Virus genome (UHGV): UHGV-0390448
DNA length: 64,000 nucleotides
Direction: 5' to 3' (one strand)
Origin: a virus
Both the position numbers and the translations under genes were made by a program. Shown here one piece after another: positions 1 through 64,000 of the stretch. The notes beneath the pieces were generated by a model. That model was not told the DNA's origin. It made no database searches and saw only the letters and a program-made list of their open reading frames with translations. Every line of letters begins with the position of its first letter. Position 1 is the first letter of the stretch.

Positions 1-360
1 GTGCGGGCCGTCTGAAGTTTCGTTGCGGTTGCCGCATTACCGGTTGTGCTCTGATTACCCGTTTTATTCACGCCAGGCAAGTCGATATTGGCGCTGCCAT
101 CAAATGCCACCCCGCCGATTGTGCGGGCTGTTTGCAGTTTTGTAGCGGTTGCAGCATTACCGGTTGTGTTCTGGTTACCAGCAATGTTCACACCCGGCAG
201 GTTGATATTGGCGGTGCCATCAAATGCCACCCCGCCGATCGTTCGGGCCGTCTTGAGCTTTGTGGCAGTATCTGCGTTTCCCGTCAAATTACCTGTAATG
301 CCACCACTAACTGTTACCCCATTACCGATGGACACCAACCCAGTTCTTAAGTTTATAGAA
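1..360. repeat. Three tandem ~120-bp direct repeats inside the tail fiber gene
   Basis: Units at about 1-120, 121-240 and 241-360 are near-identical (gccatcaaatgccaccccgccgat recurring); a more diverged copy lies near 600-700 and a second duplicated ~130-bp block at about 950-1330. Confidence 0.8.
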
Positions 361-1985
361 AATGGTCTTAATGGCCCGATGTCACCATTTTCACCCTCCC
401 CTTCATTTGTCGGGATAAGATGAAGATATTCCTCGGATCTCCTGAAGATAAGGCCAAAGGCCTGGTTAAATATTCGAAGGGCATTTATTGTGCCAATTTT
501 TAGCTGCCCCCCCATTGTGTCGCCAGAACGCTGAACGGCGTTACCAGCTTGAGAAGCAATATCCGTTAAGCCAAGATCTTCAGGGGTCAGAGTAATATCT
601 GCCGAACCGTCAAATGCCACACCGTTAATCTTTCTGGCTGTTTTTAATTTCGTCGCAGTATCGGAGTTCCCGGTCAGCGTACCAGTGATCCCCGCGCTGA
701 AAGTCTGGCGCGCACTCCAGGTATTAGCTGTGCTCAACAGAGGGATCTTTTCTCCGCTGGTTCCGAGTTCTCTTAAACCAAGGTATTGGATAACAGCCAG
801 TGTGCTTGTTTTAGCAAGAATATCGCGACCGACTGACGTTAAATCAGTCTGGGCTACAGTGTCTGTTCCGGTAAAGTACGGTAATTTATTTGCTCCCGTC
901 GCCAGGCCAGCGAGCGCGGTTAAGGTTGCGTCGAGAGGCTGCTTACCTGCCAGGGCATTTGTCATTGTAGTCGCAAAGTTCGGGTCATTGCCCAGTGCTG
1001 CGGCAAGCTCATTCAGGGTATCAAGAGCTTCTGGTGATGAGCCGACCAATGCAGAAATAGCGGCACGAACATAAGCGGTTGTTGCAATCTGAGTGTTGTT
1101 CGTACCTTGTGACGCCGTAGGAGCTGTTGGAATCCCCGTAAATGCCGGGCTTAATAACGGCGCTTTAAGAGCTAACGCATCATTAATCGTCTGGCTAAAC
1201 TGGGGATCATTGTTTATTGCATCTGCAATTTTTTTCAGCGTATCCAACGCTGAAGGAGAACCATCAATAAGGGCGGTTATTGCGGCCTGAACAAAGGCAG
1301 TGTTTGCGATTTGTGTACTGTTTGTACCTTGTTCCGGAGTTGGAGATTTAGGTATACCAATAAACTCCGGGCTATCAACCGGAGCTTTTAGTTTGTTTAA
1401 CGTGCTGATAGCAAGAGGTGTTGCGGCTTTATATTCTTCGTCACTATCCAAAGCACTGGAAAACTCAACACCTACAGCACGATTAGCACGATATTCAGTG
1501 CTAATCATATCTGCGGTAACGGCTTGAGCATTGTCAGGCACGATCACGCGGCATAGCTCAATCTGGTTAGATGCTATTTCCTCATCAACGAGAGCAATAA
1601 TTCTCGCTGCGCTAATATCCGATGAACTATCTACCTGGCTGGTTTTCACTCCATGTTCGTAATTAGCTTCAAGAACGATGATTGTCGTTACACCAGCTTC
1701 TACAGGAACAAGAACATCACTGACTTGCTGCACGGATATCTGACATTTACCCACGTCAATTGAAGCCGCCCCTCTTCCCTCTGTTTTCTCGGATGTAATC
1801 CGCACAAACAGACCACCCCCTGGCACCGGGTCAAACCCACAGTACACTCCGGGCAGAACGATATTTTTCATCTTCCTGTTTAGAGCTTCGGTGCTATACA
1901 GCTCAAAGTATTGCATGTCTGCAATTAGTGGAGCGGAAATGTCCGAAGATAAGGTGACAATATTCTTTACTTTATCTGCGCACAT
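1..1985 (-). CDS. Tail fiber protein, 5-prime part; ORF runs off the window edge
   Basis: Minus-strand ATG at 1985 preceded by GAGGGA RBS, directly after the stop of the upstream gene; frame stays open to position 1. Hand translation gives tandem ~40-aa repeats (ATKLKTARTIGGVAFDGSANI) typical of phage tail fibers. Confidence 0.75.
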   Translation of the reverse strand, partial: MCADKVKNIVTLSSDISAPLIADMQYFELYSTEALNRKMKNIVLPGVYCGFDPVPGGGLFVRITSEKTEGRGAASIDVGKCQISVQQVSDVLVPVEAGVTTIIVLEANYEHGVKTSQVDSSSDISAARIIALVDEEIASNQIELCRVIVPDNAQAVTADMISTEYRANRAVGVEFSSALDSDEEYKAATPLAISTLNKLKAPVDSPEFIGIPKSPTPEQGTNSTQIANTAFVQAAITALIDGSPSALDTLKKIADAINNDPQFSQTINDALALKAPLLSPAFTGIPTAPTASQGTNNTQIATTAYVRAAISALVGSSPEALDTLNELAAALGNDPNFATTMTNALAGKQPLDATLTALAGLATGANKLPYFTGTDTVAQTDLTSVGRDILAKTSTLAVIQYLGLRELGTSGEKIPLLSTANTWSARQTFSAGITGTLTGNSDTATKLKTARKINGVAFDGSADITLTPEDLGLTDIASQAGNAVQRSGDTMGGQLKIGTINALRIFNQAFGLIFRRSEEYLHLIPTNEGEGENGDIGPLRPFSINLRTGLVSIGNGVTVSGGITGNLTGNADTATKLKTARTIGGVAFDGTANINLPGVNIAGNQNTTGNAATATKLQTARTIGGVAFDGSANIDLPGVNKTGNQSTTGNAATATKLQTAR

Positions 1986-1987
1986 AA

Positions 1988-2434
1988 TTATCCCTCGACC
2001 TGTTCAATGGTCATGAGCAAGCTGTATCGCTTACCTTTGAATAAGGTGTCCTGTTGAGTGCAAACAACCCCAAAAGCCTGATCCTCTGCATCTACGAGAA
2101 CCAGCGTATTGAAATCGTAAGGTGTATCGTCCGGCATCGTTTCTTGTGGAAAAGCGGCATTAATCGTAATGACACCATCGAGGCTGGAAAGAATGAGATT
2201 GGATTCAGCAAAATGCTGTGCATCACTTAACTTGAAGTCGAGCGGAATATCAGAAATAGTCCAGCCACCAGCACTATTTACCGTCACAAGATCTGACTTG
2301 CACCAATAAGCCTTTGTCATAACAAAACGCTCACCCCTGCCGATTGCAGACTCTGCACGGCGAGAGTAGTAGTAAGAAAGGAGTTGCGCCTTGTAAATAC
2401 TTGAATCGCTTTGAGATTTTAAAGTTTCAGCCAT
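1988..2434 (-). CDS. Hypothetical tail/baseplate-associated protein
   Basis: 148-aa ORF immediately upstream of the fiber gene on the same strand with abutting stop/start; function by position only. Confidence 0.45.
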   Translation of the reverse strand: MAETLKSQSDSSIYKAQLLSYYYSRRAESAIGRGERFVMTKAYWCKSDLVTVNSAGGWTISDIPLDFKLSDAQHFAESNLILSSLDGVITINAAFPQETMPDDTPYDFNTLVLVDAEDQAFGVVCTQQDTLFKGKRYSLLMTIEQVEG

Positions 2435-2550
2435 AAGAACATAGCCCCTTTAACAAGCAATAAATCGAAGGGCAGTATGTTCAGTTTGTGATTTCCGGTG
2501 GTCTTCTATTTTAAGAAATGGCCCCACCCAGTTTGGCGGGGCCTGGTTTG

Positions 2551-3393
2551 CTAAGGTGCAAAATTATAATCCAGCGCCCAGGCGTCGAGCGGAAGTTCAT
2601 CGAGATGAAGCACTCTTTCCGTCGTCCGGTCTGGCCTTCCAGCGAACTGGATGCCGTCTAATTGAATGATCGTATCGCTAATAGATAGTTCATCGACCAT
2701 CTCTTGCGTCGTGTACACCCCCTCAATAAAGGACACTTCCGCAGATAAGCAATTCAGGATCTCCGCCATTTCCGGCAATGTTGCGCTCAACTGGAAAGAA
2801 ACACCATCAAACACGATATGCAATGGCAATAGCGGCGCTATAACCGTATCAAAATCAGCAAGTAGCTTCTGTACAGCAACGTCTCTGTCATCGCTATCAT
2901 AAGCTCGATACAGCTTATTTTGGTTGACGACAACCAGCCCTCTGGATGTCAGGAAAAACTCACCATATTGTGCCTGAGCGGTCGGTATTTCATTTGCGGT
3001 CGCGAAGAATGAACCATAGGGATGTTTTTCTGTATCGACAGGCGCATACAAAGGTTCCCATGAGACGGGGATTGTGCCAAATTCACGCCAGAACGTTTGC
3101 TCTATCGGCCTTACTGTTCCTTTGAAGTGCACCTCATCCAGTCGTTGAGCTAATAGCATTGGCCTGCGTGTTTTGTCCGTTTCTGTGATAACAAAGAAAC
3201 GACCATATTCAGCAATGCGAGTGTCCATATCCTCGCTTGCCATTGTGAAAAACGATTTACGGTTGCTTATTCGCGTGAGAATAGGTTCAACCGATTCATT
3301 CCACACGTCCTGAATCGTATCAACAAAGGCGGCCCACAATTTAGAATCCTGTTTAAATTGCGTCAGACGCTCTTTTAGCCAGTTATTCTGCAT
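2551..3393 (-). CDS. Putative baseplate protein
   Basis: 280-aa ORF in a co-directional tail module between a gp25/W-like gene and the fiber; positional inference. Confidence 0.4.
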   Translation of the reverse strand: MQNNWLKERLTQFKQDSKLWAAFVDTIQDVWNESVEPILTRISNRKSFFTMASEDMDTRIAEYGRFFVITETDKTRRPMLLAQRLDEVHFKGTVRPIEQTFWREFGTIPVSWEPLYAPVDTEKHPYGSFFATANEIPTAQAQYGEFFLTSRGLVVVNQNKLYRAYDSDDRDVAVQKLLADFDTVIAPLLPLHIVFDGVSFQLSATLPEMAEILNCLSAEVSFIEGVYTTQEMVDELSISDTIIQLDGIQFAGRPDRTTERVLHLDELPLDAWALDYNFAP

Positions 3394-3402
3394 TGTGACC
3401 TC

Positions 3403-4833
3403 TTACGGATAAGTTATGCTGAACGTTGATGATTCCACGTCCAGATAAACAAAATCATTAAAGTACACAGCTTCTTTCATGTTCTGCGTAGCCACGTCAT
3501 AAGACAGGAACATATCCAGCGATTCGATTACTCGCCAGATATCTTTTACTTTGACCTGTGCATAACATTGCTGTGAGTCGTCATCACTCTGCAATAGCTG
3601 GCTAAATGACATGGAGTCTTTACCGAAGTTCTCCTCCAGTGCCGCTTTAATTGCAGTTAGCGCGTCATCCACCAGCACACTCTTTTTTACGATACCGGTA
3701 AATTTGATGTTGAACGGCTGTTCATTGGTGGCGACGTATTCGAACTTCTTATTCAGCTCATTAGGGATACTCTCAAGGGCTGATAATATCTCTGTTTTCA
3801 GAGCTTCCTGTGTTACGCCGGGCTTATGCCCACAAAAGAAAATTTTGTTGATATTACGCACATCAAAGCCCGTTATTTTCTCCTGTAGCGCCTCCCCCCA
3901 CACGTTAAGCCATGACGTGCCACTGACCACGTTCTGAATGAACTGGCGGTAATCACCGCCCCAAACAACCTGCTCATCGTAGGCCACATAATACTGCGCC
4001 CTGTTTCGGGTTTCCTCGGTAGTTTCCATGCCACCACCGCCAGAAATGATCGAATCGGTTTTTACTTCCAGTGATTCGACATACCCGGAGATGTTCCCTG
4101 CTGGTTCAAGTTTCTGGCCTTCAGCCAGCGTGTAATCACCGAGGCTGGCCATAATATCAATGCGTACCTGACTCCCTGCCGCTGGCATCATCCCCATTGA
4201 TCCATCACCGAAGCGCACGCCGATCTGTTCTGTCGGCTTATAAACCAACACATAATGTTTACTGTTATCCCTGGACATGCGGAATAGGGGGTTATGTGTC
4301 CATTTTTCCTCGACACCATTAGTTATCACGACAACTTCCAGGCTGGCGACTTCTGCTGTTAACTCACGGGAAAGTAACAACGTCAGGAATGGTGTTTCTT
4401 GCACCACGTCGAACGTTATGCTGACTGCTTCATGCTGTTTTACTTCTATGCCGGATACTGTTTCACCAGCAGGGATAACAACACTACTGCTTGTTGCAAT
4501 TGGTGTCTGGTCACTTGTCAGTAATTCAGCCCCTCCGGGTAGCGTAATATCCCTGTCGGTTTTGTTGGTGATGGAAACAGTGCCGTATGACGCATCGACC
4601 AAACGACCGACATAGCCACGGTCTTCCGCTGCCGCGAGAATACTTGCTCTGCGCGTCGCGGTGGAAATGAATCCTTCTGTAAGTGCACGGCTTGCAAATG
4701 TACGCGCAATATAAACAATCTGCGCGCCAAAAACGGACTGCATTTGAATAAACTGGCTGTTTACAAATCGCGCCCACCAGGGGTTTTCGTTCAGCTTGGC
4801 ATTAAACTTGTCCAGTAATTCGGTAATACTCAC
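3403..4833 (-). CDS. Putative baseplate protein (J-like by position)
   Basis: 476-aa ORF immediately downstream of the gp25/W-like gene with 4-nt overlap, the usual place for a baseplate J-type protein. Confidence 0.4.
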   Translation of the reverse strand: MSITELLDKFNAKLNENPWWARFVNSQFIQMQSVFGAQIVYIARTFASRALTEGFISTATRRASILAAAEDRGYVGRLVDASYGTVSITNKTDRDITLPGGAELLTSDQTPIATSSSVVIPAGETVSGIEVKQHEAVSITFDVVQETPFLTLLLSRELTAEVASLEVVVITNGVEEKWTHNPLFRMSRDNSKHYVLVYKPTEQIGVRFGDGSMGMMPAAGSQVRIDIMASLGDYTLAEGQKLEPAGNISGYVESLEVKTDSIISGGGGMETTEETRNRAQYYVAYDEQVVWGGDYRQFIQNVVSGTSWLNVWGEALQEKITGFDVRNINKIFFCGHKPGVTQEALKTEILSALESIPNELNKKFEYVATNEQPFNIKFTGIVKKSVLVDDALTAIKAALEENFGKDSMSFSQLLQSDDDSQQCYAQVKVKDIWRVIESLDMFLSYDVATQNMKEAVYFNDFVYLDVESSTFSITYP

Positions 4834-5204
4834 GCTGTATCTCCGCTATCTTTCTGCATAACAACATTCACGGTGCCTCCTTTTGCCTGGAAGCTAATTA
4901 GTAACTGGTCTTCAGAGACAGTCGCGCAGCGGATCGCCTGGAGTCCAAGCCCTGGTAAGTCCTGCTGTAGCTTCGTCATCATTCGCGCTTCAATCGCCAC
5001 TTCAACAATGTGTGACGTATCAGAACCGAAGGGTTCGTGTTTGAACTCCTCCATCGGATTCCCCCATGACGGCAATCCGTAAACGCTGCCATTTGGTGTC
5101 CGTAGCCATTCATCGAGTCGGGCTATCCAGGCGTTTGTGTCGCCTTCAGCGATCACCACCCCGCTCTCGTTTGTCTGAAGGCGGGCATCAATCTCATAAA
5201 GCAT
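4830..5204 (-). CDS. Baseplate wedge protein, gp25/W-like
   Basis: 124 aa, contains GSVYGLPSWGNPMEEF resembling the conserved gp25/GPW motif; lies directly after the tape measure gene. Confidence 0.5.
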   Translation of the reverse strand: MLYEIDARLQTNESGVVIAEGDTNAWIARLDEWLRTPNGSVYGLPSWGNPMEEFKHEPFGSDTSHIVEVAIEARMMTKLQQDLPGLGLQAIRCATVSEDQLLISFQAKGGTVNVVMQKDSGDTA

Positions 5205-5209
5205 CGGTC

Positions 5210-8200
5210 TTAATCCTCCAGTAATTTGTCAAGAGATGGGTCATTGATAGTCGTGCTGGCACGCTGACGAGGTTGTGGTTGTGATGTGTTCACAACTTTG
5301 TCCTGATCGCCTTTGCGGTTGTCTTTGCTTACGCCAAGAATCTCTTTGAGAACGGAATAAACGTTCTCCAGTGCTTTCAACATAGCCGGATCGTTATTTG
5401 CGGTATCTGTTGTTAGCATCTGCCTTATTCCGCTTCGTGCGAGGTCCGTGACGGTTGGTAGCTGAGGAGGCATTGCAAGGAACGGTTCTTTAGCAGCCAC
5501 GCCCGAAGCAAACAGGCTTTGATTGATTGCACCAGTCGTGTCCCTGATCGTATCCGCCGTTTTCTGTATGCCACCATTCAGCCAGCCGCCAACACTTCTT
5601 GTTAACGGACTAATAGCGCGAGCAACATCGGTATTCTGTCCAGAGGACTGCAATACAAAGTCATTTAACATTCCGGTGCTATCGATACCGCCAACAAGTC
5701 GCGAGAGGTTATCTCCAACGGCGGGGAGGACGGCGGAGCCTACCTGTTTAAGCCCTGACACCGTTGAATCAAATAGCGAGCCAAAGAAGCCCCTGTCCTC
5801 ACCTTCAACCACCTTGTAGCCGTTGTCGTAAATCTGCACACCCGCCGGTGTCGATGTGGCACGCTTCCCGCTGATGGTTGCCGGACTCTCCGGAAGCAGG
5901 TCAATGGTTTCTGTATCGCGGTTAACGTTGCGCTTTTGCTGTATAGCCGTAGTGATATCGGCGATCTGTTCCGCCTTCTGGAAACTAAAGTTTTTGCCCG
6001 TTGCTCTGGATATTTTTTCAACAAGGAACTTATCCAATTGCTTGGCTTTTGCTGCTAACGAGGACATCTCTTCCGGAGAACTGACAGGGCCGAGATTTAG
6101 CCCCATATTGGGATCTCCCCCAACTATCCCGGCGATGACGCCCCCAACACCGTCTGCACTCATTAACCGATCCGTCAATTCGGCTGCGGCGGAAGATTTG
6201 CCACTAGCTTTCGCGTGGCTGATCGCCTGGGCATTTTCCTGTTGAGCCGCCTTCGGTTTTTTAGCTGCCTGTGCGTGTTGAACCACATCAGTAGGGGTAG
6301 GCATTACAGCCTGGGCTACGCTTGACGCAGGAATAGCAGAAGATGAGCCGTTGGCGTATTTGACTTTGCTACCGACACTATATTGGGAGTTGCGAGCGAT
6401 TAGAGGACCGCCCTTTTCCTTCTGGATTTTATTAATGTGTTCCAGTGTTTCATCATTGAATTGCCCTTCCCAACGCCCAGTTTTAGCGTTGAATGAACCA
6501 AGAGCTGTTTTGATGAAATTGTTGTTAACCGCCGGGTTCCCCCCCTCCTTCGTCGCAATAGCGCGAACAAGGTGCGTCATAACTTCAGGGTTACTAACGT
6601 CTATTTTATCGTTGGGGGATACCCCTAGATATTTGCTGACGTTTTCAATGTACTGATTGGTGTTGTTCTCTGTTGGTGGTGCCCATTTTGAAATGATGCT
6701 GGATACTGTTTGCAGCTTCTGATACCCGGCGGCAGCACTTGTACCGTTGTAATAACTCGATACCTGGTTTGCCAATGCCCGAATCCCTTCTTCGGGCGTA
6801 TTAAACCGCGCAAAACGCTGTTCGCCTTTCGCGTTCGGCGCTTCCAGCACCGCCCCCTCCTGATTTGCAAAAACCAGGTTCCCCAGGTTGTTATTCCGGT
6901 AATTCCTGTTCTTGGCGTTGCTTCCGCCTATATTCAGATCAGCCGTTATTGTATTTTTTTCAGGCGCTTTAAATTCGTCTGGCGATTTGTAGCCGTGTTC
7001 ACCCACGCCATCCTCACCTCTGCGCCCGCCCTGTAGCTGTCGGGCCAGATCATTAATTGCGGCTACCGTTTGCTTGGTGCCATCTTCAACGGCTTTCTTA
7101 ACCTGCGCAGTGCCTTCGCTGCTTGATGAGAACGATTCTTTTAGGCTGCTGAATGCGTTCTTCGACGCGTCGATAGAACTATTTATGCCGCGAGCGATAT
7201 TGCTGGTATCAAGACTCTGAAGTTTTTGTCCGACACCTTCAAAGCCTAGCGCGGACATCCCCTCGCCAATGAGGTTAGCCGCTCCCGTCACCAGACCGCC
7301 CATATCCAGGACGTTAGCAGCGGCGTAGGCGCTCTTTTGCTGTGTTGTAACGTCCTGCCCTTCCTTCAGGTTATAAGTCGCCCTCTGCGCTTCTGTGTCG
7401 CTGTAGCCGTCTACGGCATCATAACCAACCATAGCCACCTGGCCGATGACTGGAATCGCCCTGAATCCGGCCCTTGCGGCAACACCTCCGGCAGCTTTGA
7501 GAGCCACTTTTCCAGCTTCTTTTTTCGCGATGTTTTCACCAGTGGCAACGGCAACCTTACCCGCCTCTTTCCTGGTAAGGCTTTCCCCAGCGGAAGTTGC
7601 CGCTTTACCAGCGTCTTTCCCTGCCGCTCCACCAGCCGCCGTTTTGGCTACGCTTTCTTCAGTGACCTTACCTGCTCTGGTTTTAACTGAAGATTTATCA
7701 CCCGATGATTTTGGTGAGGTACTACCCTCGTTCCCACCAGCATTTTTTGTCCGATTTTTTTCCTCGCCCGCACTGTTGTTTTTGCCTGGCTGATTTTTTT
7801 TCCCCTCTTTGCCTTCCTGACTCCTGCCCGTCTCAGTAGGTTTGCTGGTGTTTTTTCCCTTCTTGCCCTTGTTTTCTTTACTGTCTCCAGTGCGGCCCGT
7901 GTTGCCACCACGTGCACTGCTACGACCGCGTGTAGGGGATATTTTGGAACGTAATCTGCCACCGCCGAGGAGGTCGCTCAGTTTTAGCCCACTCTCCTGC
8001 GACTTTCGTAGTTTCCGGATCTCTTCGGATACAGTTTCCAGCTCATCAATTATCTGGCTGTCGTTGCGTTGAAGAACTTTCGTTTGTTCTTCGATCGCAC
8101 GTACAGATTTTTCTTTAACGGCTTCAGTAAATGCCTTTGCTGAACCGGGCGCGTTATCTGGAGTCTTCCTTTCATTGTCAGGTGCCGGGTAAGTAATGGC

Positions 8201-9073
8201 GGGGGCTTTTGCGACCACCGGTGCGCCAGCCGCCTTGTCGTTGCCATTATCTATCCATTCTTTCAATGATTTAGCCTTACCAGTAATCTCGCGGCTGATA
8301 TCAAATACGCCCCGTGCTGCCATCCATAGTGGACCACCAGCCCCTACCCCGGCAGCATCGGTTACAGCTCCATCGTCGGCTTTCCCTGAACCATCAACCC
8401 CCATAATGGAACCGAGTTTTCGCAGGAACCCAACCTGTAGTTTTGCCTGTGCGCGTAGCTCATTCTGGCGTGCGAGATCCTCGTTTTTTTTCTGAGAGGC
8501 AAATCGTCCGTTGCTATCCCGTAACGGTGCACCAGAGGTGCTCTGGCTTTCTCTAACTGGTTGTTCTTGCCTTGCAGGCTGAATGTCAGGAGTGAGCAAC
8601 TGAATGCGCTCTGGCGATGACTTCGTGGCTTTGCCTTCAGCCAGTGGTGCTGTTTTTGATTCCGAATGAGCGGTGCGGTGATCTGCTGCTGCTTTTTGCG
8701 GATTATCTATCTCGCTAGTGTTGTTTATACGTAATCTCTGTTTCCTGGTAGGGAGCCGGTCTTTATACGGCCCCTGTGTGAAACTGTTGCGTTGCGCCCC
8801 TGCTTTTCCTGTTCGGGCCAAGCGACGACTTACGCGTCCTTGTGGTGCGTCGCTGGTATCAGGATTGCGTCCGTAAGACTCAAGTGCTTTTTTTATTTCT
8901 GAAAGCGCAGCTAGCTCTTTCGCGTTTGCCGTTTGTATTGCGTCGATTATCGCTATTCGGTCTTTTTTATCGTTCAAAATAACCTCACTTACATCGGCGG
9001 TGATCACCCTGTTTTTTTGGCGTGGGCTTTGTATTTCTCTTCCAGTGCTTTTTCCATATGGAGTGCCCGCCAC
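5210..9073 (-). CDS. Tail tape measure protein
   Basis: 1287-aa ORF with long low-complexity G/A/K-rich central region and coiled-coil segments, located upstream of baseplate genes. Confidence 0.8.
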   Translation of the reverse strand: MAGTPYGKSTGREIQSPRQKNRVITADVSEVILNDKKDRIAIIDAIQTANAKELAALSEIKKALESYGRNPDTSDAPQGRVSRRLARTGKAGAQRNSFTQGPYKDRLPTRKQRLRINNTSEIDNPQKAAADHRTAHSESKTAPLAEGKATKSSPERIQLLTPDIQPARQEQPVRESQSTSGAPLRDSNGRFASQKKNEDLARQNELRAQAKLQVGFLRKLGSIMGVDGSGKADDGAVTDAAGVGAGGPLWMAARGVFDISREITGKAKSLKEWIDNGNDKAAGAPVVAKAPAITYPAPDNERKTPDNAPGSAKAFTEAVKEKSVRAIEEQTKVLQRNDSQIIDELETVSEEIRKLRKSQESGLKLSDLLGGGRLRSKISPTRGRSSARGGNTGRTGDSKENKGKKGKNTSKPTETGRSQEGKEGKKNQPGKNNSAGEEKNRTKNAGGNEGSTSPKSSGDKSSVKTRAGKVTEESVAKTAAGGAAGKDAGKAATSAGESLTRKEAGKVAVATGENIAKKEAGKVALKAAGGVAARAGFRAIPVIGQVAMVGYDAVDGYSDTEAQRATYNLKEGQDVTTQQKSAYAAANVLDMGGLVTGAANLIGEGMSALGFEGVGQKLQSLDTSNIARGINSSIDASKNAFSSLKESFSSSSEGTAQVKKAVEDGTKQTVAAINDLARQLQGGRRGEDGVGEHGYKSPDEFKAPEKNTITADLNIGGSNAKNRNYRNNNLGNLVFANQEGAVLEAPNAKGEQRFARFNTPEEGIRALANQVSSYYNGTSAAAGYQKLQTVSSIISKWAPPTENNTNQYIENVSKYLGVSPNDKIDVSNPEVMTHLVRAIATKEGGNPAVNNNFIKTALGSFNAKTGRWEGQFNDETLEHINKIQKEKGGPLIARNSQYSVGSKVKYANGSSSAIPASSVAQAVMPTPTDVVQHAQAAKKPKAAQQENAQAISHAKASGKSSAAAELTDRLMSADGVGGVIAGIVGGDPNMGLNLGPVSSPEEMSSLAAKAKQLDKFLVEKISRATGKNFSFQKAEQIADITTAIQQKRNVNRDTETIDLLPESPATISGKRATSTPAGVQIYDNGYKVVEGEDRGFFGSLFDSTVSGLKQVGSAVLPAVGDNLSRLVGGIDSTGMLNDFVLQSSGQNTDVARAISPLTRSVGGWLNGGIQKTADTIRDTTGAINQSLFASGVAAKEPFLAMPPQLPTVTDLARSGIRQMLTTDTANNDPAMLKALENVYSVLKEILGVSKDNRKGDQDKVVNTSQPQPRQRASTTINDPSLDKLLED

Positions 9074-9127
9074 TGCGGTAATTGTTCAACGTCACTAACT
9101 GGCTGGTAGCCGTATAACGTCAGGTTA

Positions 9128-10075
9128 TTAATAATGGTTAGCCATCCATTCAGATCTAATTGATGGGATAAACTCTCTATTGAGAAATGGGGCGTACAGC
9201 GTGGTAGTCACGTCTGCACCCTCCTTAGCGTTTTTGCAGCGTTGTGGCGGTAGGATCAGGCGGCTTGTGCCTCGTTCAATAGCCATTTTTAAGCCGTGGC
9301 GAAGGTCTTTCTGCATGAGCTGAATGCGAGCTACCAGAGGGGTAAACTCGGTTTCCAGTGCCATGTTTTCAATGATATCGAATCGTCTGTTTGCAGCTTG
9401 TGTGAAGTCTTCTGGATCGTCGTTCAGAGATGTACACAAGGCCAACTCAGCTATGCGGAGACGAGCAACCTCAGCACTGTACTCTGGAGTTTTCATATCA
9501 GGCAAAGTGGCGCGCATACGCTCAAGCAATTCAGCGCCTTTCCCTGTTAGTGGTTTAAGCGTCCACTCGGTTGGTACTCCGTTTATAGGGACCATAGTTT
9601 TAATAAACGGCGGGACTGTCAGGATTTCTACCGTTTCGGCAAGGTCTGAAAGGTTAATATCTGCGTGATGAACGTTTCCACAGTGACCACACTCGTATGA
9701 GTAAGTCATTACGGCATCTGGTCTGGAATTGACAAAGATCCACCAAAGCGCGGTTCTGCGATCCTGAACTGTCCAGTTTGAGCTGTCGTTAATTTCGCCA
9801 TCTTGCATGGCGTTGAGGTATTCTGTTGTGGTTGCCTCGTCTTCTGCCGGATTGATGTCTGAATATTTCAGGGCATCTTTCACAGTAGGTGCATGAAACT
9901 GAATTTCTATTTCAGGCTGTGAAGGTAATGGGAATTTGGGAATGTTCAAGGATTCCTCCAGAAAAGTCGGTACTCGTTTGGCTGGAGGATAGGGAGTGTG
10001 TGATTTTGACTTTAACCTATTTATCCACAGGGTAGATCCAATAAATAGATCCCAAAGAGAACCAGTAAGATCCAA
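9128..10075 (-). CDS. Hypothetical protein (possible tail assembly protein by position)
   Basis: 315-aa ORF directly upstream of the tape measure gene; its 5-prime end overlaps the DnaA-box/GATC part of the replication origin. Confidence 0.45.
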   Translation of the reverse strand: MDLTGSLWDLFIGSTLWINRLKSKSHTPYPPAKRVPTFLEESLNIPKFPLPSQPEIEIQFHAPTVKDALKYSDINPAEDEATTTEYLNAMQDGEINDSSNWTVQDRRTALWWIFVNSRPDAVMTYSYECGHCGNVHHADINLSDLAETVEILTVPPFIKTMVPINGVPTEWTLKPLTGKGAELLERMRATLPDMKTPEYSAEVARLRIAELALCTSLNDDPEDFTQAANRRFDIIENMALETEFTPLVARIQLMQKDLRHGLKMAIERGTSRLILPPQRCKNAKEGADVTTTLYAPFLNREFIPSIRSEWMANHY

Positions 10076-10234
10076 AGAAGATCCCGGATCGCTGCGAGCC
10101 GCGCCATCACTGGCCTAAATGGAGATCAACATTGACTATGTGCGATTTAATGTTGACTATGTGCGATTTAATGTTGACTGTACGCGATTTAATGTTGACT
10201 ATATGCGATATAAACATTGACTGTATGCGATAAT
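10022..10234. promoter_or_regulatory. Plasmid replication origin: DnaA box, five GATC sites (four in AGATCC context), five ~21-bp direct iterons
   Basis: Perfect DnaA box TTATCCACA at 10022-10030; GATC at 10036, 10049, 10069, 10081, 10088; five tandem iterons (consensus aatgttgactatgtgcgattt) at 10131-10234, immediately upstream of repA. Confidence 0.8.
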
Positions 10235-10311
10235 TCTCTCAGCCCTCAGACGGCTGTGGATAAGTATCTTTCATTTGGCTATAAAGCCCCGTCAATCAAG
10301 GAAATAACAGG

Positions 10312-11196
10312 ATGGTAGATGACAAAAAAGGCTTTCTGAACGTTGAGGAAATATCAGGGAATACCGGAGAAATCCACAGCTTAAAGCCTAACAATAATAG
10401 CACTATTCAGCCGATAGCTTTGTTGCGGCTTGGGGTGTTTGTTCCCACATTGAAATCTACCAGTGTTGCTTTACGTCGCAAGAACGCCGGTTTAACTAAC
10501 TCCACTGATGCGACAGAAGAACTGTCCAGCCTGAAGATTGTAGAGCAGGAAGGGTATCAGGGTATTGAGATTCATGGGCCACGGCTGGATATGGATACTG
10601 ATTTTAAGGTGTGGATAGGCATTACATCTGCATTGTTTGACTATAAACCAGATAATGATGGTGTGATCACCCTGACATTCTCTGAATTTGTGGATCGTTG
10701 CGGTTATCCAAGGAAGCGGCTGTCCAAGGCTTTTCGCAAGAGCATTGGCGACTCTCTAACGCGTATTCAGCAGACGTTGCTGAAGTTCAACTTGCCCACC
10801 AGCAAAGAACATGTTCGTTATATCCAGATGAATTTATTGGCATTTAGTGAACTTGATACTGAAAATGACATTATAAGAATCCAACCGCAGAAGCAGTTGT
10901 CTGAGTTGTATTACGTTGACTATAAGCGAATATTGAAGCTCAAAATGCTCGATAAACTTGGCAGGAAAGAGACAGCCAAGGTGCTTTATACGTTTTTCGA
11001 AGCGTTACCTTCAAACCCTGCGCCAGTGAGTATTGAGCGCCTTCGCGCCAGATTGAACCTCAAATCATCGGTTAGCGTTCAGAACAGTGTGATTCGTAAA
11101 GCCATGAAAGACTTGGAAGCTGTTGAATATCTTAAATTTTCAGAGATAAAGAATGGTCGGAAAATAGGTTTCCAGATCCATAAACGAAATCCATAA
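10312..11196 (+). CDS. repA: Iteron-binding plasmid replication initiator RepA
   Basis: 294-aa ORF flanked upstream and downstream by iterons; sequence (QPIALLRLGVFVP, MDTDFKVW) resembles the RepA family of P1/RepFIB replicons as I recall it. Confidence 0.8.
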   Translation: MVDDKKGFLNVEEISGNTGEIHSLKPNNNSTIQPIALLRLGVFVPTLKSTSVALRRKNAGLTNSTDATEELSSLKIVEQEGYQGIEIHGPRLDMDTDFKVWIGITSALFDYKPDNDGVITLTFSEFVDRCGYPRKRLSKAFRKSIGDSLTRIQQTLLKFNLPTSKEHVRYIQMNLLAFSELDTENDIIRIQPQKQLSELYYVDYKRILKLKMLDKLGRKETAKVLYTFFEALPSNPAPVSIERLRARLNLKSSVSVQNSVIRKAMKDLEAVEYLKFSEIKNGRKIGFQIHKRNP

Positions 11197-11198
11197 CA

Positions 11199-11426
11199 TT
11201 GACTGTGTGCGATTCCAAGCGTTGACTATACGCGACAAACATTGATGCTGGCGGATTTAGTTATTAACTTTTTCACATGATCAATGGATAAACCAGCTAT
11301 TTCATTGAGTATTTGTCGCTTATAGTCAATCTTTCCTCATTTCTTGTCGTGTGTAGTCAATGTTTTGTGATCGGGATCGAGTACAGTCAACATTAGTTGT
11401 AAGCCATTTCGCCTATAGTCAACATT
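11199..11426. repeat. Downstream iteron cluster (incA-like copy-control locus), mixed orientation
   Basis: At least six copies of the ttgactRtRYgcga core: direct at 11199-11216 and 11222-11239, inverted (tagtcaa) at 11318-11332, 11349-11363, 11380-11394 and 11411-11426. Confidence 0.7.
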
Positions 11427-11442
11427 TCTCCATCAGCAGTCT

Positions 11443-11731
11443 TAAGGGCAATTTCTACACCTCTCTGTAGGTGTAGGATTTGCCCTTAAAGATGGGAGAT
11501 TGAGGGCAATTCTTACACCATTAGTGAGTTGGTTGGAGCTTTAACGGCTAACATCATTTGTAATTTATTGATTAATAAGTAATGTGTAAAAATCACCCTC
11601 AGATAGCATCGTATGTTATAGCTATTTTTATAGCACACCTGTTAAGTGTTTTTTGAATGTAACTCATTGATTTTGTTGTGATGTGTAAAAATGCCATCAT
11701 TGACGTAAACAGCAGGTGTAGAAATTGCCCT
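11443..11731. repeat. Unassigned repeat family AGGGCAATTTCTACACC (four copies incl. a 44-bp near-palindrome)
   Basis: Near-palindrome aagggcaatttctacacc-ctctctgt-aggtgtaggatttgccctt at 11444-11487; further copies at 11503-11519 and inverted at 11715-11731; AT-rich region with two tgtgtaaaaat copies lies between. Confidence 0.6.
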
Positions 11732-11775
11732 CAAGTTTGCCCCTTCCCCACCTTCTCGCACTTTAATATTGCATT

Positions 11776-12513
11776 TCAAAACTTGATCACGTTGCTGGCG
11801 GCGCTTTTAAGTGCGCTTGTTGCTAAACCAGCAGCTCCATTGACTAATGCGGACAGGCCGGAACCAGCAGATGTGTATCGCTGGAACGTGATCGGATAGG
11901 ACAAGAATTCGGACACCTGATCACGTGAGCGGCTGATCTCTCCTATTTGAGTAGGAAATACACGCATTTCCTCTTCCAGCTCTTTCCCGCCTTCCTGTGT
12001 AACGCGGTATAGCCTGATATTCATGAGATAATCTGGCGGCAGGTTTAGCGTACCATCGCTATTGGTTACACGGGCGCGGCGCTCCTTGAACCAATTCATT
12101 ATTTTGCCGTCTTCTGTGTCTCTGACCGTCATTGTTACCGGTCCGGCGGTTACGTGCGTTGGCTTATTGAACTCGACGCTACCAATGATTTTGCTTTCTG
12201 TTTCAATATTCCCGCTACTGTAAGTTATGTCCTTAACGAACATATCAAAGCCGCTTAATCCGTCTACATCTACCGTCCACTGCCAGCCCTGGGCATAGCG
12301 GATACGCATAGCCGTAGCAACTACGTTCTTTCCGTAAGCGATGTCATTGCCATAGCTCCCACTAACGCCACTGCCAGACACCGCTCTATCCAGAATGTCG
12401 CTGATAAGGTTGCTGGTGAACGATTTCGCGCTAAACGATACCGCACTGGCTAGCGTTTGCGTTGCAGCACTAAAAATACTCACGTAGCCCTCCGTGTTAA
12501 AAAATGGTAGCAC
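11776..12513 (-). CDS. Hypothetical virion structural protein
   Basis: 245-aa ORF in a long co-directional block with tail sheath and other structural genes; no motif recognised. Confidence 0.4.
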   Translation of the reverse strand: MLPFFNTEGYVSIFSAATQTLASAVSFSAKSFTSNLISDILDRAVSGSGVSGSYGNDIAYGKNVVATAMRIRYAQGWQWTVDVDGLSGFDMFVKDITYSSGNIETESKIIGSVEFNKPTHVTAGPVTMTVRDTEDGKIMNWFKERRARVTNSDGTLNLPPDYLMNIRLYRVTQEGGKELEEEMRVFPTQIGEISRSRDQVSEFLSYPITFQRYTSAGSGLSALVNGAAGLATSALKSAASNVIKF

Positions 12514-13048
12514 CAGGGATAATGGCCCGGTTGGCTGCCATTTTTTCTTCTATCTCCTGAACACGCGCGTAGAGCGTCGCCTCATCAGGAAGATCGGAGT
12601 AATCAAACTTGCCATCAATTGACGCCCTTCGCTGGCGGGCAACGTTGCGGACATTGATAAGTGCTTCAAGATATTCCTCAAGCATTCCGATAATCGCAGG
12701 TGGAACTTGCCACTCATCCAGGTTGCGATCGCGGAGATTTACAAGGTATTGCATCTTGAAAGGCCAGCGTTCAGAACCGGTAAGCTCAAGTTCGACAAAA
12801 CCGGCAATCTCGTCGGCGTAAACCAGAAGTCCGTTGTGGTCAGTGACGTGGATCAGAGACAGATAATCATCCGGAACAGGGATCGCCGTACCGTCTGCTT
12901 TCTCCAGCTTTAATGCCTTCACTACTCCCGCTCTGTCCTGGTAAGTAGTCAATGCTTTGATCAGGAATGCTTTCAGTGTCTCCTCTTCCCGTACAAGAAG
13001 AGGATTGAATCGCGCTTTAACGCTTTCTAATAGTTCAGAAGGTGTCAT
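12497..13048 (-). CDS. Hypothetical virion morphogenesis protein
   Basis: 183-aa ORF overlapping the downstream gene start; positional. Confidence 0.4.
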   Translation of the reverse strand: MTPSELLESVKARFNPLLVREEETLKAFLIKALTTYQDRAGVVKALKLEKADGTAIPVPDDYLSLIHVTDHNGLLVYADEIAGFVELELTGSERWPFKMQYLVNLRDRNLDEWQVPPAIIGMLEEYLEALINVRNVARQRRASIDGKFDYSDLPDEATLYARVQEIEEKMAANRAIIPGATIF

Positions 13049-13099
13049 AGATGCTCCGGACGGAAGGGGATAACCCCGCTCTTTTGAGCGGGATCGGTA

Positions 13100-13591
13100 T
13101 TACTCAACCCAGTTGTACACAATACGCAGGGTCGGTCTGACAACCGCCGTTACATCTTCTGATGAGAAATCAACGGCATCGGAATACACTTTGCAGTGTG
13201 AGTAAGTACGTGACAGACCTTTGCTGTCACCGCTGTTAGATTCAGCGGCAGCCTGGAAAGAGATATCCAGATATTTCTTCTCATAAACCATCTCTTTGAC
13301 GGCAGCGAGTACAACACCTTCAATCGTCTCCGCACAGGTAACCTGAAATTCACCTGAGTTACGCAGCGGGCCGTGTTGGTTGAACTTCATACCGCCTGGA
13401 GCGTAATCTTCTACGTCTTCACGCGTCATTTCCGGTAACTGCGCAGTGCGGATCAGCACTGACAGATTTTCGTATCCCTTAATGGTCATCCAGTATTCAG
13501 TGCCTATTAATTTTTCGCCTGCTGCCAGGTTCTTGTTGAATCTGGATTTCAGGAAGGCGAGATCGGCTTTTGTGTTTGAAAAACCGGCCAT
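13100..13591 (-). CDS. Hypothetical structural protein (tail tube candidate)
   Basis: 163 aa, size and position downstream of the sheath gene compatible with a tail tube protein; no diagnostic motif. Confidence 0.3.
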   Translation of the reverse strand: MAGFSNTKADLAFLKSRFNKNLAAGEKLIGTEYWMTIKGYENLSVLIRTAQLPEMTREDVEDYAPGGMKFNQHGPLRNSGEFQVTCAETIEGVVLAAVKEMVYEKKYLDISFQAAAESNSGDSKGLSRTYSHCKVYSDAVDFSSEDVTAVVRPTLRIVYNWVE

Positions 13592-13599
13592 AATTACTC

Positions 13600-14217
13600 C
13601 TAAACAAAAACAGATGAGATATTGCTGCGGTTAATAGATGTGTTACCACTGCATTGCAGAGTGACCGTGTTGTGGGTGAAATAGCCTTCCGATGTGCGTG
13701 GGGCGTCAAGCTGATAGCTCACGCTTTTGATCACAACGTTCGTTAACATCACGTTTCTGCCGATATTTATCGTTACGGCTTCCGGGATTCGACCAAAAAG
13801 AGCAACGTCGTTTAGTTCTGGCGATGCCATTTTCAGCAACGTCGTTATGGCGTCGTTTACCTCAGTTTTTGCGTTGGACATCGCTAAAAAATCCAGCACC
13901 AGGGTAAACTCCGGCGGCTGCTGCCCTTCCCACACAAGGGTGGAGTTGAGGCGGCTTTTGGTTGTGCGCCCGCTTATCACCTGTGCCACGCCAGTAAGAG
14001 CTGACGTCGCCTCGCTGATAGCGCCTAACACACTGCCCATTGCCTTATCTTCGAACGGCGACTGCCACAGAGACGTTAATTCGGCAGAGGAACCTTCTCC
14101 GATATATCCGATGACCATATCCTCGCTTGATATGATGTATGCTTTCATTAGCGGACTGATTCCGTCCGCAACGTTAGCGCCGCAAATCACTGCTATTTCT
14201 CCCAAACAGGCCACCAT
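13600..14217 (-). CDS. Hypothetical structural protein
   Basis: 205-aa ORF in the sheath-proximal module. Confidence 0.4.
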   Translation of the reverse strand: MVACLGEIAVICGANVADGISPLMKAYIISSEDMVIGYIGEGSSAELTSLWQSPFEDKAMGSVLGAISEATSALTGVAQVISGRTTKSRLNSTLVWEGQQPPEFTLVLDFLAMSNAKTEVNDAITTLLKMASPELNDVALFGRIPEAVTINIGRNVMLTNVVIKSVSYQLDAPRTSEGYFTHNTVTLQCSGNTSINRSNISSVFV

Positions 14218-14235
14218 TACAGGTGGCTTACATCA

Positions 14236-14982
14236 TTACAGACCGCGTTTTTTGCGAATGCGGATAGACTTACGGCGGCGAGTGTTAGCTATCGACGTAT
14301 GTGCCTTACGGCGAGCTTTTTTCAGCGCCTGCTTTTGTAAGGACGTCATGCGACGCGGGCGCGGGCGTTTGCGGATGATAGTAACCTTGCCATCACGAAC
14401 GACTTTTTTGCTGACAGCTTCGAGCATTGCGGCATTGCCACCAGCAACGGTGTAAATCGCAATGGCTTCTTCCATCATTTCACTATCGCTTTCTGACAGT
14501 GCGTCAAATACGCGTTCTGCTGCCGCGTCATCTTCGTCATCGATCATCTCGGTGACGTCGTCCTGATCAGCGCCCAGGGCCACAGCCGCGTTAGCCAACG
14601 CCGCGAGTGCGTCGTTATATGCGTCAACCTGTTCGTCGGTCAGTTCCGTGTCTTCGTCAATGTCGGCCAGGCCAGCCATTGTGATTGCCAGCGCATCAAA
14701 TGAATCCGCTTCAGGGTCGCCATCTTCTACCCAGCTCGCCAGCATTGAAGCTGCCAGACTGCGGATGTCACTTTGTGCACGGGATTCCACCGCTTCCATC
14801 ATTGCGGCTTCGATATCCGCGCCATCGGTTCCATTCTTGGCACTTTCCAGGATGGCGTTATCGCCACTTTCAAAACAACCAGAATCTTTGGCGCTTTCCA
14901 GTATGGCTGTATCTGCGTTACCGGCTGTTTTGCCTGCAAATAGCGCGCGCATGAATGGATCAACAACAGAATAGTTTTTCAT
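14236..14982 (-). CDS. Highly acidic protein with basic C-terminal tail (scaffold or internal virion protein candidate)
   Basis: 248 aa, long D/E-rich stretches followed by an R/K-rich C-terminus; immediately downstream of the sheath gene. Confidence 0.4.
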   Translation of the reverse strand: MKNYSVVDPFMRALFAGKTAGNADTAILESAKDSGCFESGDNAILESAKNGTDGADIEAAMMEAVESRAQSDIRSLAASMLASWVEDGDPEADSFDALAITMAGLADIDEDTELTDEQVDAYNDALAALANAAVALGADQDDVTEMIDDEDDAAAERVFDALSESDSEMMEEAIAIYTVAGGNAAMLEAVSKKVVRDGKVTIIRKRPRPRRMTSLQKQALKKARRKAHTSIANTRRRKSIRIRKKRGL

Positions 14983-15025
14983 TAGGAAACCTCATTCATC
15001 CCCGCGTTTCAGCGGGGAAGATAAA

Positions 15026-16681
15026 TCAACGCATCAGGATTGGTTTGCCGAGGATTCGACGAGCAGTGCCTGTTGGACACACGGACCATTCCACTTCCCA
15101 CAAGTCGATGTCTTTTTGAGTTACCTTGACCACATAAGGGTCAGAACCTTGAGATTCATCGCGTGGTGTAACCAGCGCACCAGCCGCATAAAAACGGTCC
15201 AGAAGATCTGTCAGTGCGTTAGTCAGACTTTCCTGCGTTACGCCATCAGGTTCATGCTTGATTGCCTGAGCAACTTCATAGAAATTGCGGGCAATTGCAT
15301 TCATCAGTGATGAAACGTGCTGGAATCGCAGATAGTTATTTTTGCTGTATGTCGTCAGGGAGTCGTCGATGTAGACAGAACCATCCGCTGCAACGCTTAC
15401 AGGGTTAATACGAGCGGTCACATACGCTTCACGATCGATTGTGCCAATCCCGGAGAGTCTGGTGATGTTCTGGCGATCAATGATTGCGCGAGACAGACCA
15501 GCCGGGGCGTAATGCCAGCCGCCTACATCAGACACAAGCGCAACGCCTTTAGCTTTTGCCACAAATGCGTCGCAACTGATTCCGTAAACCACATTCATAC
15601 CGCTGAAAGTGTCACGGCATGAGTACGGGAAGTGATAACGTGCAGCCTGGTGGGATTTGCCGAAACCATGTGATTTAGCTTCCGCGATAGCGTTATCACC
15701 AGTCTGAGCACATTTCAGGTCGTAGAACATATCCACGCGAACGTCTTCTGCCAGCGAATTAATTTTTGCCAGCACGGATGCGTCGTAGCAGCCCATAGAA
15801 AGCAGCGCGGTATAATTAACTTCTGACGCTTCGAGAACCTCTAACGCTTTCAGATAATCATCAGTGTCAATTGAGGACAGATCGCCATCTGTACCGCCTT
15901 CAAACGCTACATCTTCGAAAGTCAGCAAGTGAGCGGAGTCTTCGGCACCATCAGCCAGTACAGCTCCAAGCCTGGTGGACTGACTTTCTAACAATGCAGG
16001 AATCCATGCTGGCTGGCCCATATCGTTCGTTGCATCCGGATCGAAAGAAACCTGGTAGCTTTCCAGCGTTTCTACAGAACCATCGGTCTGTGTCTCTTTC
16101 AGTTCCAGAGTGAACAGGTCATTTTCTTCGTCCTCACGGGTCAGTGATAACGTGCGGTTTGTCGAAGCATCACCGTCCTTTATGTAGAAAATAGCCAATT
16201 CACTGCCGGAAATTTCAGGTGTTTCGCTTGCAGCGAAAGTTACCGGAGAAGTGGCTCCAGAAACGGCACGAACGGTCAGTGTATCGCCGATATTTACCGT
16301 TGCTTCGGTCGGAGCAATTTGCAGAGTTTTTGCTGACTTGGTGCTTTTCGACCTGGCCTGAACAGAAACGGCAATACCCGGTACTTTCATGTCTTTTGCG
16401 CATACGCGAACCACATAACCGGTGCCGCCTTTTACTGCGCGTTCAACGTGGCGATATGGTTCAAATGCGGCCCCGGTGCGCGGGTGAAGAGGTGAACCTA
16501 ACACGCTCTGATAGTTGGCTGCTGTAACCTGCAAAACCTTGCCTGGTGCTCCTCTGCGGGAAATCACCAGCCCGGCAAAGACGGAAGTACCGCCAGATGT
16601 GTTGGACAGAGTAGCATCGGCATTTACGTCCGCTACCGCAACGCCCGCCGCCTGACCAACAGAAAAACCAATTTTATTCAT
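15026..16681 (-). CDS. Contractile tail sheath protein
   Basis: 551 aa; C-terminal region has the PAG...INPV...DGSVYIDDSLTT pattern that parallels the conserved sheath C-terminal domain (T4 gp18-like PAGY...INPV...DGYV). Confidence 0.55.
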   Translation of the reverse strand: MNKIGFSVGQAAGVAVADVNADATLSNTSGGTSVFAGLVISRRGAPGKVLQVTAANYQSVLGSPLHPRTGAAFEPYRHVERAVKGGTGYVVRVCAKDMKVPGIAVSVQARSKSTKSAKTLQIAPTEATVNIGDTLTVRAVSGATSPVTFAASETPEISGSELAIFYIKDGDASTNRTLSLTREDEENDLFTLELKETQTDGSVETLESYQVSFDPDATNDMGQPAWIPALLESQSTRLGAVLADGAEDSAHLLTFEDVAFEGGTDGDLSSIDTDDYLKALEVLEASEVNYTALLSMGCYDASVLAKINSLAEDVRVDMFYDLKCAQTGDNAIAEAKSHGFGKSHQAARYHFPYSCRDTFSGMNVVYGISCDAFVAKAKGVALVSDVGGWHYAPAGLSRAIIDRQNITRLSGIGTIDREAYVTARINPVSVAADGSVYIDDSLTTYSKNNYLRFQHVSSLMNAIARNFYEVAQAIKHEPDGVTQESLTNALTDLLDRFYAAGALVTPRDESQGSDPYVVKVTQKDIDLWEVEWSVCPTGTARRILGKPILMR

Positions 16682-16717
16682 GCTGCTCTTTTCCTCTTTA
16701 TCGAGCGGATTAGAGAA

Positions 16718-16748
16718 GTCTCCCCATTTGCATGGGGAGACTTTTATC
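16718..16748. terminator. Stem-loop (9-bp stem) between the Ig-like gene and the sheath gene
   Basis: gtctcccca-tttgca-tggggagac followed by ttttat on the plus strand; on the minus strand it sits between two co-directional genes, so it may act as an attenuator. Confidence 0.4.
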
Positions 16749-17037
16749 AGGCTTCGCCGACCGTGAAGCTGTCACCTACCGTCACTTCTTTGGTTGACGG
16801 ATCAACGCTGACAGAACTGACACTTACTGCGGCTTCATTAACCGTTACAGTGCACGTTGCAGTTTTATTTCCATCTGTAGTTTTGATGGTTAGTACCGCC
16901 GTGCCTGCGGATACTGCGGTGCATGTGGTTCCGTCGACACGCACAATTTCCGGGTGGTCTGATTCGACAGTGAAGGTTTTATCTGTCGCATTTGATGGGG
17001 TAATAGTTACTTGGATATCAGCCATTTTTTCCTCCAT
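16747..17037 (-). CDS. Bacterial Ig-like (Big_2-type) domain protein
   Basis: 96 aa with threonine-rich beta-strand pattern (TVTVNEAAVSVSSVSVDP) typical of Big_2 domains found in decoration/structural proteins. Confidence 0.5.
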   Translation of the reverse strand: MEEKMADIQVTITPSNATDKTFTVESDHPEIVRVDGTTCTAVSAGTAVLTIKTTDGNKTATCTVTVNEAAVSVSSVSVDPSTKEVTVGDSFTVGEA

Positions 17038-17166
17038 ATAGCCCCCTATTCAGGGGCTTGTCTTACTTCTTTTTGGGTGTTTTTCGTGTCTTTGAAGTGC
17101 TCGCGGCGATAGTTTCACCTTCGTTTACTTCAATTGCCGTTGGTGAAACTGACACGTTCGCCACTG

Positions 17167-18864
17167 CTACTTTTTTTCGTTGATTTGCCCGCTCAACATG
17201 TCAATCGCACCTTCTTTCGAACGTGTCAGGCGAAGGCGAGTGAAATAGTTCTCACCGTTGCGCGGATGCACATCGTTGATTGCTTTGCCCCAAAAAGTGG
17301 TGCGGTTCACCAGGGCTGGATTTGTTTCGTGGACATACGGAATAGCAGGCACAGCATCACCTGCGACCAGGCCTGCTTTACCAATGCCTTCGCCACGACC
17401 ATAGAAATAGATGTCGTCCAGGCCGAAGTCGTAGCCATATTTCTGGAATTGTTTGCAGATAGGCTTCGGCACTTCGTAGATACGAATGGAACCAAACAGG
17501 GTGCCGATGTATTGAATGTACGGCGACTGTACATAGCCCGGTGCCAACTGGAAGTGCTGCGGCGGTAAGGAACGCAGGAAGTTAGCAGCATCGCCACCAG
17601 CAAAGCCACCACGGATACCGGTGGTCAGGGTGCGGTCAGCCATCTCCTGTGACAGCGCGTTCACAACATGGCGAATTAAACCAACCCACGACTCGTAGTT
17701 CTGCGCTTCTGGCAGTGCCACATCAAATTCACGACCGTAAACGGTGTGGAATACCAGAGTGCGCAGGCGCATCATATCGATTTCGTGGGAAATCCAGTTG
17801 CGCATTGCAGAGAATTGCAATGCTGCCAGTTCGAGTCCGTGTTCACGGCTCAGGTCAGATGCAGCCATAACCGTATGTTCGGATGCGATCACGTACTCCG
17901 ACGGGCGCAGGGCGTAATTGCGCATGGACTGGTTAATGACTGGTATCAGGTTCGGATTGCGTTCAATGTTGATTTCAACCTGAACAGCGATTTCAGTGCC
18001 TTCTGCTGGTGCTTCATTAAAGGTGATATCGATAACGCCGGTATCGTATCGAACCTTTGCCGTCACAGAGAAAGAGTTGCCGTTGACGTCTTTGTCGTTG
18101 AAATACAGGTTGCCATCACCATCATCTACTTTGGACGGTTTGCGGTTAATCAGCAGTTTGTTGTAGCCCTGGCGCAGCGGGCAGGCCTGGCCTTCGAAGT
18201 TCTGGATATCAAACTGGAAGGTGGTTTTGCTGCCATCGCCTTTTTCGGTCAGGATGTACAGGCGTTTCATCTGCGAATACACGCCAGCAGACTGCATGTT
18301 CAGTTCATCGCCCTGCTCGAATGTACCGAATTTTGTACCAGCAACGTTGGTCAGCTCGTAAATATTGGTTTCATCACGATCACAAGGGATAAACGTACAT
18401 GCGTCGCTGGTGGCTGCGCCGAGAGAAGCAGGCAGGATCAGTGCGGCATATTGTGCAACCTTCATTACACCATCGGAGGTGCGCATGTCCTTGGCTACTG
18501 ATTCAAACATGGCTTTGCCAGCGCCTTCATGCGTCTCTTTAGCGGACTCCATCATCAGGCGCTCAAGTGCCACATGGGCGTTGGCTAATACATCGCTTGC
18601 CGGATAATGCCCATACTGGCGTTTGTATTCATGAATAGACATGGCCCAGCTACCAATGATCTGGCGAGCTGCTTCTGGTTCAACGCCTTCAAACATAGGC
18701 TCTTTCTGGATAGCTTTTTCCAGGTTAGCCATCATCACTTCGTTGTCGGCAATCATGTTACCGGCAGCATCAGTGGTTGGATCGACGGTCATAGCCATGA
18801 CGCTTGCCGCCCGATTCATAATCTCGCGCTCGCGCTTACGAGCTGGCTCAATGTTCTTGTTCAC
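17167..18864 (-). CDS. Large virion structural protein (major head protein candidate)
   Basis: 565-aa ORF at the head of the structural block upstream of the Ig-like and sheath genes; assignment is positional. Confidence 0.3.
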   Translation of the reverse strand: MNKNIEPARKREREIMNRAASVMAMTVDPTTDAAGNMIADNEVMMANLEKAIQKEPMFEGVEPEAARQIIGSWAMSIHEYKRQYGHYPASDVLANAHVALERLMMESAKETHEGAGKAMFESVAKDMRTSDGVMKVAQYAALILPASLGAATSDACTFIPCDRDETNIYELTNVAGTKFGTFEQGDELNMQSAGVYSQMKRLYILTEKGDGSKTTFQFDIQNFEGQACPLRQGYNKLLINRKPSKVDDGDGNLYFNDKDVNGNSFSVTAKVRYDTGVIDITFNEAPAEGTEIAVQVEINIERNPNLIPVINQSMRNYALRPSEYVIASEHTVMAASDLSREHGLELAALQFSAMRNWISHEIDMMRLRTLVFHTVYGREFDVALPEAQNYESWVGLIRHVVNALSQEMADRTLTTGIRGGFAGGDAANFLRSLPPQHFQLAPGYVQSPYIQYIGTLFGSIRIYEVPKPICKQFQKYGYDFGLDDIYFYGRGEGIGKAGLVAGDAVPAIPYVHETNPALVNRTTFWGKAINDVHPRNGENYFTRLRLTRSKEGAIDMLSGQINEKK

Positions 18865-18939
18865 GGTTAAACCCTAAATTCGGGCGCGGCGTGAAGATTC
18901 TTTTGACGAGGTGACAATACTCACTTTGTTATTTAGTCA

Positions 18940-19024
18940 ATAGCATTAGAAAAATAATTTTCGTTAACAATCTTGTGTTAGTATGGTTTAATCTTAATTT
19001 TCTAACATAAAACATTAGAACAAT
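18940..19024. promoter_or_regulatory. Cluster of three operator-like sites (TGTTAGAAAA family) in a divergent promoter region
   Basis: cattagaaaaat at 18943-18954, attttctaacat at 18997-19008 (inverted), cattagaaca at 19013-19022; immediately upstream of the ORF at 19023. Confidence 0.6.
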
Positions 19025-19415
19025 GGCGTACAAGATCTTCGTTTCATACAAAAATGGTGCTAAAAGCCATTCTCTGAACACAAGCAGCAGATGCCTTGTA
19101 GAAGCTCAACTGTCATCAATCCTTACTGAAAGAGACATTCTTTCCTTGGCTGAACGAATCGTGATTCTCCATTCAGGTAAGGCTATTCTTAATGTTCCTG
19201 CGCTTACCCCGCCTTCTGACGTTTTGGCATCTGTTAAGTGGCCTCAAATCGGCACACCTGTAAGAGTGGAAGATCCTGTAACCACCACTCTTTATATGCC
19301 GAAGTCAGTAAGGGATTGGCTTGCTGCGGTTGGTAATGGGAAGGTCAGCGCGGGGCTTCGGAAGTTAGTGGAAATGGCTGATATTCCGGAGCTGAAAAAT
19401 GCATGGAGACAGTGA
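19023..19415 (+). CDS. Hypothetical protein under putative operator control
   Basis: 130-aa ORF starting directly after the operator cluster. Confidence 0.5.
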   Translation: MAYKIFVSYKNGAKSHSLNTSSRCLVEAQLSSILTERDILSLAERIVILHSGKAILNVPALTPPSDVLASVKWPQIGTPVRVEDPVTTTLYMPKSVRDWLAAVGNGKVSAGLRKLVEMADIPELKNAWRQ

Positions 19416-19885
19416 GCAGAGGACACATGAGTCACGCGAACCCATCGAAAACACAATATCGTTTAATGCTGGCTATCGCGTCAGCTATACCAACCAGCCT
19501 GAATCCACCCGCTGGCTATCCCGCTATTGTTGATGATTGTTTTCAGTATTACGGAGAAGACATCCTGAGCCAGTCCAAAGCGCTCAAGCAGTTATGTAAG
19601 GCAGGTATTCTTCACTGTATCGGAGATCCGGACGATTTTGTTGTTATGCTGGCGGATCGTGACTCTTTTCTGCTGTCATGGAAAGCCGGGGCGCGCGAAG
19701 CGCGTTTGGGCAATGGTATTGGCTACATCGACTATAGCGATTGTCCGCTGGCATTTGCTGGTGGATATATGCATTGGCATGAGCGAAATAGAGGCCGTCA
19801 GCGCCAGTATCGCTTGAGTGACTTTAACGTCTGTCACGGTTTCGAAGAAGCTGACAGCCAGGACATCTGGCTTCAGGAGCCTTAA
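19403..19885 (+). CDS. Hypothetical protein
   Basis: 160-aa ORF overlapping the previous gene end. Confidence 0.45.
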   Translation: METVSRGHMSHANPSKTQYRLMLAIASAIPTSLNPPAGYPAIVDDCFQYYGEDILSQSKALKQLCKAGILHCIGDPDDFVVMLADRDSFLLSWKAGAREARLGNGIGYIDYSDCPLAFAGGYMHWHERNRGRQRQYRLSDFNVCHGFEEADSQDIWLQEP

Positions 19886-20205
19886 CCCCCCTTCCCTTCC
19901 CAAATCTCCCTATTCCTTTGGTTATTCAGTACGTTTCGTTGGTTGCATTCATCGATAGTGCTGAATAACTGTTCAGTGTATGCCGGATACTTGTTTAACA
20001 GCACAGGCGTGTCCTCTGGCACTATGCAAGGGGTATAATCAATCAGATTTCCCTGCGGTTTGCTGGTGGCTTCTACGGTAATTTGCATTGGCACGCTGAT
20101 TGATTTCTTTTGCCCGTTCCCGCTGCATCCTGATAACGTCATCAGGCACACGCACATCATTAACCCCAGCATTGCGTAAAGCAGTTTCAAGACGAGTAAT
20201 TTCAT
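19882..20205 (-). CDS. Outer-membrane spanin (Rz1-like lipoprotein)
   Basis: 107 aa with signal peptide and lipobox LSGC; its start lies inside the i-spanin gene in another frame (overlapped spanin architecture). Confidence 0.7.
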   Translation of the reverse strand: MKLLVLKLLYAMLGLMMCVCLMTLSGCSGNGQKKSISVPMQITVEATSKPQGNLIDYTPCIVPEDTPVLLNKYPAYTEQLFSTIDECNQRNVLNNQRNREIWEGKGG

Positions 20206-20497
20206 TCTGGCTTTCCTCCCGTTGTTTGATCAGGCTGGTATTCAGTTCTGCTGTTTTGCGCTGGTACTCCTTCTCCAGTGTTTTAATTCTTTCGTTTTCA
20301 GCCATCATGGCAGATCGCGATTTTTCACTTAACTGCAATGCGGTAGAAAGCGTGTTGTTCTCGCTTTCAAGTTGTGATTTTGAGTCTTCCAGGGAACGGA
20401 TATACCTGATGTGATCGATAACTGCCGCCGTAGTACGGTAAATTCCATAAATGGCTAAAAGCGCAACTACTATCAAAATTATCTTTTTCAAAACCAT
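20039..20497 (-). CDS. Inner-membrane spanin (Rz-like)
   Basis: 152 aa, N-terminal transmembrane helix followed by a long coiled-coil periplasmic domain; overlaps the o-spanin gene. Confidence 0.7.
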   Translation of the reverse strand: MVLKKIILIVVALLAIYGIYRTTAAVIDHIRYIRSLEDSKSQLESENNTLSTALQLSEKSRSAMMAENERIKTLEKEYQRKTAELNTSLIKQREESQNEITRLETALRNAGVNDVRVPDDVIRMQRERAKEINQRANANYRRSHQQTAGKSD

Positions 20498-20567
20498 CCT
20501 CTTCAGATTTTTTGTTGGTGTGATATGTGTACCAATTTGTAACCATTTATGGGCTTAAATGGTGTGG

Positions 20568-21362
20568 TTATGGTTCCTTTTTAGTGTTGCTTTGGAGCGC
20601 ATCGATTACACCTTGTGGCATGATCAAACTGATTGCCGGACTCATTACTTCATCGCCCAGTAGAGAACCGGTTAACGTAATAGCTACAGCATTTTCCAGT
20701 CCCTGTTTGGCTTTTCCGGTAGAGTCCTTAACTTGCTGTGCAAGTGTTGAGAGACTACTGCTCGTGTTGTTTATTGCATTTATTTGTTCTGTTGCTGCTT
20801 CCACAGCGTCTTTTAGTGCTTTGATCTCTTCTTCTGTTAGTGCTGGTTGCTGTGTTGTTCCGGTGGAACTTCCGTTGCCTGAAGCCTCCCCGCTTGACGC
20901 CTGAACTTTTGCATTTATAGCGGTCATAGCTGAAGTGATTGGCACCAGTTCAAATGCTGCCAACGCGTCAATAAGCGATTGCGGATGCAGGGTATCTCCC
21001 ATAACTGTTACGAGAGCAAATTCTGGCGCAGGAGATAACTCATTACCTTTGACGTAACATTCCCAGCCAATTTTCATCTGAAGTAATTCAGTTGGCGAAG
21101 TATACGGAGACAGCGAGTCGGCTAAATTGGTTGCTTCTGCACTGACAGTTTTCAGTTGTTCTGAAAAGACAGAAAGCTGATTGACCCATGAAACCACCGA
21201 CGCCGGGTATGCTTTATCCTTCAGGATAAGAGCCTGGATATTCTCTTCCAGAGAACTGGCATTGGATGACGCTGTTTTACTTAGCGTGATAGATGCAGGC
21301 GTAGTTGTGCCTGATGCATTTAGAATTTTGAATGCGTTAACTTCAGCGATTGAATCAAGCAT
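20568..21362 (-). CDS. Hypothetical protein
   Basis: 264-aa Ser/Thr/Ala-rich ORF between the PAAR-like gene and the spanins. Confidence 0.4.
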   Translation of the reverse strand: MLDSIAEVNAFKILNASGTTTPASITLSKTASSNASSLEENIQALILKDKAYPASVVSWVNQLSVFSEQLKTVSAEATNLADSLSPYTSPTELLQMKIGWECYVKGNELSPAPEFALVTVMGDTLHPQSLIDALAAFELVPITSAMTAINAKVQASSGEASGNGSSTGTTQQPALTEEEIKALKDAVEAATEQINAINNTSSSLSTLAQQVKDSTGKAKQGLENAVAITLTGSLLGDEVMSPAISLIMPQGVIDALQSNTKKEP

Positions 21363-21646
21363 TATGACACCTGAAAAATTGCCTCACCATTAGCGATGAC
21401 TGAGCCACAAGAAAGGGGATCTCCCACACAAACAACTCCTTTCCCGCCTATTGCAAACCATGAGCGCGTCGATACGGCTGATCCGGGGTGCGCGCTATTT
21501 CCGTCTGTATGGCTGGGGAACGCTCCCCCATCTACAACCACTGGCTTTCCATTTACGGTAAACCAGGAAACTGTTTCTGCTACAGGTCGCGGAGGGAATC
21601 CTCCATGACCAGAACAAACTGTGTCACTGGTCGCAATTGCACTCAT
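21362..21646 (-). CDS. PAAR-repeat protein (spike tip)
   Basis: 94 aa with SGHGG...DGNSAHPG...GDPLSCGS, the characteristic PAAR-like Gly/His/Cys pattern. Confidence 0.6.
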   Translation of the reverse strand: MSAIATSDTVCSGHGGFPPRPVAETVSWFTVNGKPVVVDGGAFPSHTDGNSAHPGSAVSTRSWFAIGGKGVVCVGDPLSCGSVIANGEAIFQVS

Positions 21647-21704
21647 CTAACACCTCCTTTTTCTTAAATCTTCTCCACTTTGTGATTTTCACTCTTCAGA
21701 TTTC

Positions 21705-21880
21705 TTACTTCTCATATTTGTCTCTGATTTGTCTCAAAAGGGTATCATTGGTACATCATGTATCATCTAAGTCTCTTTTGTGTCTCTTTTGTGTCTCTAG
21801 TTTGATGCTTTTTACGCTATCTAACTTCTGGTCTTATTTTGTTTTCTCATATAAAATTCAATTCTTTCTCAAATGTGTCT
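21705..21880. promoter_or_regulatory. parC-like centromere/promoter repeats upstream of parM
   Basis: About seven copies of TTTGTCTC / TGTGTCTC within 170 bp in the position that parC occupies in R1-type parMRC loci. Confidence 0.55.
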
Positions 21881-21895
21881 CAGAAGTGGAGCAAT

Positions 21896-22855
21896 ATGAT
21901 GCGCATTTTTATCGACGATGGTTCTACCAATATCAAAATGCTGTGGGAACAAGACGGGGAAACTCGAACCCATATCTGTCCGAACAGTTTTAAACGTGGA
22001 TGGTCCGCCACATTTGGCGCAGGAAAGCCGTTTAACTACATCATTGATGACGAAAAATATTCATATGACTTGATCTCGCCGGATGTGCTGCCGACGAATA
22101 ACGTTGAATGGCAATACAGCCCGCTTAATGTGCTTGCTGTTCATCATGCCCTGCTTACAAGTGGCATTGAGCCTCAAGAAGTGGAAATAGTTGTCACGTT
22201 GCCACTGGCAGAGTTTTATGACGACGACGCACAATACAACATGAAAAATATTGAGCGGAAAAAGGCCAGCCTGATGCGACCAGTCACCCTTAACAAAGGT
22301 CAGGTTTTTACTATCAAAAAAGTGACTGTGCGCCCGGAGTCAATACCCGCAGGGATCGGTCTGTGCGACAGCCTTGTGCCAGCGCATTCTGTGCTTATTG
22401 TTGATCTTGGTGGGACTACTCTGGATGTGTCGATGGTCGCCGGGCAAATGACCGCCGTTTCTCGCGTATTTGGCGATTCTAATCTCGGCGTTTCGCTGGT
22501 AACTAAAGAGGTCAGACAGGCACTTGCAAAAGCGAATACCGAAACCTCTAATTATAATGTCGATCAATTAATCATTAATCGTGATGATGAGGATTATTTG
22601 ACCGACAATATTAACGATCCGTCTGCTATTGATGATGTTAAGAAAGCCATTTCGTCAAGCATAGAACGACTCCGTACACGCGTACTGGATGTGATCAGTG
22701 ATTTCAAAGGATACACGCATGTTATGGTCATTGGTGGCGGCGCGCCGCTTGTTGCTGATGCTATCCGTGAGCAGGTAAACATTCGTGACGATAGGTTTTT
22801 CGTTGCTGATGATCCACAACTTGCTCTTGTCTATGGTCTAAAATCTATCGGTTGA
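21896..22855 (+). CDS. parM: Actin-like plasmid segregation ATPase ParM/StbA
   Basis: N-terminus MMRIFIDDGSTNIKMLWEQ...NSFKRGW...VHHALLTSG closely parallels R1 ParM (MLVFIDDGSTNIKLQW...); start chosen at the ATGATG after RBS GTGGAG. Confidence 0.85.
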   Translation: MMRIFIDDGSTNIKMLWEQDGETRTHICPNSFKRGWSATFGAGKPFNYIIDDEKYSYDLISPDVLPTNNVEWQYSPLNVLAVHHALLTSGIEPQEVEIVVTLPLAEFYDDDAQYNMKNIERKKASLMRPVTLNKGQVFTIKKVTVRPESIPAGIGLCDSLVPAHSVLIVDLGGTTLDVSMVAGQMTAVSRVFGDSNLGVSLVTKEVRQALAKANTETSNYNVDQLIINRDDEDYLTDNINDPSAIDDVKKAISSSIERLRTRVLDVISDFKGYTHVMVIGGGAPLVADAIREQVNIRDDRFFVADDPQLALVYGLKSIG

Positions 22856-22865
22856 TGAGGTTGCC

Positions 22866-23231
22866 ATGTCTCAGGAACGTCGAAAAGTATTGTTTTATCT
22901 TCGTCCTGGTCTTAACGCCAGTGAGCAATATGCTGATGCAAAACTTGAGGGCCATCCATTAAGAGATCGCAATGATATGGCGCGCACAGCGATGCTTGCA
23001 GGTATCGCTCTTGGCGAGGTTGATAGCAGATTACCTCCCATGTTGGCATCGCTTTTATCCGGTGATAATAGCCCTGAAGTGATCAGAAAAATGCTGGTTT
23101 CATTTCTTGAAATTTCGCCTGAAGTTCGGGAAGCCTCTGAAGGAAACACCTCTGTCTCAGAGGATGTAAAAAAACCAGGCGTTCCGAAAAGCCGCTCTGC
23201 ACAGAATTTGGCAAACTCACTCCCTGATTAA
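22866..23231 (+). CDS. parR: ParR/StbB-like centromere-binding adaptor
   Basis: 121-aa ORF immediately downstream of parM, the invariant position of parR. Confidence 0.6.
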   Translation: MSQERRKVLFYLRPGLNASEQYADAKLEGHPLRDRNDMARTAMLAGIALGEVDSRLPPMLASLLSGDNSPEVIRKMLVSFLEISPEVREASEGNTSVSEDVKKPGVPKSRSAQNLANSLPD

Positions 23232-23248
23232 CCAATCTACATCTTCAA

Positions 23249-23273
23249 AGGCTGCAATTTGCAGCCTTTTTTA
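23249..23273 (+). terminator. Rho-independent terminator after parR
   Basis: ggctgca-att-tgcagcc stem-loop followed by tttttt. Confidence 0.7.
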
Positions 23274-23274
23274 T

Positions 23275-23515
23275 ACCGTTATGGTTCTGGTTTGGTGCTC
23301 TTTTAGTACCAAAACGGTGTTGTTATGGTGCTGCTTTGTATCTGGTTCCACTTTGGGGCTGATTTCGTGTTAAACAGGATGCAACAGAGGGCAAATTTAG
23401 AGTGTTTAGTGTTATACTTTTGCAAAGCATAGTGACTCCACTATAGAGCCAAAACCGCATCAATAAGGCTTCTGTTTGGAACCAGTTTGATACCAAAATA
23501 ACACCGAGGAACGGA
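23275..23515. repeat. Centromere-like repeats upstream of the ParA/ParG-type operon
   Basis: Repeated GTACCAAAACGGTGTT-like and TTATGGTKCTG-like elements (ggtaccaaaacggtgtt, gataccaaaataacaccg, ggaaccagtttg). Confidence 0.5.
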
Positions 23516-23516
23516 T

Positions 23517-24158
23517 ATGATTATATTGGTAGTCAGCCAAAAAGGTGGCTGTGGAAAATCAACCACAAGCGTAAACATCTGTGCGGAGCTTGCCCGCGAA
23601 AATAAGGATGTAGTGTTACTAGATGCAGACAAGCAAGGAACAGCTGCCCGCTGGGCAGCTGACCGTAACACGGCAGAGGTTTCTCCTGTAATTCATTGTG
23701 TCCAGAAGTTTGGTAATATTCGAGAAACACTTCTCGATCTGGATAAGCGTTATGAATTTGTAGTTGTTGATACAGCCGGGCGCGATAGCAAAGAGATGCG
23801 TACAGGCATAACCGCTGCAGATATTGTGTTGGTCCCATTCAGACCATCTCAACCAGATTTAGACACGCTGGCACACTTTGTTGAAGTGTTTGAAGAGGCT
23901 TTGGACCTGATGCCTAATCCTAGCATTAAGGCGTTCGCAGTCTTAACAATGGCCCCATCCAATCCGGTTGTGAATGAAACCAATGAGGCCAAAGAGTACC
24001 TAGCTGAATATCCGCAACTGAAGTTGCTGAAAACCATCATTCGTGATCGTAAGGTTTACCGCGATTGCATGGCTGAAGGGAAGGGCGTTGTTGAGATGGA
24101 CAACGGGAAAGCTAAAGGTGAAATCCAGATGTTGGTTAAGGAGTTATTAAGTGATTAA
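23517..24158 (+). CDS. Small ParA-family partition ATPase (ParF-like)
   Basis: 213 aa with deviant Walker A KGGCGKST near the N-terminus. Confidence 0.8.
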   Translation: MIILVVSQKGGCGKSTTSVNICAELARENKDVVLLDADKQGTAARWAADRNTAEVSPVIHCVQKFGNIRETLLDLDKRYEFVVVDTAGRDSKEMRTGITAADIVLVPFRPSQPDLDTLAHFVEVFEEALDLMPNPSIKAFAVLTMAPSNPVVNETNEAKEYLAEYPQLKLLKTIIRDRKVYRDCMAEGKGVVEMDNGKAKGEIQMLVKELLSD

Positions 24159-24438
24159 GCCTCGTAAATCGGTAAAAGCCCCCGAAGTAAAAGACCCCGA
24201 TCTTGAACGCCGAATTGAGGATTTTGCCAGTAAGGCTGATTTGGTGCCGGGTGAGCAACCAGAAGACAACAAAGTGCTCGATAAGGACGCCCCACGTGAT
24301 TTTAAATCCATTCGTGTTGGCTTCAATGAATACGAGTACCAGGTACTTGATGCGTTAAGCAAAAAGCATAATCGCAGCAAATTGAATATGATCCGCCATG
24401 CTATTCTCATGCTTGCAGAGTCTGAGGATACAAAATGA
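24151..24438 (+). CDS. ParG-like ribbon-helix-helix partition protein
   Basis: 95-aa ORF overlapping the ParA stop; disordered N-terminus and C-terminal RHH-like segment (NMIRHAILMLAE). Confidence 0.55.
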   Translation: MIKPRKSVKAPEVKDPDLERRIEDFASKADLVPGEQPEDNKVLDKDAPRDFKSIRVGFNEYEYQVLDALSKKHNRSKLNMIRHAILMLAESEDTK

Positions 24439-24444
24439 CGCCGG

Positions 24445-24550
24445 AATAACACCGTTTTGGTTCCATGTGTTATTTTGAAGCTATTTTGATGCCTTTTTAG
24501 TACCAGAATGGTGTTATTAGTGTACCGTAACGGTGCTTGTTTGATGTTAT
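24445..24550. repeat. Second copy cluster of the GTACCAAAACGGTGTT-family repeats downstream of the ParA/ParG-type operon
   Basis: aacaccgttttggttcc (inverted), agtaccagaatggtgtt and gtaccgtaacggtgctt. Confidence 0.5.
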
Positions 24551-24551
24551 A

Positions 24552-24575
24552 AAAGCCCCATATGGGGCTTTTCTT
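24552..24575. terminator. Bidirectional terminator between the ParG-like gene and dmt
   Basis: aaaagcccca-ta-tggggctttt: stem flanked by A-tract on one side and T-tract on the other. Confidence 0.7.
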
Positions 24576-26988
24576 AATTAAGCGTGGCTATAATGTCGTT
24601 AGCTATCATTCGCGTTGATGCTTTACAGGATACAGAGCGACGGGATGGCATAGGATACACCTTGAAGCCATTGCCAACGTAAAGTTCGCGAATGTTAGGC
24701 GCTCCACTGTTTGTTATCACAATTTTCGCCCCGCGTCTGTGAGCATCTACCAGCAGCGACACCAGCCGTTGTTGATCTTCAAACCTAAAGCTATGCCCTG
24801 AGTAATTTGTAAATCCGGTAGTGTCGGGCAATGGTTCATAGGGGGGATCGCAGAAAATCACATCATCATTCCCGGCAGCCTCAATTACACCAGCAAAATC
24901 GCCGGACACAAATTCCGAATACTTTGAAATATCGTCAGCCAGGAACGCCTCCATTTCCGCGAGAGGGAAGTAGGGAGATTTCTGCTTTCCATATCCGACG
25001 TTGAACTCTCCTTTACGGTTATAGCGAGTGACGCCATTAAAACAATGACGATTGAGATACAGGAACGCCGCTGCATGGTGAAGAGAATCATAAGCACCAT
25101 TGTTGAATGCATTGCGAACATTCAAAAATGCATCAGCAGAGTTGTAATCCTGAAAATAACGATATGCCAGTGTGATAAGAGAATACCCTTCACGCTGCAA
25201 TGTCTGATAGAAGTTAATCAGGTCACCGTTAATATCATTAAGCAGGTTGTGGCGAAAACCTGCATTCGTAAATACGGAACCGCCACCAACGAATGGTTCT
25301 ATTAACCGCTTGCCGTGTGGCAGATGCTCAAGCACTGTAGGCAACCCTGAGAATTTACCGCCTACCCATTTGAATATTGGGCGCTCATATTCATCCGGAG
25401 TCCGGAGTTTTCTAGTGTAGGTAATGGTATTTATTGTTTTTTGCTGTTTATCCGCCACGGTCGCAAGAATGCGACACCCAATCCATTGCATAACAGGAAC
25501 TGCCATGCTGTTGCCGATCGCTTTGTAACGCGGTCCGTCAGCTGCAAGCATCGCGGCCTCTTCTTCGCTTAAATCTGGATAGTGATTGCGCAGATATGCC
25601 AGTTCATCTGAATTAACTTTTTTACGCTTTTCCGTAGGGATCAACGTATGCCCATCAGGAAAACCTTGAAGTCTCTCACATTCGACAGGGGTAAGACGGC
25701 GGACAGCTACTTCTTCGTTTCTTACTTCATAGCAAACAGCAGTTGGATTTTGAGCCATTAGAGATGGTGAAGTATTCTTAGTTGCTGCATGTTGTGTACC
25801 ACTCATACGCTCAGGAAAAGCCAATGTAACAAGATGCCCATGGCTTTCTTGCTCACGCGCCCGCAATGTACCATGCCCTTCTGACCAAAAACCTGCTCCA
25901 GTGCTGCTAAAAACGGCAAGGTCAGTGGCATCTTTAAAGTCTCTTGCCTTTACTGTCGATGCGGTTTCATCGTCAATATATTCCCCAAATGCCGCCATCC
26001 TGAAACCGTTTACGGCTTTCGTCGATTTCATATCGGGGGACATGCCAGCGTGTAGGCATGGATTTAGGCTTTCGCCACTGATTGCAGCGCCATTTGCAGT
26101 AATGGCGGAAGCGATTTCCTTCTTTTTTCGGCTCGGCGCAATATTCCGGCGCACGCCTTCGAACTCAAAAAGTACCGTTGCGGGATCGAGGTCTGTTCGA
26201 GCACTTGCGACAACAAACACGCGTCGGCGTCGTTGTGCCACTCCGAAGTATTGGGCATCAAGGATTCTCCAGGCCACTTTTCGCTGCGGTCCATAAATAC
26301 AACCACACTGCGGCCACTTTGGAGCATGGCTACCGGTTTTGGCATCCCACCGCCAGAACGCGTTACTTTTTCGTGATTCAGGTCGATCACCAGGTTCGAA
26401 TGGCGCATTTTCTCCAGCCAATCCGGCAAGGAAACATCCGAATGCGTTATCTGCTGATGACAGGACTCCTGGGACATTTTCCCATACGATGACGGCTGGT
26501 TTGAGAAAGGACTCGGCCCGTTTGTCGTCAATTGCATTTGCAAGCTCCACATATTTTAAAGTTAGCGCGCCGCGCTCATCATCAAGCCCACCACGCAAGC
26601 CCGCGATACTGAATGCCTGACAAGGGGTTCCTCCGACGAGAACATCCGGGGCTTCAATTTTTCCAGCCCGGATCTTCTTAGCAAGTTTTGTCATGTCGCC
26701 AAGGTTGGTGACATGAGGCCAGTGGTGCGCAAGAACGGCAGACGGAAAAGGCTCGATTTCAGCAAACCAAGCCGGACGCATACCCAACGGTTCCCAGGCA
26801 ATGCTTGCGGCTTCAATTCCACTGCAAACCGAACCATATCGAAGATTAATGCTCTGCTTCACCGCCAATGGCCTCCACCAGCGAGCTAAACATCGCGGAT
26901 AATTCGCTTGTGAACAGAATGAAGTCAGCATCAAACCGCTGGGCAACATCTTCACGGTCGATGTCATCGTTCTGGTCATAGAGATCAT
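24574..26988 (-). CDS. dmt: Bifunctional DNA methyltransferase, N-terminal C5-cytosine (Dcm-like) fused to C-terminal N6-adenine (Dam-like) domain
   Basis: N-terminal part has CSGIEAASIAW (motif I-like) and GGTPCQAFSIAG (PCQ motif IV); C-terminal part has FVGGGSVF and DPPY. The true start is probably internal, since the ORF as drawn overlaps the upstream gene by about 140 nt. Confidence 0.8.
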   Translation of the reverse strand: MISMTRTMTSTVKMLPSGLMLTSFCSQANYPRCLARWWRPLAVKQSINLRYGSVCSGIEAASIAWEPLGMRPAWFAEIEPFPSAVLAHHWPHVTNLGDMTKLAKKIRAGKIEAPDVLVGGTPCQAFSIAGLRGGLDDERGALTLKYVELANAIDDKRAESFLKPAVIVWENVPGVLSSADNAFGCFLAGLAGENAPFEPGDRPESRKSNAFWRWDAKTGSHAPKWPQCGCIYGPQRKVAWRILDAQYFGVAQRRRRVFVVASARTDLDPATVLFEFEGVRRNIAPSRKKKEIASAITANGAAISGESLNPCLHAGMSPDMKSTKAVNGFRMAAFGEYIDDETASTVKARDFKDATDLAVFSSTGAGFWSEGHGTLRAREQESHGHLVTLAFPERMSGTQHAATKNTSPSLMAQNPTAVCYEVRNEEVAVRRLTPVECERLQGFPDGHTLIPTEKRKKVNSDELAYLRNHYPDLSEEEAAMLAADGPRYKAIGNSMAVPVMQWIGCRILATVADKQQKTINTITYTRKLRTPDEYERPIFKWVGGKFSGLPTVLEHLPHGKRLIEPFVGGGSVFTNAGFRHNLLNDINGDLINFYQTLQREGYSLITLAYRYFQDYNSADAFLNVRNAFNNGAYDSLHHAAAFLYLNRHCFNGVTRYNRKGEFNVGYGKQKSPYFPLAEMEAFLADDISKYSEFVSGDFAGVIEAAGNDDVIFCDPPYEPLPDTTGFTNYSGHSFRFEDQQRLVSLLVDAHRRGAKIVITNSGAPNIRELYVGNGFKVYPMPSRRSVSCKASTRMIANDIIATLN

Positions 26989-27751
26989 CGCAAAACGTCA
27001 GTGCTTTGATGCTCATGTCATCGTTTAACCTGAAGGTCGCGCGGTCCTGCCAGTTGATTGCAACTGTTGTTGCAACTTTTCCGGCTTCAATATGAGTCAT
27101 TATTTCCTCTGACTGTAGGTCTACTTTCTTGCAACGAACTGCGCCGCCGTCATCGAACAGAGATTTCAATATGGCTTCTTCGCCTGCTTTAAAGCCTTGA
27201 GGAAATGTTGACTTGAACCATTCGGTCATAGTCATTTCGAGCGGTTCTATCGGCGTGAATGGAATCACCGGAAGGCTGCCAAGTGATTTACGTAAGAGCG
27301 CCAGCATTTCTTCTGCTTTTCTGGCGCTGGAAGCTTCTACGAAGACCAGATAGTTGTCGCGATCAATAAGGATTCGCGACAATGATTTGCGAGTGAATGC
27401 GCGAGGCAACAAAGAGTGGAGAACTTCATCCTTCAGGGTGTTTTTTTCCGACTTCTTCAGCTTACGGGATTGCTCATTTTCGAGCTTTTCCACTTTTTTC
27501 TGCACTTCCTCCTTAATGACATGAGAGGGCAGGAGCTTAATTTCTCGCTGTTGCTGGAGAAGTAGAAAACCGTGGTATTCATGGATCAGGTTGTCAGCCA
27601 GAACCGGCACCCATCCGACTTTTGCCATTTCTTGTGATGCGCATGGAGTGAATGTGAATTGGCTTAAGGCATCACTAACGGTGGTTGAGTCCAGTTTAAT
27701 TTCGCGGGCAAGGCGATAGACGTATATGTTTTTAAATGCGACCAATCTCAT
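26846..27751 (-). CDS. RdgC-like recombination-associated protein
   Basis: 301 aa; extensive collinear similarity to E. coli RdgC as recalled (FKN..VYRL, FTPC.SQ.MAK.GWVP, LKDEVLHSLLPRAF, LRKSLGSLPV, DREDVAQRFDADFIL). Confidence 0.75.
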   Translation of the reverse strand: MRLVAFKNIYVYRLAREIKLDSTTVSDALSQFTFTPCASQEMAKVGWVPVLADNLIHEYHGFLLLQQQREIKLLPSHVIKEEVQKKVEKLENEQSRKLKKSEKNTLKDEVLHSLLPRAFTRKSLSRILIDRDNYLVFVEASSARKAEEMLALLRKSLGSLPVIPFTPIEPLEMTMTEWFKSTFPQGFKAGEEAILKSLFDDGGAVRCKKVDLQSEEIMTHIEAGKVATTVAINWQDRATFRLNDDMSIKALTFCDDLYDQNDDIDREDVAQRFDADFILFTSELSAMFSSLVEAIGGEAEH

Positions 27752-27752
27752 A

Positions 27753-27795
27753 TTTCGTAAAACTGTGTTAGAAAATAAAACTCAATTATCTAACA
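27753..27795. promoter_or_regulatory. Operator palindrome upstream of the rdgC-like/dmt operon
   Basis: Perfect 13-bp inverted repeat aaactgtgttaga ... tctaacacagttt separated by 17 bp, each arm carrying the TGTTAGA core. Confidence 0.6.
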
Positions 27796-27810
27796 CAGTT
27801 TTGTGTTTTG

Positions 27811-28488
27811 CTATCCCTTCACAAAGGAGAAATTGCTCGCTGTTGCTTTTAGCGCGCCACCAGCGTTCAGGGCTATATCACCATCAGCGGCGACGGTTAC
27901 ATTGCTGCCTTTTACATTAACGTCTCCATCGGAGGATACATTGGTTTTGCTGCTTGATTTGACGTTAACCTCACCTCCAGCATTAAGCACTATATTCGCC
28001 GGGCCGATTATGTAAATCTGGCCGGATTCGTTCATCCCTATCCTTGATCCTGCGGCGGTGTTTGCTATTTCATAGCCACCGCCAGCCGTTCTGACCTCAA
28101 GGATATTGTTTCGGTGAATAACAAAATCTTCAGTCGCCGAAAACTGGGGGCGGGCAGGAGCACCATCAACTTCTTCTGGCGACCATCCGTTTCCTTGTCC
28201 GGAGGCTTCCGGAGGCACATTTGGTACGCCTCCTGGGGCATCCTGCGCCGCGCCAACGATTAAAGGTCGGCGCGTGTCTATCCTGCCTTTAGCATCCAGA
28301 TAAGGAAATTCGACCCAGACTAAATCGCCGCTGACTGTAGGTGTAAAGGCGTTACCGATAGGCATTTGATACTCTGCCCATGGGAGGTCTTCATCCGGTA
28401 CACCGTTCCAGTCAGGCAGTATGCGGACCTGCGCTCGCATAAGTCCGGCAGGGTGTTTGGTCCCTACGATTTGCGCTCTGCGTTTCAC
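27811..28488 (-). CDS. Baseplate hub/spike protein (gpV/gp45-like)
   Basis: 225 aa; N-terminal OB-like segment followed by repetitive beta-helix-like C-terminus (NAGGEVNVKSSSKTNVSSDGDVNVKGSNVTVAADGDIALNAGG). Confidence 0.5.
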   Translation of the reverse strand: MKRRAQIVGTKHPAGLMRAQVRILPDWNGVPDEDLPWAEYQMPIGNAFTPTVSGDLVWVEFPYLDAKGRIDTRRPLIVGAAQDAPGGVPNVPPEASGQGNGWSPEEVDGAPARPQFSATEDFVIHRNNILEVRTAGGGYEIANTAAGSRIGMNESGQIYIIGPANIVLNAGGEVNVKSSSKTNVSSDGDVNVKGSNVTVAADGDIALNAGGALKATASNFSFVKG

Positions 28489-29465
28489 TGGTTGGGTACT
28501 CCTAATATCATTCGTGTTGTATAGCCGATCCGGTCTTCAAAATGGGCTACGTTTTTCACCAGCAGCTTACGAGGCAACGATTCGTCCAGCTTATTTTCCT
28601 GGTCGTAACGATACACGAGGATCTCAATAACCATTCCCGGCGTGATGTCGGGATTACCCGCGACCTCAATATCCATTTTGGGTACGAGCGACAATTGCAT
28701 ATTGCGCAGAGTTTCCATATCCGGATCGGATATATAGCGTATTGGAAGTGAGCTATCGCCATATTCGACATAGCCTTCAGTCATTGAATAGCCGGTAAAT
28801 CGATACTGAGTATTTGCCGTAACGGCATACTCTTGCTGTATAAGCCTCATTTTTGAAATCGTGTATTCTGCCCTGGGGTTGTTCCCTTCATAGGTGAATG
28901 ATGATTTAGCTTTCATAAGGTCAGCTAATGTATAAAAGTTAAACTGACCACGGCAGGCCCAGCATAAAGCGCCTTTGTCGCGGGCCATTTCAGATAGCAT
29001 TTTGGAGGGTTTTTCCCCGGCGGAAAGATGGTACGTACAGCTTCGTTTCAATGCGCTGGAGGAAACTTTCAGTGTACCGGTATACGTCTTGAAAATGGTA
29101 TCAGGCGTTTTGTTTGTATGCAGGTTAGCCCGTAGAGCGGGGATCTTAAATATCCGAACGTCTTCACTGACTGCAATGACCGTAATGACATCACCAGCCA
29201 GCACCGCAGATGTTACGAAAAAAGTTGTTTTAAACGTGCCTGAATTGCCTTGTGGATCACCCATCTCTGCAACCAGTGCTGCGCCGTATTTTGTTTTCCA
29301 GTCATCAATTATGGTGCCGGTAATATCGTGAATTTCCAGTTTCAGCAATGGTGCACGCAGGTTTGCCTTTTCCACATATACGGCAGTGAATATCCACTCC
29401 CTGGGCACTTTGTTTCCGTTGATGGTAACGGACTGTAGAAAGTATTGCTGTAGCTCCTGGGACAT
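28485..29465 (-). CDS. Putative baseplate protein
   Basis: 326-aa ORF co-directional with and overlapping the spike gene. Confidence 0.4.
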   Translation of the reverse strand: MSQELQQYFLQSVTINGNKVPREWIFTAVYVEKANLRAPLLKLEIHDITGTIIDDWKTKYGAALVAEMGDPQGNSGTFKTTFFVTSAVLAGDVITVIAVSEDVRIFKIPALRANLHTNKTPDTIFKTYTGTLKVSSSALKRSCTYHLSAGEKPSKMLSEMARDKGALCWACRGQFNFYTLADLMKAKSSFTYEGNNPRAEYTISKMRLIQQEYAVTANTQYRFTGYSMTEGYVEYGDSSLPIRYISDPDMETLRNMQLSLVPKMDIEVAGNPDITPGMVIEILVYRYDQENKLDESLPRKLLVKNVAHFEDRIGYTTRMILGVPNQ

Positions 29466-29468
29466 GGC

Positions 29469-30236
29469 TTACCCCATTCTCAGAGAGGTTTCAGTAATAA
29501 TTCGTTTCGCGTCCAGCTCCCAGGCCGTGATCACGTCTGCTATAACACTAATTGCCGTTTGTGCAGCATAAATACGCTCTTCCCCAATTGGGGCTGAAAC
29601 ATCAGTAAAACTGATGTCTTTAGCATCCTGAATCGCGCAAATTAGCGGGACGGGTACTCGTACCAGCGGGGTTGTTGCTGCAAACTGCGTTCCTGCCATC
29701 AAGCGAAGACGTGCTCCTAGCGAATTACACATCAGACTCATGGTCGCCTTATCCGTCGCCATTAACGTAACGTCATACGTCAGATTTGCCTGGGTGTATT
29801 CCAGGGCTACTAAAGGCATACCGCTGCCAGGTTCGCAGAAGTGATCACAGCTTTTGCGGTCTATCTGCTGGTCATTGTTGATATAGCTGATATCCATTGA
29901 GCGCGAGATATTAATCAGAGGGAGCGCATCGCGATTAATGTTCGGATTCTCTGGCTTTCTCCCTTGCCCGGCATTAGCACGGCGAACCGCTTTAAGGAAC
30001 TCGACCGCGTTATCAAAACGGGCAACATAAACACGTTCTGCTGGTGGGCGACTCAGGAATGATGCAAAGCGCCTTTCTTCTTTTGCTGGTTCCACCAGCG
30101 TTACGTCAGAAAAAATGTCGCTGATTAGCGTAGCAAAAGCGTTATCCACTCTTTCCAGACCAGTTGTCTGGAATTTTCCAGTACGCGTTGTCTGCCACTC
30201 GCCAATGCGGGACAGTAGAGTTTTGTTAGGTGTCAT
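29469..30236 (-). CDS. Hypothetical structural protein
   Basis: 255-aa ORF in the same module. Confidence 0.4.
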   Translation of the reverse strand: MTPNKTLLSRIGEWQTTRTGKFQTTGLERVDNAFATLISDIFSDVTLVEPAKEERRFASFLSRPPAERVYVARFDNAVEFLKAVRRANAGQGRKPENPNINRDALPLINISRSMDISYINNDQQIDRKSCDHFCEPGSGMPLVALEYTQANLTYDVTLMATDKATMSLMCNSLGARLRLMAGTQFAATTPLVRVPVPLICAIQDAKDISFTDVSAPIGEERIYAAQTAISVIADVITAWELDAKRIITETSLRMG

Positions 30237-31105
30237 TCGATCACTCCGTTTTGAGTGGTATCAAAGTTCCTGGCCGGGATGCAGTAATAAAGGGAACCAA
30301 CGTGTTGTGTTCCGTAGCTGAAGATTCGATGCACGTACCACCAGCGGCGGGCGAGGCCATTCGCCATTTCTTCGTTCCATTCCAGGATTGAACCAACAGG
30401 TACGTTGTTTGCAGCAATACGCAGGATTAGCACTTCATCAGCAAGACCATCCTGTTCTCCATCGGCATCAATGGCATGAAACGAATCCCTTCCGTCCGGG
30501 TTATCCAGGACGTATACGATTTCCGGTTCCAGATAGGTAAGCTCACGCTGGTTGTTGTCCAGTTGCGTGAAAGACTCTTCACCTGTTTCATCGTTTACGA
30601 CGCCATAGGTGCCATCAGCCGGGCGATATAAAAGCGCCTCGAATGCGTCAGGGCTTGATTCAATAATGAGCATCCAATCGGCGCGGATCTGGTCGTTGAA
30701 CGCTTTGTGTCCGTTATATCGGGTTTTAAGCTGCTGGTTTGGTTGTCTGTTAGCGAGCGATGCCGGTAGGGGGGCGATGTCAGGTTCAATCACTTCCGTA
30801 ACAGAGTCACCAGCATTATCAGGCCAATTATCATGGCGGCTATCTGCTTCGGTGGCAGCGTGTTCTTCCAGAATACTGAATGGCCCTGTACTGACCTTCC
30901 CATTTTCCGTTGTGCTTCCTTCATTCGCTTCAACCGTCGTTGTCTCTTCTCTCTGCGTGCTGTCATGTTCTGTTCCCTTTCTCATCAGGCTTGCATCATC
31001 AGCAAACCATTCATCAAAACGGCCCATAAGCGTCCTCAAAGGTCGATTTATCAGGTATCGAGGGGCATTGTCAGGAGATTGTGATTTCAATTCATATCCC
31101 AGCAT
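30233..31105 (-). CDS. Hypothetical structural protein
   Basis: 290-aa ORF, first gene of the minus-strand module ending at the rdgC-like/dmt pair. Confidence 0.4.
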   Translation of the reverse strand: MLGYELKSQSPDNAPRYLINRPLRTLMGRFDEWFADDASLMRKGTEHDSTQREETTTVEANEGSTTENGKVSTGPFSILEEHAATEADSRHDNWPDNAGDSVTEVIEPDIAPLPASLANRQPNQQLKTRYNGHKAFNDQIRADWMLIIESSPDAFEALLYRPADGTYGVVNDETGEESFTQLDNNQRELTYLEPEIVYVLDNPDGRDSFHAIDADGEQDGLADEVLILRIAANNVPVGSILEWNEEMANGLARRWWYVHRIFSYGTQHVGSLYYCIPARNFDTTQNGVIE

Positions 31106-31171
31106 GGGACTAAAGTGCTTTACATTGTCCCATATTGGGACTACTATACTTTCAGAGAGAAGGAATCTGTG

Positions 31172-31474
31172 ATGAAAATAATTTCGGTAAAAACACTAAG
31201 GGATTTCTGGGCGAAGAATCCCGATGCAGAACAGCCATTAAAGGCATGGGTTGATGAAGCAACAAAGGCTGACTGGAAAAATCCGGCTGAGATCAAAGAA
31301 CAGTACCGGACAGCCAGCATCCTTAAAAACAGGCGCGTGGTGTTCAATATTAAGGGAAATGATTACAGGTTAATTGTCGCAATTGCTTATCAGCGAGGAT
31401 GGATGTTCGTTAAGTTTATTGGAACACATAAGGAATACGATGCCATTGACGCGGATACAATAGAACTGGAGTAA
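31172..31474 (+). CDS. higB: HigB-family toxin (RelE/ParE superfamily)
   Basis: Start MKIISVKTLRDFW and overall pattern match HigB-type toxins; followed 4 nt later by an HTH antitoxin gene. Confidence 0.7.
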   Translation: MKIISVKTLRDFWAKNPDAEQPLKAWVDEATKADWKNPAEIKEQYRTASILKNRRVVFNIKGNDYRLIVAIAYQRGWMFVKFIGTHKEYDAIDADTIELE

Positions 31475-31477
31475 ATC

Positions 31478-31837
31478 ATGAACATTAAACCTATCCGTAC
31501 AGAACAAGATTATGAGGCCGCACTGCGTGCGGTCGAACCGATGTTCGATAACGAACCGGAAATGAACACCCCGGAAGGTGATTTCTTTGAGGTCATGTGT
31601 CTTCTCATTGAGGAGTACGAGAAAAAACATTACCCAATTGAGCCACCATCACCTATTGAAGCCATTAAATTCCGCATGGAACAGCAAGGGCTGACCGTGA
31701 AGGATCTGGAACCGGCAATTGGTAAGTCAAACCGTGTTTACGAAGTGCTAAATGGAACACGAAATTTAACGTTACCTATGATTCGTCGTTTACATTCCCA
31801 GTTTGGCATTCCTCTTGAAAGTTTGGTTGGTGTATGA
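31478..31837 (+). CDS. higA: HigA-family antitoxin (HTH)
   Basis: 119 aa with C-terminal HTH (SNRVYEVLNGTRNLTLPMIRRLHSQFGIPLESL) immediately downstream of the toxin. Confidence 0.65.
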   Translation: MNIKPIRTEQDYEAALRAVEPMFDNEPEMNTPEGDFFEVMCLLIEEYEKKHYPIEPPSPIEAIKFRMEQQGLTVKDLEPAIGKSNRVYEVLNGTRNLTLPMIRRLHSQFGIPLESLVGV

Positions 31838-31871
31838 GTTCGGCGGTCTGTATGACCGCCTTTGTTGTCAA

Positions 31872-33068
31872 TCAAGAACCTTTCTTCACGTACTCCATAA
31901 ACATTTTTTCAGCTTGCTCAGGTGACGTTCCTGTCATGACCAGCGCATCAATGAACGCTTGCTTCTTCAGTGCGAATTGATCGGCAAGGCGTTGCTGAAG
32001 CTCCTTGTTTTTCTGTTTCTCACGTTGCAAGGCTGCTTCTTTTGCTGCTGCCCGTTTTTTTTGTGCATCGGACAACTTTCTGGCCCTGGTCAGCTGGTCA
32101 CGTAGCTTGTCAATCTTGCCGTTGTCCTTTGCCAGTTTTGTGCTTAAAGCGGCCTGGCGTTTCTGATAGAGCTTCCATTCACGTTTAGCTGCCTCAACAT
32201 TCGTTTTGCTGCTACGGTTTCGATTGAACGCCTTCTCGTCTTCTTTTGTGAAGTGTTTTGTCGTGCGGCGGCGATCGTCACCAAAGGCAACTTGCGTTGC
32301 AGCTTTTTGCAGGGCGCGAGCAATACTCATCTGCCAACTGGCAGACTGTAGTCGTGTCATTGAGTGGATCACATGTTTACAGGCGACGCCTTGCAGCTTA
32401 GGGTTGCGAACTTTTGGATAGGCGTATTCTTTTGGCGGGGCCAGGGCAAAGTTACCCGCAGTGGCGATGTAGCGATACCAGTATTGATGGCGACCGCAGT
32501 CACAGTCGAAAGACACTCGCCCGGCACACAGTGATTTTGTGACTTTCAGGGCTGATTTATCATCTTCTGCGATGTCATCGACCATCTGATCCCATTCTTC
32601 AAAACGTACCCGGACAATGTGGTGCTGGTGAACGGATATATCGGACGCTTCCACTCGGATATTAATCACATTGTGACGAAGAGATACGGGCGTAGCTCTT
32701 TTGATACCAGAACCGTCGTCTACGGCGTTATTTGCTCGCTTAATATCGATAGCCTGGCTGGACGCTACCAGTTGTGCGTATGTGATGCCAGCCGTCTTGC
32801 TGTCATATTTTTCGCGTGCTTTGCTTCGCAGCTTTTCGAAGCCTTTCAGATCGTCACGCGTAAAGAACGTGCCGCCTTTCTTTTTCCCCAGCTTAAGAAT
32901 GTCTTCGGCTGATTTATTCCTAAGCCTGCCCGGCGTGAGTGTCCTGTGCGCCTGGCGGCGTTTGCGGTTTTGCTCTTTCCTGATGAGTTCAAATACGCGT
33001 GTGAAATCCTTAGAGGACAGACCGTTAGTGATATATCGCCCGTCCTGATTTTTCAGGAAGTCAGGCAT
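31872..33068 (-). CDS. SWIM-type zinc-finger protein with basic coiled-coil C-terminus, function unknown
   Basis: 398 aa; CxC...CxH arrangement (FDCDCGRHQYWY ... VACKHVIH) and a K/R/Q-rich C-terminal coiled coil. Confidence 0.45.
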   Translation of the reverse strand: MPDFLKNQDGRYITNGLSSKDFTRVFELIRKEQNRKRRQAHRTLTPGRLRNKSAEDILKLGKKKGGTFFTRDDLKGFEKLRSKAREKYDSKTAGITYAQLVASSQAIDIKRANNAVDDGSGIKRATPVSLRHNVINIRVEASDISVHQHHIVRVRFEEWDQMVDDIAEDDKSALKVTKSLCAGRVSFDCDCGRHQYWYRYIATAGNFALAPPKEYAYPKVRNPKLQGVACKHVIHSMTRLQSASWQMSIARALQKAATQVAFGDDRRRTTKHFTKEDEKAFNRNRSSKTNVEAAKREWKLYQKRQAALSTKLAKDNGKIDKLRDQLTRARKLSDAQKKRAAAKEAALQREKQKNKELQQRLADQFALKKQAFIDALVMTGTSPEQAEKMFMEYVKKGS

Positions 33069-33390
33069 TTTCTATCTCCGGTGCCGAGCCAGCGTAATCG
33101 CGAATCTTGTTTCTTAGCCATGCTGCGTCAGGAAGAGTTAACGTTGTCCCTACCGGCATTTCTTCCATTTCTGACTCATGGCCCACCAGCACGCGAAATA
33201 CCCAGCGCAAATCAGCATTGCCATAGGCGCGATAGGCCGCCAGGTCTGAGCGATAAACCTCATCAATTTTTATCGTGTACTGGAAATTATCGGAGTGATA
33301 CTCCGATACCCGCTTGATCATCTCCTGATGGAATAGTGCGCGCAGCACATCGTCTTCAATGCATCGATCGTCGAGCCTGCTGTAACTCAT
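33061..33390 (-). CDS. Hypothetical protein, first gene of the two-gene SWIM module
   Basis: 109-aa ORF overlapping the start of the SWIM protein gene; preceded by an 8-bp-arm palindrome (33393-33427). Confidence 0.45.
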   Translation of the reverse strand: MSYSRLDDRCIEDDVLRALFHQEMIKRVSEYHSDNFQYTIKIDEVYRSDLAAYRAYGNADLRWVFRVLVGHESEMEEMPVGTTLTLPDAAWLRNKIRDYAGSAPEIENA

Positions 33391-33482
33391 AACAGTTCCT
33401 CACAGTCATAACCTGTGGGGAACTGTATGCAGGGTGTGAAATGCGGGAAAGCAGCGTCACCTGGCCTGGTGACGCTGTAAAA

Positions 33483-33764
33483 TTATGCGTGGGAAAATAA
33501 TGGACGGATGTTTGGGCGAGCGGTTTGCGAAGCAACCCAAAGCTCATACTGGGATTGCATACCGGTCCACATTTCGGCACTGGTTCCAAGAGCGGACTCC
33601 AGACGAAGTGCCATATCAGCAGAAATACCTGTTTTTTCGTTCAGAATTCGGGAAAGTGCCGTGCGAGTAATGCCTAATGCAGCAGCTGCGTCTGTGACTG
33701 ACATGTCTCCCAAATATTCACGAAGAACCGCGCCTGGATGCGCGGGATTATGCATACGACTCAT
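33483..33764 (-). CDS. HigA/VapI-type HTH antitoxin-like protein (no cognate HigB adjacent)
   Basis: 93 aa with [13 protein letters not shown] and [38 protein letters not shown], the classical HigA signature. Confidence 0.65.
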
Positions 33765-34060
33765 ATGTGGAAAGCAACCCGTTTACCGGTTGGCAATTCA
33801 ACGTCCAGACTCAACTTTCCACCCATAGCCTCAACGTAACGTTTAAGCGTTGCTACTTTCAAGTCATTGCCTCGTTGTTCAAGTTTTGTGATGGCTGGTT
33901 GACTAATTCCCATCGCATCGGCAACTGTTTTTTGTGATAACTGAAGCTCCTCTCTCAACATCTGCAATCCGACTTCCAGAATCATTTCATCAGCCTGCTC
34001 TTTGATACGAGCTTGGCTTTCAGGGGATTGCGCAGCAATAACTTCTCTTAGAGTTCTCAT
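33761..34060 (-). CDS. XRE-family HTH antitoxin
   Basis: 99 aa with HTH ([21 protein letters not shown]), start overlapping the toxin stop. Confidence 0.6.
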
Positions 34061-34407
34061 TATTTTTTCTCAAGTTCTGCAAGATGGTTGGAAAATTCGT
34101 CGTCTGCAATCCGTATCATTCTTTCGTAGAACTTTTTATCGTTACTCTTATCTCCGGCGCACAGGATTATGGCTTGCCTTACCGGATCAAATGCGAAGAA
34201 TGCTCTGATAGGGCGACCAGCGTACTGAATCCGTAACTCCTTCATGTTTTTATGGCGTGAGCCTTTAACTGTGTCGGCATATGGCCTTGATAATGAAGGG
34301 CCATATGTTTCCAGATTGATCAGGTCAACCAGGATTTTTTCTTTTAATGCAGGTTCCTGTTCCTGGAACCATTCATCAAAAATTTTTCCAAAATAAATTT
34401 GCCACAT
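34060..34407 (-). CDS. RelE/ParE-superfamily toxin (Gp49/DUF891-like)
   Basis: 115 aa; toxin-first order with overlapping HTH antitoxin; sequence pattern of the phage Gp49-like killer family. Confidence 0.55.
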   Translation of the reverse strand: MWQIYFGKIFDEWFQEQEPALKEKILVDLINLETYGPSLSRPYADTVKGSRHKNMKELRIQYAGRPIRAFFAFDPVRQAIILCAGDKSNDKKFYERMIRIADDEFSNHLAELEKK

Positions 34408-34442
34408 AGTTATTCAAAATCCTTTTTAATAAACTACATGTT

Positions 34443-34479
34443 ATAAACTACAGGTTATATCATATAACCTGTAGTTTAT
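34443..34479. promoter_or_regulatory. Perfect 37-bp palindrome upstream of the toxin gene (probable autoregulatory operator)
   Basis: ataaactacaggttatat-c-atataacctgtagtttat, 36 nt upstream of the toxin start codon. Confidence 0.6.
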
Positions 34480-34512
34480 ATTTTCAAGGCCATTTTTTAT
34501 TCGATTTAGCAT

Positions 34513-35166
34513 TTAAAGTATCACGGTATCCTCATCAACTTCTTTCCCTGCCAGTGACTTTGGCTGGGAGGCTGCTGCTTTAACCTTCTCATGCCCAATA
34601 ATGGACAGGAACGAGGCCATTATCCCTGCTTTGTTTTCTTTCTCTACCGCTCCTGTCATTTGTTTCAGGTAATCCGCGCTGGCAACATTGTGGTATACCG
34701 TTGCATAGCAGCACAGAATCATCAGGATGTGCTCTGGTCGGATATCTTGCCAGTTAACTCGATAAACCTCTTCACCGTTGCCGTTGTATTCGGTATCGAC
34801 GATAGAGTCGGGGATCTCAAATGCCCCTTTGTTCTTGTCAGGCAGGGATAGCAGCCTTTGTAGTTTCAGCTCCCGGTATCTTTCCATGCCGACAATGATC
34901 GCCGCTCTGCCGTCGGCGTGCCGTGTTTTTAATGTTACCTGACTGGCACCTGTACCGGCTGAAATGGTTGGCGTGATTTCGTCAACCAGCACCTTAAATT
35001 CACTTTTACGCAGCTCGGCAATTGCTGGTGGAATTTTTCGTTTTTGTTCAATAGCAGATGCAGGGAGCGGCTTTACTTTGTCAATTACAAGCGCGCCGTC
35101 TTTCAGGACTGCCGTAGCCATCAGCGGCTTGTTAGTCGAAAGGCTGAATATTGCGATCTTTTGCAT
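34513..35166 (-). CDS. Hypothetical protein
   Basis: 217-aa ORF; no motif recognised. Confidence 0.45.
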   Translation of the reverse strand: MQKIAIFSLSTNKPLMATAVLKDGALVIDKVKPLPASAIEQKRKIPPAIAELRKSEFKVLVDEITPTISAGTGASQVTLKTRHADGRAAIIVGMERYRELKLQRLLSLPDKNKGAFEIPDSIVDTEYNGNGEEVYRVNWQDIRPEHILMILCCYATVYHNVASADYLKQMTGAVEKENKAGIMASFLSIIGHEKVKAAASQPKSLAGKEVDEDTVIL

Positions 35167-35190
35167 GGCTTTTACTCCACGATAGCAGGC

Positions 35191-35217
35191 ACAAAAAAAG
35201 GCCGCACATGGCGGCCT
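35191..35217 (-). terminator. Minus-strand Rho-independent terminator-like hairpin in the leader of the 34513-35166 gene
   Basis: Plus strand aaaaaaa-ggccgc-acatg-gcggcc; on the minus strand the stem-loop is followed by a U7 tract; lies only about 25 nt upstream of the start codon. Confidence 0.5.
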
Positions 35218-35431
35218 GCTTTGGCGTTATGACTCCCTACCGCGCATCGGCTGAAAGTTAGTCGTCAAAAGAACCTTCAACGGGAGCCGTTTGCGTAATG
35301 GATTTTGTCCAGATTGTGATTTCCAGAATAGTGTCAACAATTTTTTTGAATTTTTTATTCGCTCTGAATTTGGCCTAGGTCATTTTGGCGTAGATGTTTG
35401 CTTTTGTAACATAAAGCTTCAGTTTGTTTAC

Positions 35432-36055
35432 ATGAAGGATGGTTTTGTGAAGTTAAGGGTTTTGGGAGCAGTGCTCGCGGTTATATTGGGGGGAGTTTCT
35501 CTTAATGCTGCCTATGCAGGCGCGTTACCTGCAAAGTATGAGGCTGGGCTGAAGGTGTTACGAAACGCCAAAACAAACTATACGCCTGATGAAGTTTCAA
35601 ACTATTGCCAGAAAGAAAATATCCCACTGAAACCTGTAGAGCCATTCTTTAAAAGCAACATAGAGTTCTGTGTATTTGCGTATGCAGCAGATGAAACAGG
35701 AAAGGCCATACAAAAGACAGGGTATTCCACCAAAGACACAATGTCAGTGTTAAGTAACGGCGTGTTGCAGTTTGAGCTTTATCGTCAGCAAGGAATGGGA
35801 GATCTATTGCAGCCTTTGTATGGTCTAGCATTGGTGCCGGAAGGTCAGCAGTTTCTGATCAAAAAAGGCCTCATGAGGCAGGAAGATGTAGCTGGTTTCG
35901 ATGCCATCGTTGCCTATGAAAAACAACTCAAGGAACAGCGCAATAAAAAACCATCTGCCTCATGCGTGCAAAGCAAAACAGCAGAATACAGCGCAGTGGC
36001 TGGGCCTTTAGCCCCACAAATGGCAGAGCAATGGTGTAAACAATACGGGCAATAA
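35432..36055 (+). CDS. Secreted protein with signal peptide, function unknown
   Basis: N-terminus MKDGFVKLRVLGAVLAVILGGVSLNAAYAG is a typical Sec signal peptide. Confidence 0.55.
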   Translation: MKDGFVKLRVLGAVLAVILGGVSLNAAYAGALPAKYEAGLKVLRNAKTNYTPDEVSNYCQKENIPLKPVEPFFKSNIEFCVFAYAADETGKAIQKTGYSTKDTMSVLSNGVLQFELYRQQGMGDLLQPLYGLALVPEGQQFLIKKGLMRQEDVAGFDAIVAYEKQLKEQRNKKPSASCVQSKTAEYSAVAGPLAPQMAEQWCKQYGQ

Positions 36056-36075
36056 GTTACGCAGCGGAGGCAGAA

Positions 36076-36468
36076 TTGAAAAGATTAGCTATTGCTTTAT
36101 TGGCAGCTTTCCCTTTGATCGCTCACGCCGGGAATTTACAAGTGAAGTGCGGTAGGTTTGATATAAAAATCTATCCGAACGCCATATTTCTGAATGGGAA
36201 TAAGGTCGATAACGCGCACCGGAAAACTGAATCTGACGTAATGAGCTATGTGTTCCAGGAGTATGCCGAGATGGGGGGAACTTACACGTTGTACTCGCTG
36301 GATGTTCCATCTCGCGGTGATATGACGTTATCTCATCAATGGCAGAACGCCGATGGCGAAGCTCTGCGCGAGGTTAAAACAGAAAAATGTGGCACTTTCC
36401 ATTCTTTTAAAGGGAAAGCGCCCAATGTTAAATCTACGCTTGAAAAACAGCGTGCTGGTGAGCTTTAA
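36076..36468 (+). CDS. Secreted protein with signal peptide, function unknown
   Basis: N-terminus MKRLAIALLAAFPLIAHAG. Confidence 0.55.
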   Translation: MKRLAIALLAAFPLIAHAGNLQVKCGRFDIKIYPNAIFLNGNKVDNAHRKTESDVMSYVFQEYAEMGGTYTLYSLDVPSRGDMTLSHQWQNADGEALREVKTEKCGTFHSFKGKAPNVKSTLEKQRAGEL

Positions 36469-36803
36469 ACCCCTTTAATCACGGAGATTTCGTTTCCCGC
36501 ACGATAGCGGCGGGGAACGGAACTCTCCATCAGGTCACGAATTACTCCCGCTTCACGCAGTTCCTCTGTCTCCCAGTATCTGTTTGTCACCAGGTCAAGG
36601 CTGGCAATGACTTTATGCCGGTCATTCGGCATTGCTTCTTTTTCAGCCATTATCATCAGTGAGAACTCTTCATCCAGTAGAATTTGATACCAGACTTTTG
36701 ACAGTTCCAACTCTCTAATGAGGGTGAAGCGCCGCTCAATTGTGGCAGCAGAATAAGTGAAATCTATTTTTTTGGTGGCATACATTTTGCTGTGTCCGGT
36801 CAC
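36465..36803 (-). CDS. Hypothetical protein
   Basis: 112-aa ORF downstream of the antirepressor gene on the same strand. Confidence 0.4.
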   Translation of the reverse strand: MTGHSKMYATKKIDFTYSAATIERRFTLIRELELSKVWYQILLDEEFSLMIMAEKEAMPNDRHKVIASLDLVTNRYWETEELREAGVIRDLMESSVPRRYRAGNEISVIKGV

Positions 36804-36842
36804 TTAGTAGTTAAAGCCCCGGCATGACCGGGGCAAAAGCTA

Positions 36843-37769
36843 TTAACTAATAATCCAGTCGGTTGCTGCTACATCTTCTGGCTGCAAATCAATCGCACAG
36901 ATCTTACCGTCGCGAATGGTGCGCCAGTTTTTCCGTGAGCCTCTTTCGGGCCATACCCAGACACTTTCAGGCCAGGATGCTCGACGGCATACGGTTGCAT
37001 ACCCTGTTTTAATCTTCTCTCTGGCGGTATGCAACGACAGGTTTGCCTTTGGACTTTCAGGCACAGGATGGTGAATGGCCTGAAATAGCCCCATCCTGGG
37101 ATGATACCAGCGTTTGTTACGTGGTTCTGCCTCCGACATAACCTGCTTAAAGGCTTTCCGGAAGGGGGCCAGGGCCACAATGGAACGTCGCGCAAGCAAA
37201 CCGTCGGGAGTTAAAAACTCATGCGTATCAGTGGGTATCCGGTAAGCGTTGACCAGGTTACGGCATTTGGCTTCAGTCAGGCCACATTTCGCCGCCAACT
37301 GGCGGTAGCCAATGTAGCCTTCCGGAATATTGCCTTTCTTGATCTGCTCGACGGTTTCAGCGACTTTGGACACTTGTGCCGATACTTCGGCTACCTGGGC
37401 ATTAACAGCGTTGATCCGGCGTTCATGCTCAAGATGCATTTGCGCCATTTCAGCCAGGATTTCGGCTTTTGATTTTAACGGTCCCCTGGCATTCTCCAGT
37501 TCGCGCCAGCGGTCCACCAGCCGGGCGGTGAATTCCGGAGAGAGCTGTGCGACGACAATGATACTATCGCGCTTGCCTTGCTCGCCTTCGAAGACGTAAT
37601 AGCTCGCCGGGCGGCCTGCGGTGGGCTTTTCCTCAATTTGAGGAAAAGATATTACGCCCCGTTCCGCCAGGTGTTCAATGGTGCGTTTAACGTTATCAGG
37701 GCGCTTACCTACCAGTTCCGCGATCTCAATGCTGGTCATTGTCGCTTTTTGAGAGATGGACAGATTCAT
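36843..37769 (-). CDS. Rha-family antirepressor-like protein
   Basis: N-terminus MTSIEIAELVGKRPDNVKRTIEHL matches the phage Rha regulatory domain; position downstream of the icd-like ORF and c4-like RNA mirrors the P1 immI operon. Confidence 0.6.
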   Translation of the reverse strand: MNLSISQKATMTSIEIAELVGKRPDNVKRTIEHLAERGVISFPQIEEKPTAGRPASYYVFEGEQGKRDSIIVVAQLSPEFTARLVDRWRELENARGPLKSKAEILAEMAQMHLEHERRINAVNAQVAEVSAQVSKVAETVEQIKKGNIPEGYIGYRQLAAKCGLTEAKCRNLVNAYRIPTDTHEFLTPDGLLARRSIVALAPFRKAFKQVMSEAEPRNKRWYHPRMGLFQAIHHPVPESPKANLSLHTAREKIKTGYATVCRRASWPESVWVWPERGSRKNWRTIRDGKICAIDLQPEDVAATDWIIS

Positions 37770-37984
37770 CAGTGCACCTCCACGCAGTTCATCGGCAGAT
37801 TCCAGTAATTGAGGATCTCCATCGCATCAAGAGTGAAGCGAGCAGCAAAAATGCAGGGTTCTTCGGGAAGGTATGAGCGCGCTTCTGCTTCGGTAGCTGC
37901 CATGACGCAGATGTAGAGGTGTTTTTGGCAGGAATAGAAACGCCAGATAAATTCAGAATGAGTTGGGGTAGGGATAGTAGCCAT
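37769..37984 (-). CDS. Icd-like small ORF
   Basis: 71-aa ORF with a perfect SD (AAGGAGG), stop overlapping the antirepressor start; positional analogy to P1 icd. Confidence 0.4.
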   Translation of the reverse strand: MATIPTPTHSEFIWRFYSCQKHLYICVMAATEAEARSYLPEEPCIFAARFTLDAMEILNYWNLPMNCVEVH

Positions 37985-38165
37985 ATTGGCAGCCTCCTTT
38001 GACTAAGTTAAGGAGCTACCGCGTGAGGTTCCAATCTCAATGGCGGTAGCACTGACTGGGTTGGAACTACCGGCGTCAAAGGGAACCGGCCTGCCTTTCG
38101 GCAGCCCAGCCAGCACTACCATTGATCTCTGAGCTAAACGCTAAGTATGGCTGTGCGATGGCATG

Positions 38166-38235
38166 ACACAAAAAAAGACGCTTTCGGCGTCTGTGTCGCC
38201 TTTGACATTATCCGGGGTTCCAATCCCGGCACCCG
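38166..38235 (-). ncRNA. Candidate c4-like antisense RNA (stem-loop with AUUGGAAC loop plus intrinsic terminator)
   Basis: Minus-strand hairpin CCGGG-AUUGGAAC-CCCGG (38212-38229) followed by terminator AGACGCCGAAAGCGUCU + U7 (38169-38192); complementary GUUCCAA site at 38061-38067 on the same strand upstream of the icd-like SD. Confidence 0.4.
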
Positions 38236-38783
38236 TTTTTCTAAGGTGCCGTAGAAATATACCCCACGATAATGCCTGGGCGCAACAGTCTGTATTTTTA
38301 TGCTTTGGAGGATTTCTTCCGGGCTTGTTTGCAAGCGTAGGCCATTGCTTTAGCTTTCACTTCATCCAGCTTTCCGGTGATCACTTCTTTTCCGAGAGTG
38401 ACAAACCAGTCATAGCAACCGCCAGTGATGTTCTGGATTTGAAAGTTGAGGTAGCGAACGGTCATTTTGACACCCCCAGCGCGAGTAAAGAATGCAGATT
38501 ATCGCGTGAGTGGCGGACAATGAGTGATGGGGAAAGACAGTAGTTGTTCATAGTGTAGTGACTCCTTGCTTTCGGAGCCGCCATCGACTGTTCCACGGTC
38601 TGGTGGCGGCGCAATAAAGGCTGGAACACCGTGAGTCAACGGGGGCTTTTCAGCCACCTATATTGCACCGCCATTGGTATGGCGGCGGCAATCATACGAA
38701 AAACCAAACGGTTTGTCTCAAAAAGTTGACCGGTGTACCAATCGGTTGTGAATGTACAACGGTGAATTTCACAATTCAACTTA

Positions 38784-38800
38784 AAATGTTAGAAAACTAA
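38784..38800. promoter_or_regulatory. Operator-like site at the head of the immI-like operon
   Basis: aaatgttagaaaactaa matches the TGTTAGAAAAYTAA family. Confidence 0.55.
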
Positions 38801-39414
38801 TTTATTAATTCAGTCACCATCTGATACAACGTCATTTCATCAGCATTGTGCCGCCTGAAATCTGCTTTGCCGCCTATTTTTCCATCAGCATGAACAGGGA
38901 CCAACCAGGGGTATTGCTCGCGTATCTCTGCTGGCGCTGCGTGTTGATGGTGCCATTTACACAAAGGGAGAACGTATTTATGCGCGTTCTCTGCCGTTCT
39001 CCCGAAGATGTGGTGCAGGGATACCACAGGGCTATGCTGTCCGTGCATATGGCAGGCAATGCAGGGGAGGGCACCGATGGCAGTTTGTATCCGGCGCTCA
39101 TCTGCTGTGAGTGTTCTGCCTTTCAGGCCGCGTGACGCGCGAGTTTTTTTGACAGGAGCAGAAGCGGCCTTCTCTTTTCTTCGCTGTTCATATTGCTTCG
39201 CTTTTTCAATTTTCTTTTGCCGATATTCAGGCGATGCGGCTTTTTCTCGCGCACGCTGCTGCTGGCGTTGAGCTTGCTGAAGACGTTTTGCCCTTTGTTC
39301 CTCCCGCCATTTCGGATCAGCCAGTTTTTGCAGGGCTTTTTGTGTCTGTTTCTCCCAATAGCTTTGCTTCATAGAAATACCCGGTTTGTCTACATCGCCG
39401 CTATGGTTGATCAA
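38797..39414 (-). CDS. ref: Ref-like HNH endonuclease
   Basis: 205 aa; K/R/Q-rich disordered N-terminal half, C-terminal Cys/His cluster (CIACHMHG ... SLHHIFG ... PLCKWHH); perfect palindromic operator directly upstream. Confidence 0.5.
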   Translation of the reverse strand: MINHSGDVDKPGISMKQSYWEKQTQKALQKLADPKWREEQRAKRLQQAQRQQQRAREKAASPEYRQKKIEKAKQYEQRRKEKAASAPVKKTRASRGLKGRTLTADERRIQTAIGALPCIACHMHGQHSPVVSLHHIFGRTAENAHKYVLPLCKWHHQHAAPAEIREQYPWLVPVHADGKIGGKADFRRHNADEMTLYQMVTELIN

Positions 39415-39415
39415 A

Positions 39416-39449
39416 TGTGTTAGAAAATCAAAATTGATTTTCTAACACA
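39416..39449. promoter_or_regulatory. Perfect 34-bp palindromic double operator
   Basis: tgtgttagaaaatcaa-aa-ttgattttctaacaca, 2 nt upstream of the ref-like start and about 170 nt upstream of the divergent plus-strand genes. Confidence 0.7.
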
Positions 39450-39617
39450 AAATGAAGATACTTTTTTTCATACGCTATATCAGGAGGTCATGATGCTTGT
39501 CGCAATAAGTGCAATCCACCAGCAATCCGGTACAGAAATTGGGTTGCTATATGCCCTGTTTTTCACTGTCCTGGCGTTGTTTGAGCTGGGCATTGAACTC
39601 TTTGCTCTCATCAACTT

Positions 39618-40256
39618 TTGCGTAACGTTCCTGGGGAAACTTTGATGGCTATACGCATTATGAAAATTTACATCGCGGGTCCGATGACTGGTTATCCCGA
39701 CTACAACCGCACAGCGTTTTTTTCGAAAGCAAAAGAGCTGATGGAGGCAGGGCATATTGTTCTGAATCCGGCGCTGTTACCTGCTGGCCTCTGCCAGAGC
39801 GAATATATGGATATTTGCCTTGCTATGGTGCGTTCGGCTAATGCGGTCTATTTGCTCAAGGGGTGGGAGGAATCAGTTGGCGCTCGTGCAGAGCACGAGC
39901 TGGCTCAAAAGCTGGGGCTGAATGTAATTTATGAGTCACCAACCAACATTGAATGCCAGGTTGCTCCGCATATTTACCGGGAACTGGTCAATGCACTGCG
40001 TGATATCGCTGCTGTATATCACGGCACAGAACAGCTTCGTGAGCGTTTAGCCCATACCATTTCCTATTACCTGTCTGCATCTCATGAGCACAAGCTCCGT
40101 CAGAAGGTAATGATCAAATTTATCATGAGGTTATCGAAATCCCTGGCAAACGCCGATCCAAAGAATCCATTACCGAAAGAGGCAATGAATTACCTGAAGT
40201 CCTGCAACATTGTTTCTGAAGATGGCGTTCTTTTGGTTAGAAGGAGTTCTGCGTGA
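39618..40256 (+). CDS. DUF4406-like (nucleoside 2-deoxyribosyltransferase fold) protein with C-terminal extension
   Basis: Contains MKIYIAGPMTGYPDYNRTAFF...VLNPA, the signature I associate with DUF4406; start may be at an internal Met near 39660. Confidence 0.45.
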   Translation: MRNVPGETLMAIRIMKIYIAGPMTGYPDYNRTAFFSKAKELMEAGHIVLNPALLPAGLCQSEYMDICLAMVRSANAVYLLKGWEESVGARAEHELAQKLGLNVIYESPTNIECQVAPHIYRELVNALRDIAAVYHGTEQLRERLAHTISYYLSASHEHKLRQKVMIKFIMRLSKSLANADPKNPLPKEAMNYLKSCNIVSEDGVLLVRRSSA

Positions 40257-40570
40257 GCTGGCGGGGATGGGGAAGGGCAGAAATCATGATACTCCGCCAG
40301 TGCGCCGGGACTATGACAGTCGAGGGTATTGGGAGACTGATCGGGCGTACCGGTGGTGCTGTCAGGACTAAAGCGCGGCAATTGCGGATCAGCATGATTC
40401 TGAAAGGTGACTTTCACCAGTCAGCCAAATACCGGCAGAGCGATATAGAGCTGGCGCGGCAGCTTCATCAGTGTGGCGTTCCCCGCCGTGAGATCGCAGA
40501 AAAACTCGAAATGCCCCTGGGCATGATTAATCAGTACGTTTATTTCGAAAGGAGAGTGCATGAAGTCTGA
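40253..40570 (+). CDS. Hypothetical small DNA-binding-like protein
   Basis: 105-aa ORF, overlapping neighbours. Confidence 0.4.
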   Translation: MSWRGWGRAEIMILRQCAGTMTVEGIGRLIGRTGGAVRTKARQLRISMILKGDFHQSAKYRQSDIELARQLHQCGVPRREIAEKLEMPLGMINQYVYFERRVHEV

Positions 40571-41063
40571 AGGTTTAACGCCCGCACAACTGGCAGAGCG
40601 TAACGCTGAGTATGTAACGGAAATTTCCCGACTTGAGAAAGAGCGCGCGGCGCTGGCGGCGGAGAATGCACTTGCTCGTAAAGCTGTTCAGGCATTCTGT
40701 GATGTTGTTGGCGACAACACTGAGATTATCTCCGAGTTGGTTGGGCGAGATGGCGTTCTGGTTATTTTGGAGGCCATGAAAGTAACAGGAAATATGCCAG
40801 CCACCGACGCTTTCCTGGCTGAAATACGTGCGGAGGCACGCAACGAGGGGATTAACTACACCGCAAGCCGCCTTGCTGCCGCTTTCAACCACGGATTTAT
40901 CAATAAGTCTTTACGTGAAGTTTTCGACGTTACACGCATGATTCTGTCAGCGAAAGAAGAGTTGGCTAATGAACTGCACCCAATTGATGGCCTGTCCGGT
41001 GAATATGCGGAGAAATCCCTTGAAGAATGGGCGGAACAGATTCGCAAAGGAGTTCAGTCATGA
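40560..41063 (+). CDS. Hypothetical protein, paralog family with ERAALAAENA motif
   Basis: Shares LEKERAALAAENA and ATDAFLAEIRAE segments with the C-terminal part of the 42034-42741 product. Confidence 0.45.
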   Translation: MKSEGLTPAQLAERNAEYVTEISRLEKERAALAAENALARKAVQAFCDVVGDNTEIISELVGRDGVLVILEAMKVTGNMPATDAFLAEIRAEARNEGINYTASRLAAAFNHGFINKSLREVFDVTRMILSAKEELANELHPIDGLSGEYAEKSLEEWAEQIRKGVQS

Positions 41064-41293
41064 GCATCCGAACTGAACATGGATTTGGTCCGTCAACGGT
41101 CGAAGTCGAATGGCTTGATGATTGCCCTAAGTGCCAGCACGGCAAAGCCAAGGTAACAGGATGGTCGGTAACCAAAGATTCTTTGTGGGCGGGTGATGAG
41201 GCCGTCTGTTCCAAATGCGGTCACAAAGGTGAAATCGATGCTGATGGAGAGAATGCCTGGGTGGAATGGGACGAAATCGAGGAGGCACAATGA
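41060..41293 (+). CDS. Small zinc-ribbon protein
   Basis: CPKCQHG ... CSKCGH pairs. Confidence 0.45.
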   Translation: MSIRTEHGFGPSTVEVEWLDDCPKCQHGKAKVTGWSVTKDSLWAGDEAVCSKCGHKGEIDADGENAWVEWDEIEEAQ

Positions 41294-41712
41294 GCAACAT
41301 CGACATCGATACACTGGCGCTGCGTGAGGCGGCAGAAGCAATAAAAATAGCAGCCACACCACAAAAATTGCTGGCATTTCGTATGAAAGTCACACCTCAG
41401 GTTGTGCTGGCACTGCTGGATGAACGGGAAAGAAACCAGCAATACATCAAACGCCGTGACCAGGAGAACGAGGATATTGCGCTAACGGTAGGGAAGCTGC
41501 GCGTTGAGCTTGAAGCAGAAAAACAGCGGGCAAAGGTTCTATTTATGGAAAATGCTCGGCTTAAGTCAGGCATAGCCGGTCTGATACACCTCGGTATTCG
41601 ATATGCAGATGTTGAGGTCATGAAAATTGCTGGAGATGCCCAGCTTTCTACCCCATGCACTGACAGCATCATAAACAGCATTGCAACAGGCATTCGCATC
41701 AAAGGAGAGTGA
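41290..41712 (+). CDS. Ead/Ea22-like protein
   Basis: N-terminus [17 protein letters not shown] ... [38 protein letters not shown] matches the lambdoid Ea22 family pattern. Confidence 0.6.
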
Positions 41713-41713
41713 G

Positions 41714-42037
41714 ATGACCACATCGCATTCTGCAATCACCCAGGAAAAAGTATTTCGCTTGCTCGAACGTCTGGAGGCGCTCGCCACGGAGGAGGATATA
41801 TCCCCGGAGATGCTGGTCGAGTGCAGCCGTGTGATATTGCGTCGCAAGAACGACATCGCGCGGCTGACATCTGGCGCACCATCCGTATCAGCCAGTCCAA
41901 CGCTTTATTGCAGCTTCTGCAACAAATCCCAGCACACCGTTAAAAAGTTAATTGCCGGGGACAACGTTTTCATCTGCAACGAGTGCGTGAAAGATTGCAA
42001 CAACATTATCCAGGAAGAGCAAAGGGAATCAGCATGA
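41714..42037 (+). CDS. Small protein with ClpX-type zinc-binding-domain-like C-terminus
   Basis: C-terminal [36 protein letters not shown] parallels the ClpX N-terminal zinc finger (LYCSFCGKSQHEV.KLIAG..V.IC.ECV). Confidence 0.55.
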
Positions 42038-42741
42038 AATTTTCCAAATTTTCTGAGTTGGTGAATCGTATTTTGTCCAACAACCACAGCCATCGTCGCG
42101 ATATGGATGTAACGATCGTTGTTCATTCGCCTGGCAGCATTGGTTCAACACCTTCAGTTGAGGTTCAGTCAATTCACGCTGGTTTTGATTGGGATTCCGG
42201 GAAAGTGCTGATTTTCCCAGCACAGCCACTGACCACGCTAACACCAGAACAGATTACTGATATCACGGATAGTGTGCGCAAAGGTCAGTCTTGGCACGCA
42301 TACCAGGAATACAAGAAGCATAAAGAGCAGTTGGAAAAATTGTCGATTGAACTGGATGCTGCAAGACGGCGCATTACAGAACTGGAGAGCGAACGCGCGG
42401 TGCTGGCGGCGGAGAATGCGGAGCTGAAGTCTGTGCACCCTCAACCATTCGGAGCTGAGATGATGAAGGCTCTTGATGCGTATGAGAAGCATCAGGATGA
42501 AGTGCCAGAGACTGGAATGCTCAATGCATTTTTCATCTTGCGCGACAGCATCCGTGTTGAAACCCCAGCCACCGACTCTTTCCTGTCTGAAGTGCGGGCG
42601 CAGGGGGTGGAAATGTTTGCACAGAAATGTAACTCAAAATCCGCACAGTCGCTTGCATCTGATATACGCGATAACTGGAAACTACTCGGTGAACATGCAA
42701 CTGACTTTGCCGATGAGCTTCGAAGAGGAAGCAGCAAGTGA
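42034..42741 (+). CDS. Hypothetical protein (Ea22-family-like C-terminal half)
   Basis: [20 protein letters not shown] and [12 protein letters not shown] segments shared with paralogs in this window. Confidence 0.45.
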
Positions 42742-43013
42742 ATATCGACACGACAATAACGATCGATACGCTCCTAAATTCCGGTCTGGCACTTCTCGGT
42801 TGGCTTTACATCATGTCCCGTACATGGCGATGGCTGGGTTCCATTTTCCTGAAACAGTGGAAAAAACGGCGCAAACAGGAACTACGCCAGAAGGCATTAG
42901 AAGCGTTCTATGACGCATTTGAACTTGGCAGCATTGAACCAGGCACAACAGCGAGGATAGCGACAAAAGGCGACCTGATGATAGTGATGTTCAGACAGGA
43001 GAAAACAAAATGA
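42738..43013 (+). CDS. Small membrane protein
   Basis: 91 aa with a hydrophobic helix (LLNSGLALLGWLYIM). Confidence 0.4.
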   Translation: MNIDTTITIDTLLNSGLALLGWLYIMSRTWRWLGSIFLKQWKKRRKQELRQKALEAFYDAFELGSIEPGTTARIATKGDLMIVMFRQEKTK

Positions 43014-43234
43014 CAGAACAGACGATGACAAATCGCGAACTTGTTGATGCCGCGATTGAACTTGCTGGCGATTTTTATTCCATGATGGGTTACGAGCATC
43101 GACCTGGTTTTAAGTATTGGGAGTCACCGCATCCCCAAGAACAACAGGTGTTTGAAATGGCCTGCCGTGCTTTTGAGGTTATTCGCGGTTCTGATGTGAT
43201 GGACGCCGTTGCCGACTTGGAGGATGAAGAGTGA
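43010..43234 (+). CDS. Hypothetical small protein
   Basis: 74-aa ORF with ATGA-type overlaps on both sides. Confidence 0.4.
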   Translation: MTEQTMTNRELVDAAIELAGDFYSMMGYEHRPGFKYWESPHPQEQQVFEMACRAFEVIRGSDVMDAVADLEDEE

Positions 43235-43542
43235 GCATCATTGTAGAAATGCCGGTAGAACGTGATGAATATGGCTGCTGGACACATCCGGAGTATGAAA
43301 AGTTTTGTGCAGGGCGTGAATATATTTCAACGGAAGAATTTGACGCATGGTTGAAGGCAAATAATCTTCAGTGGACCATCCAAACTATGGATGAAGATGA
43401 TTTTAATCTGGACGCAGATGGTCCCGATATTGCCGCCTGGGAACCGGAGCGACCAGAGGGCGAAGGCTGGTTTGTTGGCTCTATTCATGACACTGAAGAT
43501 GGTCCGGTTTGTGTCTGGCTGCGGGAGAAGGTTGCCGCATGA
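43231..43542 (+). CDS. Hypothetical small protein
   Basis: 103-aa ORF in the same overlapping array. Confidence 0.4.
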
Positions 43543-44225
43543 CCCAGGTGCTGCATGAAGTGAATTTATATAGCCGTATTGATGGTTCAGGCTACAGAAA
43601 CATATGGGTTGTTGGTGATTTGCACGGTTGCTACACCCTACTTATGAATGAACTCCATCGTGTGGATTTTGACCCTACACAGGATTTACTGATATCGGTT
43701 GGCGACCTTATCGATCGCGGCACCGAAAATGTTGAATGCCTGGAGCTATTGCAGATGCCCTGGTTTCGGTCGGTTATGGGAAACCACGAGCGATTAATGA
43801 TCGATGCGTTAAGTCCCGCAGGCAACGTGAATAACTGGCTAATGAATGGTGGTCAATGGTTCTTCATGCTGGACGCTGATCGGGAAATATTAGCCAGGGC
43901 GCTGGTGGAGCTGGTAAGACGTTTGCCCTATATCATTGAGTTGAACACCGGGCATGAAACTATCGTTATAGCCCATGCCGACTATCCTGATAACGAATAC
44001 CAGTTTGGTAAACCTGTTAGCGATCTCAATGTTACCTGGCGGCGTGAGCGATTTTATGACGCGGTTGATGGTGTTGGTGGAATGATCACTGGCGCAGATA
44101 GCTTTATTTTCGGGCATACGCCAGTAAACAGCCCGAAATCTTTCTGGAACCAGCACTACATAGACACTGGCGCGGTTTTTTGCGGAAATCTGACGCTAAA
44201 GCAGGTGAAGGGAGGGCAGTTGTAA
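43539..44225 (+). CDS. Ser/Thr protein phosphatase (lambda-phosphatase-like metallophosphoesterase)
   Basis: GDLHGC, GDLIDRG and GNHE motifs in the canonical order. Confidence 0.8.
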
Positions 44226-44255
44226 TCCTGAACACATCGTTTATGCACTCAAAAT

Positions 44256-44288
44256 GATGTTAGAATATTGATTTTAATTTTCTAACAG
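44256..44288. promoter_or_regulatory. Inverted pair of operator-like sites
   Basis: gatgttagaatattgattttaattttctaacag upstream of the ORF at 44330. Confidence 0.55.
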
Positions 44289-44329
44289 ATTATTTTACCG
44301 CTCGGAACAAAACAGAGTCGGTATACATT

Positions 44330-45325
44330 ATGAGTGCAATAATCACACCTCATTTCGTAAACGGAGCTGGTGTGGCTGTCTTTCCGGTAGACAAGCCCAC
44401 CAGTAACTACATTGGCGCAGGTCGCCGTTTCATTATCTCTCCACTTCCGCGTGAACAGGCTGAAAACACGCCAGATGGCGTAGTGGATCTGAATTATTCG
44501 CTGGTTGCCAACCAGTCTCTGAAACCGTTTTTTCAAAGCGAGCGCGTATTTAACGCGTTGGGCGGTGAAGATTCGCTTGTTCATTGGGTAAGTTCCAATA
44601 TCCACGATTGCCAGGCGCACGATAAGCGCGATTGCAGCCACCAGCTAACCACTCATTTCTATAACGGCTCTGCCGTTCGCCTGTGCTGGAAGCATGATGC
44701 GGAATACATGATGAAGGGGTACGGCAAGCTGGACGACCAGTTATCCCTGAATCGTGCCAACTGGGTTATGAACTGGGCTGCGAGCGAGTTAAAACTACCG
44801 CCAGAACGCGATCTGAGCATGGTTGAACTCACTTTTTGGGCCATTCGCCGGAATCTGAAAGACGAGCTGCCAGATGAAGCCGGTCGCATTGCATTTTGTC
44901 AGCCAAAACAGGAAATCCCTACCGGCACACTGAAAGAATCGGATATCACCTGGGAGCACAGCACCCGTGAGCTGGTGGACATAACCGCAGAGCAGATCGT
45001 CAACCTGTCTGTAGATGAGGATTCCGGCCTGCTGTATATGCGCCGACCAAAAGCGGTTCTCGGTAAAAGCCCGGCTTATCTCCGGTTTGTGATTTCTCGT
45101 CCGTGCATCGGATGCGGTGGCAAAGTTAATCACCCGTTCATGTACCGCGCCCGCTCGTTAAACGAACACGATCGCTGGGCCGTTCCTCTTTGCGATGAAT
45201 GCGCCAGAAGCGCAGAAAACGATGTCCGGGCATGGGAAAAAACACATGGCATACGCCTTTACGTAGCCGCTAACCAGCTTTTCGACTTCGCCATCGAGCG
45301 CGGAGTGATCACGTTCAATAACTGA
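44330..45325 (+). CDS. Hypothetical protein with C-terminal Cys cluster, under putative operator control
   Basis: 331 aa; CIGCGG ... CDEC near the C-terminus. Confidence 0.45.
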   Translation: MSAIITPHFVNGAGVAVFPVDKPTSNYIGAGRRFIISPLPREQAENTPDGVVDLNYSLVANQSLKPFFQSERVFNALGGEDSLVHWVSSNIHDCQAHDKRDCSHQLTTHFYNGSAVRLCWKHDAEYMMKGYGKLDDQLSLNRANWVMNWAASELKLPPERDLSMVELTFWAIRRNLKDELPDEAGRIAFCQPKQEIPTGTLKESDITWEHSTRELVDITAEQIVNLSVDEDSGLLYMRRPKAVLGKSPAYLRFVISRPCIGCGGKVNHPFMYRARSLNEHDRWAVPLCDECARSAENDVRAWEKTHGIRLYVAANQLFDFAIERGVITFNN

Positions 45326-45329
45326 TGGA

Positions 45330-46064
45330 GTGGATCAAAAAATGAAAGAACGCGGGATGATTTTTAACGATGAAATGGTCCGGGCCATCCTCGAAGGAAG
45401 AAAAACGCAGACTCGCCGACCTGTAAAAAATGTCAGGGCCGATAACTGCCTAGTTATCCGTAAACCGACAAAGAAACGCAATGGTGTCTATACCCACGTT
45501 ATGGATGCACCTGAACATGGTTTATGCCCGTTCGGTAACGTTGGTGATCGCATATGGGTCCGTGAAGCGTGGGCGATATTAGGCAATGAGGATGGTTGCA
45601 GTGTGGACTGGAACGACAACCTTTGTCGTGGCGATGAGAAGAACGCAGCAAGGATTTATCGGGCCAGTTGCGAGCAAAAGCCTGGTGATTACGGCTTATG
45701 GTCGATACCCGATGATGCCGACTGGAAACCTCACACTGTGAATGAAAAGTTTGATGGCGGGTGGTGTCCATCAATTCACATGCCGCGATGGGCATCACGC
45801 ATTCTGTTGGAGATTACCAACGTGCGCGTTGAGCGGTTGAACGATATCAGCGAATGCGATGCAGGGGCTGAGGGCGTTCCGCCTGCTGGAAGTTTGCTTC
45901 CTGATTACCCGGAAACATTCCTTACTCCCAAGGGGGATTTCGCAATGGCCAAGGTTGCGTTCCAGCGTCTGTGGGAATCCATCTATGGTGAAGAAAGCTG
46001 GAACACTAATCCCTGGGTATGGGTAATCGAGTTTAAGCGTATTCAGGGGGCAACCTGTGAGTGA
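45330..46064 (+). CDS. Hypothetical protein (ASCH-like N-terminal motif, tentative)
   Basis: MIFNDEMVRAILEGRKTQTRRP N-terminus resembles a recurrent prophage protein family that I tentatively place in the ASCH-like group. Confidence 0.35.
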   Translation: MDQKMKERGMIFNDEMVRAILEGRKTQTRRPVKNVRADNCLVIRKPTKKRNGVYTHVMDAPEHGLCPFGNVGDRIWVREAWAILGNEDGCSVDWNDNLCRGDEKNAARIYRASCEQKPGDYGLWSIPDDADWKPHTVNEKFDGGWCPSIHMPRWASRILLEITNVRVERLNDISECDAGAEGVPPAGSLLPDYPETFLTPKGDFAMAKVAFQRLWESIYGEESWNTNPWVWVIEFKRIQGATCE

Positions 46065-46323
46065 GTCAAAATGCCAAATTAATGGCAACAAGATAGAACC
46101 GTGCGCGGCGTTGGCACAATCCCTGGAGCATGACGCTGAATACACGACGCGAAAAGGTCTGCTGAAATACAAAATCTATAACCATGCATTAATTCATTCA
46201 CAAGACCTGATCATGCTGCGGTCAGGCGAGTTTTCTAAATCGCCGATTCGAATTTCATTTTGCCCGTTCTGTGGTGAAAGTCTGAAAACGTGGGAAGCGG
46301 AGGCAACCAGTGAGCAAAATTAA
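46057..46323 (+). CDS. Small zinc-ribbon-like protein
   Basis: 88 aa with CPFCGESL near the C-terminus. Confidence 0.4.
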   Translation: MSESKCQINGNKIEPCAALAQSLEHDAEYTTRKGLLKYKIYNHALIHSQDLIMLRSGEFSKSPIRISFCPFCGESLKTWEAEATSEQN

Positions 46324-46768
46324 CTATCAAGAACTGCGCGAGGCGGCGGAACAGGCAACGCAAGATGAATGGGTAGCATATATTTTGCCGGGTCATAACG
46401 GCATTTATCCTGCGCGCACGTCTGAGGGTAGGCATTGCGGATACTTTATTGACTGGCCTGGCATTGATGGACAAAGGAATGCTGGTGCTAATGCCCGTTA
46501 TATCGCGGCTATCCCACCAAAAGTTGCGCTGGCACTCCTGGGCGAAATTAAGCGCCTGGAAGACACAAATATTGATGCCATGTGCCGAATTGCAGAACTG
46601 GAGAGCAATCGCGCGACGCTGGCGGCGGAGCAGCGTATTCAGATTGCAATAAATGAACTGGTTGCTCTGGCCCCGTGCCTGGATAAAAGAGCGATGGATG
46701 CACTCTCTGTGACTGTGGTGCACCTGTATAAACTGATTAATAAGGAGGCAACCAGTGAGCGAAATTAA
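46310..46768 (+). CDS. Ead/Ea22-like protein
   Basis: MSKINYQELREAAEQATQ ... KVALALLGEIKRLE ... LESNRATLAAE. Confidence 0.6.
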   Translation: MSKINYQELREAAEQATQDEWVAYILPGHNGIYPARTSEGRHCGYFIDWPGIDGQRNAGANARYIAAIPPKVALALLGEIKRLEDTNIDAMCRIAELESNRATLAAEQRIQIAINELVALAPCLDKRAMDALSVTVVHLYKLINKEATSERN

Positions 46769-47444
46769 TTACCAGGCACTGCGTGAGGCGGCAGTGAAAG
46801 CAACGTGGGGAGACTGGGACTCATATAAACCACACCGTGGCGCACGTGGTTATGAGGTCCGACTAAGTAGTCAGGCCATTGCGCAACACGTTCTGAAAAA
46901 CAACGCTGAATTTATTGCTGCCTTTAATCCAAAGGTTGCTTTGGCACTACTGGATGAGATCAACGCATTAGAGGAAACGCGTATCAACGATGTTTGCCGT
47001 ATTGCGGAACTAACAAAACAACTGGAGTCGGCAAAATCAAAACTCAACGAGCAGCGCGAGCTTTACGAGGGAGTAATCGCGGATGGAGGTAAGCGCATAG
47101 CAGAACTGGAAAAACAATGCGCTGAATCGGAGCGAAAAGCATTAAGCAACTTTGAAGAGTGTGCTGCGATGGCTGAACGTATCGAAGAGTTGGAGCAGGC
47201 CAACACAAGACAGGACGCCAATATAAACCACCAGCAGGAGGGCGTGACTCAATCAGTCACCCGATACATATATCACTACAACGCAGTGAATGGTTCTGAC
47301 TCTATGTCTGGAATTGCGCGGTTAAGTTTCATGATCAAATCACAATCTGACCTTGAAGAACTTAAAAGCGCGCTTAGGAATATTGGTGGTTTCCGTGCGA
47401 AAGCAATTAACTCTCTTTCATATCTTGGATGTGAGGAAGAATAG
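46755..47444 (+). CDS. Ead/Ea22-like protein
   Basis: MSEINYQALREAAVKAT ... KVALALLDEINALEE ... coiled-coil C-terminus. Confidence 0.6.
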   Translation: MSEINYQALREAAVKATWGDWDSYKPHRGARGYEVRLSSQAIAQHVLKNNAEFIAAFNPKVALALLDEINALEETRINDVCRIAELTKQLESAKSKLNEQRELYEGVIADGGKRIAELEKQCAESERKALSNFEECAAMAERIEELEQANTRQDANINHQQEGVTQSVTRYIYHYNAVNGSDSMSGIARLSFMIKSQSDLEELKSALRNIGGFRAKAINSLSYLGCEEE

Positions 47445-47450
47445 CAAACG

Positions 47451-47984
47451 ATGAAAAAAGGATTTAAAGATAATTTCGGTGCAGCGCAAAACACTGGAGA
47501 AATCATTGACGCATTTAATGGGGAGGAAATGCCCACTTTATTCAGAAAAGAATATCCGCGAAAGAGTAGAGCAATAGAATTGCTGTTTATCATTCTGTTT
47601 TTCGTGTTGCTGATACCAATAGCCTCAATATTAGTGACTGTTCTAATGGGAAGAGTATTTGAACCGTTAGTTGAACTGTATATCGATATAGTGTGGACCC
47701 CATTCAGGAAGCTACACAATAAAATTAACCCACATAAGGAAACAGATATGGCAACTTTGACAAAAGAAGATCGTTTTACCAAAAAACAAATCGCCGAGGC
47801 AAAAATCCTCGATAACAACGGAACCTACTTCATCAACGGTTCTATTCTTCCTGTTTATATCAATGAGGATGGAGACACTTACCTTATTGAAGAGTACGAA
47901 AAAGGCGAGCCGAGCGAACACCTCATTAAAGATTTGTTCGCGGATGGCGTTATTGTTGCGGTTAATCCAATCGGATACAACTGA
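47451..47984 (+). CDS. Hypothetical membrane-anchored protein
   Basis: 177-aa ORF with a hydrophobic segment (LLFIILFFVLLIPIASILVTVLM). Confidence 0.4.
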   Translation: MKKGFKDNFGAAQNTGEIIDAFNGEEMPTLFRKEYPRKSRAIELLFIILFFVLLIPIASILVTVLMGRVFEPLVELYIDIVWTPFRKLHNKINPHKETDMATLTKEDRFTKKQIAEAKILDNNGTYFINGSILPVYINEDGDTYLIEEYEKGEPSEHLIKDLFADGVIVAVNPIGYN

Positions 47985-47994
47985 GGCATAATTT

Positions 47995-48375
47995 ATGACC
48001 ACTTTAACCGACAAAGAACTGATTAAAGAAATCAAAGAGCGCATAGGCAGTCTGGACGTGCGAGACGATATTGAGCGCCGTGCTTATGAAATTGCTCTGG
48101 CATCACTGGAAGCAGAGCCGGTGGCGTGGCTTCATTCAGACAATGGCTTAGGTATTCCGGCAATAACGAGGAGTAAAAACATTGCTGACAGTTGGTTATC
48201 AAAGGGTTGGTATGTTCAGCCGCTATATATAGCCAAGCCAGTGCCAGTTGTACCGGAAGAAAAACCAATGCCTAACCCTCTTAGCAGGTACGCGGTTGAT
48301 GCTGTTGCCGCTATTGCAGAGGTGAGAGGCTGGAACGCCTGTCGTGCCGCCATGCTTCATGGTAAAGGAGAGTGA
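47995..48375 (+). CDS. Hypothetical protein (paralog of the 48583-49521 N-terminus)
   Basis: Shares ASLEAEPV N-terminal segment with the ORF at 48583. Confidence 0.4.
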   Translation: MTTLTDKELIKEIKERIGSLDVRDDIERRAYEIALASLEAEPVAWLHSDNGLGIPAITRSKNIADSWLSKGWYVQPLYIAKPVPVVPEEKPMPNPLSRYAVDAVAAIAEVRGWNACRAAMLHGKGE

Positions 48376-48376
48376 T

Positions 48377-48586
48377 ATGGCTATTGCCGCAAGTTACACC
48401 ATGCATCTCTATTGTGACTGCCGCCAGTGTACGGAAGGTGTATATCCAGTGCCAGACTTCGGTGAGTATATCGGTACGTCATGGTCTGGCTGTGCAAAAG
48501 AGGCACGTAAGGATGGCTGGCGAATAAGCAAAGACAAAACACGTGCTTTTGCGCCAGGGCATAAAGTTTTAAGGATTAACAAATGA
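48377..48586 (+). CDS. Small Cys-rich protein
   Basis: Start after RBS AAGGAGAG; contains CDCRQC. Confidence 0.35.
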   Translation: MAIAASYTMHLYCDCRQCTEGVYPVPDFGEYIGTSWSGCAKEARKDGWRISKDKTRAFAPGHKVLRINK

Positions 48587-49521
48587 CCACTATTACCAAA
48601 GAGTTCACCAAAGAGCAGTTGATTGAGCAGGCTAAGAAGAATATTGAGGTTCTTCGAGTTGCGGTGGAAAGAGTCCCAGGCGCTTATGATGCGGCGGTTA
48701 TTCATCTCAAGCTGGCTGAAATTACGCTGGCATCGCTGGAAGCAGAGCCTGTTCTGTATCAGTCCTGCACACGCCCCACCTGGAATAGCGGAGTTCCGTG
48801 GACGGAATGGAAAGAACGTAGTCGTGAGGGCTACGAAGACGATTTGCGCTTTACAGACACGCCTGACCATGCCGGTTGGATAAACAAATGTCGAAAACTA
48901 TATACCACTCCGCCAGCACCGATAGCGTTAGAGGCCATTGAAAACGCAATTGAATATATCCGCAGTATCGCTTTTCACATCGATGAAGACGATTACCACG
49001 GCAAGCATATTGCGTATTTCATGCGACAAGCACTGGTCTGGCTGGAAGGGCATTCATGCAGCAACGACAGACAGGGTAAAGCCGAGAATCAACCAGTACG
49101 CGGCAACCAGACTGCCGAATCCAATCGCGGTAATGAGTGGACCGGCAATCCTGATATTGATAACGCCATCATCATGCTCGATCGCATAGATACGCTGGAA
49201 AGTTGCGATGATGACCGTATTGAGGCGGTTAAGGCTGTTTTGCGTAGACTGGCTGGCAACTATCCGGTAACTCCGGATGGTTGGATAAGCTGTAGTGAGC
49301 GAATGCCAGAAATGGGAGAGCGACAATGCTATGTGTTAGCAGCTGACTTTAAAAACAACTACCCACCAAACATCCCCAACACTCAGGTCGGCGTATATGG
49401 CGACTGGTTTAATGATGGCAATCCCACTTGGGATGACGGTGATGGCGAAGACCTGTATCTCAAAGAGGTAACCCACTGGATGCGGCTACCGGAACCGCCG
49501 CAGGAGGTTAACCGTGGCTAA
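48583..49521 (+). CDS. Hypothetical protein
   Basis: 312-aa ORF; ATGA overlap with the upstream gene. Confidence 0.45.
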   Translation: MTTITKEFTKEQLIEQAKKNIEVLRVAVERVPGAYDAAVIHLKLAEITLASLEAEPVLYQSCTRPTWNSGVPWTEWKERSREGYEDDLRFTDTPDHAGWINKCRKLYTTPPAPIALEAIENAIEYIRSIAFHIDEDDYHGKHIAYFMRQALVWLEGHSCSNDRQGKAENQPVRGNQTAESNRGNEWTGNPDIDNAIIMLDRIDTLESCDDDRIEAVKAVLRRLAGNYPVTPDGWISCSERMPEMGERQCYVLAADFKNNYPPNIPNTQVGVYGDWFNDGNPTWDDGDGEDLYLKEVTHWMRLPEPPQEVNRG

Positions 49522-49697
49522 CCTGCAACTTATCCTCAAAGGTGAAAAGATTTGAGGATTCGCATCATTAATAACACCGACAAGCATCCGGAAGATTATT
49601 TGGATTGCTCGTTAGCAGAGCGCGTGGAATTGATATAAGAAAATCTCCGCACATCGGCAACACACAGCTAAATATGTTCGCAATAAAGGGTAAATCA

Positions 49698-50099
49698 ATG
49701 GCTAAATTTCGGAGAACTATTATTTTTCTGGCAATGTTATCTGCCTGCCATTTATCACATGCATCGGTTATTGTTGCAACCGCCGCAACAACGGCAGCAA
49801 TTAGCGCCTCAGCCGCAAGCGAGCAGGAGCAACGCACTGCAATCAATGCATCCGCAAATACTACCACTGTAGCAGTCACGCAAGATAAGCCAAATATAGG
49901 CTTTGTTACTTGCGGAAAACGGTATGGAGAGACGGTCGGTTCTCTTGGTTGCGCAGTGTGGCATGACGAACGAGCAGAAATTCCGTGGAAATCATGGCCT
50001 GGTTACATTCTTGGCGAAAAGATACCCACCAGCTATGAAGTAAATGCTATTTCGTTCGATCAATATAACAGAGTCGCAACGGTCTACTTTTCTTATTAA
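49698..50099 (+). CDS. Secreted protein with signal peptide
   Basis: MAKFRRTIIFLAMLSACHLSHASV N-terminus. Confidence 0.45.
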   Translation: MAKFRRTIIFLAMLSACHLSHASVIVATAATTAAISASAASEQEQRTAINASANTTTVAVTQDKPNIGFVTCGKRYGETVGSLGCAVWHDERAEIPWKSWPGYILGEKIPTSYEVNAISFDQYNRVATVYFSY

Positions 50100-50105
50100 C
50101 ACGGA

Positions 50106-50405
50106 GTGATTATGTGGCGCGGTAATAATCATGGCAGAAGCCATATGATACTTACCGAATATAAGCTAGACCACAAAACCAATAAATCACGCTCAGTATA
50201 TTTGCTTCGGCACAATAGCCGCGTAAGGAATACCGTGCTGGAGCAAAATCTGACCGTTGAAATGGATAATTTCGGGAATTTCAGGCCAACAATATCGCTT
50301 GATGATTTCCCACGTGGTTTAAGCGAAAGAGAAGCAATGCTGAAATTAGCAGAATGGCTACAAAGATTGAGTATTGTTATTGAAGATAACTGGAGTCAAC
50401 CATAA
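50106..50405 (+). CDS. Hypothetical small protein
   Basis: 99-aa ORF. Confidence 0.35.
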   Translation: MIMWRGNNHGRSHMILTEYKLDHKTNKSRSVYLLRHNSRVRNTVLEQNLTVEMDNFGNFRPTISLDDFPRGLSEREAMLKLAEWLQRLSIVIEDNWSQP

Positions 50406-50581
50406 TGAAAAACAGAAAGAAATTTTGGATTACTTTTTTGTTTGTATGCCTTTGTGGTTTATTTATTTTATTAGCTGGTGGTGTTAAATGGGGTACGGTG
50501 GGGTGTGGTTTTTGGAGCGGGGTTACTCTTTTCGCAGCCTGGCTTATTGCCAACTTTGAGTCAGGCGGAGGGTATTGGTAA
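50405..50581 (+). CDS. Small hydrophobic membrane protein (58 aa), below the ORF-track cutoff
   Basis: Hand translation MKNRKKFWITFLFVCLCGLFILLAGGVKWGTVGCGFWSGVTLFAAWLIANFESGGGYW; TAATG overlap with the upstream stop. Confidence 0.4.
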   Translation: MKNRKKFWITFLFVCLCGLFILLAGGVKWGTVGCGFWSGVTLFAAWLIANFESGGGYW

Positions 50582-50660
50582 GTGGTCTTATTCCCCACTT
50601 CATAACGGATATCACTCTCGTGATAACGGATATTCCAATTTTGATAACGGATAAGGCCAA

Positions 50661-50870
50661 ATGAAGCATTTTTTAAGACTGGCATTTGTTCTGGCGCTAT
50701 TTGCTCCTCCGGCTGCAATGGCTGGAGAACAGCAACATTGCACAAAAGAGAATGAACACCCTTTCATCGTTATTCAATGTGATGACGGAACGGTGACAGT
50801 AGTTAATGTAAGGGATAAACGTGCAGCCGTATGCCGTAAAGGCGAACCATGCAAGGAAATAAAACTATGA
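50661..50870 (+). CDS. Small secreted protein
   Basis: MKHFLRLAFVLALFAPPAAMA signal peptide, four Cys in the mature part. Confidence 0.45.
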   Translation: MKHFLRLAFVLALFAPPAAMAGEQQHCTKENEHPFIVIQCDDGTVTVVNVRDKRAAVCRKGEPCKEIKL

Positions 50871-51664
50871 CTAAAATCACTAAATTTCGCATATCAGAGA
50901 TTATTGCACGCATCGAAATGTATGGACACGGCGCTGGATACACGGCAGATGAGGTATTGGAGCTTGCCCAAATAGCGTTAGCAACCTGCAAAGACGGTGA
51001 GAGTATAAAGCTGATTGACTTGTTGGTGCTGGAGCTGCCAAAGCGTGGAGGGTGGCCTGATGATGTGCTCGATTGTCGCATGGTTAGAGAGGACTGCTGT
51101 GAACCATCATATGGTTTCTTTGCTTTTGGCTCTGATCCAGCGAAAAGCCCGCGTGGGCGCAATTTTTGCCTTGAGGTCAGGCTTCCGATAAGTAACCTTG
51201 ATCGCGAGGAATACACGGAAATAATTTCGCGCAAACAATACGAAGAGGCTCTTGAAGCATCCAATAAGTTAAATTTTGAGCAATGGCTGGGGCAACAACG
51301 CGAAAAAATCGACCTGGACTGCGGTTGTGTGTCTACTGAAACATTCATGCACTGGCTGCGAGTAGCCTATGAATCTGGCAACCGTCTGGATACTCATCCA
51401 CAAGAGGTGCCGAAGCCAAGAGTAAGCACAACTCTGGAAAGGAGCTATCTTGAAACTGCATTAAAGATTAAGGCAGGCCATACGCTAGGCGTCATTGATG
51501 CCATGTTGGTTCATGAAATGGCGAAGGCTTTACTACCAGAAATTCCCGCGAATACGCCTACGCAAGTTCTGGCGCTAATGAACCAACACAATCTGCCCAG
51601 GGAAGCATTCTGGTGCTTTGACCATGAACAGTGGAGATACTCATGCTATGAATGCCGGTATTAA
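50867..51664 (+). CDS. Hypothetical protein
   Basis: ORF with ATGA overlap to the upstream gene. Confidence 0.4.
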   Translation: MTKITKFRISEIIARIEMYGHGAGYTADEVLELAQIALATCKDGESIKLIDLLVLELPKRGGWPDDVLDCRMVREDCCEPSYGFFAFGSDPAKSPRGRNFCLEVRLPISNLDREEYTEIISRKQYEEALEASNKLNFEQWLGQQREKIDLDCGCVSTETFMHWLRVAYESGNRLDTHPQEVPKPRVSTTLERSYLETALKIKAGHTLGVIDAMLVHEMAKALLPEIPANTPTQVLALMNQHNLPREAFWCFDHEQWRYSCYECRY

Positions 51665-51720
51665 TGATGACTGGTGAGCTTGTAGTTCTGGCTACCCGCA
51701 GTACCCCTGGTTACTACAAA

Positions 51721-52071
51721 TCATTGTAGTGGGTGGCATTTAACGAAATCGATCACCCTATCCTGAACTTCAGAAAGAAGGGCTTTTTCACGCGCCAGGA
51801 CGTCAGGATATTGACGTTCTGGCCTTACCAGATGCCGGAGCTTCCCATTAAGCAGAATGGCCTCAGAAAACACTTTTACGCTGTGCTTTATCCCCTCTGT
51901 TTCACTTTTCAGCGTCAAAATAAAGCGCAATTGCTTATTAGCCTGATTCAGATTCAATACACGAATTTGCAGTTCGTCTATGCTGTTTCGCAATGGGATT
52001 GATGCCACCACACTGGTGCAGTCTCTGATTGTCTGAATTGAACGGCTAACATTGAGAACGTTATTGTGCAT
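51721..52071 (-). CDS. Hypothetical protein, member of a divergent paralog pair
   Basis: N-terminus MHNNVLNVSRSIQTIRDCTSVVAS parallels MLNYHDNTRSMQTIRTNTAVVDS of the ORF at 52381. Confidence 0.4.
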   Translation of the reverse strand: MHNNVLNVSRSIQTIRDCTSVVASIPLRNSIDELQIRVLNLNQANKQLRFILTLKSETEGIKHSVKVFSEAILLNGKLRHLVRPERQYPDVLAREKALLSEVQDRVIDFVKCHPLQ

Positions 52072-52103
52072 GTGCCTGATCCACTAACTCCTGGAGGTTT
52101 CTT

Positions 52104-52355
52104 GTGTCAGATCGAAATATAGCAGCTAAAAGCCAGGAAGAGCGAGACAAGGTGAACGTAGACCTTGCCGCCAGCGGCGTTGCTTACAAAGAACGGCTGA
52201 ATATACCTGTGATTGCAGAGCAGGTGGCCCGTGAGCAACCGGAAAACCTGCGCGCATATTTCATGGAACGGCTACGGCACTACCGGCAGTTAAGCCTCCA
52301 GTTGCCAAAAGGGAGCGATCCGGTGTATCAGAACGAGGATGCACCAAAAAAATAA
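52104..52355 (+). CDS. Hypothetical small protein
   Basis: 83-aa ORF between the paralog pair. Confidence 0.35.
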
Positions 52356-52380
52356 CGGCAAGATGGGGGAGACATTAAAC

Positions 52381-52731
52381 ATGCTTAACTATCACGACAA
52401 CACGCGTTCTATGCAGACAATCCGCACCAATACAGCGGTGGTTGATAGCTTTCCTGTACATACCCAAGGCCGTGAAGATACCGTGGAAGTGCGACGCATG
52501 TTGTGTCGCCGGTCACCAGGCCACCAGCACTTCATCGTAACGTTTAAAAGCGATGTAGAGCGCGCCGAAAAAATCTCTAACTCCACATCTCTGGTTAAGC
52601 CGTTGGCGGAGGTTATTGTGCGCAACAATAAGGCGCGCTTTGTCCTTGAGGAGCATCATTCTGATTTTAATGAAAAAATCGAGTCAAGCATTTTGCAATA
52701 TATGAATGGCACGTTCACGCCACCAATGTGA
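52381..52731 (+). CDS. Hypothetical protein, paralog of 51721-52071
   Basis: Shared N-terminal motif and equal length (116 aa). Confidence 0.4.
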   Translation: MLNYHDNTRSMQTIRTNTAVVDSFPVHTQGREDTVEVRRMLCRRSPGHQHFIVTFKSDVERAEKISNSTSLVKPLAEVIVRNNKARFVLEEHHSDFNEKIESSILQYMNGTFTPPM

Positions 52732-52830
52732 TTAGCCCCCAGCGTGGCGCGCGTACAAACCCCGCTTTCACAAACTATGCCTTTTCAATGTATACTGTAT
52801 GAATAAACAGTATTATTGAGGTAAAACGCT

Positions 52831-53220
52831 ATGGGCTTCCCTTCTCCTGCGGCGGATTATGCAGAGAGCCGTATTTCTCTTGATCAGCAACTAATCAGAC
52901 ATCCTTCAGCAACCTACTTCATGCGGGCGGCAGACAGCCATCACCGTGAGGGAATATTGCAGGGTGCTTTGCTGGTGGTTGATTCCTCACTTACTCCGGT
53001 TGATGGTTCACTGCTTATATGCGCTATGGAGGGGGAATATCGCGTAAAAAGATACCGGAAGTATCCGCGCCAGCACCTGGAGGATTTAAGAACCGGGAAG
53101 AAAGAGGCGTTACCAGTAGATGACGATGGATACACGGGCAGTAATGCTGTTTTTGGTGTGATCACTCATGTCATCAATGATGCCCGAAGTGGGGAATTTG
53201 ATGATTGTCCGGTGATTTAA
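52831..53220 (+). CDS. humD: UmuD-like S24 peptidase (HumD-type)
   Basis: 129 aa UmuD-prime-like domain; position directly upstream of phd-doc as in P1. Confidence 0.65.
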   Translation: MGFPSPAADYAESRISLDQQLIRHPSATYFMRAADSHHREGILQGALLVVDSSLTPVDGSLLICAMEGEYRVKRYRKYPRQHLEDLRTGKKEALPVDDDGYTGSNAVFGVITHVINDARSGEFDDCPVI

Positions 53221-53292
53221 GCTGCAAAGTGCTGGTGCTTTATGCCTGTGAAGTTTATAGTTGTGTACACATAACGAGTACACGAGGTGTTT

Positions 53293-53514
53293 ATGCAATC
53301 CATTAACTTCCGTACCGCGCGCGGCAACCTTTCTGAAGTGCTCAACAATGTTGAAGCCGGGGAAGAGGTTGAAATCACCCGCAGAGGCCGTGAGCCAGCA
53401 GTAATTGTCAACAAGGCTACTTTTGAAGCCTACAAAAAAGCGGCGCTGGATGCCGAATTTGCATCCCTGTTTGACACTCTGGACTCCACCAACAAGGAAC
53501 TGGTTAACCGATAA
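53293..53514 (+). CDS. phd: Phd antitoxin
   Basis: [39 protein letters not shown]... is essentially the P1 Phd sequence as I recall it. Confidence 0.9.
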
Positions 53515-53894
53515 TGAGGCATATATCACCGGAAGAACTTATTGCGCTTCATGATGCGAATATAAACCGCTACGGCGGCCTGCCGGGAATGTCAGATCCG
53601 GGTAGGGCAGAGGCCATTATCGGGAGAGTTCAGGCCAGAGTTGCCTACGAAGAGATCACCGACCTTTTCGAAGTCTCCGCCACCTACCTGGTGGCTACTG
53701 CGAGAGGGCATATATTCAATGATGCCAATAAGCGTACCGCGCTAAACAGTGCGCTGCTATTTCTACGCCGTAACGGTATACAGGTATATGATTCTCCCGT
53801 GCTGGTGGAACTTGCGGTTGGGGCTGCAACTGGTGAAATCCCCGTATCTTCAGTAGCGGAGAAACTACGTGAACTATATGGTTCCAATATTTGA
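53514..53894 (+). CDS. doc: Doc toxin (Fic-fold kinase)
   Basis: [87 protein letters not shown] matches P1 Doc. Confidence 0.9.
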
Positions 53895-53929
53895 AAAGAA
53901 GCCCGCTCAACCAGGCGGGCTTCCTACTA

Positions 53930-55036
53930 TCACTCAATGATTTTTTCTGCTGTCAGCCAGCTAATTTCTTGCCTGTCTTTCGGCGGTTTTAGCATGTGGG
54001 CGTATTCAGCGACATTCTCCCACGGAATTGTTTTTGCCCACTCAACGATAGCATTGTGATCTGCAGTGAAGAGTGGAATGGTGTGCGATTTCAACCACTC
54101 TAATGTTGTAACGCCATGTTTTTTTGCGTGGTGCTGTGCATGATGCCGGGCTATCACTTGTAATGGCATTGTCCATTCACTACCATCAGGCATCGAAAAG
54201 CGCATTGTTTTCGGCATATCTGATTCAAGAACAGCCTCCCGAATACCCGGGAACTCACCAAGAACCATGCGACGGTAATCATCGCCGATTTTACCACCAT
54301 ACATTTCTGCAATCCCATCAAGATAATCTTGAGTAAGCAGAGGTGATTCTTCTGCGTTCAGCTTGATGGCTGTATAAATACCACATGGATTTTCTTCAGT
54401 TTTTGCACGACCATGATGGGAATCGTAAAAGTGTCCATGTTCCTCCTCTGGAGGAGCGGACATTAAAAGTATACGTGAATCGTCACTCACTAAAGATGCT
54501 CTTAACATCCCGAATAGCCGATAGCTTACAAGAGCCGCGTCCATAACAATGATCAAAAGATGTTCAGCATAATATCCGGCTACATCTTCCTCATAATTTA
54601 GGCGATATGGTTTAATTTCGCAGCCCCAAGATTTTTGGTAACGATGATTGAGGCCATTTTGGTCGATTTGAAAATACTCTCCCAGTAATGGCGCTTTTGT
54701 ATTAGCTTTCTCCCAATACATATTCATGAGTGAGAGAGTTACCATTCCATTACGCTCAAAGTCTGGAGCGACCATGACCGTTTTAGACTCAGGCATCAGG
54801 ATCGTATAAAGGATACAAATGATAGCCAGAGCAGACTTATGTCCTATCCCAGTCGGTGTGGTAACGCTGACTGCTGAACCTTTTTGTTGAATCGCTTCAA
54901 CAATTAATTTTTGCTGGTGGGTTAACTTAACCCCCATCAACTCTTCTGCTGCTAATGCCCAGTCATGGCTATATTTGCTTACCAGCTCTCTCCACTCTGG
55001 TAATTCGGTGATGTTTTTAGGCGTCAGCATCAGCAT
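53930..55036 (-). CDS. Terminase-large-subunit ATPase-domain paralog with degenerate Walker motifs and no nuclease domain
   Basis: 368 aa, collinear with the first ~240 aa of the PacB-like terminase (shared AEHLL.I, MLSQPTRPSGYFYESHH vs LLMSAPPEEEHGHFYDSHH, NPEGVWTAIVLNSEESP vs NPCGIYTAIKLNAEESP), but Walker A reads PTGIGHKS and Walker B IIVMDAA (no DE); C-terminal 130 aa unrelated. Confidence 0.6.
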   Translation of the reverse strand: MLMLTPKNITELPEWRELVSKYSHDWALAAEELMGVKLTHQQKLIVEAIQQKGSAVSVTTPTGIGHKSALAIICILYTILMPESKTVMVAPDFERNGMVTLSLMNMYWEKANTKAPLLGEYFQIDQNGLNHRYQKSWGCEIKPYRLNYEEDVAGYYAEHLLIIVMDAALVSYRLFGMLRASLVSDDSRILLMSAPPEEEHGHFYDSHHGRAKTEENPCGIYTAIKLNAEESPLLTQDYLDGIAEMYGGKIGDDYRRMVLGEFPGIREAVLESDMPKTMRFSMPDGSEWTMPLQVIARHHAQHHAKKHGVTTLEWLKSHTIPLFTADHNAIVEWAKTIPWENVAEYAHMLKPPKDRQEISWLTAEKIIE

Positions 55037-55823
55037 CCTCCGCTACCTCTGCCTCCACATCTGCCGCGACTTCATCGGACTGTTCTTCTTTGGCCTGTTC
55101 TGCAATCGCCGCACGGCATTTCGCCCTGGCTGTAGCGATAGCCTCAACTTTCACGTCATTAGGAATACTTGAGGTGACATACATATCCAGTTCTTCAGCA
55201 CGGAATACTGTTTTGCCCAGGAATTCATCAAGCATCCAGGTTAAGGAAAAGTCGCAGGAAATCAGGTCTACTTCGCCTTCCGCGCCGTTTGGGAAATGGA
55301 TAAATATCTGTTTGCCCAGGCCAAGCACGCGACAAGCAGCCATCATTACTGCAAGTTCCAGGTCTTTGTTTTCACCTGCTACTGGTTGATCCACACCAGT
55401 AATAGTGCCGTTCAAATGGATATTATATGGCTGATATTTAGAGATACGTTCTACACGCCATGTGCCGGTTAAGGTTCCCTGGCGGAAGATTATCGGCGTG
55501 ACCGAAAGCGACAGCTCTCGAATGAGTTGTTGCGCTATGGCTGGGTCATACAGGGGATCTAACGCGATGCATCCATAAGACTGCGCCAGTTCAAACAATT
55601 CTTCCTGTGTGCACTGAATGCCTCTTGCCGTAATAAAACGTCTGACTCCCGTTTTTCCGTCACGCCAGATAGCAATGCCATTCTCACTATCTAACTCTTC
55701 GTCTAAGCCCAGGTATGTAAGGATGGTTCGCTCAATGGTGGCAAAGGGCAGGGACATATCATCGTTTACATCCACCAGCAGGCCGTTACGCAGGCGATAT
55801 TGAATGTTTTTGGTATTTTCCAC
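55017..55823 (-). CDS. Hypothetical protein with strongly acidic C-terminal tail
   Basis: 268 aa ending EEQSDEVAADVEAEVAEDADADA; overlaps the start of the terminase-paralog gene. Confidence 0.45.
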   Translation of the reverse strand: MENTKNIQYRLRNGLLVDVNDDMSLPFATIERTILTYLGLDEELDSENGIAIWRDGKTGVRRFITARGIQCTQEELFELAQSYGCIALDPLYDPAIAQQLIRELSLSVTPIIFRQGTLTGTWRVERISKYQPYNIHLNGTITGVDQPVAGENKDLELAVMMAACRVLGLGKQIFIHFPNGAEGEVDLISCDFSLTWMLDEFLGKTVFRAEELDMYVTSSIPNDVKVEAIATARAKCRAAIAEQAKEEQSDEVAADVEAEVAEDADADA

Positions 55824-55829
55824 GTTAAA

Positions 55830-56492
55830 TCACTCCACAACAAACCAGTCACAGGCCAGCAGGTCGCCAACTGAAGGCACCCACGGAACAACTACACCTT
55901 GTGCATTTTTTAAGGCGAAATAAGCACCATACGGAACGAGGTCGCCGGGGAAATATCCCTTAATGGCTTCCATTCGTGCCGGGTACTGTCCTTCAGGAAC
56001 CAGCCAGCAGAATTGGTTTTCGCCGTTCCACCCGCGTCGAGCAACTTTCTTGCCATCCTTCAGCCACATCAGCGCGTCAGAAAAGTCGGCTGCTTCAAGG
56101 TCGATTTCTTCTTGTAGAGTAGCGATACCGCCAGCAGAAATAGTTACGTCCCTGGCTGTAATGAATGTCACCCCATTGTGACCTTCAATGCTGAGCAATG
56201 TCCCATTTTCGAAGGCGTCGTTAACCCGGCTATAGCATTTTTCAAATGCTTTCTCTGGCACATAGACCAGATAGCCATTTTCAGCAGTGACGAGATATCC
56301 TCCTATTTGCGGGCGGAATTTTTCCAAGAACACACCATCAACACGAAGCGTCATTCCTTTTGGCTCAACGACTTCGATACTGCCAAAAATGGGCGCATAA
56401 TCTTCGCCGACAATAACAATATCTTTGATTTTCGATGCCCGAATGATGCTGTGGCATTTGTATTTGGGGAACACCTGAAAAGTGCTGACCAT
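55830..56492 (-). CDS. Two-domain protein with C-terminal DUF2829 (Tad2-like) domain
   Basis: C-terminal ~85 aa (FSDALMWLKDGKKVARRGWNGENQF...VPYGAYFALKNAQGVVVPWVPSVGDLLACDWFVVE) matches the DUF2829 signature; N-terminal ~130 aa unassigned. Confidence 0.55.
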   Translation of the reverse strand: MVSTFQVFPKYKCHSIIRASKIKDIVIVGEDYAPIFGSIEVVEPKGMTLRVDGVFLEKFRPQIGGYLVTAENGYLVYVPEKAFEKCYSRVNDAFENGTLLSIEGHNGVTFITARDVTISAGGIATLQEEIDLEAADFSDALMWLKDGKKVARRGWNGENQFCWLVPEGQYPARMEAIKGYFPGDLVPYGAYFALKNAQGVVVPWVPSVGDLLACDWFVVE

Positions 56493-56506
56493 AATCCTTC
56501 CTCTAC

Positions 56507-57001
56507 TTAAAACTTTTCGTACTGAAGCGGTGTACGCTTGATTTCAACGCGGCCTTCCGATGTGCTACCAAAACCACCAGCACCTCGCTCTGTTTCATCG
56601 AGTTCATCAACTTCTACCAGCGATACCGGTTCAACACGCTCAAAAATGCCTTGCATGACCGCCATTCCAGGCTTGAGGCAAACACCTTCACCACCGGGAT
56701 CTGTAATCAGTTTTGCCATGATTTCACCGCGATAATCGGCGTCGATAATTCCTACGCAGTTAGCCAGGCGCGTATGCTTTTTGCAGCCCAATCCGGAACG
56801 AGGATAAAGTTTCAGACACCAACCAGGAGGGATCGCCATAGCGAGGCCGGTATGCACCCACCAGCTTGAGGAAATAGCGCCATTGCTATCGATACCAGGC
56901 GTTATTTCAACAGCAACAAAATCCATCGCCGCCGATCCGGCGGTGGCGTAAACGGGGAGTTTTGCCGCCGGATGAAGGCGTTTCACTTTCACGTTAATCA
57001 T
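56507..57001 (-). CDS. dut: dUTP diphosphatase (dUTPase)
   Basis: 164 aa; LPVYATAGSAAMDF, RSGLG, IDADYRGE and C-terminal GFGSTS motifs collinear with E. coli Dut. Confidence 0.8.
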   Translation of the reverse strand: MINVKVKRLHPAAKLPVYATAGSAAMDFVAVEITPGIDSNGAISSSWWVHTGLAMAIPPGWCLKLYPRSGLGCKKHTRLANCVGIIDADYRGEIMAKLITDPGGEGVCLKPGMAVMQGIFERVEPVSLVEVDELDETERGAGGFGSTSEGRVEIKRTPLQYEKF

Positions 57002-57486
57002 TGCTTTTTAGCTCTCCGGGTAAATGTATAAATCCGGCGTTTGATATGCGGAGCGGTCGGAACGGAGACGCAGGTATTCTCGATAACACCTTGCTCCTCC
57101 AGCGATCGCACAGCACGCAAGAACTGTGATGCATCGCCACCGCCAGATAGCCAGAATTTGCGGGCATAGACGCTGCCATTACGGATAATTTCTGCGATCA
57201 CCCGCGCTTGCGTCTGGCTTTCTCGATAGCCAAAGAGTTCTCTTGCCTCTCCTTGTGGGATAGCCAACTGATAGCCTTTCCCGCTACGGTGACGGACAAA
57301 ACCGTGAGCAATGAGGTTCTTCAGCTCATTTCGGGTGCGGATACACCCGTACTCAGGGAACTGTGTGTTGATATCACCAGGCTTATGCCATTCATCAGGG
57401 CTATCAGCCAGGAGGGACAGAAGTTTCCCTGACAGCTCAGGATTAGTGGTTGGATAGCAGTTCAGGGATGGGTAGTAAGTTTTCAT
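56998..57486 (-). CDS. Hypothetical protein
   Basis: 162-aa ORF, ATGA-overlapped on both sides within the operon downstream of the recombinase. Confidence 0.4.
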   Translation of the reverse strand: MKTYYPSLNCYPTTNPELSGKLLSLLADSPDEWHKPGDINTQFPEYGCIRTRNELKNLIAHGFVRHRSGKGYQLAIPQGEARELFGYRESQTQARVIAEIIRNGSVYARKFWLSGGGDASQFLRAVRSLEEQGVIENTCVSVPTAPHIKRRIYTFTRRAKKQ

Positions 57487-57827
57487 TTGCGCCCCCTTGC
57501 CGGATAGCGCCCGGCATTTGCATCAGGGGCAATGAAGCCGCTGGTGGGGCGAGTGAAAACATGGTTAATTTTCTCGGTCATAGCGCGATAATTTTCCTGA
57601 TAGTGGGCCAGGAGTTTTTCAGCAGCAATGACGGTTACTTTCCGGACGTAGCGTTCAGCTTCCTCCAGATTTCGCCAGTTTTTTTCGAGGGTAAACACGG
57701 GAACGGCATCAAGTCCGGTCATAACACCGAACACCACGACCGCCTGGTCGCGCTTAACGCCCGCAGTGAAGGTTATGGTGTAACCGTCAACAGTGAAGCG
57801 TTTTGATTCCGTAATACGATTGTGCAA
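57483..57827 (-). CDS. Hypothetical protein, first gene of the operator-controlled operon
   Basis: 114-aa ORF; tandem operator-like sites 57870-57900 lie about 60 nt upstream. Confidence 0.4.
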   Translation of the reverse strand: MHNRITESKRFTVDGYTITFTAGVKRDQAVVVFGVMTGLDAVPVFTLEKNWRNLEEAERYVRKVTVIAAEKLLAHYQENYRAMTEKINHVFTRPTSGFIAPDANAGRYPARGRK

Positions 57828-57869
57828 AGTACCCTCCGCAATAGGCGAGGGTACTTTACATTAAAATGC

Positions 57870-57900
57870 ACTGTCTAAAAAGATTGTTAGAAAATTAATT
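57870..57900. promoter_or_regulatory. Tandem operator-like sites between the recombinase gene and the downstream operon
   Basis: actgtctaaaaag + attgttagaaaattaatt; the second is a full match to the TGTTAGAAAAYTAA family. Confidence 0.55.
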
Positions 57901-58928
57901 CAGGAATCCATCAGGCGACTATTTGCACCAACGGATGCCCCGCTACGGCGCAAATATCGCATAAGTGTTTCGGGCTTTTTCCATGTGCCTTCCTGCATGA
58001 TCTCGACCATTGACACCTGTTTCTCAGCCATATCAATTGCCGCACCAACACGCGCACTATGACCTGTCCACGTCCGGTATCTTCCTTTGTTCGGCGTGGC
58101 ATCTCGCTTATTCAGCAATCCCCAGGCATCGCTGAATATTTTCTCCATCGCAGGAGCAGTAAGAGGCGTTGTCGTGATTCTGGCTTTATTACTGCGGTGT
58201 ATTGGCGGGAATAGCACCGCGTCCGGATGTTCACGAAGTCCGGACACCTCCAGCCAGTCGTTTAGCACGGCGGTAGTGCAACGAGAAAGCACCTTATCAA
58301 GTCCGGCGGCGGTCGTGATGGTCTTCGTGTGTGAAATATGCAGCGTTACAGTGTCACCTGTTTGGTCCAGATCTCCGACACGGATGCGCGAGATTTCTGA
58401 CATACGCATCAGGGTATTGTATGCCACGAAGAGAAACGCCCGATTGCGCAGGTCCACCAGCCGCTCGGAACGGGACAGCAATACGTCGAGCAATTTCAGA
58501 TCATCCCACCGCAACGGTATAGCCTGGCCTGTACGCTCGCCTTTTTCCGTTGCCGCTTCGCGCCGGATGCGCCGCATGGCCAGAGATACACTTTTATCGT
58601 CTGACAGCGGCGGTAGGCCGCATTGCGAAAGCAGCATGTTAAGCATGGCATAGTGCTTATCAATGGTGGTCGAAGCCAGATCGGCTTCATGCAACTGGAG
58701 AAGATACTCGCGGGCCATTTCCGGCGTAATCGGGAACCAGGGGCGCTGGCGCGAATTACACCACCGCGCCCAGGAATGAAAGACCAGACGGAGATCACGA
58801 AGTGTATTTGGGGCATAAGCTCCCTGGTCGTTCATGAACTGCATAAAGTTTTTTGCAGCTTCCTGGTATTCGGTGCCAATATCGCGCAGAAAACCGCCAG
58901 AACCGCCGGAGATAACTAGTTCACCCAT
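57900..58928 (-). CDS. Cre-family tyrosine recombinase (Dre-like)
   Basis: 342 aa, collinear with P1 Cre (WFP..PE..R.YLL.L, VSL.MRRIR, IRNLAF..AYNTL.R..EI.RIRV.D, W.GHSARVGAA.DMA, EIMQ.G.W, .Y.R.); about 45-50 percent identity by eye; catalytic R/H/R/W/Y positions conserved. Confidence 0.9.
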   Translation of the reverse strand: MGELVISGGSGGFLRDIGTEYQEAAKNFMQFMNDQGAYAPNTLRDLRLVFHSWARWCNSRQRPWFPITPEMAREYLLQLHEADLASTTIDKHYAMLNMLLSQCGLPPLSDDKSVSLAMRRIRREAATEKGERTGQAIPLRWDDLKLLDVLLSRSERLVDLRNRAFLFVAYNTLMRMSEISRIRVGDLDQTGDTVTLHISHTKTITTAAGLDKVLSRCTTAVLNDWLEVSGLREHPDAVLFPPIHRSNKARITTTPLTAPAMEKIFSDAWGLLNKRDATPNKGRYRTWTGHSARVGAAIDMAEKQVSMVEIMQEGTWKKPETLMRYLRRSGASVGANSRLMDS

Positions 58929-59079
58929 GAAACTATTAAACCTCTATATACAGATGACGCTACGTGAAAAATAGAAAACTGACAGGGTAGTTATAAGTTA
59001 ATTTTCAAAATTCAAGCCTTTGATTCGAGGCATGATTTTTCATCCTTGTCAATACTACCTGTTTACTGGAGATTATAGC

Positions 59080-59113
59080 CTAACTTTAAATAATGCCAAT
59101 TATTTAAAGTTAG
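59080..59113. other. lox-type recombination site (rox-like): 13-bp inverted arms around an 8-bp spacer
   Basis: cTAACTTTAAATA-ATGCCAAT-TATTTAAAGTTAg; arms are perfect inverted repeats and share TAACTT...ATA with loxP arms; the 32-bp core equals the rox sequence as I recall it; 150 bp upstream of the recombinase gene. Confidence 0.85.
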
Positions 59114-59194
59114 AAATCGGGACTTTTTTCCCAAAAAAACACCGGCAAGATCACTTCGCAAATCTGTCAGCCATGCGGTAGCCGTTTCCTGGTT

Positions 59195-59297
59195 ACATTT
59201 TCTAATAGGAACAATCAAAAAAAAGCGGTTTTATCCTTTACTCACCTTGTTATTCAGCATAAATTTGTCACAGGACTTTTATGTTAGAAAACTAAAT
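59195..59297. promoter_or_regulatory. Two operator-like sites upstream of the 59310 ORF
   Basis: acattttctaatagg (59195-59209, inverted) and ttatgttagaaaactaaat (59279-59297). Confidence 0.55.
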
Positions 59298-59309
59298 CGA
59301 GTAGGAATA

Positions 59310-60347
59310 ATGAGTAAGAAGTCGATCGAGAATGAGTACAAACGGTTCCTGCAAACCGCTGAACGGTGGAAAGAGCTGGTGGTCGCAAACTCTGTTTTCC
59401 ATGATACCAGTTACGTTGGCGAGGAATTTCGCCATGTTGCATTAACACATGATCCGGCTGTATTAGAAGAAGCTGAAAAATGCATAGCCGAATGGAAAGC
59501 CTTTGTTGATCTGTGTCGCAAGGATGATGACAAAGCCTCAAACATTGTTGAGTCGGTTTATTTACCGATCCCATTCATTGTTGAGGATACTAATCAGAGT
59601 ACGCATATCGTTATGCAAAGCGCAACCACAACGAGAACATTTACGCGCGAAGACCTGCTGAAAAAATACGATAAAACTATAAAGAAAAGCATGAAAAACA
59701 GGATCTTTTCACAGGTTGTCGGTGCGCTTGAAGAAGAACGCAGATTCTTCGCCGCAGAACGTGAGGGCGAGGTATACCGCGCAAGAAAAGAAGGTTATAC
59801 CGATGTGGTGATTACCACCAATATCGAGGGCAACAATGGACTTTCACGCTTCAGAGTGGGTACGCACGGTGCGCTGATCTTTGCAAAAAAAGCAAACACA
59901 GAGATTCCCGTTGTTAACAACGTTGGTGAGCGCCGCACCCTTACCATTTACACTGGCATTAAACCGCTTCCGTGCGGACTTCTCGGCGAATTTGACCTTT
60001 ATCGGGTTCGTGACCTGGAAAAGCAGCAGCCAAGCTATGTCGTGAAGTCATATATCCTGAGAAACATTGATATCCGCAATCAGAGTTTAAAAAACAAATC
60101 AGAGAAAATGCTGTCCGAAGCCGATCCAGCCATACACCAGATCGTTAGCCGGAAAATTCAAGAAGCTAAAGATGCAATGGCAAGGCTGGATAAAATGGAC
60201 CTGGAACTACTGGAAGTTATGATTGCCTCCGGCGATGACCTGACAGGCATCCGCCTTACTGAAGCCAGGAAAAAATACGGTAAAAGCGTTGAAGAACGCT
60301 ATGGGTACACATTCACACAAACGATGTACGCGGCAAAACTCTGGTAA
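59310..60347 (+). CDS. Hypothetical protein in the position of the immunity repressor (between lox-like site and pacB)
   Basis: 345 aa from ATG 59310 (RBS AGTAGGA); operator-like sites in its 5-prime region. I could not recognise similarity to P1 C1, so the repressor assignment is positional only. Confidence 0.4.
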   Translation: MSKKSIENEYKRFLQTAERWKELVVANSVFHDTSYVGEEFRHVALTHDPAVLEEAEKCIAEWKAFVDLCRKDDDKASNIVESVYLPIPFIVEDTNQSTHIVMQSATTTRTFTREDLLKKYDKTIKKSMKNRIFSQVVGALEEERRFFAAEREGEVYRARKEGYTDVVITTNIEGNNGLSRFRVGTHGALIFAKKANTEIPVVNNVGERRTLTIYTGIKPLPCGLLGEFDLYRVRDLEKQQPSYVVKSYILRNIDIRNQSLKNKSEKMLSEADPAIHQIVSRKIQEAKDAMARLDKMDLELLEVMIASGDDLTGIRLTEARKKYGKSVEERYGYTFTQTMYAAKLW

Positions 60348-60364
60348 TCGCAAGCCACCCACAA

Positions 60365-60386
60365 GCCCCGAATCGCCGGGGCTTTT
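60365..60386 (+). terminator. Terminator between the convergent 59310 ORF and pacB
   Basis: gccccg-aatcgc-cggggc followed by tttt. Confidence 0.6.
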
Positions 60387-61893
60387 AAATGTCAATATCA
60401 GGAATATCCACTTCTGCCAACACCTGATCGCGGAATGTTGCTAGTTCTGCGCCAATGTCTTCATTAGCAGGCACGTAATCCACCAGCATAGTGAAGCAGT
60501 AGGTATCCCATCTGTCCGGCGACTTGATGTTTAACTTCTGCCGCATGTGCTCCTTGCGCATCATCGCCACCTTCCCTTCTTCGTTAAGCATATACGGGAT
60601 TTTTGATGCCTGATCGGCAGTTTTGGGGTCACTATCGATACGCATACGCCCTGATTTAATGGCATCCCCTGCCATAATATTGGCGTAAGCACGCTGATTG
60701 ACAAAGCGTTCTCTGTCTCTTAGCGCAAACATAGGTTTACCCCAACGGATGCGAACGGGATTAGCACCACGGCGGACAAGCTGCGCACACGTATCTGAAC
60801 CAAAGCCATCAGCATCCACAGCAATGGTGATGTTCGGGTATTTATCAGGAGTGCATTCGTTATAGATAAAGTCGGCAAAAGCCAACGGGTCCATAGTGCC
60901 TGGCATCTCCAGTATCTTAAAGTTCACAACACGTCGTTTCTCACGATAACCGGATACTTTGCATATATTGAGCACCGATTTGTCGCGACCATTACCGACG
61001 TCAGCGGTCGCTACCCAGCCCCAATCTTTCTCCAGCAACACTTTACGCCGTGCGGCGCGGTCGCACTCATCACGACCAAGCAAATACCCGTTAATTGCAC
61101 GCGGGAACTGGCCCAGCACCTTAACCATGTACTCCAGCGAATCCCTGCCGCCGTACTCCAGCAATTTCTCACGAATAAAGCTCGGTTCAACGAATGGAGA
61201 TTCTTCAGAGTTAAGGACTATTGCCGTCCAGACTCCTTCCGGATTGCCTTCTGCCTTTGCCCTTGAATGGTGGGATTCATAAAAGTAACCGCTTGGACGC
61301 GTAGGCTGGGAAAGCATGAGCATACGGTTATCTTTCTGCGTTAACGCCCCCGTCATGACGTTAATCGCCTTATCTGATATGCCCGATGCTTCATCAAGGA
61401 TTAGCAGTAAATGCTCCGCGTGCTCCCCCGCCAGTGCCTCTTCGTTACCGAGTCGATAACCTTTACAGAGCACTTCCCATATCCCTTTACGGGAACGCTC
61501 ATAAAACATGGTGTCAGACAGGACAAAATAGGTCTGTAACCAGCCGTGGCGCTTAACAGCATTCGCCCAAAACTGTTTCACGTATTTGAATACGCCTGTT
61601 TTTACCTGGCCTATTTTGTTCGCAACAATAATGACGCGGGCGTCGGGGAACAGGATCATAAAAATTAGTAGCAACATCGCGGTAAGGGACGACTTACCCG
61701 TTCCGTGTCCGGACGTAACGGTCGTCCTGCTCCCCGTCTCCTGCACTGACTGAATGATCTGCTGCTGCTGGTGGGAGGGGAACATCCCAAAAATATCGAC
61801 AACCGCCTGGGTAAAGTTGTATCGATACCTGATAACCATATCGCGCCAACGTGGATCACTGGTGACGCACTTAATCTTACGACCACCAGCCAT
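60385..61893 (-). CDS. pacB: Terminase large subunit (PacB-like)
   Basis: 502 aa; N-terminal ATPase with Walker A-like SGHGTGKSS and Walker B LLLILDEA, C-terminal RNaseH-like nuclease region with conserved acidic residues; start overlaps the upstream stop (TAATG). Confidence 0.8.
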   Translation of the reverse strand: MAGGRKIKCVTSDPRWRDMVIRYRYNFTQAVVDIFGMFPSHQQQQIIQSVQETGSRTTVTSGHGTGKSSLTAMLLLIFMILFPDARVIIVANKIGQVKTGVFKYVKQFWANAVKRHGWLQTYFVLSDTMFYERSRKGIWEVLCKGYRLGNEEALAGEHAEHLLLILDEASGISDKAINVMTGALTQKDNRMLMLSQPTRPSGYFYESHHSRAKAEGNPEGVWTAIVLNSEESPFVEPSFIREKLLEYGGRDSLEYMVKVLGQFPRAINGYLLGRDECDRAARRKVLLEKDWGWVATADVGNGRDKSVLNICKVSGYREKRRVVNFKILEMPGTMDPLAFADFIYNECTPDKYPNITIAVDADGFGSDTCAQLVRRGANPVRIRWGKPMFALRDRERFVNQRAYANIMAGDAIKSGRMRIDSDPKTADQASKIPYMLNEEGKVAMMRKEHMRQKLNIKSPDRWDTYCFTMLVDYVPANEDIGAELATFRDQVLAEVDIPDIDI

Positions 61894-63257
61894 TAGTCAT
61901 CCTCCGGCTGGTCTATCGCAATCTCGTCATCTACAGCATCAAAACCGGTATCCCCCGCGTCATAATCACCGTAGATATCAGCCGTGGCGGAAGGGTCTAT
62001 ATTCAGGTCTTCATCATTGGCCTCAAATTCACCGGCTTTACGTTCTCCGTTCCGGTCGTAATCCCCCATCCCAAGCCTATCAACGATTTTCGCTACTTCA
62101 GCCCGGCGTTGTGCAAGCCATTGTGGGAGTCCAGCTTGTTGCTCGGCAAACTGCTTCGCCTCTTTATCCAGTTGCTCATCATCAACATCGTTAACGTCAG
62201 AAACCGGAGGCTCCAGAAGTGAGATCGCTTTTGCCGCTCGTGCCGCCAGGATAGCCGGGACACTGACGCCCTGCCGCTCGATATATTCAGCAACGCCTAT
62301 ATCGTCCAGCTCCTCGCGCTCACGCATACGTATAGCGGCGGCGATAACTCTGGCGGCGCGTGCGTCAGCGCCAATGCGATACTCAATCTCTTTGCCACGC
62401 TGCTCGGCTTGCAGGCGAGTAATCGCCAGTTTTTCTCTGGCCTCAGCCTCTCTGAATGCCTGCTGGCGCGCGCCCTGCGCAAGTTTTTCATCCCCCTGGC
62501 GTAGCTTCTGCTCGGTCTGGTAGATGGCAGCCAACCTACTGATAAAGTCATTCATGTAGTAGGCCGCATCGCTTATTAGGCCGAGAAGACGCTGCCCTGG
62601 GTGCATTCCCTCTGGCTGTGTATCGCCGAGGGCGTCAATCTCTTCCTGTAGTCGTTCCGCTTCCTGGTCAACGATGGCCTGATACTGAATTGCTCGTTCC
62701 TGCGCCATCTGTATCGCAAGTCGTAAATGTTCAGTCGCGCCGTTCTTCATCATCTCACGGGCGACGTTGGTGGCAGGCAAAGTGGCGCTTTGAGCTGATG
62801 AGTCAGGGATCATTTGCAATGATCCCTTGTTTCGTTGGGCTTTTTCGCTGCTTTTAGGGATCATTTCCCCCATTTCATCACAAAATGATCCCCTTACATC
62901 CTTGTGTATCTTATTGTTATTACTTGGCTTTTCTTTGTGATCCGCATTTTGTTTTTGCGGCATGGCGCGGAATCGTCCACCAGCTAACGATTTGTCAGTT
63001 TTTGTAAATTCTGTGCTTTTATCAGCCTTTTTTTGCTCTTTTTTTGGGCTTGTGGCGCTACTTTTTGCGCGCTGTTTTGTACTTTTCCCGGCAGCCTTAG
63101 CTTTCGCTTTAACCTCGTTTTTTTTCATATTGAGATGCTTTCTGGCGGTGTTAAAGCTGAGGTCATGCTGCTCGCAATATTCTTTTATGGTGATCCCGGT
63201 TTCTTCTCTTAACTCCAGGAACTTAGCTCGATGCGCTTCCCAGTTAATTAACGTCAT
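61893..63257 (-). CDS. pacA: Terminase small subunit-like protein (PacA-like) containing the candidate pac site
   Basis: 454 aa, N-terminal HTH-like region, immediately upstream of and translationally coupled to the large-subunit gene; GATC-heptamer cluster inside the coding sequence. Confidence 0.6.
   Translation of the reverse strand: MTLINWEAHRAKFLELREETGITIKEYCEQHDLSFNTARKHLNMKKNEVKAKAKAAGKSTKQRAKSSATSPKKEQKKADKSTEFTKTDKSLAGGRFRAMPQKQNADHKEKPSNNNKIHKDVRGSFCDEMGEMIPKSSEKAQRNKGSLQMIPDSSAQSATLPATNVAREMMKNGATEHLRLAIQMAQERAIQYQAIVDQEAERLQEEIDALGDTQPEGMHPGQRLLGLISDAAYYMNDFISRLAAIYQTEQKLRQGDEKLAQGARQQAFREAEAREKLAITRLQAEQRGKEIEYRIGADARAARVIAAAIRMREREELDDIGVAEYIERQGVSVPAILAARAAKAISLLEPPVSDVNDVDDEQLDKEAKQFAEQQAGLPQWLAQRRAEVAKIVDRLGMGDYDRNGERKAGEFEANDEDLNIDPSATADIYGDYDAGDTGFDAVDDEIAIDQPEDD
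62805..62946. other. Candidate pac site: five GATC sites in TGATCC(C)/GGGATCA heptamers as inverted pairs
   Basis: agggatcatt-tgc-aatgatccct (62805-62827), tagggatcattt ... aaatgatcccct (62855-62894), tgtgatccgc (62937-62946); analogous to the hexanucleotide/Dam-site architecture of the P1 pac site. Confidence 0.5.
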
Positions 63258-63646
63258 AGGGAAGCCTCACGTTTTTTCACAGCGGCGTTCCATAGCTGGT
63301 TAGTCATCGCCACCAACTGACGCTGCTCCTTTCGTAATTGAGCTTCTATCTTTCGGTTGGTGTTTTTCACCAACAGCCGACCGAATTCAGGAGTGCGCCC
63401 GCGCACCTTGAACTGGTATCCATTCAGGCCATGTAGCCAATATTTCCGGGGGTATACGCGGTCGTCTATTTCGCAAATGGCACGACTGGAACGAACAAAA
63501 AAACGTATGATGTTATTTACGTTTACGCGCGACACATGAAGGTGAGGATATTGTGCTTTTGCACGGCTGGTGATTTCGGTGACCGTCAGATAGCAGTCAG
63601 CCCTGATCATGATATCCGCTATTTCGGCGCTACTGATTTGCTCCAT
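63254..63646 (-). CDS. Hypothetical protein upstream of pacA (late-promoter-activator position)
   Basis: 130-aa ORF with ATGA overlap to pacA; operator-like site about 80 nt upstream; Lpa-like role inferred only from P1 gene order. Confidence 0.35.
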   Translation of the reverse strand: MEQISSAEIADIMIRADCYLTVTEITSRAKAQYPHLHVSRVNVNNIIRFFVRSSRAICEIDDRVYPRKYWLHGLNGYQFKVRGRTPEFGRLLVKNTNRKIEAQLRKEQRQLVAMTNQLWNAAVKKREASL

Positions 63647-63721
63647 TTATCCCCCGGATAGAAAAAGACCGAGGGGATGATAATCAGCTTGTTAATACTG
63701 AGAAGACTGTCAAAAACATGA

Positions 63722-63740
63722 TGTATTAGAAAATTAATAT
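63722..63740. promoter_or_regulatory. Operator-like site upstream of the 63254-63646 / pacA / pacB operon
   Basis: tgtattagaaaattaatat. Confidence 0.5.
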
Positions 63741-63753
63741 TAACTTACTAACA

Positions 63754-63999
63754 CTACCAGCGGGATAAACGAACAACATGCTTAACTTTTGCCTCCCACT
63801 TCCCTTTATGTTTGTTGATCACCGCCTGCGCCATCTTCAGACTGGCTTCAAAATCGGCTTTTCGACCACTATTGCCCACCAGCAACGCTCCGTCTATTTC
63901 GGGTAAGCATAAGTAATCCTGCTCGACGGTAAGCGGCATTGATGATGTAACCTGGCAGGCTTTCCATCTGAAGCGTATGCGCACACTCCTGACTGACAT
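63754..63999 (-). CDS. Hypothetical ORF, possibly extending past the window end
   Basis: 81-aa ORF whose first in-window Met is at the window edge; cannot tell whether the true start lies beyond. Confidence 0.3.
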   Translation of the reverse strand: MSVRSVRIRFRWKACQVTSSMPLTVEQDYLCLPEIDGALLVGNSGRKADFEASLKMAQAVINKHKGKWEAKVKHVVRLSRW

Positions 64000-64000
64000 C

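Follow-up and report, generated by a model that had tools for sequence, protein, structure and literature searches.

A putative immI operon with a C4 antisense RNA and a Rha-type antirepressor in a D6-like, P1-related plasmid prophage

Introduction

Which regulatory circuit is encoded on the minus strand of the virus genome UHGV-0390448 at positions 36843-38802, and which of its RNAs is the regulator and which the target? The window, i.e., the whole analysed stretch of 64,000 nucleotides, had received a first-pass annotation that read this region as an operon with the logic of P1 c4-icd-ant, a short terminated hairpin RNA acting as c4-like repressor on a complementary site in front of an icd-like ORF and a Rha-family antirepressor gene. 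All elements described there are present on the minus strand where they had been placed, far beyond chance. Regulator and target, however, had been swapped, because the real C4 RNA is the element that contains the supposed target site. With a probability of about 0.85, we are dealing with the secondary immunity region, immI, of a plasmid prophage that is D6-like and related to P1, with the downstream module operating as proposed below: most likely, a C4 antisense RNA blocks translation of icd and of a Rha-type antirepressor. The region is composed of two modules in the same orientation, module 1 at 38285-36843 and, upstream of it, module 2 at 38802-38298. Control of the C4-icd-ant type has been known since 1990.

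The C4 antisense RNA and its target copies

The Rfam scan of the 64-kb window yielded two sole matches above the gathering score, both of full length: C4 (RF01695, 77.1 bits, gathering score 45 bits) and isrK (RF01394, 62.7 bits, gathering score 50 bits). A match to IRES_HCV was rejected as noise (13 bits, gathering score 290). The C4 RNA of 88 nt is located at 38039-38126 on the minus strand and covers model positions 1-87 of 87. Its predicted minimum-free-energy fold (-46.5 kcal/mol) reproduces the structure of the Rfam family, a three-way-junction RNA with a long outer stem around two hairpins and a single-stranded junction. The tRNA scan found no tRNA, thus this tRNA-like RNA is not a tRNA gene. 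A C4-like RNA was indeed to be found by RNA folding and covariance search, but at this position and not at the hairpin RNA.

Two boxes characterise the C4 RNA, the loop box CCUUUGAC at 38082-38075 and the junction box GUUCCAA at 38067-38061. The latter had been taken for a complementary site on the mRNA; it is present, yet it lies within C4 and is no mRNA target. The complements of both boxes, UUGGAAC...GUCAAAGG, are present twice, once upstream of C4 in an isrK-like RNA (a1/b1) and once downstream in the icd leader (a2/b2). The corresponding two-box pattern TTGGAAC-N(5-35)-GTCAAAGG was detected at the immI locus only, twice as target and once as complement within C4, while zero matches are expected in shuffled sequence.

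The isrK-like RNA at 38171-38249 (minus strand) has two hairpins. The stem of the first, CCGGG/CCCGG at about 38231-38213, closes the loop AUUGGAAC, in which the box UUGGAAC is found (38223-38217), and the box GUCAAAGG follows at 38206-38199. A predicted intrinsic terminator is located at 38192-38176, a 6-bp GC-rich stem followed by a U-run. The short hairpin RNA with its own terminator thus exists as described, whereas its assignment as c4-like repressor failed: it matches isrK. The c4-a1b1 model (RF03163) missed its threshold on this stretch (22.4 bits only, gathering score 46.7). The isrK and c4-a1b1 families overlap on P1, P7 and Gifsy-1. In lambdoid phages isrK is the counterpart of the a1/b1 target of P1, and 38171-38249 is a target copy and not a repressor. 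In a fold of the whole transcript the C4 boxes pair in cis with the a1/b1 boxes (z = -6.0), a pairing named "structure A" in the IsrK paper (PMC4825925).

The icd homologue and the Rha-type antirepressor

The leader of icd spans 37993-38050 on the minus strand. It begins with a second hairpin with the loop AUUGGAAC (38050-38015), located ahead of the strong SD of a 71-aa ORF that overlaps the start of ant, in agreement with the first-pass annotation. The a2 box occupies 38034-38028. The b2 box, GUCAAAGG, follows at 38003-37996 and overlaps the SD AAGGAGG of icd (37999-37993); the pair CCUUUGAC/GUCAAAGG is the one that covers the SD. Predicted duplex energies of the C4 boxes with their targets in the leader were -9.4 and -14.2 kcal/mol. 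This second pair of complementary boxes over the SD had been missed earlier.

The 71-aa ORF (37769-37984, minus strand) matched NF033153 with 49.4 bits (cutoff 25) and shared 62.7 % identity over 59 aa with Icd of P1 (E 2e-18) and 97 % with Icd of D6. By this similarity, the icd-like ORF is a genuine Icd homologue. A second icd copy was not found by tblastn in the window. The icd stop overlaps the start of ant (TGATG), a 308-aa candidate for a Rha-type antirepressor at 36843-37769 on the minus strand. Its assignment to the Rha family, already proposed, was obtained with two models: PF09669 (Phage_pRha) was barely over threshold (30.6 bits, gathering score 29.9), and phrog_63 (anti-repressor Ant) matched residues 2-308 with an E value of 2.3e-62. 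The protein is 84 % identical to Ant of D6 and had no significant similarity to Ant1 of P1 by blastp (best E 0.11 over 67 aa). A GC-rich hairpin on the minus strand at 36816-36834, GCCCCGG-TCATG-CCGGGGC followed by TTT, was picked by eye and may represent the end of the operon; the terminator scan did not report it because the T-run is short.

Together, the homologies support the classification as an immI c4-icd-ant operon in which a Rha-type antirepressor would replace Ant of P1. The proposed likeness to the P1 c4-icd-ant logic is borne out by the C4 and Icd matches, but the accompanying statement that it is reproduced with different sequences understated the relationship, as C4 and icd are homologues of their P1 counterparts, and the region as a whole agrees to about 93 % with the annotated immI region of D6.

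Covariation of the boxes

For an analysis of covariation, 133 C4 copies from related loci were grouped into 42 specificity types. In 83 % of these types all four target boxes were complementary to the C4 boxes of their own locus, compared with 0.07 % in cross-locus controls. The three-way covariation of the boxes was seen in the window, D6, RCS47, phiP27, 2H10, Stx phages, P1 and P7. D6 has the C4 boxes CCUUUUGC and GUCUCAA in the place of CCUUUGAC and GUUCCAA, and between window and D6 the two C4 boxes have changed in concert with the four copies of their targets, hence at six sites. Since the boxes and all target copies differ from D6, the element in the window should be heteroimmune to D6 at immI, with the box sequences setting the immunity specificity. 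This specificity is new relative to D6 and one among at least 42 mix-and-match specificities. The stretch between the isrK promoter and the first codons of the downstream ORF, both included, acts as a movable cassette with varied cargo genes, swapped among D6-like plasmids that are otherwise near-identical.

Promoter-like sites and the operator-like repeat

A 17-bp motif, AATTAGTTTTCTAACAT, overlaps the stop codon of ref at 38786-38802 (minus strand). Allowing up to 3 mismatches, six copies are present in the window, with 0.22 expected; further copies precede ref (39432-39448) and sit immediately ahead of a C1-like gene (59328-60020). The motif is a putative operator of a C1-type repressor, a protein we infer from a C1 homologue with 22 % identity. 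The operator consensus of P1 C1, ATTGCTCTAATAAATTT, had no match in the window at up to 3 mismatches. An operator-marked promoter had been described before the hairpin RNA. The repeat is real, but it lies about 540 nt upstream of the hairpin RNA and is separated from it by a C4-like RNA (C4#2, treated below) and two small ORFs.

Three putative promoters were located on the minus strand. The first, TTGAAT-17-TACATT at 38751-38779, starts 6 nt downstream of the 17-mer without overlap. It was found by eye and agrees in 8 of 12 positions, under the threshold of the scan; an element TTGAnn-17-TAnATT occupies the equivalent position in the relatives L012 and L016. The second, GAGACA-17-TATGAT at 38691-38719, was reported by the promoter scan directly upstream of C4#2, and nAGACA-17-TATnAT is kept in D6, L012 and L016 though the flanks have diverged. 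The third may serve the isrK-like RNA: TTGCGC-18-TATATT at 38256-38285, with a start near 38249, was also picked by eye and has 3 of 6 positions in the -35 hexamer. Promoter-like hexamers are found at the matching site in all related cassettes. The operator motif is absent at 38256-38285.

The upstream module

A second C4-like module upstream had not been noticed in the first-pass annotation. Its RNA, C4#2, is located at 38599-38678 on the minus strand and is divergent, with 39.5 bits against RF01695. It consists of an outer stem and two hairpins, with the box UGACUC in a loop and UGUUCCA in the junction, and the predicted fold agrees. In the alignment of C4#2, 96 % of the cells were paired, with 8 compensated pairs compared with at most 1 in slid controls, all of the compensation coming from one divergent sequence. 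A model built from C4#2 retrieved canonical C4 RNAs with 29-48 bits, and the Enterobacter homologue of C4#2 was undetected by the RF01695 model.

The target of C4#2 would be the leader of a 29-aa ORF at 38559-38595 (minus strand). Its boxes UGGAACA (38595-38589) and GAGUCA (38564-38559) are complementary to those of C4#2, and GAGUCA overlaps the SD AGGAG (38566-38562) of the ORF. In L016, the Enterobacter relative, GGCUUC replaces the loop box and GGAGCC the target on the SD side, a joint change. The 29-aa ORF itself (38462-38551, minus strand) is preceded by a strong SD and overlaps the next ORF by ATGA. It occupies the position of a 61-aa Icd-like gene in relatives that have no module 1. The ORF of L012 scored 47.1 bits against NF033153; the 29-aa ORF of the window had no family match. 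The next ORF, at 38298-38465 on the minus strand, encodes a 55-aa orphan protein (phrog_7786, E 3.6e-43), the conserved cargo of C4#2. The protein was found in D6-like plasmids only, and a scan of genome contigs gave no further relatives. Its AlphaFold2 model (pLDDT 86.6) has four strands and one helix. We propose no function from this fold, because a PDB search with the model returned no significant match (E > 1). A possible a1/b1-like copy for C4#2, UUGGUACA...UGAGACAA at 38740-38712, is imperfect, and its GAGACA part is better read as a conserved -35 hexamer.

Module 2 appears to be the older module of the operon. In it, the operator-like 17-mer and two promoter-like sites would drive C4#2, the boxes of which match the leader and SD of the 29-aa ORF, and this ORF may be coupled to that of the 55-aa protein. 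A more extensive reading joins the two modules into a two-tier RNA immunity operon. An ancestral C4 subfamily below the Rfam threshold would control the 55-aa protein, and it is this protein, not the Rha protein, that would serve the D6 lineage as anti-immunity effector. A swappable isrK-C4-leader cassette would have been added downstream, in which the isrK-like RNA titrates C4 as a target-mimic "anti-antisense", and C4#2 would cross-repress the acquired cassette, as could be the case because both C4 RNAs of the window share the core GUUCCA. We regard this compound reading as tentative, possible but with the odds against it. If it is true, "orf45" of Gifsy-1 is really a C4 RNA.

Could C4#2 instead be a decaying duplicate without function, module 1 alone being active? 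Its score is under the Rfam threshold (39.5 vs 45), in both the window and D6 the icd-like gene behind it has been cut down to 29 aa, and the a1/b1-like sequences upstream are imperfect. This is nevertheless rather unlikely: about 130 nt around C4#2 are invariant relative to D6, against a difference of 5-8 % in the flanks; the Enterobacter relative shows full compensation of the outer stem; boxes and targets are retained at 76 % overall identity; neither the SD nor the ATGA coupling to the 55-aa ORF has been lost; and in relatives without module 1, C4#2 is the sole C4. In C4#2, D6-like plasmids contain a second, divergent C4 module that escapes standard Rfam annotation and putatively controls the uncharacterised 55-aa protein.

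Proposed regulation of module 1

Transcription of module 1 would start just upstream of 38249. A part of the transcripts would stop at the intrinsic terminator and give the isrK-like RNA of about 80 nt, the remainder reading through into C4, icd and ant. From the read-through transcript the 88-nt C4 RNA with its tRNA-like three-way junction is presumably excised, by homology with P1, where C4 is processed from the operon transcript, RNase P forming its 5' end, and represses ant in trans (P1 annotation; PMC8201110). The box CCUUUGAC in the loop of the second hairpin and GUUCCAA in the junction would then form duplexes with the icd leader at UUGGAAC and GUCAAAGG. As the second duplex covers the SD, icd would remain untranslated. 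The start of ant lies across the icd stop and is not preceded by a strong SD, so ant would be silenced as well via translational coupling, to which Rho-dependent polarity is added in P1. The isrK-like RNA bears the same two boxes and most probably acts as a target mimic in competition for C4, like IsrK in Gifsy-1 when it turns on translation of the antirepressor in trans; this decoy role is our reading of the published Gifsy-1 data. Binding of Hfq and trans-activation of antirepressor translation are known for Gifsy-1 IsrK only (PMC4825925).

The circuit may alternatively control termination in the manner of P4 CI or N15 CA. The chief action of C4 would be to pair with a1/b1 and a2/b2 in the nascent RNA and to make transcription stop, be it at the isrK-like terminator or at a later point; control would then be transcriptional and a1/b1 an attenuator in cis, not a decoy in trans. 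The a1/b1 boxes are immediately 5' of the intrinsic terminator, and the IsrK paper notes a structural parallel with seqA and CI of P4 and suggests that STnc1160 could modulate termination (PMC4825925). immA of N15 is reportedly controlled by a small processed RNA, according to a reference cited in PMC4488713. In Gifsy-1, IsrK in trans raised expression of a transcriptional fusion 8-fold, but its translational effect was far larger (139-fold). Moreover, b2 lies across the SD in all relatives compared, among them P1, whose annotated mechanism is translational repression, and the terminator scan revealed nothing terminator-like after a2/b2 in the window. Control by termination is thus quite improbable. 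That the short terminated RNA at 38171-38249 is the c4-like repressor, its AUUGGAAC loop binding GUUCCAA and shutting off icd and ant, has hardly any probability left: the complementarity is real, the RNA has a promoter-like site and a terminator of its own, and Gifsy-1 experiments support pairing of the short RNA with the region equivalent to GUUCCAA, but GUUCCAA is inside the full-length C4 match and not in the leader, the RNA matches isrK/a1b1 and not C4, it cannot pair with the SD region of icd because its boxes have the same sense as those on the SD side, and the homologous short RNA of Gifsy-1 activates antirepressor translation 100- to 170-fold without repression.

Comparison with known systems

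Several described systems are close to the locus. One is phage D6 (NC_050154), annotated with ref, orf86, orf85, an icd-like gene and ant in the gene order seen here. The immI regions are about 93 % identical over 2 kb, with no difference in the upstream C4-like RNA or its leader; the Ant proteins share just 84 %. The D6 record has no RNA features annotated at immI. With the D6 copy of the genes annotated, and the isrK and C4 pair annotated in some records of Stx phages, very little is new in the finding as first noted.

The geometry of the locus is that of P1, annotated in the order Op51 (a C1 operator), P51a and P51b (two c4 promoters), a1/b1, c4, a2/b2, icd and ant. The C4 family is common to P1 (68.8 bits) and the window. 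P1 and P7 likewise have two boxes with target copies up- and downstream, the downstream copy on the icd SD, as well as a homologous Icd and the icd/ant overlap, and the boxes define the specificity (P1 vs P7). Unlike P1, the window has an Ant of the Rha type without detectable similarity to Ant1/2, an upstream target element that scores as isrK rather than c4-a1b1, a different 17-mer repeat, no P1 C1 operator consensus, and a second C4-like module upstream in the same orientation.

The isrK-C4 cassette is found as in the window in 139 phage records, including Stx-converting and lambdoid phages (e.g., LC710660 and phiP27), in some with both RNAs annotated. The lambdoid cassettes and that of the window have a conserved SD in common, as well as MAT(I/V)P as first codons. 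They are fused directly to Rha-like regulators and not to icd, and they belong to integrated prophages and not to plasmids of the P1/D6 type.

Gifsy-1 isrK-orf45-anrP (Hershko-Shalev et al. 2016, PMC4825925) has the isrK and C4 pair of the window, then an antirepressor-like gene with a b2-type box on its SD. One promoter gives rise to both the short terminated RNA and the read-through transcript, as proposed here, and in both systems the cis fold pairs the middle part of isrK with the C4 boxes. In contrast to the window, Gifsy-1 has no separate icd, the antirepressor following directly on the leader, and the specificity boxes differ (junction box ACGCCAA). In the published model, the C4 stretch is a 45-codon ORF and C4 is not invoked; the authors proposed a direct structural switch of the mRNA (PMC4825925). 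The Gifsy-1 isrK locus does contain a C4 RNA (69 bits). The validated pairs G28-C162 and G31-C159 map to a1 and to the junction box of C4, and in fusions with the a1 box mutated in cis, expression went up, not down (PMC4825925). Placing the IsrK mutations on the C4 boxes joins the IsrK and the P1 c4 literatures and suggests that IsrK may act by titrating C4 RNA.

Elements of the immI operon

The minus strand was read from 38850 to 36800 and carried every element listed by the first-pass annotation: a hairpin CCGGG-AUUGGAAC-CCCGG followed by an intrinsic terminator with U-run (terminator 38192-38176), the heptamer GUUCCAA (38067-38061), a second hairpin with the loop AUUGGAAC (38050-38015), a strong Shine-Dalgarno sequence (SD) AAGGAGG, and a 71-aa ORF (37984-37769) with a stop codon overlapping the start codon of the next ORF, of 308 aa (37769-36843). 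An Rfam scan of the whole window yielded only two matches above the gathering score, both full length and on the minus strand of this region: C4 antisense RNA (RF01695, 38039-38126, 77.1 bits) and isrK (RF01394, 38171-38249, 62.7 bits). The locus is a real P1-type immI operon, the secondary immunity region, of a D6-like plasmid prophage. The terminated hairpin RNA, taken before for the c4-like repressor, matches isrK; regulator and target had been swapped. It is the isrK-like element, and the heptamer GUUCCAA, taken for a complementary site, makes up the single-stranded junction of the three-way C4 fold. Both c4-a1b1 (RF03163) and isrK match the same upstream element in P1, P7 and Gifsy-1, thus the isrK-like RNA represents a lambdoid-type version of the P1 a1/b1 target copy upstream of C4. 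Circuit and genes had been recognized correctly in the immI-like proposal, while the antisense RNA was misidentified and one of two box pairs as well as an upstream module were missed.

On sequence similarity, the 71-aa ORF qualifies as a true Icd homologue, with 49.4 bits for NF033153 (cutoff 25) and an identity of 62.7 % to P1 Icd (E 2e-18) and of 97 % to D6 Icd. The assumption of sequences different from those of P1 was wrong for C4 and icd, both being homologous to their P1 counterparts. The assignment of the 308-aa ORF as candidate Rha-type antirepressor held: an N-terminal Phage_pRha domain scored 30.6 bits, barely over the gathering score of 29.9, and the whole length matched phrog_63 "anti-repressor Ant" (E 2.3e-62). 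Identity to D6 Ant was 84 %; P1 Ant1 had no significant similarity to this ORF. Elsewhere on the minus strand, at 33761-34407, two small adjoining ORFs of 115 aa and 99 aa share one base of their stop and start codons, the second with a helix-turn-helix-like segment; on visual inspection, the two resemble a HigB/HigA- or Gp49-type toxin-antitoxin pair.

Pairing boxes and their covariation

Two boxes are exposed in C4: the loop of the second hairpin presents CCUUUGAC (38082-38075), and the junction presents GUUCCAA. The complements UUGGAAC and then GUCAAAGG are present twice, in the isrK-like RNA (38223-38199) and in the icd leader (38034-37996), where GUCAAAGG reaches into the SD, 11 nt ahead of the ATG. 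Of the two box pairs, only the first had been noticed previously. This two-box pattern was unique to the locus on both strands of the 64 kb, with zero matches expected from shuffles, and duplexes of cognate boxes had predicted energies of -9.4 to -15.5 kcal/mol. Folding of the whole transcript (38255-37975) paired a1/b1 with the C4 boxes in cis (z = -6.0), the same cis pairing as in structure A of Gifsy-1.

In an alignment of the window with D6, RCS47, 673R5, phiP27, 2H10, four Stx phages, P1 and P7, both C4 boxes varied, and both target copies varied with them in every case. For a wider test, viral contigs were scanned for the pattern, presenting 133 C4 copies with 42 distinct box combinations. 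In 83 % of these 42 types all four target boxes could pair at every position with their own C4, G-U pairs being accepted along with Watson-Crick pairs, compared to 0.07 % in a control of boxes against the flanks of other loci. The comparative evidence argues strongly for a base-pairing mechanism at the upstream and the downstream sites.

A second C4 module

A second module is located between ref and the isrK-like RNA. Its C4-like RNA, C4#2 (38599-38678, minus strand), scored 39.5 bits, under the Rfam gathering score of 45. The junction box UGUUCCA has its complement in UGGAACA (38595-38589) and the loop box UGACUC in GAGUCA (38564-38559). GAGUCA sits on the SD of a 29-aa ORF that is ATGA-coupled to a 55-aa ORF (38465-38298). 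Between the window and D6, about 130 nt around C4#2 are invariant, against a divergence of 5-8 % in the flanks. An Enterobacter relative has a wholly different but fully compensated outer stem of 15 bp; there, the loop box and the SD-side target co-vary, and the junction box is the same. Across the C4#2 alignment 96 % of the cells pair, with 8 compensated pairs versus at most one in slid controls, and a covariance model built from C4#2 sequences recovered canonical C4 RNAs, those of Gifsy-1 and phiP27 among them.

In D6-like plasmids without the isrK-C4-icd-ant module, an Icd-like gene of 61 aa and then the 55-aa gene come after C4#2, hence the second module looks like the ancestral immI of this lineage; its icd is shrunk to 29 codons in the window and in D6. 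The 55-aa protein (phrog_7786) is confined to D6-like plasmids. Its predicted fold of four strands and a helix (pLDDT 86.6) had no match in the PDB. On the opposite strand, a 126-aa ORF (38163-38543, plus strand; counterpart orf84 in D6) overlaps the isrK-like RNA and the 55-aa ORF. It is probably not a gene, because the minus strand holds RNA elements and conserved genes.

The junction box of C4#2, UGUUCCAG, also fits the targets AUUGGAAC of the first module (38034-38028 and 38223-38217) in the window, but not in D6. The predicted duplexes had -16.4 and -10.0 kcal/mol versus -11.8 kcal/mol for its own site, thus cross-regulation between the modules is possible. Three other phage contigs (L030, L094 and L133) each contain two C4-type RNAs about 0.6-1.3 kb apart, so that tandem C4 modules also occur outside the D6-like plasmids. 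Follow-up is worthwhile for the divergent second module and its orphan cargo.

Putative operators and promoters

An asymmetric operator-like 17-mer, AATTAGTTTTCTAACAT, is located at 38786-38802 (minus strand). At up to 3 mismatches the window has six copies versus 0.22 expected, the others at 18992-19008 and 39432-39448 (plus strand) and at 44257-44273, 57884-57900 and 59281-59297 (minus strand). Copies are found upstream of ref and immediately upstream (~30 nt) of a C1-like gene (59328-60020, plus strand); the putative operator tags the repressor gene as well as ref and the immI region. The encoded protein is distantly homologous to the P1-type C1 repressor, with 21.6 % identity to C1 of RCS47 across 241 aa (tblastn E 4e-7). 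The 17-mers are probably the operator set of the plasmid's C1-type repressor; the P1 operator consensus was absent from the window. The operator-marked promoter of the first-pass annotation fits the 17-mer, although this lies ~540 nt from the terminated hairpin RNA.

Downstream of the 17-mer, two putative minus-strand promoters were recognized, TTGAAT-17-TACATT by eye and GAGACA-17-TATGAT in a scan. Both are retained in diverged relatives, and the pair resembles the arrangement of P51a and P51b, the two c4 promoters of P1. Between them lies a hairpin resembling a weak terminator, GAUUGG-UACA-CCGGUC and then AACUUUUUGA (38743-38718, minus strand), whose loop region AUUGGUAC resembles AUUGGAAC; the hairpin may be an attenuator or a degenerate element of the a1 type.

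Role of the isrK-like RNA

In Gifsy-1, short IsrK acting in trans raises translation of the antirepressor AnrP 100-170-fold, and the read-through transcript is translationally silent in structure A, with the middle of IsrK paired to "orf45" (Hershko-Shalev et al., PMC4825925). Upstream of anrP we obtained matches to isrK (79 bits), c4-a1b1 (48 bits) and C4 (69 bits). The C4 match is full length (NC_010392, 34131-34214, minus strand) and coincides with the published "orf45". Numbered from the IsrK start, the first "orf45" AUG (A107) coincides with the conserved AUGG that opens C4 on its 5' side. The mutated positions C159 and C162 fall in the C4 junction box ACGCCAA, while G28 and G31 belong to the a1 box, UUGGCGU. 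The mutationally validated pairs of that study (PMC4825925), G28-C162 and G31-C159, thus join a1 to C4, and "orf45/STnc1160" corresponds to C4. A recent review reports conservation of orf45 on the nucleotide level and variability on the amino acid level.

With moderate confidence, we assign a decoy role to the isrK-like RNA, which would be a target mimic competing for C4. The model of the Gifsy-1 authors is a direct structural switch (PMC4825925), and some Gifsy-1 cis-mutant data misfit a simple decoy. Participation of the isrK-like RNA in a P4/N15-like termination control is kept as a rival. This C4-based re-reading of the IsrK literature is worth following up.

Cassette exchange and comparison with known systems

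The region shares ~93 % identity with Escherichia phage D6, a plasmid prophage related to P1 whose record annotates here ref, three hypothetical proteins and icd-like, ant and pmgF-like genes, and it recurs in ~120 D6-like plasmids. The isrK-C4-leader cassette is present in 139 phage records, mostly of Stx-converting lambdoid phages, some with both RNAs already annotated. The system is already known, with annotated close relatives, and its novelty is low.

The first codons past the SD, MAT[I/V]P, are conserved in all cassettes regardless of the downstream protein, and the closest plasmid in the upstream module (pMUB-MIN14-1, 98.7 % identical) has a third cassette variant. The stretch that begins at the isrK promoter and ends in the first codons of the ORF therefore behaves like a portable, exchangeable unit. 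The pMUB-MIN14-1 cassette (3082-3330) is very unlike that of the window (38250-37990), with the junction box AGACCAA and matching targets. The isrK-C4-leader cassette is swapped among otherwise near-identical D6-like plasmids, a cassette-like exchange of specificity worth following up. The spacing of the elements mirrors the annotated P1 layout of a1/b1, c4, a2/b2 and icd. The box combination of the window has one box in common with RCS47 and the other with phiP27. In comparison to D6, with CCUUUUGC and GUCUCAA instead of CCUUUGAC and GUUCCAA, both boxes and all target copies differ; by analogy to P1 and P7, heteroimmunity towards D6 at immI is expected of this element.

Follow-up and report, generated by a model that had tools for sequence, protein, structure and literature searches.

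The ref locus of a D6-like plasmid prophage: a Ref orthologue and a putative C1-type double operator shared with a divergent operon

The ref gene and its genomic neighbourhood

The locus described here lies in a 64,000-nucleotide stretch of viral DNA (UHGV virus genome UHGV-0390448), which was analysed as a whole and is called the window throughout. It consists of a ref gene on the minus strand, an inverted repeat upstream of this gene and a run of small accessory genes that starts on the other side of the repeat and is transcribed rightward (Table 1). Judged by its nucleotide similarity to known elements, the window represents an E. coli plasmid prophage that resembles D6 and belongs to the P1 family. 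The region 38000-40300 aligns over its full length with Escherichia phage D6 (NC_050154) at 89.6% nucleotide identity and with ~90-kb non-mobilizable E. coli plasmids at up to 98% identity, with 360 plasmid records matching. In D6 and in the matching plasmids the gene at 38797..39372 is annotated as Ref, the label of the D6 counterpart being 'Ref-like RecA filament endonuclease (similar to P1 gene ref)'. The Ref gene is already known: phage D6 and over 100 RefSeq plasmids carry it as an annotated gene, and there is nothing unusual about the locus in this common type of D6-like phage-plasmid.

The order of genes in this part of D6 is an icd-like and ant operon, small ORFs, the Ref-like gene and divergent small accessory genes beginning with orf88 and a gene for a DUF4406 protein, and the layout around ref in the window is the same. 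To the left of ref lies an immI-like operon composed of small ORFs, an isrK-like RNA, a C4 antisense RNA, icd and ant (Rfam). To the right, the divergent array of early genes that had been described in an earlier note on this DNA was recovered as a run of plus-strand genes extending from the ATG at 39490, which is preceded by a GGAGG ribosome-binding site, to about position 44225. Downstream of the first gene of this rightward operon, a DUF4406 gene was identified (E=4.9e-35).

Table 1. Coordinates of the genes, protein segments, half-sites and candidate promoters discussed in the text
Feature	Position	Strand	Basis or remark
Terminator-like hairpin followed by a T-run, downstream of ref	38728..38743	-	consensus scan alone
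Single (monovalent) half-site AATGTTAGAAAACTAA	38785..38800	+	overlaps the ref stop codon, upstream of the immI-like operon; position weight matrix score 21 bits
ref gene, predicted Ref-family RecA-dependent HNH (His-Me finger) nuclease, 191 aa + stop codon	38797..39372	-	PF16786, 3PLW, identity to P1 and D6 Ref
Globular nuclease core, codons 86-191	38800..39117	-	C104, C107, C138, WHHQH (H141, H142, H144), H161
Basic low-complexity N-terminal segment, codons 1-85	39118..39372	-	counterpart of the N-terminal 76 residues of P1 Ref by composition
Conserved block TATGGTTGATC between operator and ref	39402..39412	.	holds the candidate -10 and GATC (39409-39412)
Candidate ref promoter: -35 TTGATT (39431..39426), 17-nt spacer, -10 AACCAT (39408..39403)	39403..39431	-	7/12 consensus
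Putative bivalent operator: two inverted 16-nt half-sites TGTGTTAGAAAATCAA with AA between	39416..39449	.	perfect arms, conserved core, enriched half-site
Candidate rightward promoter: -35 TTGATT (39434-39439), 17-nt spacer, -10 GATACT (39457-39462)	39434..39462	+	8/12 consensus
First rightward gene, 51-aa hydrophobic protein, D6 orf88 counterpart	39490..39645	+	GGAGG 5 nt upstream of ATG; D6 annotates orf88 and orf89 here
Single half-site	18994	-	between the capsid (MCP) gene start and an orf52-like gene
Paired half-sites	27764 / 27782	pair	13 nt upstream of the RdgC/hrdC-like ATG
Single half-site	35398	-	20 nt upstream of the simB-like ATG, in the mat-simB gap
Paired half-sites	39416 / 39434	pair	ref palindrome
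Paired half-sites	44256 / 44274	pair	41 nt upstream of the DUF968/pdcB-like ATG
Single half-site	57883	+	directly after dre, ahead of the next leftward operon
Single half-site	59280-59295	+	15 nt upstream of the c1 ATG; weaker copy at 59196-59211
c1, presumed repressor reading the half-sites, 345 aa	59310..60347	+	80% identical to D6 C1
Paired half-sites	63722 / 63740	pair	76 nt upstream of lpa (Pfam BPP1_LPA, E=4e-50)

The Ref protein

The minus-strand ORF 38797..39414 would encode 205 aa if it started at the TTG codon. The true start of ref is probably better placed at the ATG at 39372, resulting in a product of 191 aa; the TTG at 39414 was rejected as start because D6 closes the upstream frame with a stop codon and the public protein begins at ATG 39372. 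This 191-aa product is matched residue for residue by the public entry 'MULTISPECIES: Ref family recombination enhancement nuclease', which is present on about 704 contigs. In the variant found in the window no clear Shine-Dalgarno sequence was seen at the ref start codon. A further point against the TTG is that the stretch separating the inverted repeat from the ATG shows little conservation, which is what a leader would be expected to show.

The protein had been proposed to be a Ref-like HNH endonuclease with the two-part architecture of P1 Ref, and both the similarity to Ref and the two-part build held when it was compared with P1 Ref. The Pfam family PF16786 (RecA_dep_nuc) is matched with E=6.2e-36 and 123.1 bits, the cut-off being 26.9, and the match extends over positions 2-102 of the 103 in the profile and residues 103-204 of the 205-aa ORF, and the sole solved relative, P1 Ref (PDB 3PLW), is found with E=3.9e-52 (phmmer). 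In a four-way alignment the product shares 54% of its residues with P1 Ref, 92% with D6 Ref and 74% with a less closely related homologue from a plasmid, the N-terminal half being much less conserved with respect to P1 Ref than the core. Residues 1-85 contain 27 K/R and 9 D/E but neither Cys nor His, which resembles the first 76 residues of P1 Ref with 25 K/R and 9 D/E, and residues 86-191 contain 3 Cys and 11 His. By this alignment the ref product is an orthologue of P1 Ref.

Within the core, C104, C107, C138, H141, H142 and H161, the latter being the histidine of the VPVHADG motif, are invariant in the Ref proteins of the window, P1, D6 and pHX138, and H144, the last histidine of WHHQH, is replaced by Tyr in D6 Ref. 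The Cys/His cluster of the core (CxxC, the third Cys and WHHQH) presumably corresponds to the metal-binding residues in the 3PLW structure. The window residues H142 and H161 are equivalent to H134 and H153 of P1 Ref and are kept in all four Ref sequences. For P1 Ref it was shown that H134 and H153 are the residues mutated in inactive variants (H134/153A; PMC4713147, PMC4330346) and that the N-terminal 76 residues are disordered and required for DNA binding (PMC4330346). Moreover, P1 Ref increases ciprofloxacin killing in lysogens and also inhibits cell division, chiefly via its C-terminal domain (PMC4713147).

This latter activity raises the alternative that the homologue has another main role, either as cell-division inhibitor or as plain non-specific HNH nuclease without RecA dependence. 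The identity to P1 Ref of just 54%, the weaker conservation of the N-terminal half and the Tyr in place of the last histidine of WHHQH in D6 Ref are compatible with such a shift in function. However, the core is highly conserved including both residues altered in the inactive P1 variant and the N-terminal charge pattern is kept, and a different main role is regarded as highly improbable. RecA-dependent nuclease activity is the preferred assignment, both the RecA dependence and the nuclease activity being predicted from the experiments performed on P1 Ref, the 54% identity and the conserved catalytic residues.

The inverted repeat upstream of ref

The arms of the repeat, 39416-39431 and 39434-39449, comprise 16 nt each, are 100% complementary and enclose a non-symmetric AA spacer. 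Its earlier description as a perfect 34-bp palindrome is correct for the arms but not for the full 34-mer, which is built as 16+2+16 and is symmetric at 32 of 34 positions. In 30 first-order Markov simulations of the window, in which gaps of up to 12 nt were allowed, no perfect arm exceeded 13 nt, and for this reason the repeat is not attributed to chance. The earlier note had ranked it as the most perfect palindrome of the window, which is incorrect, since the repeat at 34442-34480 is longer, having 19-nt perfect arms with 1 nt between them; the ref palindrome is the best instance of its own motif only.

As single-stranded DNA the repeat is predicted to fold with -14.3 kcal/mol (z=-6.1 compared to shuffles). 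This would agree with a structural role, i.e., a DNA cruciform or an RNA hairpin acting as a processing or termination signal or as an origin-like element. Against termination, the flanking genes diverge so that no terminator is needed between them, and the stem is A+T-rich and lacks a T-run. Further evidence on this alternative comes from the distribution of the half-site in the window and from the related elements, and it is taken up again with the latter. The reading preferred here, as judged from sequence comparisons, is that the repeat most likely offers two binding sites to the C1 repressor encoded by the phage itself.

A half-site motif dispersed across the window

A single arm of the repeat, TGTGTTAGAAAATCAA, occurs with up to three mismatches ten times in the window at an expectation of 0.74. 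Using a slightly degenerate pattern of this half-site, 14 matches were obtained compared to 3.6 expected, a number that none of 100 shuffles equalled, and the core TTAGAAAAT repeats about 14 times. A position weight matrix scan combined with inspection of the flanking ORFs placed all strong half-sites in intergenic regions beside operon starts (Table 1). At four of these places the half-site is doubled as an inverted pair, always with 2 nt in between, and elsewhere it is single. The single site at 38785-38800, at the end of ref, is also present in D6 and pHX138.

These observations support the proposal that the repeat serves as an operator: the half-site is dispersed at operon starts including the one upstream of c1, the ref/orf88 gap shows a phylogenetic footprint, and ref of P1 is controlled by C1. 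The perfect two-fold symmetry of the ref repeat is also typical of sites bound by dimeric helix-turn-helix repressors, and the repeat might instead be the symmetric site of another dimeric regulator, e.g., the product of the ORF at 40253-40570 in the rightward operon, acting as local autoregulator of the divergent promoters. This ORF gives a weak Sigma70_r4-like HTH match (E=0.0015, under the Pfam cut-off), and a 'DNA-binding protein' is annotated near its counterpart in RefSeq relatives. However, most other copies of the motif are single half-sites, for which a symmetric dimer has no need, and one of them lies directly upstream of c1, which makes such a regulator unlikely. Moreover, the set of genes adjacent to the motif parallels the C1 regulon of P1, and the left arm of the common D6-type allele has changed at 6 of its 16 positions and keeps the half-site core, both of which speak against a symmetric site read by another dimer.

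Candidate promoters in the ref/orf88 gap

A consensus promoter scan of 38500-39800 yielded nothing in the ref/orf88 gap that agreed with the sigma-70 consensus at 9/12 or more positions. The claim that the ref promoter overlaps the palindrome can thus be kept in a weaker form: matches of 7/12 and 8/12 are present and are positionally conserved, but nothing reaches 9/12. The inner end of each palindrome arm reads TTGATT and would provide the -35 hexamer of a candidate promoter pointing outward across the arm, and the -10 candidate of the leftward promoter falls within the conserved block between operator and ref. Among relatives, the leftward geometry TTGAWT-17-AATCAT was found in 5 of 6, the arm in pS143-4 not being located by the script, and the rightward promoter is represented at the same place by TTGAWT-16-TAATAT or TTGAWT-16-TAGTCT; A2 and T6 of the -10 hexamer are kept in every case. 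The promoter locations in this gap are predicted from these sequence matches and their positions.

A general rule according to which the inner end of the half-site forms the -35 hexamer was considered and rejected, as it fits the ref locus and its relatives and fails at the other operator sites. The placement of operators with respect to promoters thus varies, as it does in P1.

Conservation of the operator among related elements

Both D6 and pHX138 carry the half-site motif at orthologous places, and D6 has further copies outside the counterpart of the window, near repL, the second icd-ant region and pmgS. In an alignment of the ref/orf88 gap from seven elements the core TTAGAnAnTCAAAATTGAnTTTCTAAC is invariant and the flanks have diverged. 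Similarly, the adjacent block TATGRTTGATC is fixed save for one position (R) in seven relatives within a diverged leader. Between window-type and D6-type plasmids, identity in the ref/orf88 intergenic region is about 73% and in its flanks about 90%. In the common D6-type allele, no more than 10 of 16 positions agree between the left, ref-proximal arm and its partner, again with the half-site core preserved. Perfect symmetry thus characterises the window-type and pHX138-type alleles and not the family.

The element pHX138.33gt_1 encodes a C1 that is 66.6% identical to C1 of the window, and its ref palindrome is perfect again, both arms reading GAAATTCAA. The arms share a change from A to T at position 12 of the motif, by which the pairing is preserved. 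At this position T is found at 10 of 17 sites in pHX138, at none of 14 in the window and at 6 of 22 in D6, one search pattern having been used for all three, and in pHX138 the change is spread genome-wide and includes single sites. As this shift at multiple sites parallels the divergence of the repressor, the motif would be read by a diffusible protein. The drift of the motif together with the divergence of C1 suggests that C1 is this protein and is the best indirect link to C1 obtained.

The same data bear on the structural alternative. The paired change in the pHX138 arms would also fit selection for a hairpin. However, the change at single sites throughout the genome points to a diffusible reader, single half-sites cannot form hairpins at all, and the majority D6-type allele has lost 6 of the 16 base pairs. 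Considering this imperfect arm, the divergent genes and the single sites, the hairpin or terminator reading was judged unlikely, and a purely structural function of the repeat in general is given very little weight.

C1 as presumed binder and a model for the locus

In a direct pairwise BLASTP comparison, C1 of the window is collinear with P1 C1, 21% of 241 aligned residues being identical (E=1e-7); public databases list it as 'phage repressor protein'. A tblastn search of phage records with an E-value of 1e-5 returned D6 alone and no record of the P1 group, and the protein gave no match to Pfam families and no structural relative in the PDB.

In the model proposed here, the basic N-terminal segment of Ref would bind DNA, and the C-terminal HNH/His-Me finger core would cut solely DNA that is bound by RecA, i.e., filaments and D-loops, a function established by experiment for P1 Ref. 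A C1-type repressor would recognise the asymmetric 16-nt half-site, alone or paired, at roughly a dozen genomic positions. At the ref locus each half-site would cover the -35 hexamer and the spacer of its own weak promoter, the two promoters being arranged back-to-back, and two bound repressors would be expected to shut both. In the lysogen, C1 bound to both half-sites would silence ref to the left and the roughly 5-kb accessory early operon to the right. Upon inactivation of C1, ref and the rightward operon would be transcribed as part of the lytic programme, in line with measurements on P1 ref. The overall reading, namely the ref locus of a D6-like prophage encoding a Ref orthologue and carrying a C1-type bivalent operator that would control both directions, is assigned a probability of about 0.8.

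The more specific proposal that the half-site with its core TTAGAAAAT is the D6-type C1 operator, with a 34-bp bivalent geometry unlike that of P1 and with a sequence that co-evolves with C1, is put forward tentatively and at somewhat below even odds. What may be new in this analysis is the operator motif of the D6 type, now stated explicitly, together with the way it drifts alongside C1, and only that; the operators of D6 may have been described already (Gilcrease and Casjens 2018; Sauer and McDermott 2004).

The practical value of these results is limited, as the locus is routine, and what is added is modest, namely a working operator motif and a regulon map for the D6-type C1 repressor. D6-like phage-plasmids are widespread in clinical Enterobacteriaceae. 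In the window ref is probably held off by C1 via a high-quality double operator, which helps to predict when ref is expressed. If the joint drift of motif and repressor is true, it would mean that immunity specificities have diverged stepwise in nature within an E. coli/Salmonella phage-plasmid family that is very common. Window-type and D6-type elements would then be characterised by A at position 12 of the motif, and pHX138-type elements by T at 10 of 17 sites, both ref arms among them.

Comparison with P1 and D6

The C1 repressor of P1 recognises an asymmetric 17-bp consensus present at 22 sites (PMC8546580). The annotation of P1 lists 'monovalent' and 'bivalent' C1 operators before c1, lpa, repL, ref, mat and other genes, among them a monovalent Oref within the promoter P2ref, and P1 ref is induced upon inactivation of C1 (PMC4713147). 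The ref genes of P1 and of the window encode proteins of the same family with the same two-part build and conserved catalytic histidines, and in both a repressor operator, putative in the case of the window, overlaps the promoter. Furthermore, a second operator lies over the ref stop codon, i.e., Omat in P1 and the site at 38785-38800 in the window. In contrast, Oref of P1 comprises one 17-bp site only, ATTGCTCTAATTGATTG, which is located within the P2ref spacer, whereas the window carries paired 16-nt half-sites of other sequence. The leader of P1 ref has a terminator-like hairpin just before the ATG, unlike the leader in the window, where none was seen; attenuator control of P1 ref is mentioned by Windle et al. 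1988 in their title, which is cited in PMC4713147. P1 ref is neighboured by cre, c8 and mat, whereas ref of the window is located between an immI-like and an accessory early operon and has a promoter region in common with the divergent operon.

With respect to the operators in general, P1 likewise uses an asymmetric site both singly and as inverted pair at the promoters of lytic and regulatory genes, c1 and lpa among them (PMC8546580). The geometry differs, since Oc1ab of P1 consists of two 17-mers that overlap by 6 bp and span 28 bp, and the pair in the window of two 16-mers separated by a 2-bp gap and spanning 34 bp. Comparison of the half-site or its complement with the P1 consensus ATTGCTCTAATAAATTT by eye showed that at most about half of the positions match, and a likeness between the two was rejected, because about 7-10 of 17 positions matched in either orientation and the polarity was conflicting. 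The repressors are only 21% identical. The system of the window would work like the P1 C1 system without sharing its immunity specificity.

D6 itself, with orf87 (YP_009914764), is likewise among the closest known systems, together with the many D6-like plasmid prophages of E. coli, Salmonella and Shigella, which have the orthologous locus with the same neighbours. D6 shares with the window a Ref protein of 92% identity, an identical right half-site and the motif at orthologous places. D6-type elements differ from the window in the left arm, of which 10 of 16 positions match, and in the ref leader, which contains a better ribosome-binding site, and D6 C1 is 80% identical to C1 of the window.

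Operator motif and the ref/orf88 intergenic region

In plasmid pHX138.33gt_1 (pHX138; NZ_CP091837.1), a more diverged relative of the element, position 12 of the 16-nt operator half-site is a T in 10 of 17 sites, compared to 0 of 14 for the window; for Escherichia phage D6 (NC_050154) the count is 6 of 22. This change (e.g., at 30579-30612) is also found in both arms of the pHX138 ref palindrome, the paired half-sites upstream of the Ref nuclease gene. The sequences suggest that the operator motif and its presumed binder, the C1 repressor, are co-evolving; the C1 identity of pHX138 is 66.6%.

The region between ref and the divergent orf88 (39373-39489) is a mosaic: it shares approximately 73% identity with the D6-type allele, against approximately 90% for the flanks, and the part close to the start codon of ref is similar to the allele of pHX138. 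A stronger ribosome-binding site for ref (AAGAGG) is present in the D6-type allele than in the window. Moreover, the block TATGRTTGATC (39402-39412) in the interval between operator and ref is invariant in all seven relatives aligned and overlaps the candidate -10 element of ref. Its GATC (Dam) site lies within the palindromic TTGATCAA, and methylation may have a regulatory role at this site. In the Ref protein of D6 (locus L001, 6794-7372) the WHHQH motif ends in Tyr; its final His is kept in the Ref proteins of the window, P1 and pHX138.

Further palindromic and recombination sites

A perfect palindrome of 39 bp (34442-34480; 19-nt arms, 1-nt centre) exceeds the ref palindrome in length. Approximately 35 nt separate it from the Gp49/HigB-like toxin gene (PF05973, E=1e-21) that it precedes, and it probably serves as operator for a toxin-antitoxin operon. 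The two small ORFs following the toxin gene appear helix-turn-helix-like by eye. Furthermore, window 59081-59112, TAACTTTAAATAATGCCAATTATTTAAAGTTA, placed between the dre-like gene and c1, has exactly the sequence that PMC4777119 prints for the wild-type rox site, the target of the Dre recombinase.

Features in the neighborhood of the sites discussed
Feature	Coordinates	Strand	Remark
804-aa ORF (single)	24574..26988	-	downstream of RdgC/hrdC-like gene
ORFs next to palindrome 34442-34480	34060..34407, 33761..34060, 33483..33764	- (all)	
Rha/Ant-like gene	36843..37769		C4 and isrK-like RNAs upstream
icd-like gene	37769..37984		C4 and isrK-like RNAs upstream
C4 antisense RNA	38039-38126	-	Rfam, 77 bits; just downstream of ref
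isrK-like Hfq-binding RNA	38171-38249	-	Rfam, 62.7 bits; just downstream of ref
Promoter-like site	38719..38691		9/12 match; past half-site 38785-38800
Terminator-like hairpin	38728-38743		past half-site 38785-38800
dre-like tyrosine recombinase gene	57900..58928	-	

Comparison with P1 and its relatives

The C4 and isrK-like RNAs together with the icd-like and Rha/Ant-like genes constitute an immI-type anti-repressor module. A single operator half-site (38785-38800) overlaps the ref stop codon, as does the Omat operator in P1; however, it precedes the immI-like operon in the window and mat in P1. Two separate genes for methyltransferases are annotated in D6 where the window has the single 804-aa ORF, and pHX138 carries one Dam-family gene of 2289 nt in a P1 dmt-like arrangement.

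Follow-up and report, generated by a model that had tools for sequence, protein, structure and literature searches.

Genomic context of the DUF4406 gene

The window analysed here is a stretch of 64,000 nucleotides from the viral genome UHGV-0390448. It is a D6-like phage-plasmid, 99.8% identical to pMUB-MIN14-1 of E. coli, and the host element is a D6/P1-like phage-plasmid of E. coli. The plus strand contains an open reading frame at 39618..40256 in which the signature MKIYIAGPMTGYPDYNRTAFF...LNPA, reported in the first-pass annotation, is indeed present. The gene itself most likely starts at the ATG at 39645, giving a protein of 203 amino acids (39645..40256, + strand), rather than at the TTG at 39618 proposed earlier. 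Both RefSeq and the phage D6 record begin at ATG 39645. D6-type homologues have Leu at the position of Met6 in the window, and are therefore unable to start at the MKIY position. The TGATG overlap between the stop codon of the upstream reading frame and this start codon is invariant in four diverged loci.

The gene has 99.8% DNA identity with an annotated gene of pMUB-MIN14-1, whose product is named in RefSeq as "DUF4406 domain-containing protein" (WP_094259661.1). Its counterpart in phage D6 is orf89, within a surrounding 3-kb region that is 89% identical, and gp57 of phage N15 and a protein of PY54 have the DUF4406 domain at 55-58% identity. The gene and its domain are thus already annotated in RefSeq, the phage D6 record and Pfam, and the finding as such alters little. 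No paralogue of either half of the protein was found elsewhere in the window.

The gene had been described as the first after an operator. The true first gene of the operon is a small hydrophobic reading frame of 51 residues (39490..39645, + strand), with AGGAGG 6 nt before its ATG, which is annotated on pMUB-MIN14-1 and as D6 orf88 and matches phrog_8890 with E=6.9e-31; the DUF4406 gene is the second. The divergent neighbour is ref (38797..39372, - strand), encoding a Ref-type RecA-dependent nuclease (Pfam RecA_dep_nuc, E=6.2e-36; likewise in the RefSeq and D6 annotations), and the operator region is common to ref and the plus-strand operon. Ead/Ea22-like and DUF551-type genes occupy the remainder of the DUF4406 operon. 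A search of this operon in the window found no pyrophosphatase or kinase partner. It also found no methylase, glycosylase-type or other base-modifying gene, which leaves the suggested role in DNA modification unsupported.

Operator motif and probable regulation

An inverted-repeat search located a perfect palindrome at 39416..39449, within the 117 bp that separate ref from the plus-strand operon and 40 bp upstream of the first reading frame. Its two 16-nt arms (TGTGTTAGAAAATCAA and TTGATTTTCTAACACA, at 39416-39431 and 39434-39449) are 100% complementary, so that the palindromic element noted earlier upstream of the gene does exist. The 14-mer TGTTAGAAAATYAA occurs at 9 sites in the window with <=1 mismatch, compared with 0.03 expected, and further inverted pairs of the motif are found at 27766/27782, 44258/44274 and 63724/63740. 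The right arm of the palindrome is invariant in D6, L016 and L017, with the left arm being degenerate there. On the basis of these sequence features, the palindrome probably serves the prophage repressor as a bivalent operator and, given the dispersal of the motif, the operon is probably repressor-controlled. The earlier description of an early gene array is therefore likely to hold, in so far as the operator motif can be taken to predict early, repressor-controlled expression. The next inverted pair (44258..44287), between a metallophosphoesterase gene and a DUF968 gene, is the probable end of the operon headed by the small reading frame and the DUF4406 gene. A sigma-70 promoter scan of the intergenic region called no consensus promoter. 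By eye, there is a candidate TTGATT-17 nt-GATACT, without tool support, that matches 8 of the 12 consensus positions, and its -35 hexamer falls inside the right operator arm.

Cooperation of the protein with the phage dUTPase had also been proposed. The dut gene (56507..57001, - strand; Pfam dUTPase, E=7.2e-13; named "dut" in RefSeq on the near-identical plasmid) is 16 kb away, on the opposite strand and in a different operon, an arrangement that does not support this. An operator half-site at 57885 is separated by 58 bp from the start of the first gene of the dut operon, and the operator motif is the only feature that the two operons have in common. The proposal was reasonable as an idea, because DmtZ and DutZ are a characterised phage pair of an NDT-like and a Dut-like enzyme (PMC12884076); however, the genes for that pair are adjacent or fused, and the DUF4406 gene and dut of the window are neither.

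The DUF4406 domain

An HMM search against Pfam DUF4406 (PF14359) gave a match over the full model (profile positions 1-91 of 91) to residues 6-96 of the protein (39660..39932, + strand), with E=4.9e-35 and a score of 120.3 bits against a gathering cut-off of 22 bits, which establishes the DUF4406 identity that had been guessed from the signature. The protein also matches PHROG 5781 over its full length (E=2.5e-97) and phrog_355, "nucleoside 2-deoxyribosyltransferase" (E=4e-44); no NCBIfam model matches it. All of the invariant residues of the family (YxAGPM.G...N...F...P...L.GW..S.GA..E...A) are present, these being Y9, A11, G12, P13, M14, G16, N21, F25, P42, L71, G73, W74, S77, G79, A80, E83 and A87, among which Y9, G12, P13, M14, N21, F25, P42, S77, G79, A80, E83 and A87 show little or no variation among diverse members. 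DUF4406 proteins usually stand alone, with about 95-125 residues, as do most of the matches listed among 4057 DUF4406 clusters, and the window protein departs from this architecture with its 203 residues. Membership of DUF4406 in Pfam is not defined by architecture.

The domain was modelled using AlphaFold, with a pLDDT of about 90. The model is a four-stranded alpha/beta core of the deoxyribosyltransferase/TIR-like type, in which the parallel sheet matches those of solved members of the NDT superfamily. Its best Foldseek matches are NDTs, MilB, BlsM, BcmB and DNPH1, all with a probability of 1.0, in agreement with the nucleoside-deoxyribosyltransferase-type fold assigned earlier. The targets have lengths of 130-160 residues, of which the matches cover about 90-100. 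The clear conclusion is that the DUF4406 domain is a minimal four-stranded member of the NDT superfamily. The top Foldseek ranks are held by nucleoside transferases rather than nucleotide hydrolases, and the best Foldseek and HMM matches are to NDTs from T. brucei, Leishmania and Chroococcidiopsis. Sequence similarity is marginal: in a single-protein search of the PDB, T. brucei NDT was the sole match and a weak one (E=0.35), and the window protein has no hit at E<=1 to Pfam Nuc_deoxyrib_tr (PF05014), a model that stays below threshold on relatives as well (21.7 bits, with the cut-off at 28.8).

Residues of the putative active site

The residue correspondences given here are taken from alignments rather than from coordinate superposition. 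They identify Tyr9, Asp55 and Glu83 as candidate catalytic residues, and Gly12, Gly16, Ser77 and Gly79 as candidates for a phosphate site. The segment GW-E-x-S77-x-G79-A-x-x-E83-x-x-x-A87 of the DUF4406 profile aligns to D-C-G-T-A-F-E...A of T. brucei NDT, with a marginal E=0.0057, and to S-P-G-T-H-I-E...A of the CMP N-glycosidase BcmB. Glu83 and Tyr9 fall on the Glu and Tyr of the T. brucei enzyme, and Glu83 also on the Glu of BcmB. The superfamily uses this Glu, which opens the helix that follows strand 3, as its nucleophile, and the Tyr is on strand 1 (PMC12884076). The third residue of the superfamily triad is an Asp or Asn from the helix that precedes strand 3. Asp55 is conserved in 15 of 17 DUF4406 members, and its register relative to the Asp of NDT and DNPH1 depends on the alignment used, with shifts of up to 2 residues.

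Six residues before the Glu, DUF4406 has Ser and not Asp, as in nucleotide-specific hydrolases. The phosphate in rat DNPH1 is bound by Ser87 (six before the catalytic Glu93), by Gly89 and by backbone amides in the Ile18-Arg19-Gly20 loop that follows strand 1 (PMC3834327), and the spacing of Ser77, Gly79 and Glu83 is the same as that of Ser87, Gly89 and Glu93. The loop from Gly12 to Gly16 resembles G16-S-I-R-G20 of DNPH1, but a profile comparison with human DNPH1 (its sequence checked against PDB chains) is not significant. Nucleoside transferases bind the 5'-OH through an Asp/Asn that has no counterpart in NMP hydrolases or DmtZ (PMC12884076).

A true nucleoside 2'-deoxyribosyltransferase, swapping bases between deoxynucleosides for salvage, is the reading implied by the name of phrog_355 and by that used in many phage records and by many actinophage annotators, names that have no basis in an assay. 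The ranking of NDTs as best matches is in keeping with it, and Pro42 is aligned to a Pro that comes after strand 2 in T. brucei NDT and is described as typical of transferases (PMC12884076). Nevertheless, this reading is unlikely: the domain has neither a PF05014 match nor the 5'-OH-binding Asp, which is replaced by the invariant Ser77, and the fusion partners of DUF4406 in other phages, described below, produce or consume 5'-monophosphates.

The domain terminates after strand 4, at residue 96, and therefore does not have the C-terminal segment that gives second-subunit residues to the active site of its relatives. In DNPH1 such residues enter from the C-terminal segment (PMC3834327), the C-terminal strand and helix giving Ser117' and Met119' to the site of the partner subunit, and in DmtZ the C-terminal segment supplies Trp124 of the second subunit (PMC12884076). 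Either the active site must be completed differently from those of DNPH1 and DmtZ, or the ligands may differ.

Gene neighbours in other phages

Enteric lambdoid prophages have Ea22/DUF551-type genes as the neighbours of DUF4406. Elsewhere the context is different: in all five of the non-enteric contigs inspected, DUF4406 adjoins MazG, dGTP_diPhyd_N (DUF5664), DUF6378 or DUF1599, and two of the five also have ThyX and ribonucleotide reductase. This rate overstated the association. In a census of 80 diverse IMG/VR loci, a partner was present in 18 and absent in 62; there were 10 fusions with dGTP_diPhyd_N (five) or DUF6378 (five), as well as three dNMP kinase fusions and nine adjacent partner genes. 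DUF5664 proteins turn dNTP into dNMP (PMC12884076). DUF6378 gave no cross-matches with MazG or DUF5664 by Pfam, PDB or BLASTP searches, and is therefore not called a pyrophosphatase here. The link to nucleotide metabolism that was suggested originally is supported, in that other phages fuse or adjoin DUF4406 with dNTP-pyrophosphatase-type domains and dNMP kinase.

The TIR-like character of the fold raises another reading, that the protein uses a TIR/SLOG-like face as an anti-defence enzyme or sponge for immune signalling nucleotides or NAD-derived molecules. We consider this improbable, since NDT, MilB and DNPH1 outscore TIRs, the sequence carries an NDT-type motif, and the recurrent partners (dNTP pyrophosphatase-type domains, dNMP kinase, ThyX and ribonucleotide reductase) are not defence-related.

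The C-terminal extension

The extension of roughly 100 residues that had been pointed out is real. It covers about 105 residues (99-203), and is in frame in diverged homologues too. It consists of two modules. Module A (residues 99-150; 39939..40094, + strand) is helical, with the core PHIYRELVNALRDIAAVYHGTEQLRERL, and is common to many Ea22/DUF551-type lambdoid proteins; module B (residues 151-195, LRQKVMIKFIMRLSKSLANADPKNPLPKEAMNYLKSCNIVSED; 40095..40229, + strand) follows module A on other N-terminal "heads". The extension is matched by 258 protein clusters at E<=1e-3, and most among the matches listed fall in module A. This module is found near the C-terminus of unrelated proteins, is duplicated in tandem in P0107 and P0111, and is covered by no Pfam model. 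Both modules are carried by P0108, which has a zinc-ribbon-like head, and by P0112, with B-like segments in P0113 and P0176. A word-indexed protein search with the extension returned solely fragments of the same protein. AlphaFold, using an alignment of 41 sequences, predicts four helices for A and B together (pLDDT 78.5), for which a fold search of the PDB gave no match (best E=3.6). Residues 99-203 are therefore a helical two-module cassette that is also found on unrelated Ea22/DUF551-type lambdoid proteins. The modules recur in the mosaics of Ead/Ea22-like and DUF551 lambdoid accessory proteins, while falling outside the Pfam Ead_Ea22 and DUF551 models themselves.

The presence of such a cassette makes it conceivable that catalysis has been lost and that the protein acts through its Ea22-type part, for example as a regulator or adaptor in a lysis-lysogeny or host-takeover network, with mosaic recombination having produced the fusion incidentally. 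As noted, other heads also carry the cassette, and the fusion is confined to the D6-type lineage: among 80 enteric DUF4406 loci, seven have the 203-aa fusion and 73 have a stand-alone protein of 96-117 aa (most of them 96-98). Comparison of the window with D6 places a recombination breakpoint exactly at the junction between domain and extension, with a dS of 0.435 in the former and 0.028 in the latter. A fusion could easily arise by read-through, because the DUF4406 gene of lambdoid prophages shares its 3' end with an overlapping Ea22 or DUF551 gene. Against loss of catalysis, the family-invariant residues, including Tyr9, Ser77 and Glu83, are all intact. Relative to a 68%-identical homologue, dN/dS is 0.32 overall, 0.15 in the domain and 0.54 in the extension (0.39 in module B); the domain is under strong purifying selection, and the fusion has stayed in frame across a dS of about 0.5. 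We therefore regard a non-catalytic protein as very unlikely.

Proposed function

Among the papers located that name DUF4406, none is a functional study. Our best guess, unproven and made by analogy with DNPH1 and DmtZ, is that DUF4406 is a (d)NMP N-glycosidase or a phosphodeoxyribosyl transferase. For the window, we propose with a probability of roughly one half that the domain of this two-part protein would act on a nucleoside 5'-monophosphate (most likely a dNMP) by attacking its N-glycosidic bond, and that it does so from a repressor-controlled early operon. In the plasmid state the prophage repressor would silence the operon, and induction or infection would be followed by early expression. 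With Tyr9 positioning it, Glu83 would attack C1' to form a covalent (deoxy)ribosyl-5-phosphate-enzyme intermediate, with an acidic residue on helix 3 (probably Asp55) helping the base to leave and the 5'-phosphate being held by Ser77, Gly79 and the Gly12-Pro-Met-Thr-Gly16 loop. The intermediate could be resolved by water, making the protein a hydrolase as are DNPH1 and MilB, or by another base, making it a phosphodeoxyribosyl transferase like phage DmtZ. During lytic growth, the outcome would be an edited or cleaned nucleotide pool. The C-terminal cassette may serve for oligomerisation or for tethering to a partner.

Of the known systems, DNPH1/Rcl (2'-deoxynucleoside 5'-phosphate N-hydrolase) and the CMP N-glycosidases MilB and BcmB have their fold in common with DUF4406, together with the Ser-x-Gly-x-x-x-Glu spacing, the strand-1 Tyr and the Gly-rich loop after strand 1. 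However, DUF4406 is about 50 residues shorter, and the similarity in sequence is marginal or not significant. The NDTs (PF05014; L. leichmannii NDT and T. brucei NDT, 2A0K) are the best sequence and Foldseek matches, with Glu, Tyr and Pro aligned, but differ from the shorter DUF4406 domain, with its Ser, in the ways described above. DUF1937 (PF09152; structure 1T1J) is likewise uncharacterised, and so is uninformative on function.

DmtZ is a phage enzyme of the NDT superfamily with a triad of Tyr, Asn/Asp and Glu; like DUF4406, it has a Pro after strand 2 and no 5'-OH-binding Asp (NAR 2026, PMC12884076). Adjacent to or fused with a Dut-like pyrophosphatase, it hydrolyses dAMP and transfers deoxyribose-5-phosphate (PMC12884076). 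Its genetic coupling to enzymes that turn dNTP into dNMP has a parallel in that of DUF4406 with DUF5664 (PF18909) in other phages. Unlike the four-stranded DUF4406, DmtZ has five strands in about 145 residues and has no Pfam model, and therefore belongs to a different branch. The phages in which it works are PurZ0 phages, whose genomes contain Z (PMC12884076). The window has neither hallmark of a DmtZ-type system: the DUF4406 gene has no adjacent or fused partner for conversion of dNTP to dNMP, and no PurZ-type gene, as in a PurZ0 phage, is annotated on the near-identical plasmid.

A wider view, which we offer tentatively and hold to be less probable than the proposal for the window, is that DUF4406 is a minimal four-stranded NDT-fold enzyme that would hydrolyse or transglycosylate the dNMPs from partner dNTP pyrophosphatases, and that it constitutes a second and far more widespread DmtZ-like pool-editing system, in phages with ordinary DNA; in the D6-like phage-plasmids it would be tethered to a partner by a portable helical Ea22-type cassette. 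If this were true, the recently described DmtZ-type chemistry would reach phages with ordinary DNA, and enterobacterial temperate phages would change nucleotide pools early in lytic growth. The family has >4000 clusters at 90% identity, with matches in 778 sequenced phages. Its names in GenBank are inconsistent, including "nucleoside deoxyribosyltransferase", "hydrolase", "MazG-like pyrophosphatase" and "deoxycytidylate deaminase", and would need correcting if the proteins do release the base from dNMP. It is worth adding that the tblastn matches named "deoxycytidylate deaminase" and "MazG-like pyrophosphatase" were considered as fusions and rejected; the proteins are stand-alone, with 114-124 aa, and these two labels are therefore misnomers.

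Gene boundaries and family assignment

The open reading frame at 39618..40256 (+), with its MKIYIAGPMTGYPDYNRTAFF...LNPA signature, is present in the window as the first-pass annotation described it, with the exception of its start codon and its rank in the operon. A start at 39618 is not upheld: the RefSeq and phage D6 records both begin the gene at the ATG equivalent to 39645, giving a product of 203 aa (39645..40256). D6-type homologues open with MVKRVLKIY: the residue matching Met6 of the window protein is Leu, and the MKIY position is therefore unusable as their start.

The HMM search that had been suggested as a check clearly places the protein in DUF4406 (PF14359): all 91 positions of the model align with residues 6-96 (E=4.9e-35; 120 bits, where the cut-off is 22). 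Beyond this, the sole Pfam match of note is to the related family DUF1937, and it is weak. In PHROGs, the full-length match is to phrog_5781, a family without assigned function (E=2.5e-97), followed by phrog_355, 'nucleoside 2-deoxyribosyltransferase'. An NCBIfam search with the gene product found no match. Across the 3 kb surrounding the gene, the window is 99.8% identical to E. coli plasmid pMUB-MIN14-1; the first 2.2 kb of this region, gene included, is 89% identical to D6, a P1-like phage-plasmid. This is an ordinary gene that is annotated already, as 'DUF4406 domain-containing protein' (WP_094259661.1) in RefSeq and as orf89, 'similar to N-term half gp57 of phage N15', in the D6 record.

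Predicted fold and candidate active site

AlphaFold models residues 1-100 as four strands alternating with helices, at a pLDDT of about 90. Foldseek matched this model to PDB structures of nucleoside deoxyribosyltransferases (NDTs; T. brucei 2A0K, E=5.9e-4), MilB, BlsM, BcmB and DNPH1, each with a probability of 1.0. At the level of sequence, a profile of 42 family members matched T. brucei NDT (E=0.0057) and BcmB (E=0.076); the profile comparison with DNPH1 was not significant. Ser77, Gly79 and Glu83 fall opposite Asp, Gly and Glu in T. brucei NDT, a transferase, and opposite Ser, Gly and Glu in BcmB, a CMP glycosidase, with Tyr9 and Pro42 likewise aligned with the T. brucei enzyme in the 42-member profile. 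Invariant positions across diverse members are Y9, G12, P13, M14, N21, F25, P42, S77, G79, A80, E83 and A87. Of 17 members, 15 retain Asp55, whose register against the superfamily residue is uncertain.

The triad of the NDT superfamily consists of Tyr, Asp/Asn and Glu, the last being the covalent nucleophile; the Asp/Asn with which nucleoside transferases bind the 5'-OH is missing from members specific for nucleotides (PMC12884076). In rat DNPH1 the 5'-phosphate is contacted by Ser87 (six residues before Glu93), Gly89 and the backbone of the loop that follows strand 1 (PMC3834327). Judged from sequence, the DUF4406 pattern at these positions is of the nucleotide type. The best-supported mechanism, at roughly even odds, is that Glu83 would act on the N-glycosidic bond of a nucleoside 5'-monophosphate, by cleavage or transfer, during early lytic growth. 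A true nucleoside transferase, the activity named by phrog_355 and represented by the T. brucei match, is improbable for a protein with Ser rather than Asp at position 77.

Distribution and genomic associations

DUF4406 is a large family, with 4057 clusters matching at E<=1e-5; among the matches listed, most are stand-alone proteins of 100-125 aa. Matches also occur in 778 phage records, and phages of Mycobacterium, Arthrobacter, Gordonia and Vibrio account for many of them. In each of five contigs from non-enteric phages, the gene directly adjoins MazG, dGTP_diPhyd_N (PF18909, formerly DUF5664), DUF6378 or DUF1599 ('nucleotide modification associated domain 1'), and in two of the five the cluster also includes ThyX and ribonucleotide reductase. 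This small sample overstated the partner association, and therefore 80 diverse IMG/VR loci were surveyed. These contained 22 extended ORFs, with fusions to dGTP_diPhyd_N (five), DUF6378 (five) and a dNMP kinase domain (three), and nine more partner genes directly adjacent; a fused or adjacent partner was present at 18 of the 80 loci.

DUF5664 proteins convert dATP, dGTP and dUTP to monophosphates, and the gene for DmtZ, an NDT-like phage enzyme, lies beside or is fused to a Dut-like pyrophosphatase; DmtZ acts as a hydrolase on dAMP and moves deoxyribose-5-phosphate onto another base (2026 paper, PMC12884076). By analogy, DmtZ is the closest characterised counterpart of the function suggested by the DUF4406 associations, although it belongs to a different branch; no Pfam model matched it. 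In DNPH1 and DmtZ, C-terminal elements complete the neighbouring subunit's site, whereas the DUF4406 domain ends after strand 4 and so lacks them.

In enteric lambdoid prophages, the DUF4406 gene codes for 96-98 aa and is found past the replication genes, in the nin region, where the gene that comes next, of the Ead/Ea22 or DUF551 type, overlaps it. In phage N15 (genes 57 and 58; L180 2504-3812) the DUF4406 gene and the start of a gene for a DNA cytosine methyltransferase overlap, and DNA methylase genes also lie nearby in some metagenomic contigs (L005). It is worth adding that two stand-alone DUF4406 proteins of Arthrobacter phages, LittleTokyo gp51 (L178 2480-2854) and Elezi gp29 (L179 2525-2869), carry the GenBank labels 'deoxycytidylate deaminase' and 'MazG-like pyrophosphatase', which fit neither their size (114-124 aa) nor their domain content.

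The C-terminal extension

The fused extension of roughly 100 aa noted in the first pass is real, and comprises two modules, A and B, at residues 99-203. It is matched by 258 clusters, and among the matches listed most fall in module A, whose core is PHIYRELVNALRD...QLRERL. Module A is usually found near the C-terminus of unrelated Ea22/DUF551-type proteins, sometimes as a tandem duplicate, and module B follows it on at least two other heads (P0108, P0112), indicating a portable C-terminal cassette. Helical A/B modules occur on unrelated heads, including a zinc-ribbon-like head and DUF551 proteins, in P0107, P0108, P0111, P0112, P0113 and P0176. No Pfam model covers either module.

When window 39645-40256 is compared with D6 (L002 6149-6760), synonymous divergence drops from 0.435 in the domain to 0.028 in the extension, which places a recombination breakpoint at their junction; so sharp a mosaic boundary inside the gene means that its halves differ in history. 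In a comparison with a homologue of 68% identity, dN/dS came to 0.15 for the domain, 0.54 for the extension and 0.39 for module B, so the extension is translated and less tightly constrained. AlphaFold gives it four helices (pLDDT 78.5), and a PDB fold search with this model found no match. As a guess, the extension might serve to oligomerise the protein or tether it to a partner. A protein working mainly through this Ea22-type cassette is a long shot.

Operon and regulation

The gene had been taken as the first after the operator, but it is the second in its operon, since it is preceded by a 51-aa hydrophobic ORF (MMLVAISAIHQQSGTEIGLLYALFFTVLALFELGIELFALINFCVTFLGKL, 39490..39645 (+), phrog_8890) whose stop overlaps its start as TGATG, an overlap invariant in four diverged loci. 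This small ORF has a strong ribosome-binding site (AGGAGG), is annotated in the RefSeq and D6 records, and probably encodes a small membrane peptide, to which the DUF4406 gene is probably translationally coupled. The palindromic element reported upstream is indeed there, as a perfect palindrome with 16-nt arms (39416-39449) in the 117-bp gap between the plus-strand operon and the divergently transcribed Ref nuclease gene (38797..39372 (-), Pfam RecA_dep_nuc). The perfect form is specific to the window: D6 and two other relatives keep the right arm unchanged but have a degenerate left arm.

The half-site TGTTAGAAAATYAA occurs nine times in the window at no more than one mismatch, against 0.03 expected, with sites at 18994, 27766/27782, 38787, 39418/39434, 44258/44274, 57885, 59282 and 63724/63740, including four inverted pairs. 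These dispersed sites look like the operator set of a prophage repressor. Dispersed operators of this pattern are expected of a P1-type repressor regulon, by analogy with the P1 C1 operators. The next inverted pair (44258-44287), 3' of a metallophosphoesterase gene, probably marks the end of the operon. An automatic promoter scan called no promoter in the gap upstream of the operon; from the operator pattern we infer early, repressor-controlled expression.

No pyrophosphatase or kinase gene was found in this operon. It does include a 118-aa protein (41681-42037 (+)) consisting of little beyond a ClpX-type C4 zinc finger (E=1.2e-17), which could mimic or compete with the substrate- or adaptor-binding domain of host ClpX. 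A metallophosphoesterase gene shares an operon with DUF4406 not just here (43509-44225 (+)) but in unrelated phage contigs too (L006 4676-5554, L008 978-1736), and its Pfam family is the one met most often immediately upstream (6 of 80 loci); the co-occurrence may be chance, such phosphatases being common in phages.

The dUTPase gene dut (56507..57001 (-), Pfam dUTPase) is 16 kb from the DUF4406 gene, in a separate operon. An operator half-site lies 58 bp from the start of the first gene in that operon, so the two enzymes may be switched on together, which is the one link between them. Directly downstream of dut is a gene with a Tad2-like (Thoeris anti-defence 2) domain (55830-56492 (-), E=1.6e-22), and RefSeq annotates a second Tad2-family gene in the near-identical plasmid. 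That the DUF4406 protein is an anti-defence enzyme, acting on signalling nucleotides, seems unlikely. In the dut region (about 55000-57900), coordinates projected from the 99.8%-identical plasmid NZ_CP069647.1 are off by about 460 bp, so at least one indel separates it from the window somewhere between 41.5 kb and 56 kb.
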